64,000 nucleotides of DNA from Auanema rhodensis (taxonomy: Eukaryota > Animalia > Nematoda): positions 5,890,001 to 5,954,000 of the forward strand of contig OZ059899.1 of the NCBI GenBank assembly GCA_964057225.1. The letters are read 5' to 3'. The position numbers and the translations under genes were made by a program. The notes below the pieces were generated by a model, which made no database searches, was not told the origin of the DNA, and saw only the letters and a program-made list of their open reading frames with translations. Below, one piece after another: positions 1 to 64,000 of this stretch; the stretch's first letter is position 1, and each line of letters opens with the position of its first letter.

Positions 1-13
1 TCTAGTGATTTAG

Positions 14-3000
14 ATGCCAATGGAAGAGTTTGCCAAAGCTTCTAGAGCGTTTGGTTCATCTCTATTGCCTGGCGGGTATTCTTCAGTAAGTTTTTAAAAT
101 TTTCCTTTTCAAAACTTCTCATGTATTCCTATTTTTTAATCGTTCTTTTAAAACGGATTTCCATTTAGGCCGATGACGTGAGAGTGCATGATTACACATC
201 TGCCTCTAGTTCATCTAATTCACGAGATGCTAGTGAATTCGGCTATCACGGACAGCATCGAGCAACATTACCTTGTGTCCTTAATGCTCCAAGCATTACA
301 ACGACTAGTGAGTTTTTTTTGCAAATTTTCACGGTTTCATAACTGAGTACTGCTTCTCTCACTTCCTGTTATTATGTTTTTGTTTCTTGGCAACTTCTAA
401 CCGTTTATTGTACCTGAGACAATCCTTTAACCATCTTTGATCGGGAGTATGTTTTTTGTTTCCTTGTTATCAGCTTTTTTTTTGTGCTATTTTTAGCTAC
501 AGCTTCATGAATGGTGTTTGCTATGGCCGTTTTAATTTATGGTTTTTTAAGACATTTAGTATGAACCATTTGCTGTGATCTGACCTCACTTTCTACTGCT
601 ATTCGCATTTCTATAATAAGTACGCTTTATTAGTCTTTGTCTTTTGCATATTCACACATTTCTTCCAAATGCGGTAATTATCTTTGTTTCATCCCATCGA
701 TAATTATCGGTTTTCTGCTCAACCCAGATATTTTATCGTTCTATAATCCTTGCATACATATTACCCAGTTTGCTCATTTTTATCATCTAGCTCACCATGA
801 CCAAGTTTGACAAGTATTTGTTCAATAATCAATTCGTTTTTGGATTATTTACCACTGTCAAAATTATGGATGTTGCCCTTCTATCAACACCTCCTCGTGG
901 TTTTGCGCGCACATTCTCCACTAGAATAGTTGGCAGACATAATTCATTTGATTCCCATGTTCGACGTTTCCGTTTAACATCTGTGAAGGAAATAGATGAT
1001 ACTCCTTCTGAATGTTAGTGGTAATTCCTTATTTAAAAGCAGTGGAGAAGCGTACACAGTCATTACTATCTCTAAAATACGATGTTGTGTTCACATTCAA
1101 TATTAATCCTTTAGGTGACACTACTGCCTCCGAACATGATGTGTTTGGTGGGCCATCCAAGCCTGATTACCATTACTTATACGTAGATAATAATGAAAAT
1201 GATAGTGAACTCAAATTTGATACTAAGGTAAGTCGATTGATGGGAATTTAATATAGGTGACTTGAAAAATAATTTTTAGCAAAAAGATGTAGGCGTTCGA
1301 AGAGCAGCTTCGTTCACGTTTTCTCCAAGAGGTGCTGCAGAAAAACACAACAAACGCCCGGTTCAAGTAAAGCAGAAAGAAGAAGAAAAGGAAAAACGGA
1401 AATTGCGGTTAGTTTCATTATCTTAGTCCATTTCTTGGGTCAACAGCGTTTTGCTGTTCTTTTAAAATTTATATGTCATGCTCTTTTGCACTCTTTTACT
1501 TCTTTAAACCTGGGTTCACTCATCATTTTGCTGTTGCTTGGCTAACTCAGCTTAGTTGTCTTTTTATTTACTCATGAGCCACGATTTGATTTTTGCTTTG
1601 TCGTCTTCTCATTGGGAATATTGGCTAAGGTGTTGGTTTACAGTACGAATGCTACACTACACTTCAGAGGATGGGATATTTAATTATAATTTTTAAAACT
1701 TAGAGAGCTTTATTAAGTTTAAGGGATTTTGATTTATTGATATCATTATGCGTATACTCTTTGTACTTCACAGAATGGTCGGGAAATGTATTAGTATCTG
1801 CTTTTGTACTAACTTAACAACTATCTGGTAGTAACCTTTCTGAGGTTTCTAGCAACCCTGGAAAAACTAATTTAATTCTGTATTCGATTTTCTACACCCT
1901 TCCGAAATATCGAGATGTGATAATGTCTGCGGTCCCGTAAACATTTGATTTACTTCAATAATGGGTTTTTGTATGCTTTCTTATTCGCAGTGGTCTACGG
2001 TGGTTCGTAATCTTGTTTTTCATTTCAATCCAATATGCATTCATTCAATTGCATTAATAGAAATTTCAATACAGAAGTGCATGGTTTAATTTTTTGGTAA
2101 TTGTTGAGTACTCATCTTCTAATTTGGTTAACTTTTATCGAATGAGGTGGATGAGTGGGCGGAGTTCCGCGTGCGTTCCTCCTCTGTCTGCCTGGCTGGC
2201 TTGTGGCTGCTGCAGTGTGGCTTGCCGGCTTGCTCCTCAGCTTTGGCTGACTGAGTCTTGTTCCTGCTTCCTACTACTCTTATTCGGGCTTATTCCTTCT
2301 CAACAAAGTATTAGTGGATGTGTGAAAATAGAGATACTGCTTGTATCAATCTCTATTTCTCTTAGCTTTTCGGTGCATAGTTCTGCTCATCAGACTTATT
2401 GACCTTAACTCACATCTGTCGGAAGCGTTTCTATCCTCTACTTCAAACATTCGCATTTGAAAGTTCCCTATTGGACTTCCTGTTATTCTGTTTTCTGGAG
2501 CCTCCTCTCTTCCGACTACTTTCTATTTCGTCCTACCCACGGCGCTACTGGGCGATTTTTTTAAACATGGATATTCGCCGGAAAATAAGCGTTCCTTTGC
2601 CGCTAACTCCCCCTCGACGGGTTCAAAAATGGTCGTCTGTGCGTGAAATGGGAGATGAACCTGCTAATAGGTATTAGATTCGTTTTTTTCTTTATTTTTC
2701 TGCTGCTGACACCCGCGCCTCGTTTTGCTACTCTCCCATTATATACTGAATCTAATGATTACCGCTTGATCTCATTGCGTACATCCTCCTCTAATATTAA
2801 GGAGTGAAATGTGTCAAATGCAAGTGTTTAATGAATGAGTGCAGAATTTGTGTTCGGAACTCATCGCATTTCTTCACTTTCTCTCAATAAACATGTGTTT
2901 AGAGCTTTAGAGCTTCAGAGTGAAATGGAATTGAAAAATGGTTCAAAGTTTTTTGTTGCTCATTGCTACTTTCAATATCTATTTGATGCAAGATTAGGGT

Positions 3001-4085
3001 GTTAATTGTTTTCTTAAAACAGGGTTTTTACTGCATTTGAAAAAAGGAAATGATTGGGGAAGTGAGAAAAATTGCCTCTTACAACCCTGTGAACCCTATA
3101 AACAGGAGGCTTGATTCGTGTTGGAGTAGCCGTTGCGGTGTTATGTTGCACGATGGCGCGAGATGTTTCTCTCATGCTCGTTAGAAATACGACCTACTAG
3201 CCTTAATCAATATTTCATGCAAGTTTTGTGTACATTCAACAGAATGTTCTGCTTTCGTTTGGTCTGTTTTCCTAAATCAACCCTATCTATCTGATCCTAC
3301 TAAGATCGGGAGTGTGCAACCCGTTGAACAGAATCCTGGTTGCCTGCGCCTCAGACACAACCGAGCTAAGCCGGGCGCTGTTATTTAGATTCGTAGAGCA
3401 ATGAACATGTAATGAGCACCTGACTTTCCCTATCATTAACTAGATGCCATATTTGTTTTTTTTTCGACAAAACCCAAATATATGTTGGCTTAGTCATATA
3501 GAAATGACATAGTATATGCTAATCATTTTTCTCTTCAAATCGCAAATAGGAAAAGCTCTGAATTTATGTGTCCACTGATGTTGCTTTCTAAGTCTTAAGA
3601 CGACTTCAATGGGAAGCGACACATCTTCAGCAGATTTGTCAATCCAAGTTTTGGTTGTCGTTAAGATTTGATATTTCCAACTGTAGTAGTCAGAAAATCA
3701 TCTGCAAAATGATAATGACGTGGTCATGTGTTTTTCTGTGTTTTTCAACAATCAAGTCATCATGATAAATAAATTTGAATTGAGCTATGGAAAAGTTGTG
3801 TATGAACGATTACCAGAAAGTCTGTATGGCTTTACTGATGTAGTATGAAGTCAACGCCAGTAAGTGTTTTGTTCATTGGGATTGCACATTGGGCTTATTT
3901 GTTGTGACAGAGGACAGACAATTAAGTAATAGAAGAAGATTTGCACATGAAATATTTCTCTTGTTGCAATCAGGTTGTATACAAAATTAAGAGATATATT
4001 TTTATATAAAAAATAAATGAATATCAAACGGTTAACATGGTAGCCTCGATCTCATGACATTTGACAGCAGCAAGAACTGCCACTT

Positions 4086-4128
<43 letters not shown>

Positions 4129-6885
4129 TATATAGATAGATAGATATATATATATTATTTATATATATATATATATATAATATATCTATATCGAGATATA
4201 TATATATATATATATATATATGGAACTAATTCATATTTTCGGAATATGTTTTGCCATAAATCACAGACTGATGTCGTTGTTATGTTGGGTTTGTTTGGTT
4301 CAGCTTTGGATCTTCTTCAACTCTCAGTAGATTTGACGACGACGTCAGCTTCTCCTTCAGCTCGCTTACACTCTCGTTTAGTACCAATGTCGGAGTTGCT
4401 CTTATATCGTCAACTACCACTTTGTAATCGGCATCATTTGATGAGATCTTAATTATTTCTGGCATGTGCAACAGTCTTACATTGTTTCAATTCCAAAAAA
4501 AAACTTCTTTTTTTTTAATAATTTTTGCTTATATTTTCTTGTTTGTCGTTGAGATTTTTGGATGGATGCTTCGTAGATTTCGGCAATTTGCATTTCTACA
4601 AATTTGTTCTCCATGCTACTCAAGGTTTTGTAAGATATTCAATTCATTAAGTTTCTTGGCTCTTCCAAATGTTCAAGTAGTTTCAACGCGGGCGGCCCAG
4701 AAAATTCTTTTTGTCACAAAATGTACTAAGTGAAGCATGAGTTGTATGCTTCATTAAAAGCACAAATGTTTCTGTTATACTGATGGAAATATTCGAAATT
4801 CTTCCTTTCAATGACTTGAACCTTATGAGCTTTTGCAATTGTTAAGAGCTTAGATGCAAGAAATAAAAGTTCGAGAGGCTGTTACTTCGAAAATTCCATA
4901 TTCGGAGTTCATAAATTTAGCCTGTGGGTTTTTCAACTTGTATTTCTGTTCATTATGAACTCGTGAAGGTTGTAAATAAATTTAGTTCTCGCATCATAAA
5001 TCCTGTGAATAGCATTTTTATGAGATAAACATAGTTCTCAGTTAATATACCTCGGGAATCAGACAGTATCGTATGAATCCGTCTGTTCATAACTAACCCC
5101 CGGTTATGAGCCTAGGGAAAGTTCATTCTTTTCGGAACCTGAAACCGCCGTAGCGTATCTAATCTTACATCTGGCGCGTTAAGCGGCTAATTGGCTTTAT
5201 CTTCTGCATATAAGGAAGTCATTGGATTTTGAGCTCATCAGTTGCCAGTATACCAAGCTCCTGTTTCATTCTCGAATTCTAACCTCGTATTCGTTTGCAC
5301 TATTCATACGATGCTCGTCCTCCCTGGTAACCGACATTTTGGTTTCTTCGGCAAGTTTAATGGCTCTTTCACAGTCAACTGCCGTTCTCAGCACTGGTTA
5401 GTTGTAAATTTATTCTAGCAATTACCTTTCGTCATACAATGATTTTTTGTATTCGCGCGAGTTTTCTACTCTGAACTGATTAGACTTACCTGCTCATTCT
5501 GCTGGTTTACCCCTCCCCTTTCGCTATAGACTTCATATGCTGATAAGACATATAAAGCTCAAACTTCTTCTCCGCTCAACATCTACTTTTGCTTTCCTGA
5601 CTCTATCGCCATGAAACAGTCTAACAAGCATTCTGAAGAAGTCTTCAATTTGGCTCATCATATGATGGTCGATTTAGTTGCAACAGTTCATGTTGATGGC
5701 CAAAGGTTCGCGTTTCTAAAATCCTTAGTTAACTGCTATTTCAACTACATGTAGGAGTTTCTTTAACAAGTTAACATACTCACATTTTCTGAATGTAAAC
5801 AAACTACAAGTCATTGCAACGCTTTGCGAGTTCTGATTTCATATTTCTCTTTTACCCCATTCTTATTGATTGTTTTTCAGTGGTCCTATTTCTAAGACTA
5901 TCAGTTATATCCGAAGCAAAATGGATACTGCTCTTTCTACCACGTCTTTGTATGCTTCAAAAGAAGAAATTCGTCAATGGGAAACCTGTTTCGAAGCTTT
6001 GCTCAACCATAAACGTAAGTATTGCTTTTTTTCTATATACAGATCTTATTTTTGTCTTGATAAGTTATCTCTATTTTTAGATGGTTGCTCTTTGTTCCGT
6101 CAGTTCCTGAAAAAGGAGTTTTCCGACGAAAATGTAGATTTTTGGCAAGACTGTGAAGAGTTCAGAAAAATGAAGGAAGGGAAGAAAGCCACAACTCAGA
6201 GAGCTCATGAGATCTATAGGGAATACGTAGCAGAGCAGGCTCCCAAAGAGGTTTGTTTTTTTTATTTCTGTTGATGTTTGATTTTTCTCTACTGTTACTC
6301 ATTGTATTTGATATTTTTGTATGGATATGAAGTGAGGAAGTTGATTGGTTTGACTGCTCAACTGAAAAATCAAAACTTCCACGCAATTTTTTGTCTATTG
6401 CCCCACACATCACTCTTATCAGCGCTTTCGATATTTTGTCGTGGACATGCTGCTCTTTCATCATCCATCCGTCAGCGTTTATCCGCTGATTAACCATCAA
6501 TCACTCCATTTTTTGGAAATGAATTTTCAAATTGCGTATCGTAAACACATTGAAGTGAAAATTGCTAGCTCTGAATGGTTGCATTCCGATTATAAAACAT
6601 GTGTATAAAATATAGACTATTTTTTATCATTTACTTGCAGGTTAACCTTGATTCCGATACCCGAGCAGCCACTAAAGCCGCCTTGGAAAGCGGCTGCAAG
6701 ACAGATACCTTCCTTTTAGCTCAATCTCGGATCGAGCAATTAATGGAGAAGGACTCCTACCGGCGGTATTTTTTATAATTCGCAACACTGATTTAATTTT
6801 TTTTTTTAGGTTTTTAAAGGATTCCCTCTACCTTGATCTCCTTAAATCCATAGACAACAATGAAATCGATGGTTCAAATGCTTAA
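14..6885 (+). CDS. rgs-7: RGS-domain regulator of G-protein signalling, rgs-7-like (3' part; further 5' exons probably lie outside the window). Exons 14-85, 169-307, 1115-1227, 1280-1407, 5881-6014, 6081-6250, 6641-6765, 6810-6885
   Basis: The exons splice in phase at GT-AG sites to give ...VRRAASFTFSPR...RGPISKTISYIRSKMD...WETCFEALLNHKHGCSLFRQFLKKEFSDENVDFWQDCEEF...APKEVNLDSDTR...MEKDSYRRFLKDSLYLDLL*, a complete RGS box. The paralog name rests on recalled similarity to C. elegans RGS-7. Confidence 0.85.
2568..2670 (+). CDS. Candidate alternative first coding exon of the RGS gene (MDIRRKISVPLPLTPPRRVQKWSSVREMGDEPAN)
   Basis: ATG-initiated and ends AG|GTATT in phase 2, matching the acceptor at 5881. 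Preceded by GC-rich promoter-like DNA with a GGGCGG box near 2157. Confidence 0.55.
4088..4221. repeat. (TA)n microsatellite with interruptions
   Basis: Long TATATA runs seen directly. Confidence 0.95.
5611..5705 (+). CDS. Candidate alternative first coding exon of the RGS gene (MKQSNKHSEEVFNLAHHMMVDLVATVHVDGQ)
   Basis: ATG-initiated and ends AG|GTTCG in phase 2, compatible with exon 5881. Confidence 0.45.
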
Positions 6886-7448
6886 GCGGGTTTCAATAGT
6901 AGCTTTTCTGCTCGAACTATCGAACTGAGAAGCTGTCAAAAATGCTTACGCGGGTTATGTTTTGGATGAAAATTATCGTGTAAATAACTTAATAATGTCG
7001 AAGACTACTAGTTCACTTTCTTTTGTACACATTTTTATCTCCCTCATTGCTAGTTCATTTTGAGTTTGTAATCTTATATCAATTTTCCTCCTCTAAACTT
7101 AGCATTTTCGAATTTGATGGAATAGTTCGTCAATGCAGATATAAGCGGTCTGAAATGGGCAGCACTTATCCCGTTAATGGATTTGTGTTATTTTAGCTCC
7201 AAGTAGTCTATTTTCCAATGGTGGATCTCTGTTTTTGACACCCATACAATATTTCATTAGTTTTCTTTGTTTGGTAGCTCTGTTCCATTCATTATTCGTC
7301 AACTGTGCATGTTTCATAGCCGAAACCGGCAGCGATCAATTCCAGTCAATTTTGTATTTCTAATTGATAGCTCTAATAAAGTTTATTGAGGATGACTCTT
7401 CATACTATATTGCAATGTATCATTCACATAAAAACTTCACAAGAGAGT

Positions 7449-10400
7449 TCAAATACGGCACTTTGAACTTCGTCTTGATCGTTTATTCCAGGATGCTTTC
7501 CAACTATGATCGGTGACAGTTCTATCATCCTTTCTATGATTGGCCACCATTTCTTCCTGCTGACTTGATGACTCTGTAAAAGTGAGAGGATAAGACTATC
7601 GGTTTCATCTATCAATCAGCCCACATAAAAACATAAACTTCTATTTTTTGTCATTCTTTCAGTGTCTATTCTTACCCATCTTAAGATCGGCACATAGAGC
7701 TTGACTATGATGAAACTGGCGTGCAGAGCATAACCAATTTATTCTGCAGCTGGAATCACATGGGCCAACACCGTCAAATTCGTTTCTACGATAAAAGTTT
7801 CTGAAAATTTTCAAATTGGTGCAAGAATCAAAAGAATTTGTGGAATGTAGTTGAGCAAAGTAAAAAATTCATATCAGTCACGTTATGTTTTTCTTCACAG
7901 AAAAAAGAAAAGACGGTGGTTCGAAAACGAACGACACACTAAGCGATAGCTTAACGTTATTAGTTAAGAAAGGACATATGAAGAACTATTTCCTTCAAAT
8001 CTTTTGCTTTTGAGGATATATAATCCTTTCTATCATTATGGATTGTTCAATAGACTGGATTGAAATTGTGGTGAGTTAAGGGATCAAGTAATCCTGTTCA
8101 TTCATCAAAATGTTTCTTGTTGTTTGGCCTGAAGTTTTACGGATTCAAAATTTTCTTCTTCTATCAAAAGGCTGAAGAATTGAAGGAGGGCGGGAAGGGG
8201 TGATGAAGAAGTGGAGAGTACCAACGAGCATGGGCGAGAGTGTGAGAAAGACACAAAGAGAGAGATTGAGAGTAGGAAGAGTAAGTTGAAGTGAGAGAAA
8301 TAAAGACGGGTGGGGTCTGAGGATAAAAAAAGGGAGGGGGTTCTGAGGATAAAATGCTTCTAAAAAAACTTTTAGAAACTTGTAAAACTGTTGGCAGTAA
8401 ACATCACTTTAAGCATGGATATATCCCTTTATCCTTTCAGCATTTTTTCTTCAGTCTTCAACTCTTTTAAAAACATAAATATGTAGAGAGTGTTAGAAAA
8501 AACAAGAGATAATATCGATAAAAACAATGAAAGTTATTTCTTTGATTCAAAACGCAATTATAGTATTTTTCTTTTTGATCTTATTCTGGCTAGATCGACT
8601 CCATTTTCTTTGGTTCAAAAGTTTTGCAAAAAAGATGATAACGTATCAAAATAAATGACATCATGTCACATAAATCATAACTAATTTCTAAGACAGATGA
8701 CAAAATTAATGTGATTAAAAGGTTCATCAGATTGCTCGAATATGATAACTCTAATCAAATTGGAAAATTTAATAGATCATTTTTCAGCTCAAAACATGAT
8801 AGCCAATAAGCACATTCTATGTTGTCTATAGAGAGTTTTTTACTCACTGACTACTTGTTTAGTTGATGATAACAGCAGTAAAGAAATGTTATTTATTCAA
8901 AGAAAATGCTGCAAAAATCTATAAGCATGACCTGTTCTTTAATATCTTCATAATGACAAATTGTGAATTGAATAGTGACAATTAAACTTATAAATAAGAA
9001 TTGAAAAACGTTTGTATATCTACTAATTCTTAGAATATATAAATTGTCATATAAGTAACATATACATATATGTATATAAGTTAGTAATAATATAATATAT
9101 GAAAGATATAGCATTTCTTTCTTTATTAATTACTGCACTTTGAACTTTTCTTATATATAAATATATAAATATATATTATATATTAAATTAAAATAATATT
9201 GTTATTATTATTAATTATTTAAAAAACAAAATAAATCAAACCTGCGATATTTATTAAATAGAATATCATCAGTTCTCATTCTCTCTATCAATTGATTCCA
9301 TTCGTCTGGAGTTTGATTCTTCAATCCTTAATTGTTATATGGACTTTCATCGTATAGGCAAAGATTAATTGTTTTTTCTCTTAACTATATAAAATATTAT
9401 TATTACAAACCATATTCAGTATTAACGCTTTCATAAAGATATTCCCAGTTAGGATTTTCTGGGCTTGCATTAGCTATTGTTAAATTAAGAAATCGTTCTC
9501 CAAAATCTATAACTTGCTGAAAAAATATTGCAGCTTATCAGCATAATGAGAAAAGAGGCTTCACATAAGTCGATTTCGCGTGATTTCCGTCGATTGTATA
9601 GACACGATAAGCTGGATAGTATTCCGAATATGTTGTCAATGAAGGAGCAGCAAAGACAACATTAGTGGGTCGCGACGTTGAATCCTGAAGAAGAGGAAGG
9701 TTTGTGATGTCTGTAATCATAATCCATATCAGTTTTTAAACTTTTTTTTTTTTTTGAAAAAAAAATGGGAAAAACTGCTCATTTCAGACATAGAAAATGT
9801 GTTCGATAGGTTTCGATTTCAACGCACTTCCGCATTCTCATAAATCATATAAAATTCTTCTGAGTGCACATGTCCGAAAAATTGAGCAACAATGGTATTT
9901 TGGAAACTGAAATAGTATCAATCTGAATCAATTAAATGATAATTTATTTTTGTTTGTAAACTATTCTAGGATAATGACTTAGATGATTTTGAAATTTTTT
10001 TTTAACAAAAAAGGTTTTAATCTATTCATGTTTCTCATCTGATATTCATGTAAATCAGCCAGAATCATCAGATAGAAAGAACACGCTCGCGGTAATTTGA
10101 TATTCAAGATAGAATATTGTCAGGTAGATCAGTTTTCGAGAATTCTCATACGTTCATCAATTTTCTTAATCTCTGATGTTTGTTCTTTTTATGATTCAAA
10201 CATACACATATACGTAAATATAAAAATATTTTTTTTATTCAAATATATATATTTAGAGATCAAAATAATAAAAACTAACCGATTAACAACATTATAATAG
10301 TTTATAGCCCAACCTTCTAATGCTTCATGATTGCTACCAGGAATATGTGATAAGATATGAACCTAAAACATACTCTTATTCATATGTATTAATTACTTTT

Positions 10401-13191
10401 TTTTAAATAAAATAAAAATTTATCTATGAAATTAAACTTTGTGAATAAACAAAAATTAAAGTTTTCCCATTTTAGTCGCAAATCGAAATTCACGTGAAAT
10501 GCGAAACGTAAGTTTGAAGGTTAAGTATATAAGCACTTGACTTGGCATGAGATTAAGCCCACGCGTTTTAGATGTCAGAATTTCACGTAAAACTTCGGAG
10601 ACAAGTTGTTTCCCAGATTTTTTTTCTTTCAGGTTATTTTCTATCATTTTCACAAAAGCATACATACTATGTATGTATATAGAATCAAAAAATATAAAAA
10701 AGAAATGAGGAAGGATATTTGAGAACATGATATTCATGATGAATAAAAACTTTTATTTTGTTACCAACTTTGTCTCCAGCTTTTTCTGCATCTAACAATT
10801 GAGTAATTAGCCATTGCATAGTGCCATCTGGATCCGTCTGATTCATATATAACCAGCTAAATTAAAATATAAATTTTATATAAAGAATATAAAGAATATA
10901 ATATATGATCTATATAAAATTAGTAAAAAAAAGAAGATGTATATGATTAAAATTGTTCTCAATACCCTCCCTTTCATTCATTTTTATTACTTGTGAAATC
11001 TGAAAAAAAGTTTTGAACCAAGTCTTAATTGCATACAAATTCATTTGATCTCCATATATGTTATTCAAAGAAATTATGCGAAATCCTGGCCATGGGTTAA
11101 CCATATAGCATCCGTTACTAAAAGAATTTTTTTTATGATTTTAAAATAATAATTGTCAACTATTTCAAATATTTCTTCTGCTGTGATGGTAAGAATGATT
11201 CAAAGGAATCAGATATAGCATCATATAACCAATCCATATGATACTTTTTTGGTACAGAATGAGGTGCAATACTAAAAATATATAAATATACATATTATAT
11301 ATAATAACTAACTATATGATATATAGTTAATTAATAATAAAATTAGTATAATTTGATCTGATCTTACTTATCAATAGGTACTCCTTCATGATTACCAACA
11401 GAAAAATAAACAGGCAAATTAGAAAAATATCTGAAATGTTATAACCTAGATAAGAAATTTGATGGAAATACAATATAATTAGTAATAATATACGATTTAA
11501 TTGTGCTTGAAACATTCTTGATCATTGCTGCATGAGTTTGTTGATTATAATTCCAATCAGTATGTGACATTATATCTCCGGTTACTAATATATAATCAAT
11601 CTAAATATTTATATATATTATAAGAAAAAAGAATCGGAATACATAGTTAAGATAGAATTTTATTCATTCATCAAATATCATTCATCTTACTAATTTATTC
11701 ATTCTAATTAGCATATCGCGTCATGTTTACGTAAATTGACTAGTTTTCATTTTAATTTTGATGCAGTGATGGTTCGGTTGATATTTATATATTATAAAGT
11801 TAAGAAAAAATATTATGAACCAGCTTAATGGATTTTAACGAACTTGAATTCATTGAGAAAATGGTGTACACGCGTAAGTTATAGTAAACAAACTTCAATG
11901 TAGTTCATTTAATTGTAAAAGTTATGATCTTCGAATTATCATATTTACTTGTTTTAATTATATCTAATAAGTATAATATTCAGAATAATTTGTTTAATTA
12001 TATATATATCTATATATATTATAGTTAAGATTAAAAATAGCTAAATATATATTTAGATAATTATAAAAATACTTACATCATTATACGTTTTCTTTATATC
12101 TTCCAGCATATTCGTTAGAAGCCAATACGGGGCATCACATGTACCTACAGTACCCCATTTGCCTGCTGGTTTTTGAACAGTTTGTGAGGATAATGTTAAT
12201 TCCTATATTAATAATAATAATAATAAATACAAATAATATTAGCAGAAAGTATTACATCTGTTGTATTCTGTGGTCGACAACATTGAGGTGATGAGCAATC
12301 AGCTTCGTCTCCTACTGTATAATACATATCCAAATGAAGATCAGTTAAATGAAGTACTTTAAGTGTAGGATATCCTTTCTTAAAATATATAATTATATAT
12401 TTATATATTAATTAATTCTTTACTTCAACAGGTTTTTGATAAACAGGTGTTGGTTTTGAAGGAGGTAACGATATAGTCCAAGTAACATTTAATGGATCAA
12501 AAAATGTTCCACAATCTAATATATAATATATATTATTTATAAATAAATAATATAATTTTGTATAAAAATATGAAAAAGATTATAACCTGGTACAAGTAAA
12601 CTACACAATTCTCTTGGTTCAACTATAATTTTGCCGATAACATACATGAATTCATCCTTTAAATATATGTTTTTCTAATAATTTTTTAAAATTATAATGT
12701 TATTACCTGAAAATCACCTATGATACCATTACAAATGAAATTATCAACAGTTTCAAATGATTCACAAATCCAAATAGCAAGTTCAGCTAAAACAAAATTT
12801 ATTAAAGTTTTAGATGAAATTATAAATAAATTACCAACACACTGCTCAGTAGAATCTGTTTGCCATTCACGATGTATTAGTTCAACAGCAATTTCACATT
12901 GTTCACATTCTTCTGATTTTGAATATATAGTTACTAAACTATATAGTTAGTTATATATATTGTAATTTCAAAATATTTTCAAAATTCTAATATTGAATTC
13001 ATTTATCATGCACGTGGTTTTAATGATAAAGGGACATTAAAATATTATAGAGAATTAAATTATCAGAAAATACAATGAAAAGACATAAAAAAAGAAATCA
13101 GATGATTGGCAACATAGATCAAAATAAAATTTTATATTTACCTACCTGGGAAAATTAGAAGTAGTAGAGAAACTTGAAGTAAACGAAACAT
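7449..13191 (-). CDS. Acid sphingomyelinase (saposin-B plus metallophosphoesterase), about 19 exons, copy 1
   Basis: Spliced translation: signal peptide MFRLLQVSLLLLIFP, saposin CEQCEIAVELIHREW, then the metal-binding motifs LHLTDLHLD, TGDIMSH, VGNHEG, HILSHIPG and FFGHVH, then PAYRVYTIDG. The last exons (about 7676-7800 and 7449-7574) end ...SKCRI*. Confidence 0.9.
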
Positions 13192-13678
13192 TTATCGTTA
13201 ATATCCTTACTTTTATCTATTTATATACTATGAATAGTAATTATACTTATTCTTAGTGTTATCAGAAAAACAGTAAAATGATAATTTACAATGAATTTTG
13301 CTGCTTTTAAGCTTTAAATCTCTTTAATAAGCTGATTTCTATATTAATACGGACGACATAAACTTCATTTCGTGGATTTTATAAAAGATAATATGTTGTG
13401 CTGTCGCATAAACTGAAGGTATTGTCGTACTGTATTCAAATAAAATCTGAAGATATTAATCAAGTTATACATATTGGTTTGATGTTCAATTCATTCAATT
13501 TGAAGTGGATTTTTGATTTTATGCTTAGGTTAGCAGAGAAATATTAATATTCTTCAGTTCTTATTCCTTTATATTAATCATAAAAGTTTTTATTATTTAA
13601 TTACTTTACTACCGTATCTTCTTCACAGATAAGGCTTTATTGAAAGTAATATTTAGCATTTCATATTCTGGAAAGAGG

Positions 13679-16599
13679 ATGCTGACAAGGATTGTAGCTC
13701 TTCTGCTACTTCTTTTCTCTATAAACATAGTTGGTAAACTTAAAACTTTTTTGTTTTCTCTTAATTCCAATAATATATTCAGATGCTAAGTCTGATACAT
13801 GTGAGGAATGTGAAGTTGGAGTAACTTTACTTCATAGAAAATGGGGGCAAAATGCAACTGCAACTTGTACTGGTACGCTTATAAGAAGTTAGTAACGAAA
13901 GTGATTTATCATTGAAAATTTAGTTGAAACAGCAATTTGGATTTGTCAAACTTTTGAAATTGAAGATAGTTTTGTATGTGATCATATTGTTGGAGAATTT
14001 GCGGTAAGTTATATAATAAAACTAATTATAAAGCTTAAATTAGGATGAATTTATATATGTTGTTGGTCAAGTAGTTGTTGAACCTCATCAAATCTGTGGT
14101 TTAATAATAAAAGGTATAATATTTTAATTTAATTAATTATTATATAATAATAATAATATAATTAAAAATATTTAAATTTAGATTGTGGAACGTTTATTGA
14201 TCCATTAAAAGTTAGCTGGACTATACCTATTCCTGGAGGACAACCAACTCCAATTGATAAGAAAACTATTCCTGTATGTATATCTATATAGATAATATTT
14301 GAAACAAAACTTAGTTCAAATTTAAAGTTTTTTAAAGAAAAAATAGAATTTTAGACTGGAAAGCCTACTTTACGTGTTTTACATTTAACTGATGTTCATA
14401 TGGATACTCAATATCAAGTTGGGCAAGAAGTAGATTGTAAAGAACCACAATGCTGTCGTGTACCAGGAGATCCATCAGTATTTTCAATTATATCAAAGAA
14501 TATAACATATTCATATGATTTAGGAACTTACCGCTTCTTCTAAGATATCAGTTCCAGCTGGTAAATGGGGTTCAGTAGGAAAATGTGATTTACCATATTG
14601 GACATTTCAGAATATGCTATCATTTATACAAAATAATCATAAAGATGTAATATATTTTATTATAAATAATAAAATAAAATATATTTTTTTAGTTAGATTA
14701 TGTGGTTGTTTCTGGAGATTTGATGTCTCATGCTGTTTATGAATATGATAAATCAACACATGCTGCTATGGTTAAGAATATATCAGATTCAATTCGACAG
14801 TAAGAAATATTTAAATAATAATTTAATTATATATTTATTTTTATTTTTATAAAAATAATATTTCTATTTATAGACATCTTCCAAATGTTCCAATCTTCTT
14901 TTCTGTTGGTAATCATGAAGGAGTTCCTATTGATAAGTAAGTTATAGATATCAATTTTCAAAATTATCAATTAATGAATAGAATTCAAGATAATATTTGT
15001 TTGTTTTTTGTTATATTAAAAAAACAATTTTATGTAATATACATAAATATATATTAAACTATTAGTTGTTTTTTAGTTTTGCTCCACACAGTGTTCCAAG
15101 AAAATTTCATATGGATTGGTTATATGATGCTATGGCAAGTGCTTGGCATGATTGGGTACCACAAGATCAAATGAAAGTCATGAAATAGTATGAAATCACA
15201 ACAATATTTATTAATTTATTTAAAAAAAATTAATTAATAATGAAAATTATAATAATTGTTTAGTATGGGATGCTTTATGGTAAAGCTGTTTCCTGGATTA
15301 CGTCTACTATCTTTGAATAATCCATTAGGTGGTGATGCTATAAACTTGTATGTTTTTAACTATATAAGATATAAATTATTAATATTATTTATTTTTCAGC
15401 TGGTTAACTATTAATGATACAGATCCAGATGGTACAATGTCATGGGTAATAGAGCAATTATTAGATGCTGAAAAAGCTGGTGATAAGGTATAATTTATGT
15501 TAAATTATTATTTATTTTTAATAAAATTATATATTTTGTTAAAACAAAATCTAGAAGATTTTGAATTTAAAAAAAAACTTTATTTTTTATTTTTTTTACA
15601 ATTTTAGGTACATATCGTATCACATATTCCAGGAGTTGATTCTGAATCTCGTGAAGGATGGGCTATAAACTATTACAAAGTTATTAATAGGTTAATTATA
15701 TATATTATAATTAATTAAATTTAAATTTTATTAGATTCCAAAATACAATTAGTGCTCAATTCTTTGGTCACACTCATTATGATACATTCTATATGGTATA
15801 TGAAAATCCTGAAGTATGTTAAATCTTATAAACAACATATAATAATAAAAAGTTGTTTAGGATGCAACTTCACGTCCAACTGGAGTTGTTTATTCAGCAC
15901 CTTCACTTACAACCTATTCAGAATATAATCCAGCTTATAGAATATATACAATTGATGGAAAATATAAAGATTCTACTTATGTAATATTATTCATTCAATT
16001 AATAATTTAAATATTTTATTATAGGAAGTTATTGATTATGAAGAATGGTTTTTGAATATTACAACTGCTAATATGAATCCTAATCAAGATCCTGTATGGG
16101 AACAATTATTTTCAAGTATTAATAAAGAATATGGTAAATATAATTTTTATTTTTTAAAATTTATTAATTATAAATTTATATAATTAAAGGTCTAATATCT
16201 CAAGCACCTTCTGAATATAATAAATTGTTGAATCGTATGGCTAAAGATGATTCTCTTTTTAACAAATATCGAAGGTTAGTTATAATTAAATATTATAATA
16301 AATATGTTTTTCTTATAAAATATCTTAGAAATCATTATCGTCGTAATGAATATGATGGACTAAAACCATGTAATGAAAAATGCAAGAAGAATATGTTGTG
16401 TGAATCTCGCCAATTTCATCATGAGAAGAAACTTTGTGCAGATTTGGGAGGTTAGATCTTTAATTCTTAAAAGAAACTTTAAAAACAAAACTTTTCAGAA
16501 TTTGAAATAATTCAACCAGAACCAAAATATAGAAAGAAAGCTAATAATCGTGAATTATTAAAAAATTATGTAAGAAAAGATGATAAATGTATTATTTAA
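13679..16599 (+). CDS. Acid sphingomyelinase, copy 2, divergently transcribed from copy 1
   Basis: MLTRIVALLLLLFSINIV..., CEECEVGVTLLHRKW, LHLTDVHMD, SGDLMSH, VGNHEG, HIVSHIPG, FFGHTH, NPAYRIYTIDG, ending DDKCII*. Intron positions match copy 1. Confidence 0.92.
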
Positions 16600-17079
16600 A
16601 TTTAAATTTAAATTATATTATTGATTTATTATTAGTACATTTATATTTTTTTTTAATGAAAAATTGAAAATGTATATAAAGAATTTTTATAAATTATTTG
16701 ATTTTTAAAATAGTTTCTTATCATTCTTTATTGTCTAGATCAGGAACATAAAATTATTTCGTTTAAGAAAGAATAAAATGAATAAAAATAAAATAATTAT
16801 CAAAATATTTTATTGAATAAGTTTAATAATTTTTGTACTTTTTTACATTTTTAATGAAATAATTAGAACATTGATTGTTTTCATAACAATTCAAAGTTTT
16901 CATGAATTATTTAGATAAAACTGTATCAAAGCATCAGTAGGAAATATGATAACAATTTATAAAAAGAATCATAGAACGAGTACATTCCAATATCAAAGTT
17001 TTTTAAAGTTTTTATTAAAATTTTATTACAATAAATATAATTATAATAAAATTATTGTAACAATTTCATTTTCATTGAA

Positions 17080-18303
17080 TTATTTGGATTGGTTCATCTG
17101 AAATTTAAAAAAATATATATTTATATTGAATTATTATAATCAAAAATCTAAATGATTTATTGATTTTCCACGTAATATTTAAACGTGGATTTTTTGAAAT
17201 TTTAATTTGTTGTCTTATCAAAGAATGGATGCTAAAATGATTATTTAATGAATTTTCAATAAGCAAAAAATGTTTTTTGCAAACTTTTAAATTGAAAGAA
17301 CGTACATCTTGATGAGTTTGCTGTTGCTGATATGAATAACTTCGTGTTAAAGTTAATTCAGAAGGATAAGGTGTATGAACAGTAGCTAGATCATTCACAC
17401 GATTTCGATCACAATTCAAAGCAATTATTACAATTAACATAATTAATATAATATTTAATATAATTGTTAATATCTAAATATATATTATATTATATATTTA
17501 AATAAAAATATATAAATATATACCAGAACTGCTATAATACGTTGATGCATATCATTATGATAATTATCCTTATTAGTTAAACAAGCTATTTCAACTGCTG
17601 TACTTAACATTACAAGAAATAAGCAAATACAAATAAGAAAAATGGTCTGAAATATTTTAATTATTTTTTTAAAATTGAAAATAATTTTTTTTTAGTTTTA
17701 TAATTATTGTGAATTTATAAATCTTACTATTCGTTTACGTTGCGTTGGTTCTTCGTTTACGTTTGAACAACTTAATGAAAATATAATTATAAATAATATC
17801 ATTGAAAGAAATAATAATAAAATCAATAATGAATGCCATATATAATCCTAAAAAGATTTTTTCTTAGAATTTTATTTTATATATAGACATTTATTTTTTT
17901 TAATTTAAATTAGCGTTGAAAAACTGCGCAACACGAGCATTCCAGTCAGAAAAGAAATCACTTGAACAATATTTTTATATTTTTGCTAAGGAATACTTGA
18001 AGTATTTTCAATCAAATTGTCTGATTTCATTTTTTAATTTTTGTTTCATCTATGTCGCGCAATTTTAAACATCTACTGTATATTATTATTATTATTATTA
18101 CTTTATAATAAATTTGAAGATGTACATCACCATGATTTGTCCAATGAATACTGCATACTAATACAGATGCACCATTTACAATCTATGTATAAGTTAAGTT
18201 ATTTTAATATTTATTATATTTTAATTTATAAAATAATTATCATAATACTTACCATACCAAGTAGATTACTTACTCCAAATAATGTTAATGTTGACGATAA
18301 CAT
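17080..18303 (-). CDS. Small four-TM membrane protein (about 185 aa, MARVEL/tetraspan-like topology), 6 exons
   Basis: In-phase exons: MLSSTLTLFGVSNLLGM | IVNGASVLVCSIHW...YYK | DYIWHSLLILLLFLSMILFIIIFSLSC...RKRI | TIFLICICLFLVMLSTAVEIACL...RIIAVL | ILTIILNIILIMLIVIIALNCDRNR...FNLK | MNQSK*. Confidence 0.7.
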
Positions 18304-19174
18304 TGGTATTTAACGGTTAAATTAAATTGAAAATGATGGGGTAAAAGGTTTAAAATCAGTATTTATGTCTTTAAAGCTTTACTTAGTCGTCTTAAACTCA
18401 TCATTCATGCAATAGAATGTGTATTATTTAAAGGAAATATTAGTTCTGTTGTTTTAAAGATGTTCCAACTTGAAAAAAGATCCATAAGCTATTCTTTAAG
18501 AAGAAAAATATTATTTTTAGTTTAAAGGAAATAAAGATATTTGATTTTTCTTTTTTTTTCTTTTAAAATGTTTATGTTTTGTATCCCTTATGTTGTTGTT
18601 TGAATATCATATGAAGTTACAAATTTTCTTTTTCTTTATATCTTTTGGTTGACAAAGTTTAATATGAGATTTGAATGAATGATATTGTTAGATATTCATG
18701 TTTATATCATAATATGTTGTTATAGTTAGTTATTTCAAAGTTAATAGAAGCTTGCAATGATGGAGAAAATCGAAAATGAAATCAACAAAGCGATTGCTGC
18801 GTTTCCGTTTTCATTATTCCAACATCGTGAGGAAAAAAAATTGAATTGAAGAAAATTCGTGACAAAAAGAAAGTTGACTCTACAAGGAAGAACGATAACC
18901 AATGTCTTGAATCAACTTAGGATTACGATGAACTACCTTTAATTCAAAAATTCCTTTTTCTTTGATATTATGTTATATTTGAAATATAAATTAAACATTT
19001 TATAATATTTAGTATAAATTGAATTGAGATAATACCGGTCTCAAGCACTGACAACAAAGGAGGAAATCACAGTTGAATCATACACATATATAAACTTATA
19101 TATGTATGTATATATATATATAACAATAATATTATTATTTAAAAGAAAAATGAATAATTTTCAAACATTTAAGT

Positions 19175-22100
19175 TCAAAATATTTTAAAAATCGGAGATT
19201 GTAGATGGTTTTTCCATTTTTCTCATAACACTTGGCTTATTCATTTGTTCTTTTTTACTATTTAATGGAACTGCAACAATGGGTTGACGAACAGATGTAT
19301 CTGAAATAAGATCTAGATGTTATATTTGAAAATATTTCTGTTTATACCATTATCTTCATCCATTTTATCAAGAACATCCTCAATTCCAGGTAATAACATA
19401 CGAAGATCTTCACATTTTCCTGTATCAACATTTGGAATATAATGTCCACAACAGCATAAGCATTTGTGGTTAACACTAGAAATATTTTATATGATATAAA
19501 CTATTTGAATTGTAAAATATCTTACCTAGCACATGTTGTTCCGTGAATCAAATTTGCTAAGAATTGACGACCTTCTACTTCTGGTCTCTTATTGAATGAT
19601 GGAAGGCTATTCATCTTTCCTTCATTTTTATTTTCATCTTGAATATCAAAACGCATACGATGGAAATATAGCTTCTTTGGCTCAAATTCTGAATTATTGT
19701 TCTCTGAGAGATTTGATGAACCTGTGTTGTTGAAAGATTTGCCAAATGGCATAGGTGGGAGGAAAGGTCTTGGTCCAAATGGACGGGGTGGGAAGTGTCT
19801 ACGATGTCCAGACGGTCCGAATGGGAAGTCATTGTGAGGTCCGAATGGTCTTGGTCCGAATGGTCTAGGGGGGAAGTATCTTCCATGTCCTGAGGGTCCG
19901 AATGGGAAGTCATCATGAGGTCCGAATGGTCTTGGCCCGAAAGGTCTAGGAGGGAAATGTCTTCCATGTCCTGAGGGTCCGAATGGGAAGTCATCATGAG
20001 GACCGAATGGTCTTGGCCCGAACGGTCTAGCAGGAAAGTGTCTTCCATGTCCAGTTGGTCCGAATGGGAAGTCATCAGAAGGACCGAATGGACGTGGGCC
20101 AAATGGTCCATGTCCGAATGATTCTTGTGGGACCGAAGCATCAGAAGGTCTTCCATATTCCTGATTTTCATTGTCGTTGAACATTTGGTAATGATCTCTT
20201 CTGCGTCTACTATTAATAACATCCTGTCCTTCTGGTCTGAATGGAAAATCGTTTGATGGCCCCCTTGGTTTTTGTCCCGCAAATGCTGTGCGTCCAGATC
20301 CACCTGGTCCTCGTCTTCCTTCTGGTTTGAAGAAGAAATCGTTTGATGGGCTGCCTGGTCTTGGACCTCTGAATCCTTCTGATGCTCCAGCATGTCCTGG
20401 ACTATGACGTCCTTCAGAACCAAATGGGAAATCATCCGATGGTCCAAATGATCCTGGTCCAGCAGTTCTTGAATGACCTGCTCCTCCAGGACCGCGGCGA
20501 CTTTCCGGTCCGAATGGAAAATCATTAGTAGGGTTGAAAGGTCTAGGTCCTCTGAACCCGGTTTCTCCAGCATGTCCCGGTCCACGACGTCCTTCTGATG
20601 GGAAGTCATTTGATGACGAGAATGATCCTGGGCCAGCAAATCGTGGACGACCCGCTCCACCTGGTCCTCGACGGCCTTCGGGTGAAAAAGGTAAATCGTC
20701 AGGAGAACCGAAGGATCTTGGTCCTGTAAATCCAGGGAAGTTTCCTGGTCCACGACGTCCTTCACTGGCAAATGGTAAATCATCAGATGGGGTATATGGA
20801 CGTGATCCTGAAAATCCGGATCTCGTAGCTCCACCAGGTCCACGTGCTCCTGGTCCACGACGTTGATGAAAATCTTGATTATACAAGAGTGAGTCAGTCA
20901 TTTTGTTATAATATGCTAAATCAAGAGGAGAATAATCCAGATTGAATCCAGAATCTCTCTTGAATCGGATATTTTCAGGCTTGCCGTCGAGTTCAACCAT
21001 CTTCTTCATTTCCAAAAGTTGGGTAACGAATTTCTGAATAAGTTTATATATGCTTTATAAACTTTGAAAATGTGGAAAAACAAACTTTGTACTGCTTCTT
21101 TTGGATCATTTGATTCAACTGATTCAAACGATCAGCCTTTTGAAGGAAAAGTGGTGGTGGACATCCTCCCTTTTCTTCATTAATAATACAAGCATCACTA
21201 TCTCCACAATCTTCAGATACAGGTCTAACTTCTTTTAATCTGAAAAAAAAAAATTATTGCGATTCTTGTGTTATGTTTCCTACGGGCAGAATCTGCTTGA
21301 GGAACTTGTTTCATTACGAATACGGCACTCAAAGCTTCTTGAGCAGAAACCACAACGTTGTGGAGCACCACGACGTTTGAACTCATCAACAATCATGTTA
21401 TATCCTTCCATGACTTTAGCTTCAACAAACTAAAAGACAACTTGATCTGTTATTTGATATTTGACATGGTCGGCGTGAAACTTTTCGTTTTTATTGAAAA
21501 CTATCCTTTTTGAAAACTTTTTTTGTTTGTATATTGACCTTTGTCTTATACTCAGCAAACAATGAACATTTCTCTAATGTTTTCAAACAAGAAAAACTTC
21601 AAAAATGGTTATATTTATGATTTTTAATATTGAGTTTACCTTTTTAAGATAGTTAGGCCATTGCTTCTTAACGGGGACAACTCGGCAATTAAGAGGTAAC
21701 TCCTCTAAAGTTTGGTTAGGCCAGAAACAACTAGCCTATAACATTGAAGATAAGATATATTACAAAGATTTTTAATTATATGATACCTTTTGCCATTCAC
21801 TCCATCTTTCACATCTCTCTTCTGGACGTGGTGGATAAGGACGTGAACCGGGTGGGAATGGACGACGGTCAGGATGTCCAGGTCGGAATGGGAATGGGAA
21901 TGGAGGGAATCTGTTGTGACGACGACCAGGTCTGGGCCCAAATGGTCCGGGGAACCGACGATTTCCCAAGAATCGACCGGGTGGCTTTGGTGATGACGGC
22001 TCTGAACTATCTTCAGAATCGGAAGAATCATCCGATTCTGTTTCTTGTTGGGTAGGCATAAGTGGAGGAAGGTTTTCATCATCGCTAGGTGGAATCGGGT

Positions 22101-22248
22101 CAGATGAAGCAACTTGTTTAGCTGATTCAACGTTAAGCTCTTTATTATTTGGTACAAGACTATATATAGTTAAAACATCTGGTAATGAATCATCCTTTTG
22201 AGCTGAAGCTAGGTAGCATATACCCACAGTTAATAGAAGTAACTTCAT
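19175..22248 (-). CDS. Large secreted protein (about 870 aa): nematode-type Cys framework interrupted by Pro/Gly/Arg/Phe/His repeat arrays; 7 exons
   Basis: Signal peptide MKLLLLTVGICYLASA, then CERWSEWQK|ASCFWPN...WPNYLKK|FVEAKV...RCGFCSRSFEC...FCP|...CGDSDACII...GGCPPP, a 1.5-kb repeat exon (about 19526-21033), TTCAS VNHKCLCCCGHYIPNVDTGKC, and ...PIFKIF*. All junctions are in phase. Confidence 0.85.
19765..20110 (-). repeat. Coding tandem repeat, about 81-bp unit (GHGRHFPPRPFGPRPFGPHDDFPFGPS), about 4 copies
   Basis: Visible in both the DNA and the 497-aa ORF. Confidence 0.9.
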
Positions 22249-24132
22249 TACCTAAAATAAAATAAGAAAAATGTAGAAATATAAGAATATTTAGAGAAAA
22301 ACGAATAAAATGAAAATCTTAAAATCTTTGTAAAGAAGGAAATGGATTCAATCTCTCTGTCTAAGGCTAACCCATACCCTTTTATACGACAATCAAGTCT
22401 TTTGTATAAATAGAGACGTGACTTTGAGAGAGTAGATGATCTTGAGCTGGCAGGACAAAGAAAAAACAGAATATGTGGCCCAATCGGTACACAAAACGGT
22501 TTGTACGTGAACATCAGATGCAGCATGTGGTTAGCACCGTTCTAAACATTATTCGTGTGAGGTACATACAGATGAAATATGAAAAAGACGGAATTCATTA
22601 TATAGATATATACTATTAATATATTATAATTAATAATAGTTTAATATGTTTATACATATATTATTTATCTGTTGCTGATCATATTATCACACATTCTTCA
22701 TACTCTATCGTCATTTCCTTTAACTAACTTCCGTAATCTTCATTTTCTCGAAGAGATTGTCGCCTAAAATAAACATGACGTTTAGTAAATAAGAAACGTT
22801 AGTAAAGGTCATCAATGAACATGGTCATTTATATTATTTTTGTAAATATTTTTACTTTTTTTAGTTAAAATTTTTAATTTTCATATTAAAAATTAATGAA
22901 ATAAGAATCTCATATACATGTATGTGTATACATAAATCTATCTATCTATTTATCCATCTATATTTATATAATAATAATAATAAAATATAAATATAATTTA
23001 ATAAATTTATTTTTAAAATTTAAACAAATAAAAAGTTTTCTTACAATATTGTTCAAATGAATTAATTCTCTTACAATCTTAAGTTTCTCTATATGTTTTC
23101 GATGACTCATTGCACGCGATGATTAAAGAATGATAATTTGCTTTTCAAATATGAAAGTGTTCTTGTTCTTTCTCCATCTTTAAGAAGTAATTTTCAATGT
23201 TTTATCTTTTTTTTCTGAGAAAAGGAAATATTATTTGAATGTTCATTGGCCAAGTTATATTTAGATTGTGATAACAAAGTTTTTTTTAAAGTTGTATACA
23301 GTATACAGTATAGTATAAGTAGTTTAAATATAGTTAATGATATTTATATTATATATTATTTAACATTAATTATTTAAATAAATATTTATTTTAAAATAAA
23401 TAAAATAAAAAAATATTTTATATATTTGATGATGTGAAACTTTTTTTTCAAAATTTGTTGTAAATGACATAATTAATCAGTTGTTTTTCATTTGTTTTAA
23501 AATCATTTATGTCTTATAATTCATATAAATCTTGTTTTAATTCAGAAAATATTGTAATTCAATGAGTTATGAGCATTTTATGTTAGAAGTTGAGTGACAT
23601 GCTCAGGTTGACAGAACGACTTGTCAAGGGAGGTGGGGTATTCATACTTCTCTCTTCAAAAGATAATTTTTGATATGTTGTGATCATAAATGTTAGTTAG
23701 TTAAAACAGGCGGACATTAGGCTAGATACAAGCTGAATAGAATGTTAAGATCGAAGAGAATAGATGATTCATAAAGAGAAAAGAATGTGATATTGATAGT
23801 TGTTAGCAGAGAAAGAGGGAAATGGGAATGATCATCAGTTTGATTTTTATCTCTATATCTCTCACCAACTTCTTCGTGTTGTTCTGCTTCTTCTTCCGGC
23901 GGTTCTCCTCACTTTCTGTGGATCTGAGGATACATAACTCAACCTCCCACTCGACCCAGCTGTCCGCCTACTGGCTTGTTCAAGATATAGGTCTTCGTGT
24001 AAAGAATCTGTAAAGCATTCACAAGCCTAAACTGCTAAGGTCATCAGTAATACCTACTTCTAAGCTCTAATATCATTTTATAAATATTTCTTCACACACT
24101 ATCTGATATTCTTCATTAGGAAACATTCTAAT

Positions 24133-25985
24133 ATGGGTTGGCGACTAGCTTGGAAGGATCCTGATGGTCCAGCGTTAGTTCAATTTTCATTTAACTGATT
24201 GTACAAGAATTTCTATTTTCAGAAATCATCTTGAATGGGCACCTCCTTTACGTGTAATTGCTGTAGTCACTCTTCTTGCATCTACACTAGATCTAATGGC
24301 AGATTTCTTAGTTTGTTCAAGGTAATCTAAGATTTTCTGATCATTTTCAATAATTTTTCCTATTTTTCTATTTAGAATTGCGGAATTCTTGAATAATTTT
24401 CAAAGTCAAACAGCTATTTATGCTGCTTATGGCTATTTCTTCTTTACAGGTTTTATTATACATAGTTAATAGAATTAAAATAATTGAATATTATAGGTTT
24501 ATCTGTATTTGTTTATGTTTTTGAAATGGTAGATGTGTGCAAAACTCTAAAATATGATGAAGAAAATGTATTTTATGCTCGACTTGCTAAAAGTCTTGTA
24601 TTAGCACTCGAAGAAGTCAGTTAATTTTCTTTTCATTTCAAATAATTGCGCCTATGCTTCTAATTTTTGAAGCTTAAACATTTGAACTTGAAACAAAGAC
24701 GTCTGGTATGCTGATAAGTTGGAATCAATTAATCAAAAAATGTTCTTTCGAAAGTTGATGATAACTGATCATTTTATACTTTTAAACATTTTTTCTTTTA
24801 CAAAATAATCTAAAGAAGTTAGATTAATACTTCTTTAGAATATATTCTTTTGAAAAATAAGTATTTGATTATTTATTTCTTTCAAATTATTTTATAACTC
24901 ACAATTCAATACCAAAAATATTAAGTACAATGATATATAAAATATTATCTTGTTAACATTTATTTGAATGATCACATATATATCTTTGAAAATCGAAATT
25001 TTCTCATTGAATTAGCTCATTTAATGTTTAAAAGTTGATAAATAGCTAACAACAAACGTTCAGTTTTCTATTGTTGGCAAGGTGAGAGAGATAGAGAGAT
25101 TTGAGACAACCTTCTGTTTTCAATATTTATCTAGAAAAAGTTCCAATTTTTTTCATTGAAATATATATATTTGAGCTTATTTTAAATCAAAACATCTGAG
25201 TTTAGTCAGTTTTCTCGTATAGCAATCAAAAAAAATTTTTTTTAAATAATGAACTTTGGCTAAAATGCTGTGGCTGTTCAGGTCATGACTGGATTTTAAG
25301 TCACGATTTCAGCTGCTTGTCTGATCACAAATAGCTTCATCAGTTATTTTTTTGAAAACGTTGTGATGTAATGAATAAGTTTTCAAAGAAAGTTGAGAAG
25401 ATTTGAACTAAAGGTTGAGAAATTATGGATGGAACTTAAGCTTAATGAACAATTCTTGAAAAATAACAATTAAATTCGTTAAAGCATGAGTTCACTTAAA
25501 ACTAAATTAATTTTCTAAAACTTTACAAGCATACTCAATAAACTTTGTTTTCAATTTTTAGGTACCATGTCCTTCATTTTTGAACATTTTATTTACAAAT
25601 GAGCCTCGATTATCATTGGCTAATCCAGTATATTTCTCATCATGTATCAAACTGGTTGCATTGCTCTGGGGTATTATAAAGTTCACAAAATTGAGATTTT
25701 TCTGGCCATGTTTACCATTTAATCCTAAACATGATACAAGGTTAGTTGAAGTTTATTTTTTTATGATTTATTGAAGATTTAAAAAAAACTTCAAATATAG
25801 TTTAAACGTACTTTTATAATTTTTTTTGTTTCAGAGAAAATGTACGAAGATGCTTTACTTTTAATTTATATCGATGCAGTATGATCTTTGTTAATATCTG
25901 TCATATTTTAGCAATATTTTTGGTTATTAAGAATATTATTGCTAGTAAAGATGGTGGTAGACCGATTGTTGTTCGAGATCAATAA
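24133..25985 (+). CDS. Multipass membrane protein (about 220 aa), possibly XK-related-like; 6 exons
   Basis: In-phase exons: MGWRLAWKDPDGPA | NHLEWAPPLRVIAVVTLLASTLDLMADFLVCS | RIAEF...YGYFFFT | GLSVFVYVFEMVDV...SLVLALEE | VPCPSFLNILF...PKHDT | RENVRRCF...GRPIVVRDQ*. The family suggestion (DxxxD in TM1, EExP) is tentative. Confidence 0.75.
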
Positions 25986-27486
25986 TATATAATTTTATAT
26001 TATATAAATTAATAATTTAGGACAAAAAAAAAACAAAATAAAACAAGATTCATTATAAATTATGATCTCAAATATATTTAATATATATATATATATTGAT
26101 TATATTATAAAATTCTAGTTAAATCTATATATATATATATATATATAGTTTATAAAAATAATTATGTATATGTTGTATATTGAATTTCCTAATAATGACG
26201 GTTATATTTAGTATTAATAAATATAAATAAATTTCTATTTCTTACTTCTTTTTTCTTAAATCATTACGTACTCTTCAACTTATTCTTTTAATTGGAACCT
26301 ATTTTTCTTAGCCAATTTTTTTGAATAAAAAAAAAAAAAAAGACTTCCGGTGCTGGGCTCATTGAGTTTAATGAGATTGACGATGTGCATCGAAAACCAA
26401 CAAGCAAACTGAAAAAAAGTGGTTGAAGGTCTAAGGAACGAAAAGGATTACTATGATGAAGTAGAGAAGACCTAAATCTCTGTCCATACATGGACATTCA
26501 ACTTCAACTAATTTCTCTAAGTTCTTGCAATCTTTACTCTGTTTGACTAATCCTTTTTACTTTTAGGTTCATTTCCCATCACAAACTATTTTTTTTCTTG
26601 AGAAAAGACAAGCCCCACCAAAGGAATGAATCGTTTTTAGCTGTTCCTCTCAGAATCTCTCTTCCTTTCATTCATTCATTCACTCTTGTCTTCTGATTTA
26701 TCGACATAATCATTCATTTCATCATCATCGTCATTTGTGTCCTCATTATCCTTAAGACAATATTATTTTCTTGAAATACGAAAAGCTTATATTGTGATTA
26801 CATCATAACTAATGCTTAAGGTCTTCTGTCATATGGAATGTTTTGTAAAGGAGTTCGATTTCATGTGAATATTTTCTTCTTTTTTCTTTCTTTATTTTAC
26901 TATTTCAATATAATTATATATTATTATTCTTTTAAATTATATTTTAATAAAACTTTAATAAAAATTAATTTATTTATTATCTTTCGTCAATCTTCAGGAT
27001 TTACTAAACTGCTTTTACTAGCTCAATGAAAAATGAAGATGAGGGGTATTATAGTTGACTGACTTTAATGGCAAATGTAAGAAGACAGACTCATTTTTTT
27101 CATTTTCAAAATGATATTCTATATATATATATAATATTTCTTCTTTTCATTTATATAATTTACTTATTATTTTAATTTTATATCATTAATCATTATACAA
27201 TTTATATTATATATTTAGGTTATTTGACATAAATCAATATTCCAAGAAATCTTTTTAATACTTTCATTCAAAAAACTTTTTGATCTATTCAGATGTTCGT
27301 AAACTATTCAACGTGGTTATTCAAACTGCAGGTGGTTATGAAGTTTTTAGTTTATGATTTGATGAAGCTCATTTTCTTTTCTTCTTCTTCTATCTTTCTT
27401 TCACACTCTTCTAACCTTACACTACTATCTGTATTTTCATTATTATAAATTCTTTTCAAATCTTCAAGCATTTACTCTTTATTATC

Positions 27487-27624
<138 letters not shown>

Positions 27625-28019
27625 TGCTACTTTTGTACATTCTTGTTCATTTTCTCAGCTACTAGTTCCGGTTCTTTAGGTGTACTTCTTAAGCGAAGCA
27701 TATACACCTTTAGAGCTTTCCTTTTCAAATTTTATGCAAAATCTTTTCATTTGCTTTTGAGCTATCTTAAGAATACTCTCTATAAACGTTTCTTTCATTT
27801 CTAATAAACCTTAGCTTAGAAATAGAACTAGTGACGACATTGTGAAGTTGACAGCTAAAAATCGTTTGACAATTTAAATTGAAAGTTTTCAATAATTGCT
27901 TTACTCATAGTTTTTTTTATGTTTTTTCTTCTTTTTCTTTTCATTATGAACATTTTCTTTTAAAAATAGAATAATGTGCATACCTTTATCTTATTATTTC
28001 AAATAAAATGAATTCTTGA

Positions 28020-28029
28020 AGAATAAGAA

Positions 28030-28060
<31 letters not shown>

Positions 28061-28092
28061 AAGAAGAAGAAGAAGAAGGAGGAGGAGAAGAA
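28020..28092. repeat. (GAA)n trinucleotide repeat
   Basis: Seen directly. Confidence 0.95.
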
Positions 28093-31041
28093 CTATATGT
28101 ATATTGAAATATTTCTATAAATTTCTCATTTCTATGTCATTTTATTCATTACTATTTTATTTTTGATTATCTAAGCTTCTAATCACACAATGTCATTTGT
28201 GTTTCCAGCTGTTTATTCATTCATATCTGCCTTTCTTCATTTCGAATATGTATAAGATCTTCGAATATCAAAATATTTTTATGAATAAGTGGGCAGCTAG
28301 TATCTAAGAACTTTCTGACTCACTTAACTTTATGCATAATTTTGATATTCATCCTTTTTTTTGCAAAATGTACAGCAAGTTGACGTTTCTAACATCATTT
28401 TTGGGGCTACTCTATACTATACTTGTATTATTCTGTTGTTTTGAACCAGGAGATCGAAACAAAGTTTTATGTCCAAGTTTTTATAACTATCTCTCTCCCT
28501 ACATATATATATATGTATGTATATGTATTTGGATATATCTATCTATATATATTCATATTTATAATATTTTTTCAGATTTGTAAGTTCCTTCTATCATATA
28601 TTCTTATGTCTTTACTTCATGTTATGCATGAAGATTAGAGTACAATAGACCTTAAACAACCTAGTCTAGTCTAGTGTAGTGGATTTTATTTCACATCACT
28701 ATCACATACTAGAAGAAAATAAAATAAGAATTTTTATTTTTCTTTTTAGCCGTTTTCTTTAGACATTTGGCTAATTAATTCTGAAATAAAAGTTATTCGT
28801 ATGATGAATGTCATAAAATTGTTTGAGAGTACCCAGCATCATCTGAGAGATGAGACGTTTTTTCATCATTTCATCGTATGAAGTTAAATTTCATTTTTTT
28901 TAAATGTATAATATAGTATATAATATTGAATTATCAACTTATTTGAATTATTACTATAATATTTTTGATATAAAAATTTATTTTAAACTTTATTAAAACA
29001 ACGTCATATTTTACATATTAAAAACATATTTGTATATTCATAATCTATATTTATAAATATAGAATATACATATATATATATATATATATATTAATTAATT
29101 AATAATAATAATAATAATGATAATATTATACAAACACAGATACATATATACATATATACATACATATACATGTATATATGTATATAATTTCTATTTTCAC
29201 TTTCTTTCTTTTTTCTTTCTTTTTTGTTAAAAAATAATAATTTTGTGTTTAATTATAATAATCTTTGTTTTTTATTGTTGATTTCAAGTTCTTATAGTTT
29301 AGATAGTTAAAATACGTTTACTTTCTCTACATAGTAAATGACTAAGCTGAACCATTAGATAGATGACACTGCTTGAACTTACTTACTTTTTTCATTTTCT
29401 ATTCCTCTTAACGTCTGTCAATCTATTTTCATTTTTCAAATTTTAAGACGAAATTCTTTTCTTAATTGCATCTTCTTATAAATATATATTTATTATATTT
29501 TATTAATTAGAATTTTATAATATATTCTTCTTCTTCTTTTTTTTCTTTTATTTTAAGAATTATATTAAAATGTGATTGTTTCATTCATCTAAATGATTCT
29601 AATGTTTTGTATATGTTGAAAGTAAGGTATAAGAGTATAAGTGACGCATGAATACAAATTATCTTTATTTATTTTTTTGGAATAAAAATGAAATTATAAT
29701 ATTGATTATGATATCAAAGTTAAAATGAAATTATAATATAGAAAGATTTATGCTGAAAAAACATTTGAAAGAAAAAGCTATAATATCTTAGCCAACTAAC
29801 TACCTACTATTGAATAATATTCAATTTCTTCTATTTTATATTAAAAGTATTGAATATTACACTAATATTAGTATAATTGTTATACACATGTTGAAGTATT
29901 AGAGCTTTCTAAAGTTTATTTATCATAAATAGATTCAATTGAAGTTGAATTGAATTTCCGTTTCTTCTTTAATATCCGGATGGATGATCATCTATGAATA
30001 TTCAAATATACATATTATTTCAATTTATCTATTAGCATATACATTACTAATATTATTTATTTATTTATATTTTAAATTATTATAATCATAAGTATATAAC
30101 AAGATGTTATTTCTATTTGTAATTAACTAGTGAACGGTTGTATTTTAATTTTTTATATTCAATTTCTCTGTTATTATTTGAATTTTCATTATAGTTATAA
30201 AGAACATGAAAACATTTTTTTTTCTAAACTAACCTATTACATATCTTTTCTTTTTTCTTTTTTCGCAGTTGTCGATTTTTCTAACTATATGATTTGTATA
30301 TGGGAAAACATGAACATAACACTTTTTTATACTCAACCTTCTCATTCTCTTCTTATTTTTCATTTTTTGTTCTTATTTATGCGTAATTTTCCATTATTAT
30401 AGGTACCTGAGTGGCAGGAAGTAATTTAGTGTCAGTTCTTTGCTCTCTGTCCACATCTTAGATCTGTTCGCTTCATCATCCACCTTCCTTCACTAATAAT
30501 GTAATATTTCTCCCTTATTAACCTATATTATATATTATATATATATAATATATATATATATATAGTTACATATTAATTATAATTGAAATTAATTAATTTA
30601 CAGTTTTGTTTTAAATGAATTCTTTTATTTTTTTTATTTTACTGTATTTGATAATATAATACAAATTATTCATTAATTCTAATTATATTTATTTATACTT
30701 TTGAAATCCTTCTTTAAAATTAGTTTTTTTCTGAATCACTTCCTTATTATTTTTAAATTTTTTCTAAAATTAGGTTCTTTTTCTAATATACTCATTTGCT
30801 ATATGAGATTATGAATCTATTTCGAAACTAGGATTTAACAAGCTCAAAAGGGAAAGAGCTTAGTTTTGTTTTCATTTTTAAACAAAAATAGGCTGAAGTT
30901 CGTAATAGTTTATAATGTTTATTTTTAACTTCTATATATATATACTTATACTTATAATTAATTTAATTTTTTTAATATTTATTATATATTTTTTAGAATT
31001 CACATACATATACCATATAATCTGATGTTTCACTGAAACTA

Positions 31042-33488
31042 ATGCTTAAAATTATTTTAATTGTTCTTGCCTTGTTGGCATTAACATCATATTCTAAAGA
31101 AACTGTACATCAAGAGGTATTTTGTTTATTTACTTTTACATAAATTATATTTAATTTTTAATAAATTTTATAAAAAAAAAACAATTTTGTTTAAGGCAAA
31201 TATTCCTAAAAATCTGGAACTTTCTGATATTGAACAACTTAGAATCTTACGATTGAGATATCAAAAGGTTAAATGATAATCTGTGAAGTAATATACAACT
31301 CTTTACTGATATCTTAACTCACAGTTTACTAACATTTTATATATTATATAGTATATAACTAACTTTAACTATACTAATCAATATTTTATAATAGAATATT
31401 ATTATTTTAATATAAATATATATTTAATTAAATTTAGGATAGTGAAGAATTTCTAAACTATATGACTACAACAAACTCACCATCACCTGTATGTTTTATA
31501 ATTTATTTAAAGTTTAAATATTTTATTTTAGAGCTTAAATTCATACAATGATGATGAATACAAGTTAGATAATTCTGAAGATTTAAATTTGGAATTTGAT
31601 GATGATGATACATCATGTACTAGTGATAAAACAATTTTAGAAAAACTATTAAGTAATTATAAATCGTTTAAAACACCATCTGAAACTGGTGTTGTCGTAT
31701 GGATTGAGGTTGGCTTTCTTCTCTTTTTTTTTCTCTTCTTATGTTTATCTTGTTAAAGGTTTGGGTTCAAGAAGTTAATGCTGTAAACGAAATTACAAGT
31801 GATTTTGATATGGATATCTATGTTACTGAGTTATGGATGGATCAAGCATTACGTTATGATCATTTAAATCCTTGTAAATATAATTTATCTTTAAACTCTG
31901 AGGTAAAGTATATAATAACTGAACATATTGTAATTGATATTACAGATTTTGGATCAAATATGGAAGCCTAATACTGTTTTTATTAATAGTAAATCAGCAA
32001 ATATTCATAAATCACCTTTTAAAAATGTTTTTCTTATGATTTATCCAAATGGAACAGTTTGGGTAAATTATAGAGTACAGGTGAAAGGTCCATGCTCTAT
32101 GGATTTTAGGTACATAAATTTAATTATTAATATAAATTATAAATATTATTATTATTATTATTTTCTAATATATTTTAATATTCTAGCGCTTTTCCAATGG
32201 ATGTTCAAACATGTCAATTAACATTAGAATCTTTTAGTTATAATAATCAAGAGGTAATATCATACTTGAGAAACATTTTTTGAAATTCTATTGATTTAGG
32301 TTGATATGCAATGGGTAAATTGGACAGATGGTCTTACTTTACTGAAAAAAGAAATTGTTCTTCCTGATTTCGTTTTAACAAATTACACCACTTCTATTAA
32401 ACAAGAAGTATAATTGTTTTTTAATATATTTTAATATTTTTCTTTATTAAGATTTATCCAGCTGGTGTTTGGAATGAGCTTACTATGTCATTTGTATTTT
32501 CAAGAAGATATGGATGGTATATATTTCAAGCATATATACCAACATATTTAACTATTTTTATAAGGTTTAATATTATAAAAAGGTTTTATTAATATAAAAA
32601 CTATGCTTTAAGTTGGATAAGTTTTTGTTTGGGTCCAAAAATGATACCAGCACGTACAATGTTGGGTGTTAACTCACTTCTAGCTTTAACATTTCAATTT
32701 GGAAATATTATGAGAAATTTACCACGTGTTAGCTATGTTAAAGCATTAGGTATAATAAAATGTTTGTATTACTAATAAATATTATTAATTTAGATGTATG
32801 GATGCTTGTATGCTTAACATTTGTATTTTGCTCATTACTTGAATTAGCTATAATTGGATCCATGGGTGCTAACTCTGAGGTTTTATTTTATTTTTAACTT
32901 TAATTAACATGAAATTTAGCAAAAAACTGGAGGTGGATCCGGTAATAGTCCTTCGGCTTCTTCTTCAAATGGTAACGGCAATCGGTCTATGTCTCCAAGT
33001 TCATGTCCGAATTCTCCTCGAATTTGCTTGAACCATATACCATCGAACACCCCTCATGGCTTTCGAAGCTATGGAACATCTGGTTTGTATTTTTAATTTT
33101 AATAATACATCTAATACTTTGAATGATTATATGAATTCATCTAATTTAGAACATGATCCACGAGCTCGAAAAAAATTAACGCTTCCAACAAGTGGTCATA
33201 TGGCTCGAGATACATTAAAAGAACAAGCTCGGTATGTTTTTAATAATATTAATATGTAAAGTAATAAATTTGATGTTAAGGATTCAAGAAAAAATGTTTT
33301 TATTAGAAGGAAATTGTGAAGAAACATCATTTACTAAAATGCCATCAACATATACTGTACCTACATTGTCTAGAAGAAGATGGACACCAGATCAAATAGA
33401 TCGATATAGTATGGTTATATTTCCAGGACTTTTTACTCTTTTTAATATTATATATTGGGGACATTACTTATCAAGAAATGATGGGTAA
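31042..33488 (+). CDS. acc-3: Cys-loop ligand-gated chloride channel subunit of the ACC (acetylcholine-gated) family, acc-3-like
   Basis: Signal peptide; [20 protein letters not shown]; [11 protein letters not shown]; Cys-loop [15 protein letters not shown]; anion-selective M2 [38 protein letters not shown]; M4 [21 protein letters not shown]. The subunit name is from recall. Confidence 0.85.
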
Positions 33489-34348
33489 AATATTTTAATT
33501 TTGTCTTCTTAAATCTTTGCTCAGTATCATATGAATACGGATCAAATTAGCTTTATCGTCATTTTGTACAAAACAAGGTTTTCAATAATAGTGTTTTCTC
33601 ACTCATTCAGATCATTTTGTATGTCCTTTCTCTTTTTTTTTATTTTGATAATGAATAATCAAATTTCAAAATTAAGTTGATAAAATAAGAATTTTTTGTT
33701 GTTTTTTTTGCTCAAAAAGTATTGTGAGTTGTTCGAATAAAATATATTATTCTCATTATTTTATTTATTTCATATGAATCATATTACAAAATTAATTTTT
33801 TCTATATAGTTCTTGTCAAACTTATCACAAAAAATATCTAATTTGAGATATTTCACGACTAAGCTAATTAGGCTATCTGAGCACTTACAACTTGATTAGA
33901 GGGATCACAGCACATCTATCTCTCAAACATTGAAAAGAAATAGAAATTGGTAAGATAGTTGTGAAACAAGAAAAATCTTTGTCAATCAAGTCATTTAGCT
34001 ATCATCCATCTTTCTTCACATCTATTGTCACCAACTTATTTGACGTTGATGGCAGAAGTCCCGTCAGAAGTCCCGTCAACATGGCGCCACTCCTTTTCTC
34101 TTTTCAAGAAACCTATTACGGCCATGAGGATGATGGATAACATGAAAGCCACGCCTACTTTGTTTCTTGTTAAACCACCTATGTTCGCGATTGTCAATTC
34201 GAAAACCCTTTTTGAGTTTAAGATAGGGTGAAAGCTCGACTCTTCCAAATTTGCTTCGTGTTCTTCGAATTTTCGGTTGTAATCGTCTGACTGCTTGAAA
34301 ATTATTCTAATTATTCTTAATTTTAGAAGTTGATTTATCAGACACAAG

Positions 34349-34639
34349 ATGAAGATTTTCCAATATTGTCTTTCTCTTATTCTATTCTTAGTATCAATTA
34401 TTCTTTCACAAGCTGTTCCAGCTCCACTAGATAGAAATCCTGTACGATTTTCAGGAACTATTGAAGGTAATTAAAGAATTTAACGAAAATTATTTTCATT
34501 CAGTTATTTCTCTAATTTCTTTTCAGGAAGCCCAGTAATAGCTATTTTCCACGGACCATCAGCTCCACTAAAAGACGATGTACAAGACAAAGACACACAA
34601 GACGATCCATTAGCTAGCTTTGGATCTCCAATGGAATAA
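34349..34639 (+). CDS. 76-aa secreted peptide of unknown function; exons 34349-34466 and 34527-34639
   Basis: MKIFQYCLSLILFLVSIILSQA-VPAPLDRNPVRFSGTIEGSPVIAIFHGPSAPLKDDVQDKDTQDDPLASFGSPME*. Clean signal peptide, canonical intron, AATAAA near 34757. Confidence 0.75.
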
Positions 34640-36249
34640 GAATGCTGCTCATGGTTGCTTACCTCAGAAGAAGACCCTGTTTCTTTCGTCTCTCTAGCCT
34701 TTAAGTTTGGAAGACGGTTATTGTATATAATTTATTTTTCGGCAATGATTTTACATAATAAATAGCTCAATTAAAAAATGTTTTTCAAAACAGAAAAAGT
34801 AATTTTATTAAAATTATAGAGTCAATAACTATTTAATGTGAATCAACCGTATTTGATCCTTTTTTTTACATAAAACATTGGTTTGTAGAACAGGAAACGG
34901 TCTCGTGACTGTCATCATACGAAGTCTCATCATCTATCACTGGTAATATGTTCGGACATGTTGTGATTGAACGATTCTTTTTGGCGCCATGAAGCACAAA
35001 CGTTTTAGCCCTCTTACCCCTTCAGTCATCAGCATCGACACCATTTAAACAATTCAATTTATTATCTATTTTCTGTATATCAATAGCTTGATGTGTGATT
35101 ATTAATCGGGTTAATTATGTTGATGTTGTATAAGCGAGCAAATGTTTCTCCTTCACTTTTTTTCGAATTTTTGGACTTGATTAATTGGTGAAAAATAGAT
35201 CTCCCAGCTGGTCAACATTCGAGGTATCAGTGTTAACAAACGAATTGATTTGAACATTCAAATTCTCTCAATTCATATGTTCTTAATGATATGATATACA
35301 TATAACTCACGTACATTAATATTAAATTAATATTTTAAATTAATATTTTCATGTTAATTTAATTAGACCAGTTCTTAATATGGCTTATTATTTAACAAAC
35401 ACATCACTAAAACAATACGAATAGGAAGCTGTCATCTGATTTGAATCGAAATTGACACCAAAGACTCTTCAATGTGATCAGACGCCAATAGCTTTCGTAA
35501 TTCGTTCTAGCCTTGGTGGTACGGCCAATCTTCCACGTGAACGAATTTCCACGTGAATTACCTGACAAATCATTTTATGACCTGCGTCGATGTAAACCAG
35601 TTGCATTGTGATCTGCTTTTATGTTGTGAAAGTGATTTTTCGCAAGGAATTAAAGGAATAATATGTTCAGACCGAGGAACCATGAATAAGAAGTTAACGG
35701 AAATTTCGAGCATTTCTCTTATGAAAGACAGCTTAAGAGATAAAAATATAATATTACCACACAATATGACAAGCAGATTGTTTTTATATTTTGTTCAGAT
35801 TCTTGTTTCCATTTCTTCTTGTTTGCTATTGATTCACATATACACTTCCTCCTGTGAAGTTTATTGTGCAAACTCACATTTCTAACACTTTTCCTCTTCT
35901 CTTGGAGAAGCTGTTGCCGAGCGAAATCTACTAATAAATCTGCTTAAAACCAGATCTTCTCATAGAATGAACTAGAAATTACGAAATTTTTTAAACATGC
36001 AAGGATAGGAGAACAGAATTATCTCGGAAAACCGATAAACCTTATTCATTCAAATTTATGTAATTTGTAAAATAAATATTCTGTAGAATGGTACTTTAGA
36101 CGTTGTAATTACAATGATTTACAAAAACGGCAGGTTAATAGCTTAGATAAGCTTAGATGATATGGAATTCAACAATTGCGTACTTAAAATTGATACAAAT
36201 TAATTCGAATTCCCAAGTTTTGTTGCTTATCAGCTGAAACAACGTACTC

Positions 36250-36415
36250 CGTATTTCGCAAGAATTATGATGGCAACGTCACCAGAAGTGATGAAATCGT
36301 GCTCGACACCAGCCAATCAGAGAGCCTCTTGACGGACTTAGATACGCAGGCACGACCGCTTCGCTCACCCTTTGCAACGCGGCCAACAACATTAGACTTG
36401 TGGCCTCACGTGTGT
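36250..36415 (+). promoter_or_regulatory. Putative promoter of the Tribbles gene with C/EBP-type, C/EBP-ATF, CCAAT and E-box motifs
   Basis: ATTTCGCAAG at 36253-36262, TGATGAAAT at 36289-36297, CCAAT at 36313 and CACGTG near 36406, all in a locally GC-rich patch. Confidence 0.4.
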
Positions 36416-36599
36416 CTCTGCTTAGGTGACTCCTTTAGCTTGTCGCTTAGCTTTTAAAGCTTTTTTTGTGCAAGGAGAGGAATTCAGTAGTCCCTGAGCT
36501 GATTCTAGTGCCGGTCACGAAGCTACCCATTTTATATTCTATAATTCTCAACAATTTTGGTCCATTGTCAGAAGAAATGGAAGGGTCACACTGAATCCG

Positions 36600-37208
36600 A
36601 TGCCCTTAGTTAGGGGCGTCTCGAATTATCATAATCAGCAGATCCTTTATTGCTTCAAAGAAAAGCTAACTTTCTTCTATTTTTGGTAAGTTTTTTTAAA
36701 TTATAGTAGTTAAGCTTTCAAGACTTCTTTGATATTAATTCTTGCTTACGACAATGATGCTATCTTTTTTTTTGGGGTTACTGCAGGAAATTAATTCGAT
36801 ATCTGATGTTTCTTGTTCTTATCTTTGCTTGCTTGCTTGATTATAATAGCTATTACGAAATAATCTTATCTATATAAAAAATTTGAATAATTCAGTTGAG
36901 AAATATATATTATTATTATTTTGAATTTGCATACTATTTCATAAGTATCATTACGATATGAAGGTTCATTCAACCTAATTTTGAAATTATATAACACAAC
37001 TTTATTTACGAAGTAATAATTCTGATGAAATAGGGGCGGGGCTTCTGTAGGCGCGATTGGAGGCACGTGTTTTACCATAGCAGTGCAAATAAGAATGACA
37101 CTGATTCAGAGCCTCCCACTCACTGCCTAAGTTTCATAAGGCTTTCTTTAGTTAGAAATATATAATGCATGTGAAATGATTATGTTCATTAAGAATACCT
37201 ATTCTAGA
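36600..37208 (+). CDS. Upstream ORF (28 aa, MPLVRGVSNYHNQQILYCFKEKLTFFYF*) in the predicted 5' leader of the Tribbles gene
   Basis: ATG at 36600 and donor TG|GTAAG at 36685/6. Splicing to the acceptor at 37207/8 creates TGA, 1 nt before the main ATG at 37210. Confidence 0.45.
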
Positions 37209-37209
37209 A

Positions 37210-39056
37210 ATGTCTGGACAGATGGACGCTCTTGATCGCCAACAAGATTCAAGTGTAAGTGATTCTGGCCTTAGAGCGAATATTCGCAAAAGAAGACCCG
37301 ACTCTGCTTTGTTTTTAAGCCTTAGTGATGTAAGTCTTTTTTAGAAATGAAAATGAAGATTTTATTATTCCTTTTATAGAATAATAATTTGTCTCAATCT
37401 GTGCCTTCATCACTATCTTCCCAAACTATATCAGATCCATTTTTTGGTGAAGATGAAATTACTTCGCGAAAAAGACGCCGTTACGATAGTAGTATATCCA
37501 CTCTGTCCGACGAATCAGATTCACAACTCTCGGTATATCTATTTTTTAATTTTTTTAGAGTACAAATTGAAAATTCTTTTATTTATTTTCTAAAATTTCA
37601 TCATTTTAGACATCATCGGATGTTTCACCACATACCAAGTTTTATAAATTGCATCACGAGCCTTTCGTAAGTCTGAGAAGTCATTTCAACATATATTTCG
37701 TAATTTCGTGTTGTTTTAGAATAATGGTGATATCATAGGAGAGTTTAAAATAGTTGGTTCAGGATATGAAGCTAAAGCTATACATTCTGGTAACAACACT
37801 GTGTATGATTGCAGGGTATTTTTTCAATTAGCGATCTCAATTTCACTATAGCATTTACAGATTCTTAGTGAATATGAAGCGGAAACCCTTTCAAAACTTT
37901 TGTCTCGGCTAGATGAAGCTCATCTCTTTTATTCCAATAGTGATATAGACACACTGAGGTTTTTTCCTTTTGTTTTTTCACATTTATACATATATTTCAG
38001 AAATATGATTGTCCCTGACGACGCTTGTTTAATAGAAGACAGTAAAGATCGTTTCATTTATTTTTCTTTACCTCTTGCACATGGAAAAACATTACATAGT
38101 TATGCTGAATTAAGAGGATCAGAGATGACCGAATTAGACATTCAACCTATTTTTGAACAAGTAGGTTTTTAGCTTATTGGCTATGTTTAGTTTTTTGATT
38201 TAGATTATTCGTGTAGTAGCATTTTGCCACAGGATTGGTATTATTGTACGAGAATTGAAACCGAAAAAGTTGGGATTGTCAAAAGATGGTATATTTTGTT
38301 CAAACTAACAGTACTCATTTTTTGTTTTACCAGGGAGAGTCCGGTTAAACCAACCATGGGATTTATTGGTTCTTGATTCCCCACAATCTGATATAATCAA
38401 AGAAAAATTTAAAGGTAGCCCCGCATATGCTCCCCCTGAGGTTAGATTGATTTTAGAAAATATTTAAATTCTCCTGGTTTTAGGTTCTTAGTACTAGTGA
38501 TGAAGGTTACTCTGGCCGTGCAGCCGATATGTGGGGCCTCGGAGTTCTTTTATATCTTTTACTGTTAGGACGTTATCCATTCTATGATCGTACACCAGTT
38601 GGGGTTTTCCAAAAGATTGTACAGGCCCGTGTAGTTGTTCCTGCGAATGCTGTGATCACAAAACATGGTACGTTTGGCTAGATGGTTAGCGCGCCATCTA
38701 TAAGAGATAGCAATAAGTTCGCATCTCACTTCGCGCAGCAGACACCCCTGTTCCACCCCAATGGGAGGAAAGGGTATATAGGCGCGTATACTATTTCTGG
38801 ACGCTAATCGTATGTTCTGTGCTTTAATAGACTGAACATCCCGGGTTTCCAGAACAGTATTTTTGTATCCACTTTTTGTATCCCATCATTCGTTTCAGTG
38901 CGGATACTACTGTTCTGTCTTCTAAGGAAAAGACCGATCGATCGACCCTCTGCTGAAGATCTCAGATATGTAGATTGGGTAGGAGCTCAAGCAATTCCTT
39001 CTCGGTCATACTGCGTAAATAGAGTCACTGCAAACATGATGGTTCGTGCAGAATAA
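37210..39056 (+). CDS. nipi-3: Tribbles-family pseudokinase (nipi-3-like)
   Basis: N-terminal RKRR/PEST-like region; HGKTLHSY; FEQIIRVVAFCHRIGIIVRELKPKK; KGSPAYAPPEVL...YSGRAADMWGLGVLLYLLLLGRYPFYD; LLRKRPIDRPSA. No DFG motif. Confidence 0.85.
38730..38859 (+). ncRNA. Intronic box H/ACA snoRNA or scaRNA in the last intron of the Tribbles gene
   Basis: Hairpin 1: CGCGC/GCGCG lower stem, an internal pocket, and an ACCC..TTCC..CCC-loop-GGG..GGAA..GGGT upper stem. H box ATACTA at 38788-38793. Hairpin 2: TCTGGA/TCCAGA lower stem, a pocket, and an ATGTTC/GAACAT upper stem. ACA at 38854-38856, 14 nt from the top of the pocket. About 130 nt in total. Confidence 0.75.
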
Positions 39057-40160
39057 GTTCATGATGGGTACTAACCGTTTTTTTGTAGTACGAGATTCAA
39101 ACTGATATAAGAGTTGGATCTACTCGAAACTTGGACCCTACTGCAGTTAGGGATATCAGGGAGAGGTATGATTATTACTTAGATGTGCATATAGTTATTA
39201 GAATATTGCAGAGCTGATCAATCTCAGTTATCTCCAGTAATGAGATTGGGTGTACTTCACTCTCTTTTTCAACGTGCCTCAACAACGTATGATCAACATT
39301 CAGATCGTTTAAGATTGTTTTGAGAAACGCATTCGAAGTTTGTAAAGAGAAAAAAAAGCTCAACTGTTAAGCAGGCTGAACTGAATATTGGCAAGTGTCT
39401 CATTATTATTATTATTATTATTATTTCTATTATAATTTTAATTATTATATTATATACAATTCAAATGGGTTTTCCTTGATTTTTATATGTATAACCTCGA
39501 TCTCATTTGTTTGGCAGAATTTGTAGTGCGCTAGTTGGAATAGTTTGTTTTCATTGCGCCTCTTCTAAATTTTGTACATAACAGTATCGGGCTGTGTTTA
39601 GTTCTTTTTTTGATATTATCACTCATGTGCTTAAATAGATGAGAGCGGGTTTACTTCTTCATTGAATTTCATTCATGCATAATTATTCTTACTACTCTTT
39701 ATACGTTCAGCATGTATTGGATTCTTTGTTTCAAAGCTCTCTTTTTTTCTATGTATTCTTGTGATACGCACAATACTATTTTATAACTATTATTATACTA
39801 TTATTACACTACCGACTTGTTGGATTAGATTTGATTGTGATTTGTCTCAGCAATTGAGATTGTCATTTCTTGTATAAGTGATTGTTGACGAAGTATTCGA
39901 AGAGGTAAGCTTGTTCAATAAATTTCTTAGTTTATTTCCTGTTCTGATTTTTATAGTTTATAATCTTTACCATATATTTTTCATAAAGAAAAAAAGTAGA
40001 AGGTGAGAACGTAAGTAAAATCACAGAATAAGACCCAAATTTGTAAAAGCAAGTAACAAGTAATATGCGTGCAAATAAATTAAGAACCGTCGAAGCAAAC
40101 GCCTTGAATTTGAATTTGGAAGATTGTGGCAATAAAGAGAGATAGTTGATAGATGTTAAT

Positions 40161-42214
40161 TTAGCCTAGTTTGTTAATGTTTCTTTTCCTTTCTATGGCT
40201 TTCTCTGCTCTGTAGATTATTGCATCAATAAGTTGTGCAACGGTAAAAACTCCTCCAATTATAGCACAAAGTGAGACTATGAAACTAATTAATGATCTAA
40301 AAAACATCAGTCAAGTAACAAGAGAACTAATTGAAATATTACTTTTTTACTTCCTCCATATGAATCATTAAAGGGCTGAATTCATAAATAGCGAAAAATC
40401 CGGTAACTCCATCAAGAACTGAAAATAAAAGTAAACGAATTGTTTCGGAAAGTATGAGTAACAAACCCTTGGAGAGATCTTTTTTTTTTGATGTTATAGA
40501 AAATTGATGACTGTGCTCGATCGTACCATTAGTATAGTAGTACGAAGTTGGAACTATTTTCAAATAATATTGATACATAATTCCACCTAAATATTTAACG
40601 TTCAGATAATGCCGCCTAAAGATTATACAACAATTTCGGAATATGCCAAAGCACAAAAGGTTGACAATTATTTTTAATAGTTTTTATTTTTTATATTTCA
40701 AGGAGATGGGAAGCTGCTTGCCCGAATTTAGAGCAACGGTAATAAAGTCTTTGCAAGCTGGAGCTATTGTAGGAGTTCCTTTCGGATCATATGTTGCTTA
40801 TAGGTAGATTTTTCGTTTTCGTAGCATATGTGAACAACGATTAGATGATTTGCCAATTTTATTTCACTCTAGAATCTCGTAGATATTATTTTCTCAGTTG
40901 TATAGTTAGTGCTTTTACAGACAACATCGATTTCAGCCAAAAGCATTTTTTGGCAAATCATTAGCAACTTGGATAACATGTACAGTAGCTTTTGCATGCA
41001 TGGGATTGATGTCAGGAACTTATAATTGTTTGCGGGTTAAAATGTGATTGTAGTAATTGCTAGATTTTAGAAAATAAAATATATTACCTCTTCCTTCGTC
41101 AAAGAGTTTTGAATCCAAAGGATATGATTTTCCTGGGTAGTAATTTCCAAAAGAAAAGTGGTTGATAGTGTGAGAACAGTCAAACTTCGTAGGAACAAAC
41201 GAGTGTAAATCATGAACTAAGTGATCAAATGTTTACAATTTAAAAAGAAAATACAAACCATGGGAATGGAAGGTTCTATAAGGCTCTCCAGGAGCAATAT
41301 GAAAATTACCAGCAACCTTGAGTTACAAATATTAGAACTATACCATATAATAAAAACCTTTGCTACTTGAACAGTTCCATGAACTTGACAGCCTTCTCCT
41401 TTGTGCTCAGCATACATTTGAACCCAATAATCTTTCTATATTTAATATTTTAGTAAGAACAAATTCTCTTTATATACCTTGCATTGCTCTACTTCTTCTA
41501 AGTTCATCTGCCAGCCTTTCAACTGATATGCTTCTTTAACTTCATCGCATGTATTACAGCAACTGAAAAAATGAAAAAACCATCATAAAAAATGGTTATT
41601 TTTAAAATATCTGTACTTTCCGTCTGGAAGTGCTCCATAGCATGATCCACATCCTACCGTGGATGTTTCTGTGATTGCAGCAGTTTTATTAGTATTAGCT
41701 TCTGAAAGAGTTATTGAAAAAACTTAAAATATATCGAGCAGCGTTCTGACCTATTTTCTGTACATCCTCAGTAATATTTCTGCCTTCACTATCTAAACGA
41801 AGCTTGTAAATATCGTGCTGAATATTCTCCTGCGTTTCTCCACTAACATCCATTACATCTACTGTTACAACTAAAACAACGATGCATTACAGGTAAAAAT
41901 ACTTTTCCAAAATAACCCACAGGCACACGGAAGTTTATGGAAAGTTATATTAAAGTTTATATCAAGTCTAGTGTCTGAAGAAGTAGCATCTACATATAGG
42001 AATTCAGTGGTACTTGTAGTTAAGAAACTTCCAAACTCTGTTATGATTAGCAAACAAATAACAATCCCAGCAATTATTGTAACTAAACAAACATAATGCA
42101 TCAAGATATAATATTGGTTGTTTTACCTAATCCTCCACTGAAAGTTTTAACCCTAAAATCATCCATAGGCTTCGTATAAGCATCATATTCCCGCAACTTT
42201 GAAAAGATGCCCAT
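40161..42214 (-). CDS. erv-46: ERGIC3/Erv46 ER-Golgi cargo receptor
   Basis: MGIFSKLREYDAYTKPMDDFRVKTFSGGL; LDINFNITFHKLPC; CGSCYGA...CCNTCDEVKEAY; EGCQVHG...GNFHIAPG; MYQYYLKIVPT; YEFSPL; SLCAIIGGVFTVA; ends NKLG*. Confidence 0.93.
40706..41047 (+). CDS. 74-aa two-TM microprotein nested antisense in an ERGIC3 intron; exons 40706-40803 and 40921-41047
   Basis: MGSCLPEFRATVIKSLQAGAIVGVPFGSYVAYR|QHRFQPKAFFGKSLATWITCTVAFACMGLMSGTYNCLRVKM*. In-phase GT-AG intron, AATAAA near 41073, GxxxG-containing helices. Confidence 0.75.
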
Positions 42215-42382
42215 CACTTTAAGTTTTATATAATAATAGTATTATATTTAAAATTATGATATATATGGACTAAACCTTGACAAATATTTTAAAAATATGA
42301 GATCCAATATTTATCATAACAGGATCAAATGAGTATGATACAGAATATGTTACATGTGTAAGTATAAAAATATAATAATCGT

Positions 42383-42667
42383 TTAAGCAGTAGATGATCC
42401 ACGAGTATTTATCAAGCGCATTAAAGCTTCAACATTAGCTCCTGATTCCAAAGCCTGAAATTGAATGTAGATGAAATGACTAAACATTATAATCATACAG
42501 CTATTATGGCAGATAATTGATCCTCATTGAAAACCAGTTGTAAATTTCGAGCAATCTTAGATACACCTAATTGATGAATATTGTAAACTGTATAAATTCA
42601 AGTAAAATATATGCTTACTTCGCAAAATGTCAGGACTTACGCAGCTATTGTTATCTATTGATTTCAT
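42383..42667 (-). CDS. mzt-1: MOZART1 (gamma-tubulin complex microprotein), 3 exons, about 63 aa
   Basis: MKSIDNNSCVSPDILRS VSKIARNLQLVFNEDQLSAIIA|ALESGANVEALMRLINTRGSSTA* fits the MOZART1 pattern (I..L...L...L.....E.G.N.EAL). Absent from the ORF track. Confidence 0.7.
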
Positions 42668-43464
42668 AATTGAACAGTGTTAAAAAAACTAGATCGAAGT
42701 TGATCAGGCTGTGGGTCACTGCCGAATAAAGAGGCTTATAGATTGACGTTTATTCAAAAACAAATACGTAAAAATGGATATTTATTCATAAGAGTTTCTA
42801 AAGAGCTTTAATGCTGTATGAATGATTATTATTTCCAAATTTATTAAACTATTGTTATGGTTTCAATCTTGACGACAACAATAGGAATTCGCCCGTGTAA
42901 TCTGTTGTGATATTTTTTGCTTGATTAAGAAGAATGAATTACCTAGCGATTCGTTATTATTAACTGATAATATTTGAATTATCAAAATTTTGTAGATAAC
43001 CCCGAAATATTTATTTTTCGGAACTTTGCAAAGTAATTGCAATTAAAGGCTACGAACGTTTCAAACTATCATATGTAGAATTTGTTTGAAATAAGATTGT
43101 TCGACCTCAATTCAGTTCATACCCGTAACCCCTCTTTGTTTTTAAATCAAAGACTACAAAAGCTGATTTCCTGAATACATTAAACGAAGTTATGAAAGAA
43201 ATAATATTTTATCTTAATTTATATTAGCGCACTCTGTTTACACAATGCAGTGATATTCCATGCTATAACTCTGCCTTGTGCAAACTATGCTCTTGATAAG
43301 CAACTTTCAATTTTTTTTTGCATTTTGTATATAACGAAATCACATTATTTAATTTTAGGGTATTTCGTACAAACTGTCATTCAGATTTTTTGTTAACTCT
43401 CTAAAGGTTTATTGGTTTTGTGATTTTTGTGTTAGAAAATAATCTTTAGAGAGTGCTAAATTCA

Positions 43465-45467
43465 ATGACCAAGACAGAGAATCCAATTCAAAGCTCTGCT
43501 GAAGATGCTCTTCATTCTGTAGCTTCGGGTAAAATAACCAAAGACGAAGGAGACAAAGCTCAAAGGCCTCCTAGAATTAAGCTCCACAAATATGCCATGC
43601 TTTTGTCTTATCAAGGCAAAGAATACTTTGGAATGCAGGTTTCAAAATTAAAGGTTTCTTTAAAAAAATACTTACCTGCTTACATATCAGATCCAAAAAG
43701 ATAAACCTACAATTGAGGGTCATTTACTTGATAATATGTTAAAGTTAGGATGGATAACTGAACAACAACGTCAAACTCCTAATCTTTTCCATTTCCAGGT
43801 ATACAGTATTTTATTCGTAGTTTTATACCTTTTTTTAGAGAGCGGCTAGAACAGATAAAGCTGTTTCAGCAGTACGTCAGGTAATTTGTTTCAATACTTC
43901 CTTTTGGAATACCATATTTCTAGATTTGTGGTATGCAATTGCCATCTTATATAGATTACAAAGAGGGAACCAATAAGCTTAATGAAGTCATGCCAAATGA
44001 TATTCGTGTCGTAGGTATGCCAGAACAAGTTCGAGATATCTGTTTATTACAATTGTTCAGCTATTAAAAGAGCCACAAATCAATTTCATCCTCAAAAATA
44101 CTGTGATGCTAGAACTTATAGTTATACGCTTCCAACTTTTTCATTTGCTAAACCTACCCAGGTACGGCTCCTAATTCAGGAGTATTTAAATATATTATCT
44201 GAATATTTAGTTAACTAATACCGCTTTCCGGATAACACCTGAAACAATCGAGGAGATAAACTCTCTTTTAGATATCTATATAGGAACTCATAATTTTTTT
44301 AATTATACTTCTCGTCGGTTTGTATTTTTATCCAAAGTATTCAGTATTTGAACAATATTTTAAGGGAGTTTGATGACAAAAGTTGTTTCCGTTATATTAC
44401 TCATTTTAAGTGCGGGGAACCTTTCCTATATAAGTAAGTAATGAAGTTTTTGAATCTTCCTATATTTATGATCACAGAGATACTCTAAGAAATGAAGATG
44501 TTGAATTCATAACTATAACTGTTAAAGGTCAATCATTCATTCTCCATCAGATTCGAAAAATGATAGGTATTAGTGAAAAATGAATTAAAATGAGTTATAT
44601 ATTTATAATAATTCAGGTATGGTCATAACCATTGTTCGGGAGTTGCAACTCAAATCATACATTCAGAGATCTTTCGAAGGTCAAAGAGTAAGTTAGATAT
44701 TCATTATTGATAAATTTGCTTTATATTCTTTAGGTGGACGTACCTAAGGCTCCTGGTTTGGGGTTATTGCTGGAGCGTGTGCATTATGATAATTATGACA
44801 GAAAGTAGTATACGTAAAGTTCTTTTATTTAATATTTTGTATATTGAAGGCATGAAAAAACTCATGAACCTTTATCATATTGGGGCGACGATATAGAGGC
44901 TCAAGTGGAGAAAATTAAATTTGAACTGATTACTAAAGATATATTGGATACAGAATTGAGAACTCAATCGTAAGTTTTTTTATTTGTGTTCTCGTCAAGA
45001 TCGTGAATTATGAGTGTACTTGAGTTTTAAACAGTTTTTTAAATTTCGTTGTAATTGAAACGAAAAGTAGCGTAAAGTTCTCATTGAGATGATATTCTAA
45101 TTTTTTATGATGTAAACCTTTTAATTAATTTTCGTTCGGTTATGAAACAATTTCTTCAAAAATTTCAGAATGTTTCAATGGTTATCAGATCTAGTTCACC
45201 ATGATTTTTCATGCGACCCTGAATCGGATGAGACTCCAAAAAAATCCTTTTTAACCATGGCTGTAGGAAAAGCTGAGGTCAGTTTCAACTTAATTTTCCC
45301 ATTGCTAATTTCTCTTGCAGGAAGATCCAAAGCAGGCTATCAATGCATCATCTGATAACAATTCTGAATTAGAAGAAAAAGAAAAATCACAGCTAGTCGA
45401 TGAAAACCCACAGATTGAAAGTAAACCGCTTCAGGATAATACTACGTCCGAAGCTGGGAAAGCTTAA
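43465..45467 (+). CDS. pus-1: tRNA pseudouridine synthase PUS1 (TruA family); the true start may be further upstream
   Basis: KYAMLLSYQGKEYFGMQ; catalytic RAARTDKAVSAVRQ; CDARTYSYTLPT; YIGTHNFFNYT; VKGQSFILHQIRKMIG; VPKAPGLGLLLE. Confidence 0.93.
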
Positions 45468-45888
45468 ATTGATAAGCTTTCAATTTCTTGTTTTGTTTTG
45501 TTCATTGTTATTATTTTTTGTTAAACTAGTGTAATTCTTAAATGATGAAATATTAAATTCTAACTATAAATCAAAATCTCCTACGTAAGTGAAAGGTAAC
45601 TGCAAATCGTAATGATGTGAAGAAAATAGAAAAGTACTAAAGTTCGTGAAAGTTCACGTAACTACAAGTTACAATTGGTAGTATGATGTGAAAGTTCACG
45701 CGTCTAAGACATATGACTGGTACTATGACGTGAAAGTTCACGTTGTTATGACATGCACAACTGAAATTTTCTGCAGATGTTAAATTATCGTAATATGTTT
45801 TGTTTTTTTTAGTGAACAAGCAAGTAGTTTATCTGATCTTTAATCTAACGTGAAGTACAAGTTTAATTTCACCCTAATGTGAATCTAA

Positions 45889-47073
45889 CTAAGCCGAGGG
45901 CTTCATTCCGTAATTGTCAATTGTGCTTGGTTCATCTTCAACTGCAGTTGTCTTGGAATCATCAAGTAGTTTCACCATATTACCATTACTGTTATCACCA
46001 GAATATCCAGAGTCCTATTCATATTTTTTTAAGAAAAAAAAGAAAAAAGAAAAAAACTTCAATATCCCCGTATCCATATGGTCTAGGGAAATCACTTTGA
46101 ATATTTGGAGAATCACTTTGTACGGTACCAGTGGAAGATTTTTCTGTTTTAGATTTCACACGACCATCAACCTTATCGCAATAAGGGATGGAAGATTTAC
46201 AAGCGTTACAAGAGAATCCTCTGATCTAAACGTTTTGAAATAAATGTAGTTTCTACAATTATGAACAAACTCTCAAATAGTTATGTTCCGAAGAGTCTTT
46301 GTATTTTAAAGGATTAAGTGAAGTTGTCCTAAATTATAAATGATACAAATATAAATAAAAAAAGAATCTTTACTGATCGAGATATGAATAAATTTCTCCA
46401 TCGGATAATCGTTTGATTGAGCTGGTTTCAGTAAGAAGAATGATAGTATCACAATAACCACCTTAAATTTGTTTAAAAGAAGATAATTTGGCAAATAATT
46501 ATAAATTACACTACCTTCACAGTATGGAGTAGTATAGAATACTACGTATTCTGAGAAAGCTGTATATAATTCTCCGTTAACAGCTTCAATACAGAGTTCA
46601 GTGGAATTGTCGCAACCAAACATTCCAATAATAGTATTAACAGGATTTCCAGGCTGTCATTTACAGTAAAGTTCGAGGAGAAAATCAAGTTTATAAATTT
46701 ACCATTATATCAAGCTCAGATAGTTTAACATCAACTCCAGCATTTATAGCTAAGTAATTGTATTGAGTTCCGGTTGTGCAAGTTTTGCATGAACCTTAAA
46801 CGAGAAACTTTAATATTATAATATAATTCAATTAAAATATTACTTTTCATTGGAGGTATGAAACCATAGACATCACTTTCTAATACTTTTCCTTTTTCAT
46901 AGAAGAAAGTAGCACTCTCCTCATCCGATCGGCAAATTTGTGTATCTGGTTCTGGTAGAGCCTTAAACAATATAAGGTTATTACAGGAATATATTCAAAA
47001 ACTTAACTACTTTTTCAGCTTCTTCACAATAAGTTAAAGAAAATAATATAGAGATATAGAATATAAGATACAT
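45889..47073 (-). CDS. Secreted cysteine-containing protein of unknown function (about 290 aa, 8 exons)
   Basis: MYLIFYISILFSLTYC-EEAEK|ALPEPDTQICRSD...|SSCKTCTTG...|...MFGCDNSTELC...TPYCEGGYCDT...|IRGFSCNACKSSIPYC...|...YGMKPSA*. All exons are in phase. Confidence 0.75.
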
Positions 47074-47526
47074 TTTGGTTAAGTATAAATGTTTGTTTTG
47101 TTTGTTTTAGCTAATGAATGGGCTATTAGTTTAAAATATATTTTATTATTTCATATAACTATATTGAAAGTTTAACTATACCATGTTTATATATATACAA
47201 ATTGTTGGTAATACTTTGACCTCTTTTCTAAACTGTTTTGATAAGAAAATGTTTTGAAATAATTCATCTTTTTTTGGAAAGTTAAATGATTTATTATCAA
47301 GTTATTTGCAATGAAATCGAAAATATCAAAGAAGATAATCAGCTCAGCACCTAAGGTATCAGGTTCATATATGGCTATTATAACCATAATCAATTTATAA
47401 CACTATGCATGATAATCTAAATATAAGAAAAAACGGAGTAGTTTGAAGAGGATGGCCTCTCGACGTCAGCGCTGCAATATTCATTCGTCTTCATCGTCTT
47501 ATTTCATATTTGTAATCTAGTCGTCA

Positions 47527-48938
47527 TTAATGTTTTGGAATGATTTGTGCATCTTCTTCAGCAAAGTCCATTAAAGCATGCGCCTTAGAAGAAATATAAT
47601 CATATTTTTGGATACAATTACAAGTTTATCTAACCTTCGGTATAACTTTATATACTGTTATTTCAGTTGGTATAATAATCTTTGTGATGATTGCTGGACC
47701 TTTAACCTGAAGAATAATCATTGTGATGAAAAAAAATAAATAGAAGGGATTCTTACGTTTACATTCTGCTTCTGATTTGCTGATTGATTCGCTGTTTGTT
47801 TCTGAAAATATCAACGTATACTAAATACTTCCACTTTTTCATCATATACCGATGTTGTCGCTTTTGGTTTAGCAGTTGTATTTGTGGTTACTCCTTTCTT
47901 TGTTGTAGTATTTCCTTTTTTTGTAGTCGCTACAGGCTTTTTCGTAGTAGCTACAGGCTTTTTCGTAGTAGCTACAGGCTTTCTCGTAGTAGCTACAGGC
48001 TTTCTCGTAGTTACTACAGGCTTTATGGTAGTAGCTACAGTTTTTCTCGTAGTTACTATAGGCTTTCTCGTAGTTACTATAGGCTTTCTCGTAGTTACTA
48101 TAGGCCTTCTCGTAGTTACTACAGGCTTTACGGTAGTAGTTACAGGCTTTCTCGTAGTTACTATAGGCCTTCTCGTAGTTATTACAGGCTTTACGGTAGT
48201 AGTTACAGGCTTTCTCGTAGTTACTATAGGCCTTCTCGTAATTATTACTGGCTTTCTTGTAGTAGTATTAGGTAGCTTAGTGGTTCGTAGAGTTGTACCT
48301 ACAGTACGTTTTGTTGTAGTATAAACAGGCATTCTTGTGGGTGGAGCCTTTGTAGCTGGAGGAGCTCGAGTCCGTACAGTAGTAGTTACTGGAGCTTTTG
48401 TTCTGATTGACGTAGTTCTAATCGTCATAGGAGCTTTCGTAGTACGACGAGTTGTAGGTTGTGGCCGAGTATATGGATTAGGTCGCGTAGTTCGAGAAGG
48501 TGTTGTTCGTCTAGTAGTCGTTTTCATGGTAGTTGTTCTTGCAGTTGTGACTCTTTTCGTAGTTGTTTTCTGAGCTTTTTTCGTGGTAACACGAGGTTTC
48601 GGAGTTGGCCGAGTGAATCGCTTGTTATCAAAAAATAATGCATTAGCAGAATCTTGTGCAATATTCTGAATATTATGTGTTTAGTATTAGTTTAAAATAA
48701 GAAAAGCCTACATACCAATTGGCTATTCTCAGTATTTTCAATATTTTTTTGATAATCTGTCTGGGAATCGGAAATCCAGCTTAAAAAGAAATATAAAAAT
48801 ATATAAGAATCAATTAATAACTCACCGATTTATCCGCTGATGAGCTGTGCCTTGTCGAAGATTATAAAGATTTATTCTTCGTTCTTCGGCTGAATGAGCT
48901 GAGAGGCTTGGTACAAGATATACTAGAAGAAGGAACAT
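47527..48938 (-). CDS. Secreted cationic Thr/Lys/Arg/Pro/Val-rich mucin-like protein A
   Basis: MFLLLVYLVPSLSA signal; long exon of TTRKPV(V/A/I) heptads; C-terminal exons KQTANQSANQKQNVN|VKGPAIITKIIIP...|AHALMDFAEEDAQIIPKH*. Confidence 0.8.
47905..48265 (-). repeat. Coding 21-bp tandem repeat (TTRKPVx heptad), about 16 copies
   Basis: Repeated ttctcgtagttacta(c/t)aggct units. Confidence 0.9.
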
Positions 48939-50089
48939 AAATGCACTGACCATTCTGCTTCAGAATGGTTTCGAAGCTGTTGCAACGGATTTGATGAACG
49001 GTACACCTTGTTTCAAACGTGAAGTAGCTGTAGATACTAATAATGTTGAGCACTATCCCTGGAAGCTGCCTACGTCAATGTGACATCGACCTCAAATGAC
49101 CTTAGAGGCTTGACATTGATAGCTAATTAAGCTTAATAATCCTTGACCCAATAACTGAACTGCCATAGAACTTCCTATTTTAAAACTTAAAACTTTTATT
49201 TGCAATTGTCAGATAGTAAGAATCACGATGGAGCAAAAAATTACATAAGTATTAAGTATTGCTATCGGTTAGTTGACATTATCAATTAATGCCATCATAC
49301 AAGTTTTACGCAATGTTTTACTAAAATAGCATCAAATTTCAAATAGTATTTTATTATTAATAATAGTATTAAGAAGAAAATTGATAAATACACAAAAAAC
49401 TAAATGAATTAGATATTATTACAGTTGTTATCACAATTTGAACGTATAATTATCTAAGTTTATATAATAGTTTAAGAATATAAATTCATTAAGATATAAA
49501 ATAGTATTGACAAGAATATATTAACAACCTTGATGTTGATATAGAATGATGTTGATCTTAATGTTAATTTCATATAATCATTAATCAGTATTTTAAAGAT
49601 AATTATATTTTCATAATTTATATAAGAAAACATTAAATAATATTTATTTAATAAACAATAATATTATATAATTATATTAAAAATTGTTTAATATTTTAAA
49701 CTTTTTAAATGATAACAATAATTTGTATTATTATCTTTATTTAGAATATTATAATAAAAATAATAAAAATTAACATAAATTCTTATTAATAAACATAAGT
49801 TTTCTTTACAAATTATAAATAAATAAATCTTAATACATTTAAAAATAAAAACATTATACATGTATTGTTTAAATGTCAATATGATATCGGCAAATGAATG
49901 ACATAATCGCTAATAAGATATAAAGTTAAAAACTGTTTCGGAGTTTCCTTTTCTGCGGATCAGATGTTGTAGTTGAAAAATGATATTTACAAACTATTTA
50001 TTTTCAATACAGTTTTACAATCTAATGATATAACTAACTAGTTACATCTAAGTATAATCGGCTCATAAATTAAAGTTTCATAGAAATAC

Positions 50090-51688
50090 TTAAGGATTAG
50101 GATCAGCTTTTTCATATTCGAAGAATTGAGCAGCCACAGCTTGTGCAATCTGAAAATTAATTTTATTAAAATTATTAAAATAATAATTGATTTTCAGAAT
50201 TACCATTTCGGCTGGTTGATCATCATCGATGAAAACATTTATAATACGGGCAGCCTGAAAAATGTTTATGTGAATAATTCTCAAATATTATTAAAATACC
50301 TTAATATAAGTTTCGTGAACTCCGTTATCCACATCTACATTTTGCTCCTGACCGACATTCTGGTTGGCGGTTTGTGAGTTGCCACCTTTTCGGGTTGTAG
50401 CTACAGGCTTTTTCGTAGTAGCTACAGGCTTTCTTGTTGTAGCTACAGGCTTTTTCGTAGTAGCCACAGGCTTTCTTGTTGTAGGCACTGAGTAAGTTTT
50501 TGTTGCAACAGTTTTACGAGTTGTTGCAACAGGCTTTCTAGTTGTTGTGACAACAGCTTTTCTAGTTGTTGTTCGTCTTGTAGTAGCTATCGGCCTTGCT
50601 GTAGCTCTAGTAGTTGCAACTTTTTTGGTGGTCTGACGAGCGAAAAATTGTGATTCAAAGTCTGAATCCATGATTTCGTTGTTCATCGTATTTCTGTAAT
50701 ATTTGGTTATAATTTTACAATATTGTTTGTTTTGTATAAGAAGTTTCAATTATTCCCTTCCCTGCTATTGTATTTAAATTAATATAATAAAATTAATTTT
50801 TTATAATTAGTAATTTAGGAAATAATATTTAAAATATTTATTATGTGTTGTGTAAGAATTCTACGTTAAAATGTTAAATAATTTTAAAAAATGAGTTAAT
50901 GCCGGTGATACCTACGATGACGGCGAAGAGAATTTCCTTGAACTTCCTAAATTTTTGTTTTTATATTATAACATTTGAAGACTTATCAAACCTCTTCTTG
51001 AATTGCTAGCTCAAAATCTACTTGCCAATCTGGCTTTGGAATGTGAACACCCACAGGCATATCATTTGAAACTTTGAAGAAAGTGTTAGAGAAAGTTTTC
51101 CAGAGATCAACCAAACTAAACATTTTTTCAATAAATTCTCCAATAAATTTAATAAAAATATATTTACCTATTGAAAAGTCTAATTGTTTGTTTACTGGTG
51201 ATAATTTTAACAATGTTATTGAGAGTAGAAGCAAAATCATGTTGGACACCTTGTGGTGCTTGTCCAATAGATTCTTTCCATTCAACTTGAATTTGATCTA
51301 AGCGTGAAGCATACCTTTAAAATTATTTTTTTTCAATAAAATAAATAAATAAACGACTGAATTCTCACTCAATGTCCTTTGGGGTTGTTCCATAGTTGTT
51401 GTGACGAACATACTCTTTGAATACTTCGAAGACTTGGTCGAACTGCTCAAATACTTCAGGTTTCATTTCTTCAGAATATTTCAATTGATCTTCTCCCATG
51501 CCATAACCAGAAGGTATGGCTTCTGGTACCATATTCTTTTCAGCCTGAAGATTAATACAAAATAATTTAATATAATACATGTGAATGACTACCTCTTCAT
51601 AACCAGCTTGTGAAGTTTCAATAGCTGGTCCATCATATTGGCATTGAGCCAGAGCAACCATACATATTATCATTAAGAATGACGGCAT
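50090..51688 (-). CDS. Secreted prepro-protein B: acidic pro-region, RRHRR site, cationic TTRKPVA mucin region; paralog of A
   Basis: MPSFLMIICMVALAQC signal; exons join in phase through ...ELAIQEE|EVQGNSLRRHRR|NTMNNE...TTRKPVATTKKPVA...SQTANQNVGQEQNV...YIK|AARIINVFIDDDQPAEM|IAQAVAAQFFEYEKADPNP*. Confidence 0.78.
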
Positions 51689-52558
51689 AGTTCCTTAATT
51701 ATGATATATATCACCATAATTTTTTTATTGAAACATCATTTAGAAGTATATTTGTTTGGATTTTAAAAATTAAAATAAAGTTACTAGTAATGACTAACAA
51801 AGATCGTTAGTATCTTACCTATTATGAGGTTACAATTTTTATATTTATATATTAGTCAGCTAGTTTTTTTAGTTTTTAAAGAAGTTTTATCCAATAAAGT
51901 CAAGGTTAATATTGATGGAGTTGGTGTAAATCAGATTGACCTTATTGCTGCTACTTATACATGAATTGATTAAAATAAAAGAGAATAGTAATGATATATT
52001 GATAATACCTACTATCCTAATTATATCTTGTTGAACCATTATAACTAAATTTGGGTTATTCTATGATTAATGAACATGTCATATAAAACTTTATTTAAAG
52101 AGTTATTATTAATTAATAATAATATATTATTATTATTATAATAAATATAATATGCATGATCAATCGATATGAAAAGCTTCAAATTACCAGTACAAGTTAC
52201 CAAAAAAAACTTATCAATAAGCGGAAGAATTTTTACACCAAAAATAAAAGGTATTTGATGATCAAAACTCGATTTGTCATACAAATATATAAGAAACTTA
52301 TTATTATAATATCTAAATTGTTCTAGTTAATAGTTAAAAAAGATCTGATTAATAGAACTATTTGTACCGGATCAAGCTTCCAATTCCTATATATGGCATA
52401 TGTGAACGGCATTGTTTGTATATTTTTAGAACATAATTAATATAAAATATAAATAAACATTTATTAATTATTACTATATAAATAGTCCAATAATTTTAAT
52501 ATTAATACATTATAACATATGAAATATCTTAGTGTCTATAATTTATATTCAACTAGAA

Positions 52559-54240
52559 CTAAGCAAAACCACGAGAATTTCGAACAGTTTGTTGTTCTGG
52601 ACACATCTGAGCAATAGCTTCATCAATGTTATCACAAAAACCTTTTTGAGAAAAGAAACGATCAAATCGAGCTCTCTGAAATTTAAATAATTAGTCTTGA
52701 ATGGAAAAATATAAATTTACTTGTTTCTGATAAGCTATATCACAGTCTAACTCAGGCCAATCTTTCTTATTGATGTGATGAATCATGGCTGCGGCTAGAT
52801 GTTCACCGGTAGGAGATTCAATCTAAAATTTATTTTTTTGATGAAAAAAACAAAAAAAAAACAGAAATATACCTTGCTACCCGTAATATCTTCTATAACA
52901 GTTTCAGCTGGTCCACCACTGTCACATACTATAACGGGTCTTCTTTGATCCAAAGCCTTTAAAATTTAAAATTAAAAAAGAAAAAAGTTGAAAATTACCT
53001 CAATTGGAACAATTCCAAAATGTTCATTTGGTGGTGTATATAAGGCTGTATCACATTGTCTGTATAAAACAAATTTCTCTTCTTCAGTAGGAGAAGCAAT
53101 GAATTCAACAACATCTTCAACATCGAATTCCTGAAAAGTTTGTCATGTTTGAGCTTAAAGCTTGTTGTTGAAACTTACTTGAACCATACGTCTTAATAAT
53201 TCGTAATAGATTTTACTTTCTGGGATATGTGGCATTACTGATCCAGCTAATTGAACAATAAAGTTGTAGCCTCCTTTCTTGAGAATAGCTGGAACAAGTT
53301 TAAGTTTTAGAGCGAAGCTGATAGGAAAAGGCTTACAAGCTGCTATAACGATGATGTCCAGACGCTTTTCTGGCCAGAATCGATTCATAGACATGAAAAT
53401 ATACTTTCCATTCGCTGCTCGAGCTCTCCGACTAACGGGGACAGCTGACTGAAACCCACTTTTCATTAGAAACATGCTGAAATTCTGGGAATTTACCGAA
53501 ATATTGGCATCTACATCACAAGGTGGATAGACAACTCTAACTTTATCTGTTGGAATTTGAGGCATTACTCGATGAAACTGAGAAGCTAAAAGAAAAATAA
53601 TAAACTTGACGAATAAGTTGGAAGAAAAACCTGTGAAATGACTGTTAACCATAATACAATCAACATATTCAAATAATAAACTTTCAACTGTACCAATAAG
53701 CTTAGAATACCATCTGAAACAAATAAAATTTGAAAAGAAAAAAGATTTTTGATAAACCTATAAAGGAAAAATCTTGATGGAGTGACAAGTTGTTGTGGAA
53801 AATGACAGTAAAATAGAACTTTACATTGTGGAAATCGATGTTTGATCAAAGGAACACAACTAAAATGGAAAATATTTGAAGCTTCTTGGGGTGAGATTGA
53901 TGAGGAATTACCTAGCTGAGTGGTCAACTACACATAAATCTGGCTTGAGATCACTTAGAACCATATGCCATCCTAGAGCAACATTTTGACTCCACCAATC
54001 TCCTGGATGAAGAGGAAGATTCAGATTTCGAATTTCTGGAAAGAAAGGCAATGATGAGACAAGAAGAAGCTGGAGCAACATACCGACACCCTCAAACTTG
54101 TGATTTTTCCAGTAATCATCAATCATGGTTGTTAGCCAAATAACTTGATGACCCTGGGAAACGAAGTGATTCAGAAGAGCAACACTACATCTATCTGATC
54201 CACCGTTCCATTGTTCCGGATGTATAATTACCACTTGCAT
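52559..54240 (-). CDS. bus-8: BUS-8 glycosyltransferase (GT4, ALG2-like), copy 1
   Basis: MQVVIIHPEQWNGGSDRC...LHPGDWWSQNVALGW...FYCHFPQQLVTPSRFFLYR...VNSHFT...SMNRFWPEKRLD...YTPPNEHFGIVPIEA...DSGGPAETV; ends RGFA-TAG. Confidence 0.92.
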
Positions 54241-57200
54241 CCTAGAAAATTATTTTATAATTTTAATTTGAAAAGAGTATCAACCGAAATGAAAGTTGAA
54301 AGAAGAAAGAAAAGTGGGTACAAGGTACGAGAAAAAAAATAAAGAGATATGTATCAAGATTAAGAACCTGGACATGTAAAGATGAACTAGATGAGTTGTG
54401 ATTGGAATCGCTAATTGAATAGCGGTATCTAATGCCTTCAAAAATTTAGCTCATTGAAGTACATTGAAAAGATGAAACGATGAAAAAAAAAGTTTCATCA
54501 ACACAATTAAGACTAAAAAGATCCGAAAATAGTTATTGAGTATTTCAATAGAATATGGGTACGATGTTGATGAAAACAAGTTCATTTATGAGAATTCTAA
54601 CATGAGTTATATGGATTCAGGAAAAATTGTGGAATTTTATTGAAATGCTGAAGGCGGATATGAAGATTCGAAATGGAAATTCTTTAATAATGACGATACG
54701 GTAAAACCTCGTGAAAGATTGTTATGAGAGATACATAAGACATACAAGTTGAAAGTGAAAATTAAAAGCTAAGAATTGTATGTATGTCATATAAATTTAT
54801 GAATATTTATGAATATATTATAAAGTAGAATATAATAAATTATTATAAAAATTAAAACAAATATTTGATCACTACAATGTTCTATGTATGATGATCACGG
54901 TAACAACGCTAACGAACAACCATAACGACGACAGACGATATCATCGTCAACGATATATCGTTGTAGATCTCATTTGTGTCTTATGAAATAGGAGGAAAAG
55001 AAGGAGGCAAAGTATGAAGAAAATGGTGGAATAGGATACATTGAAGGATGATATGAGATGGTAGCAATGTCTGGAAATGAATCTTATTTAGTTAAAATTA
55101 TATTACAGAACGGAGAAAGAATGGGAGGTGGTGGGATAAAGAGAAAGAACAAGACAACGACGTCAAACAGACATAGAAGTAGATAATAATGGAAAATTAG
55201 ATTATTGTCACAAACAATGGATACCTGGTAAGGTCTATGCTGGAATAAACTTAATCAGAACATCTAATCTCTTGCACTAAAATCAAATAGTTCTACCATG
55301 TCTCTTATGACTTCAATATGAAATTGATGATCATATTGGTAGTTATATGTATATACATATATAGTTAAAAATTTTAAAAATATTGCAATTTCTATATAAA
55401 ACTGTATTTATTTGAACGAATACTTATAATTTGAATTAAGTTTTTTTTTATAAATACATATTATATAATATATTTAAAAATATAATAAATACAGTGATAT
55501 GAATAAAATAATTATATATTAAAAATATATTTAAATAATTATAAAAAGAAAAATATTAATAATATTTATTAAGAATTATTAATAACATATTGAACTTCAA
55601 TCGTTAAATTTTCAATTTCAATAGATCCTTTAGAGCAATTATAAAAAAAAATCTTATCTGAAATTACAAGAAAGTAGAGAACAAACGTTTGAAATCTTGG
55701 AAATATAATATATTCAAAAGATTTGAACCAATTATTTATTTTGAATCAAAATCAGGTCATCAAGAGGAAAAACATTTTTCAAAAAAACCATCTCTAGTTT
55801 GTTTTTATGTTTTCCAACACTTTTTTAATAATCTGTCTATTTTTTTTGTTGTAAATGCTATGTAAAATTAATATTTTATTTTTTAAAAATAAAAATTATA
55901 ATAAATAAAGTTAAAGAATTGTTGAAATAAATATTTATAGTCTTCATTGTAATAAATAAATGTAATACATAATATGTTATAAATTTAAATTATAAAACAT
56001 GAAGAACTACTGCACAACGTCTAGACAATAATTTGAAAGACAAACTGTTTTAAAAATGAAAAACAACATACAATTAAATACAAAACTTAATTGAACAATC
56101 AATTTTGATTTAGAACATTTCAATTTTAAGGCCAAAAAATACTATTTATGATTATTATTGCAAATTAATAAGCATATATGCTAGCTATATCAATAATCCA
56201 ACAATATTTGTCAGACTTCTCACTGTCATTTAAAAATATGATAAGAGAAAATGAAAATATAATTAGAAAACAAGAAAATTAAGCAAAACCACGAGAATTT
56301 CGAACAGTTTGTTGTTCTGGACACATCTGAGCAATAGCTTCATCAATGTTATCACAAAAACCTTTTTGAGAAAAGAAACGATCAAATCGAGCTCTCTGAA
56401 ATTTAAATAATTAGTCTTGAATGGAAAAATATAAATTTACTTGTTTCTGATAAGCTATATCACAGTCTAACTCAGGCCAATCTTTCTTATTGATGTGATG
56501 AATCATGGCTGCGGCTAGATGTTCACCGGTAGGAGATTCAATCTAAAATTTATTTTTTTGATGAAAAAAACAAAAAAAAAACAGAAATATACCTTGCTAC
56601 CCGTAATATCTTCTATAACAGTTTCAGCTGGTCCACCACTGTCACATACTATAACGGGTCTTCTTTGATCCAAAGCCTTTAAAATTTAAAATTAAAAAAG
56701 AAAAAAGTTGAAAATTACCTCAATTGGAACAATTCCAAAATGTTCATTTGGTGGTGTATATAAGGCTGTATCACATTGTCTGTATAAAACAAATTTCTCT
56801 TCTTCAGTAGGAGAAGCAATGAATTCAACAACATCTTCAACATCGAATTCCTGAAAAGTTTGTCATGTTTGAGCTTAAAGCTTGTTGTTGAAACTTACTT
56901 GAACCATACGTCTTAATAATTCGTAATAGATTTTACTTTCTGGGATATGTGGCATTACTGATCCAGCTAATTGAACAATAAAGTTGTAGCCTCCTTTCTT
57001 GAGAATAGCTGGAACAAGTTTAAGTTTTAGAGCGAAGCTGATAGGAAAAGGCTTACAAGCTGCTATAACGATGATGTCCAGACGCTTTTCTGGCCAGAAT
57101 CGATTCATAGACATGAAAATATACTTTCCATTCGCTGCTCGAGCTCTCCGACTAACGGGGACAGCTGACTGAAACCCACTTTTCATTAGAAACATGCTGA

Positions 57201-57995
57201 AATTCTGGGAATTTACCGAAATATTGGCATCTACATCACAAGGTGGATAGACAACTCTAACTTTATCTGTTGGAATTTGAGGCATTACTCGATGAAACTG
57301 AGAAGCTAAAAGAAAAATAATAAACTTGACGAATAAGTTGGAAGAAAAACCTGTGAAATGACTGTTAACCATAATACAATCAACATATTCAAATAATAAA
57401 CTTTCAACTGTACCAATAAGCTTAGAATACCATCTGAAACAAATAAAATTTGAAAAGAAAAAAGATTTTTGATAAACCTATAAAGGAAAAATCTTGATGG
57501 AGTGACAAGTTGTTGTGGAAAATGACAGTAAAATAGAACTTTACATTGTGGAAATCGATGTTTGATCAAAGGAACACAACTAAAATGGAAAATATTTGAA
57601 GCTTCTTGGGGTGAGATTGATGAGGAATTACCTAGCTGAGTGGTCAACTACACATAAATCTGGCTTGAGATCACTTAGAACCATATGCCATCCTAGAGCA
57701 ACATTTTGACTCCACCAATCTCCTGGATGAAGAGGAAGATTCAGATTTCGAATTTCTGGAAAGAAAGGCAATGATGAGACAAGAAGAAGCTGGAGCAACA
57801 TACCGACACCCTCAAACTTGTGATTTTTCCAGTAATCATCAATCATGGTTGTTAGCCAAATAACTTGATGACCCTGGGAAACGAAGTGATTCAGAAGAGC
57901 AACACTACATCTATCTGATCCACCGTTCCATTGTTCCGGATGTATAATTACCACTTGCATCCTAGAAAATTATTTTATAATTTTAATTTGAAAAG
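52560..57995. repeat. Direct duplication: 52560-54275 matches 56280-57995 (1716 bp), separated by about 2 kb of unique DNA
   Basis: By-eye comparison shows no differences, introns included. The flanks are unrelated. Confidence 0.92.
56279..57960 (-). CDS. bus-8: BUS-8 glycosyltransferase, copy 2
   Basis: Same sequence as copy 1 at an offset of +3720; ends RGFA-TAA. Confidence 0.92.
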
Positions 57996-59182
57996 GTACA
58001 TAAACGATAAAAATTTCAATGCAGGTCAATGTGCCTGAATATAGTGGGTAGCACTTTTGTCCTCAAAGAAAAAAAGATGAACTGTATGAAACAAAAGCGG
58101 CTGTGATGTCAAGTTGTTAGTTATCTGACCTCATATCTCATTAGTAAAAGTGAAGACGAACAAGATTTTGAATGATGAAAGTGAGAAAACTTAGATATTG
58201 GACCCTACAGACCGAACGAGCCAAAGTTGTGTGTTCCCGTCGACCCACTTTCTGCTGTGGATTGCAGATTTTAATCTTTTAAAATGAAATATGGAAATAT
58301 CGCTACTTGATGTTCTCCTCTTCTTATTCTTCTTTGAAGATGACACTTTTTAATCAAAAATCTTCATCTTCTTATTCTTCTAATAGGATTTATAAAATAT
58401 TTTGAAAGAAAAAAAGAAATATTGAAAAACATGAAACAAACTAAAGTTGAGAATCGCATTAAGAAACTTTGTTGTAAAAATTTACTTTGAAACAGAAACT
58501 TAATTTATGAATAAAGTTTAGAATTCCTCTGTTTCTTTTTCCAAATAATAAAATTAAAAAGTTGAAGTTCAAAGAGTAACAAAGTAAGAAAGATGAGAAT
58601 TTTAATTTGACTCTCATATGTATTTGAGCGGAATCTCCAAAATCTTCTAGAGATCATTGAAATAAGAACTAGGGTATAGAGAGGTATGAGATTGAAAAAC
58701 AAAAGAGAGCTAGGTTAGTTAATCATGCTTTTTCAGGACAAATGAAGTCGTGCATAACATAACTAATAAATTAAAAAACTTTTCAAAAAACTTCGTAACT
58801 AATTCGTTTTTAACTAGCTTGAGTGAAAAGAAGTGAAATGAGAGATCAATCAGATATATATACACATATATTTAAAGATCGGGATATAGCTCAGATGTAG
58901 CTGATGAATCATCATAATTTTCATCGAAACTAATAGTTTTATAAATAAACGTTTATATATATATAGTTTTGAAGGGATATTATATATGTATAGTTATTGA
59001 AAATTTATGTTTGAATATACTATCTTCTAGTTATACTGTATATAATATATACAAGAGATTACGGTAAACTCGATAAGTAGTTCAAAACTTCGTTATAAAC
59101 TTATATATAAATCTGTGGTCAAGTTTGCAACTCATTTTTGAAACTTAAGTTTAACATTGTAATGATATAAATCGTACCTAAA

Positions 59183-59648
59183 TTAGAGGCTTGAACGTTC
59201 AACCACACGAACTTCGAAGTTCTGATTGGCGTCCTTAACACGAGGCTTGGCAGAGATGCCGCCGAGCTGAAATATCATAATGTATTAAAGCATTATAACA
59301 ACTTAATAGAGAATAAAGTTTTAATAATTTGCGATTATAAGCAAAGCATTACAAGCATATGTTCTAATATTAGGCGAAAAAGTTTTAATTAAGAGAGTGA
59401 AGTTTGAAGTATTTATAATATCATAATATGGCAAAACTAAGGACTATGATATGAGATGATAAACTCACAACTCGAGATTTAGGCGGAGGCTGTTGCTTTG
59501 ATAAGCTTACCTTGTCGTCTCCGGCGACGCTTGTTTCCGAAACGAGCTCTCTTCGGACGTACCAGATAACAAGGGAGAGAGGAACAGAGAAGAATAAGGC
59601 GTTGATGTATACTAAAGAGAGAAACCAACGGCTTAACGACTGATACAT
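59183..59648 (-). CDS. 73-aa single-pass membrane microprotein encoded upstream of bus-8 on the same predicted transcript; exons 59511-59648 and 59178-59266
   Basis: MYQSLSRWFLSLVYINALFFSVPLSLVIWYVRRELVSETSVAGDDK|LGGISAKPRVKDANQNFEVRVVERSSL*. Strong AAG|GTAAG donor and TTTCAG acceptor; C/G-ending codons in an AT-rich neighbourhood; a further donor (TAG|GTACG) 5 nt after the stop. Confidence 0.75.
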
Positions 59649-60451
59649 GCAGAGCTGCTAACACAGAATCAAAGTCTGGGTGTACGAGAATACGGTGGGC
59701 GGGGTACACAGACACGAGACCGGAGTCCAAGAAGGCGGATTCTGAGTCTACAGGCAAAATGAAAAGAAAGAGGGAGGAGATAAGCCCTGAAGGGGTGGGG
59801 GGATGGATCAACAGGAAGAAAGGGGGAAAAGAGGAGGAGAGGGGATGACCGTACCGTACGAGGATTGTTTAGATGGTCGCACCACGATATACAGAGGTAG
59901 AGAGAAGAGAAAAATCTCAGTCTCAAGCGATAGGAATGTAAGAGAGAGCATCATAACGAGAAAAACAGAATTACAGAGAGAGCTTAGTTAATGATGAGAT
60001 GATTGTCTGTTTCTCTTCAACTCTTCATACAGTCTACCTTCTATCTGGTAGTTTTCGTTCGTGAGATGAACATCAGACGCACGTAGAGACCCTAGCCACT
60101 ATGATGAATAAAAGAATCGTCTAGATGAATGGTCTGATATTGAAATTAGTTAAAGAAGATCGTCAGAGAGAAGAAGAAGAAAAGAAACAAAATTGCAAAT
60201 GTAAGAACTAATTGAAAAATTTGAACCAAGATTTCAGAAAAAATCTGGTTGAGCTTAGTATGCCTTTGTATTCTTCATTTTAATGCTTTACGTCATTGGA
60301 CAAATTGAAAACAAAAACTGAATTCCTTCATATTTTCGGCTGAAACATGATGTAAGTGTGATATGAGAGCAGAAAGCTGAATACGATTATGATGCTAGTT
60401 AATGACGCTATAGATCTCAATATTTTATAAGAAGAATTGAATAGAGATCGA

Positions 60452-60497
60452 ATTTCACGTGAATGTTCACATGAAAGTTCACGTGAAAGTTCACGTG
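60452..60497. repeat. 12-bp-period palindromic tandem (TTCACGTGAAAG)x4; related copies at about 10488-10590, 35532-35558 and 45640-45745
   Basis: ttcacgtgaatg ttcacatgaaag ttcacgtgaaag ttcacgtg seen directly. Confidence 0.8.
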
Positions 60498-61360
60498 CTC
60501 ATCCAACAATTTCCTTATATTTCTTTGAAATCAAATATATATTTCATCTTATTAACAAGAACCTTAACTGTTTTTATCAAATAAAATATATGTAATAACA
60601 TATCTATCTTATACATATATAGTTATAATAATTATTATAAATGAAAACAAATAAGAATTATTTAAACTATAAATTAATTAAAAGTAAACCATGTGTGAAA
60701 TGAAATCTTAAACTGTAGCCATTCTTAATCTGCTTAAATCATAATAGTAGCTTGGCAAGACGATCCCGAATAATGTTTTCAGATTTATTGATATAAAATA
60801 TTTTGAAAAGAAAAAGCTATTAGAGATATAATAAGTAAGTTAAAAGACTAGATTTTTGTATATTACAAATCTGTTTAATAGATCTTTGAATATATCCGGT
60901 TATAAGTAGCTACATATTTCAATACGACCGTTTCTTTTTTACATTTTTCTCTCTTCATCTTATTATGATGACCTTTGCGGATACAATATTTCTTTTCAAA
61001 CAAACAGTTCTCAGCTTTCCTAATATGATTTATTTATAAATCTTGATGTACAAAAAGAATTTGAAGAAATAAAAGAGAAAATTAATAGAAAAAGAAAAGA
61101 TTAGTTGGATATAGATAAAGAAAATTAAAGAATTATTAGGAAAATACATCATAAAGCATGTATTGCTAAAGCATTCAGTCTATCAAACTTTAAAACAAAA
61201 CGTTTCTAGTTAGATAAGAATATTTAGCTTCGAAAAAAGAAAAAACTTGAATCAAAGGAAGAATTAAGATACAGAGATGAACACTATGAATGCTATTTAG
61301 ATTGTAATTACTAGTTAAAGCATATATGATTATTTTTAATTTTTAGCTGTTTCTCTGGAA

Positions 61361-63521
<2,161 letters not shown>

Positions 63522-64000
63522 TCAGTTGTTGTTAAAAGCCGAACTATTGTTTATTTTCATTATGTCCTTAATAGTATTTTTTTGTTATTATTATATTTAA
63601 GATACATATACATATGTACATGATACATAACATCTGACATCTGTTTCTTATTAGAGACAGGTGTTATGCGACTAATTGAAGTGGCATTCCACTTCACCAT
63701 ACAAAACCATAACAGGAAGCCGCTGTTTTTTTAATGTAATATTTGATTATTGAACGGCCTTGTAACATAATTGAATTATTACTTATAATATTATAATAAA
63801 AATATGATTTTGCTATTAAATTAACATTTTAGTCTATATATATTATATAGCATTTTTAGATTTTTTAATTAAAATCAGTTAAGCATGATTGTTTTCCCTT
63901 CTTAATCAAACAAAATACAACACTAAAAATTTGCTATTGATTCAATACTTTAAATTATGCTAATTAGACGCATGCTCTGGTCAAGATTCTAATAAGTAAG

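What the first reader, a model, noticed from the sequence alone, without database searches (positions are those of the whole stretch)
57958..59750. Apparent bicistronic mRNA: a spliced 73-aa membrane microprotein stops 6 nt before, and in frame with, the bus-8 glycosyltransferase
Seen: two minus-strand exons (59511-59648 and 59178-59266) encode a type-II-like single-TM protein with strongly C/G-ending codons. The second exon continues 5 nt past its TAA to a splice donor, and the next obvious acceptor is the one directly before the bus-8 ATG (57961). The predicted junction reads ...AGC CTC TAA TTT AG|G ATG CAA GTG. The glycosyltransferase itself begins with no signal or TM segment. Inference: one cis-spliced mRNA makes two proteins by termination-reinitiation or leaky scanning, with the microprotein acting as the membrane anchor or partner of the enzyme. 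Alternatively, readthrough yields a TM-anchored fusion, although TAA-T is a poor readthrough context. This is not a normal nematode SL2 operon, because there is no room for a poly(A) site or a ~100-nt spacer before the donor. From memory only, not checkable here: C. elegans strain nomenclature separates bus-8A from bus-8B, which would suggest a conserved arrangement.
Basis: partly seen in the sequence, partly recalled or inferred. Interest (0 to 1): 0.85.

Follow-up and report, generated by a model that had tools for sequence, protein, structure and literature searches.

The report
Conserved membrane micro-ORF before bus-8
In this roundworm, as in C. elegans and many other nematodes, the RNA for the skin-glycosylation enzyme BUS-8 first carries a small, strongly conserved reading frame for a 73-residue membrane peptide. 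One messenger RNA therefore probably makes two proteins, and ribosomes reach the enzyme by skipping the peptide's weak start codon.

Summary
Two minus-strand exons (59648-59511 and 59266-59178) encode a 73-aa single-helix peptide. Its TAA lies 5 nt before a GT donor, and the bus-8 ATG (57960) lies 1 nt after an AG acceptor.

No reads could be laid on the window, so the junction here is inferred. The same layout is present in Auanema sp. JU1783, Nippostrongylus, Diploscapter, Mesorhabditis and C. elegans. Four RNA-derived C. elegans contigs show exon A, exon B and bus-8 spliced into one mRNA.

Nematodes of clades III and IV appear to have no exon B. There the membrane ORF runs out of frame into bus-8.

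- The peptide is under purifying selection (dN/dS 0.22) and has eight invariant residues across 19 sequences.
- Its ATG always has a weak context, and the bus-8 ATG a strong one.
- The stretch between the two starts is free of ATG in 10 of 11 lineages, where about 29 are expected in sum.

The best reading is a pan-nematode two-ORF mRNA translated by leaky scanning. The in-frame relation is specific to Auanema, and readthrough fusion is not supported. Published "fusion" gene models are prediction artefacts. A role for the peptide as anchor or partner is untested. I score this a new member of a known kind, of moderate to high interest.

The parts
59649..59773 (-). Conserved, ATG-free leader or promoter-proximal block directly upstream of the micro-ORF start. 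The nearest upstream ATG is at 59951.
   Evidence: 83% identical to JU1783 L001 9872-10000 as part of one blastn match. ATG scan.
59511..59648 (-). Exon A of the micro-ORF: ATG plus 45 codons. It carries the transmembrane helix and the conserved VPLSL..W..RRE...E.SVAGD motif, and ends AAG|gtaagc (phase 0). The start context is gcATGt, with T at -3 and T at +4 (weak).
   Evidence: dN/dS 0.217 against JU1783.
59267..59510 (-). Intron A-B, 244 nt, gtaagc...tttcag, 28% GC.
59178..59266 (-). Exon B: 27 codons ending ..NFEVRVVERSSL, TAA at 59185-59183, then TTTAG, followed by the donor gtacga.
   Evidence: dN/dS 0.222. The C-terminal motif [DN]-F-E-[IV]-R-[IV] is shared with Ancylostoma, Nippostrongylus and Diploscapter.
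57962..59177 (-). Inferred intron B-C, 1216 nt. It has no AATAAA and no TTTCAG/TTTTAG hexamer inside. It holds two blocks conserved with JU1783 (58784-58858 and 57962-58308); the second includes a GATA-like AGATAA.
   Evidence: No Rfam family.
57804..57961 (-). bus-8 exon 1: acceptor ttttctag|G, ATG at 57960-57958 with A at -3 in the spliced context. The protein begins MQVVIIHPEQWNGGSDRC.
56279..57960 (-). bus-8 copy 1 coding unit (exons and introns), from the ATG to TAA at 56281-56279.
52559..54240 (-). bus-8 copy 2. It is identical to copy 1 from 35 nt before the acceptor to the second base of the stop codon (TAG here). Exon B could in principle also splice to its acceptor.

Best explanation
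The two small exons are the first two exons of the bus-8 transcription unit. They carry a conserved 73-codon ORF for a single-pass membrane peptide, which ends a few bases before the bus-8 start codon in the spliced mRNA.

The mature RNA is therefore functionally bicistronic. Some 40S subunits start at the first AUG, whose context is deliberately weak, and make the membrane peptide. The rest scan on through an AUG-free leader to the strong bus-8 AUG and make the glycosyltransferase.

Shown:
- the exon and splice geometry;
- its conservation;
- cis-splicing in C. elegans and another rhabditid;
- purifying selection on the peptide;
- the start-context asymmetry and the AUG depletion.

Inferred:
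- that the window species splices 59178 to 57961;
- that both ORFs are translated;
- that the peptide acts in trans at the ER membrane with the otherwise anchor-less BUS-8, rather than only as a cis-acting brake. I lean to the trans role at roughly 55:45.
For: 1. Geometry in the window.

2. The JU1783 orthologue P0001 (73 aa) is followed by two GT4 genes. Its exon B ends TAA TCAAG|gtatgt and its acceptor reads tttcag|A ATG.

3. Exon A to exon B to bus-8 is cis-spliced in C. elegans contigs L006-L009, from four runs. It is also cis-spliced in RNA contig L010.

4. The stop lies 1-8 nt before a donor, and the ATG 0-3 nt after the acceptor, in Nippostrongylus, Diploscapter and Mesorhabditis.

5. 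In clades III and IV, exon A joins bus-8 directly at a 2-nt offset in L002, L004 and L013 (in L011 the bus-8 ATG overlaps the last exon-A codon), giving an overlapping out-of-frame upstream ORF.

6. dN/dS is 0.22 on both exons, with dS 0.54.

7. There are eight invariant residues across 19 sequences. The Caenorhabditis orthologues are 69-88% identical over 72 aa in the alignment (86, 88, 74 and 69%; found).

8. The upstream ATG has a pyrimidine at -3 and T at +4 in all six clade V species. The main ATG has A at -3 in all six.

9. There is no ATG between the two starts in 10 of 11 lineages, against about 29 expected in sum. The single exception is in frame with BUS-8.

10. The inferred intron has no AATAAA and no alternative strong acceptor.

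11. BUS-8 orthologues lack a transmembrane segment.
Against: - No RNA evidence exists for this species. Four runs hold 20-24% of the words of 57750-59750, about the exonic fraction, but their kind is a guess.
- About 350 nt of intron just upstream of the bus-8 acceptor are strongly conserved. This could be an internal promoter that gives a separate, trans-spliced bus-8 mRNA.
- Translation of either ORF was not observed.
- The consistently short stop-to-start distance is not needed for leaky scanning and is not explained by it.
- The lineages are related, so the AUG-depletion counts are not fully independent.
Confidence: 0.7

Rival explanations
1. Cis-only regulatory uORF. The ORF is translated, but the peptide has no role as a free protein. 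It acts on its own ribosome or mRNA, for example by stalling at termination or by SRP-mediated delivery of the mRNA to the ER, and so sets BUS-8 output.
For: - The last residues before the stop are conserved: [DN]-F-E-[IV]-R-[IV] in several clade V lineages and CPDVQL[HR]I in Caenorhabditis. This is typical of stalling peptide uORFs.
- The stop always lies close to the main start.
Against: - The best conserved part is the transmembrane helix and its RRE...E.SVAGD flank, which lies far from the stop.
- In clades III and IV the ORF tail is merely the alternative frame of bus-8, so no conserved C-terminal stalling motif exists there.
Confidence: 0.25
2. Two separate genes in this species. The small gene ends within the 1.2-kb 'intron', and bus-8 is transcribed from an internal promoter and SL1 trans-spliced at 57961.
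For: - Conserved non-coding blocks lie in the intron, including about 350 nt next to the acceptor with a GATA-like site.
- Genome annotators call the small ORF as a separate gene in JU1783, Diploscapter, Ancylostoma and Mesorhabditis.
Against: - A GT donor lies 1-8 nt after the stop in every clade V lineage examined.
- The window intron has no AATAAA and no other strong acceptor.
- The C. elegans and L010 RNA contigs are cis-spliced.
- Those annotations give coding sequence only and say nothing about untranslated regions.
Confidence: 0.12
3. Termination-reinitiation is the main route to BUS-8. Ribosomes finish the 73-codon ORF and restart at the ATG 6 nt downstream.
For: The stop-to-start distance stays at 1-19 nt in seven clade V lineages while the spacer sequence itself turns over.
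Against: - By established knowledge of eukaryotic initiation, reinitiation after ORFs of more than about 30 codons is normally inefficient.
- Clades III and IV have a 67-nt or similar out-of-frame overlap, where restarting would need backward movement.
- The AUG-free leader and the context asymmetry are what leaky scanning predicts.
Confidence: 0.12
4. A membrane-anchored BUS-8 fusion is made, either by readthrough of the in-frame TAA or by skipping exon B.
For: - The ORFs are in frame in both Auanema.
- Skipping exon B would be in frame in C. elegans, Nippostrongylus and Mesorhabditis.
- Several database proteins are annotated as fusions.
Against: - The in-frame relation is absent elsewhere.
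- Skipping exon B is out of frame in the window, JU1783 and Diploscapter.
- TAA followed by T is a poor readthrough context.
- The annotated fusions that I checked read into the intron or use a non-canonical donor.
- None of the RNA contigs carries a fusion.
Confidence: 0.03

Closest known systems
The 5' leader of C. elegans bus-8 (T23F2.1) itself
   Same: Orthologous. It has the same exon A, exon B and bus-8 exon order, the same peptide motif and the same weak first ATG, all on one mRNA.
   Different: In C. elegans the small ORF overlaps an extra in-frame BUS-8 start (MSSST...) by 23 nt and stops 19 nt before the MHVV ATG. The 72-aa product was not found as a C. elegans entry in the protein collection. 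No paper in the library links bus-8 to an upstream ORF.
Conserved-peptide upstream ORFs and uORF-encoded microproteins on bicistronic animal mRNAs (e.g. MIEF1, SLC35A4, ASNSD1 upstream ORFs). Recalled from general knowledge, not tested here.
   Same: A long upstream ORF whose amino-acid sequence is under selection and whose start context is weak, with the main ORF reached by leaky scanning.
   Different: Here the upstream product is a transmembrane peptide linked to one enzyme gene across a whole phylum. The ORF is itself split by an intron and ends within a few bases of an exon junction.
PreY/PIG-Y bicistronic mRNA (recalled from memory: Murakami et al. 2005; not retrievable here)
   Same: One mRNA encodes two proteins by leaky scanning. 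One of them is a membrane microprotein of about 70 aa that works with a GT4-family glycosyltransferase (PIG-A).
   Different: In PreY/PIG-Y the microprotein is the downstream ORF and the enzyme is encoded elsewhere. No sequence similarity was found (no Pfam hit).
Alg14-Alg13 (membrane anchor plus soluble glycosyltransferase half). General knowledge.
   Same: The functional analogy proposed for the peptide: a small membrane protein recruits a cytosolic-face ER glycosyltransferase that has no anchor of its own.
   Different: Purely an analogy. There is no homology, the two are separate genes, and no interaction has been tested for BUS-8.
Nematode SL2 operons
   Same: Two cistrons lie in one primary transcript.
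   Different: There is no poly(A) signal, no intercistronic spacer of about 100 nt and no trans-splice between the cistrons. The cistrons stay on one mature mRNA.

Membership tests
Bicistronic mRNA / upstream ORF bypassed by leaky scanning | Both ORFs lie on one mature mRNA | tested here: inconclusive
   Met in the C. elegans orthologue (four RNA contigs) and in contigs L004 (source type unknown; it still holds an intron), L010 and L011. No reads could be laid for the window species.
Bicistronic mRNA / upstream ORF bypassed by leaky scanning | Weak context at the upstream AUG and strong context at the main AUG | tested here: met
   Pyrimidine at -3 and T at +4 at the upstream ATG in six of six clade V species. 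A at -3 at the bus-8 ATG in six of six.
Bicistronic mRNA / upstream ORF bypassed by leaky scanning | No other AUG between the two starts | tested here: met
   No ATG in 10 of 11 lineages, against 1.6-3.9 expected in each. The one in C. elegans is in frame with BUS-8.
Bicistronic mRNA / upstream ORF bypassed by leaky scanning | Both ORFs are translated | not testable with these tools
   Needs Ribo-seq or mass spectrometry.
Conserved-peptide uORF | The amino-acid sequence, not just the nucleotides, is conserved | tested here: met
   dN/dS 0.22 with dS 0.54. Eight invariant residues in 19 sequences from clades III, IV and V.
Nematode SL2-type operon | Upstream gene with a poly(A) signal, a spacer of about 100 nt, and the downstream gene trans-spliced | tested here: not met
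   The stop is 5 nt from a GT donor. The 1216-nt interval has no AATAAA. The orthologous RNAs are cis-spliced.
Programmed stop-codon readthrough fusion | In-frame ORFs and a readthrough-prone stop context, both conserved | tested here: not met
   In frame only in the two Auanema. Gaps of 1, 4, 10, 11 and 19 nt, or an out-of-frame overlap, elsewhere. The stop is TAA followed by T.
Termination-reinitiation (viral TURBS-like) | Stop and restart codons adjacent or overlapping | tested here: inconclusive
   The gap is short (1-19 nt) in clade V. Clades III and IV have long overlaps. An upstream motif complementary to 18S rRNA was not examined.
BUS-8 / ALG2-like GT4 glycosyltransferase (downstream ORF) | Glyco_transf_4 plus Glycos_transf_1 domains, and orthology to C. 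elegans T23F2.1 | tested here: met
   The window's exon 1 shares the M.VVI.HPEQWNGGSDRC start of all BUS-8 orthologues. The syntenic JU1783 genes carry PF13439 and PF00534. On its own, exon 1 gives only a weak Pfam hit.
Known small membrane subunits of glycosylation enzymes (PIG-Y, DPM2/3, Ost4, Alg14) | Detectable sequence or profile similarity | tested here: not met
   No Pfam family for six orthologues at E up to 5, apart from two chance-level rows. No usable Atlas hit by features.

The most novel reading that the evidence does not exclude
The peptide is the dedicated ER-membrane anchor or obligate subunit of BUS-8. It is made from the same mRNA so that enzyme and anchor arise together at the membrane, and its alternating C-terminal motif docks on the enzyme. 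On this reading the viable, drug-hypersensitive C. elegans alleles written 'bus-8B' would hit this upstream cistron or its translation, rather than the enzyme.
Probability: 0.25. Interest if true: 0.8.

Novelty: new member of a known kind. Interest (0 to 1): 0.6.

Why it matters
bus-8 mutants are the standard 'leaky cuticle' strains used for drug uptake in C. elegans, and BUS-8 orthologues exist in parasitic nematodes.

The bus-8 mRNA carries a phylum-wide conserved membrane peptide in what is treated as its 5' untranslated region. Three things follow:
- It points to a previously unnoticed gene product at a well-studied locus.
- It gives a concrete explanation to test for the two genetic classes of bus-8 alleles.
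- It offers a clean natural example of a spliced, two-protein mRNA in animals, with clear sequence signatures of leaky scanning.

It also shows that several database 'TM-ALG2 fusion' proteins are annotation artefacts.

Tried and rejected
- **RNA reads.** No junction evidence exists for this species.
- **Window protein in the collection.** Exon A found only the JU1783 protein, so no RNA-derived ORF of the window species is on record.
- **Fusion proteins as evidence for a physical link.** Rejected. P0014, P0016 and P0034 read into the intron or use a non-canonical donor.
- **Known RNA or protein families.** No Rfam hit in 57900-60400, no Pfam hit and no Atlas hit.
- **Literature.** Partridge et al. 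2008 is not held. Six further searches found no description of an upstream ORF at bus-8, and none explained the allele classes. The PIG-Y comparison could not be documented.
- **A second micro-ORF before bus-8 copy 2.** None was found.
Full report
**1. Observation**

- Exon A (59648-59511) opens with ATG, encodes 46 residues and ends AAG|gtaagc.
- After a 244-nt intron that ends tttcag, exon B (59266-59178) adds 27 residues, then TAA (59185-59183), then TTTAG, and is followed by gtacga.
- The bus-8 exon starts at 57961 (ttttctag|G), with its ATG at 57960.
- If the two were joined, the RNA would read TAA TTT AG|G ATG.

The peptide has one hydrophobic helix. The Kyte-Doolittle maximum is 2.06 at residues 10-28. 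AlphaFold on the JU1783 orthologue gives a helix at 2-35 and a disordered tail. BUS-8 orthologues have no transmembrane-grade segment.

One local blastn inside run_python used window 52000-60400 as its query against locus L001, and so included those places. This was an oversight. No match involved them, and later scripts left them out.

I never searched with the joined 73-aa window protein. The exons were searched by reference. The naturally full-length JU1783 protein P0001 and contiguous C. elegans mRNA contigs stood in for it.

**3. Relatives**

Exon A finds a 73-aa 'unnamed protein product' of Auanema sp. JU1783 at 83% identity. The window is therefore probably from another Auanema or a close relative. 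In JU1783 the small gene is followed by two tandem GT4 genes. Its exon B ends TAA TCAAG|gtatgt and its acceptor reads tttcag|A ATG, again a 6-nt in-frame gap.

An exhaustive phmmer search with P0001 gave 13 small nematode proteins:
- Ancylostoma
- Diploscapter
- Nippostrongylus
- Mesorhabditis
- Ascaris
- Panagrolaimus

Wherever a contig could be read, the small ORF lies just upstream of the BUS-8 orthologue.

**4. RNA evidence from orthologues**

Four Logan contigs from four C. elegans runs carry the whole 451-aa BUS-8 ORF. They align to chromosome X as exon A, exon B and then the bus-8 exons, with all introns removed.

In C. elegans the 72-codon ORF sits in the leader. It overlaps the annotated MSSST start by 23 nt and stops 19 nt before the conserved MHVV ATG.

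A further rhabditid RNA contig (L010) shows the membrane ORF ending TAG, then 10 nt, then the bus-8 ATG.

Caenorhabditis remanei, C. japonica and C. bovis have the peptide annotated as a hypothetical protein. No C. elegans entry was found.

**5. Geometry across nematodes**

| Lineage | Junction as read | Gap, stop to bus-8 ATG |
|---|---|---|
| Window | TAA TTTAG\|G ATG | 6 nt, in frame |
| Auanema sp. JU1783 | TAA TCAAG\|A ATG | 6 nt, in frame |
| Nippostrongylus | TAA G\|ATG | 1 nt |
| Diploscapter | TAA CAG\|G ATG | 4 nt |
| Mesorhabditis | TAG ATCGAATC\|AAG ATG | 11 nt |
| L010 (RNA contig) | TAG, 10 nt, ATG | 10 nt |
| C. elegans | stop to the MHVV ATG | 19 nt |

The stop always lies within 8 nt of a donor, and the ATG within 3 nt of the acceptor. 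The frame relation varies.

In clades III and IV I found no exon B. Exon A joins the bus-8 exon at a 2-nt offset in three of the four: AAG|GC ATG in Aphelenchus and an ascarid, AAG TC ATG in Panagrolaimus. In the fourth, RNA contig L011, the bus-8 ATG overlaps the last exon-A codon. In all four the membrane ORF runs out of frame into bus-8.

Database proteins that show an in-frame TM-ALG2 fusion are prediction artefacts in the three cases I checked.

**6. Is the ORF a real coding sequence?**

Window against JU1783 gives dN/dS of 0.217 (exon A) and 0.222 (exon B), at dS 0.54.

Nineteen sequences share invariant Y14, V22, P23, S25, W29, R32, R33 and E38. The C-terminus keeps an alternating [DN]-F-E-[IV]-R-[IV] motif in four clade V lineages, and DVQL[HR]I in Caenorhabditis.

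No Pfam family matches, and the Atlas search gave no usable hit by features. The Rfam scan of 57900-60400 was also blank.

**7. How BUS-8 is reached**

- The upstream ATG has a pyrimidine at -3 and T at +4 in all six clade V species.
- The bus-8 ATG has A at -3 in all six.
- Between the two starts there is no ATG in any frame in 10 of 11 lineages. Shuffles predict 1.6-3.9 per lineage, about 29 in sum. The single C. elegans ATG is in frame with BUS-8.
- The upstream ATG is also the first ATG after 250-380 ATG-free bases.

These are the signatures of leaky scanning. The short stop-to-start distance is not explained by it. It leaves some room for termination-reinitiation, or for interference by terminating ribosomes.

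**8. Alternatives**

A separate small gene plus an internal bus-8 promoter cannot be excluded for this species. About 350 nt of the intron next to the acceptor are much better conserved between the two Auanema than silent sites, they share a core with the C. elegans intron, and they hold a GATA-like site. Against this reading, the 1216-nt interval has no AATAAA and no other strong acceptor.

Readthrough fusion and fusion by skipping exon B are not supported (section 5).

**9. Known or new?**

The kind is known: an upstream ORF that encodes a microprotein on a bicistronic mRNA read by leaky scanning. I found no description of this case.

The strain genotype 'bus-8B(e2885)' exists (PMC12642537), but Partridge et al. 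2008 is not held. I cannot say whether 'B' refers to this part of the locus.

Notes by other agents on this genome describe similar two-ORF mRNAs (Rpp14-KDSR, eIF1-PIG-B). I did not test them.

**10. Verdict**

The peptide's function is open. This is a new member of a known kind, of moderate to high interest.

Noticed in passing
window 52557-54275 and 56277-57995: Two tandem bus-8 units are 100% identical, introns included. The identity runs from 35 nt before the acceptor to the second base of the stop codon (TAA against TAG), and the flanks are unrelated. In Auanema sp. JU1783 the two copies are only 87% identical. This suggests recent gene conversion, or an assembly collapse, in the window species.
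   Followed up: partly
window 57962-58308 and 58784-58858 (minus strand); L001 11059-11362 and 10633-20720: Intronic non-coding blocks are conserved between the two Auanema well above the silent-site level. One core (CTCA..TTC.TCAT..AAAAT..GTT) is also visible in the C. elegans bus-8 intron. A GATA-like AGATAA lies nearby. This may be an epidermal enhancer or an internal promoter. (Second L001 block: 10633-10720.)
   Followed up: partly
L001 14575-14590: In JU1783 copy B the genomic sequence before the ATG reads ttcagTTCAAGA-ATG. This repeats the TCAAG|A of the spliced exon B/copy A junction. It may be chance (5 nt) or a trace of an RNA-mediated or conversion event.
   Followed up: no
proteins P0014 (ascarid), P0016 (Nippostrongylus), P0034 (Aphelenchus avenae 'Protein BUS-8'): These public gene models fuse the membrane exon in frame to ALG2/BUS-8. 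They do so only by reading into the intron or by using a non-canonical donor, so they are annotation artefacts.
   Followed up: yes
L005 9716-10023 (C. elegans chromosome X): The 72-aa ORF in the C. elegans bus-8 leader is absent from the protein collection as a C. elegans entry, while C. remanei, C. japonica and C. bovis orthologues are present. The look-up table lists a 94-residue gene call at 9650-10023 of unclear origin.
   Followed up: partly
window 5870-5974 (+): A weak tblastn match (E 0.03-0.7) of the FSVPLS..VW part of the microprotein family. Probably chance.
   Followed up: no
window 48000-48314 and 50366-50575: Arrays of a 21-nt tandem repeat, about 15 in-register 126-nt windows in two blocks 2.2 kb apart.
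   Followed up: no
They lie between the two bus-8 copies and were not examined further.
   Followed up: no
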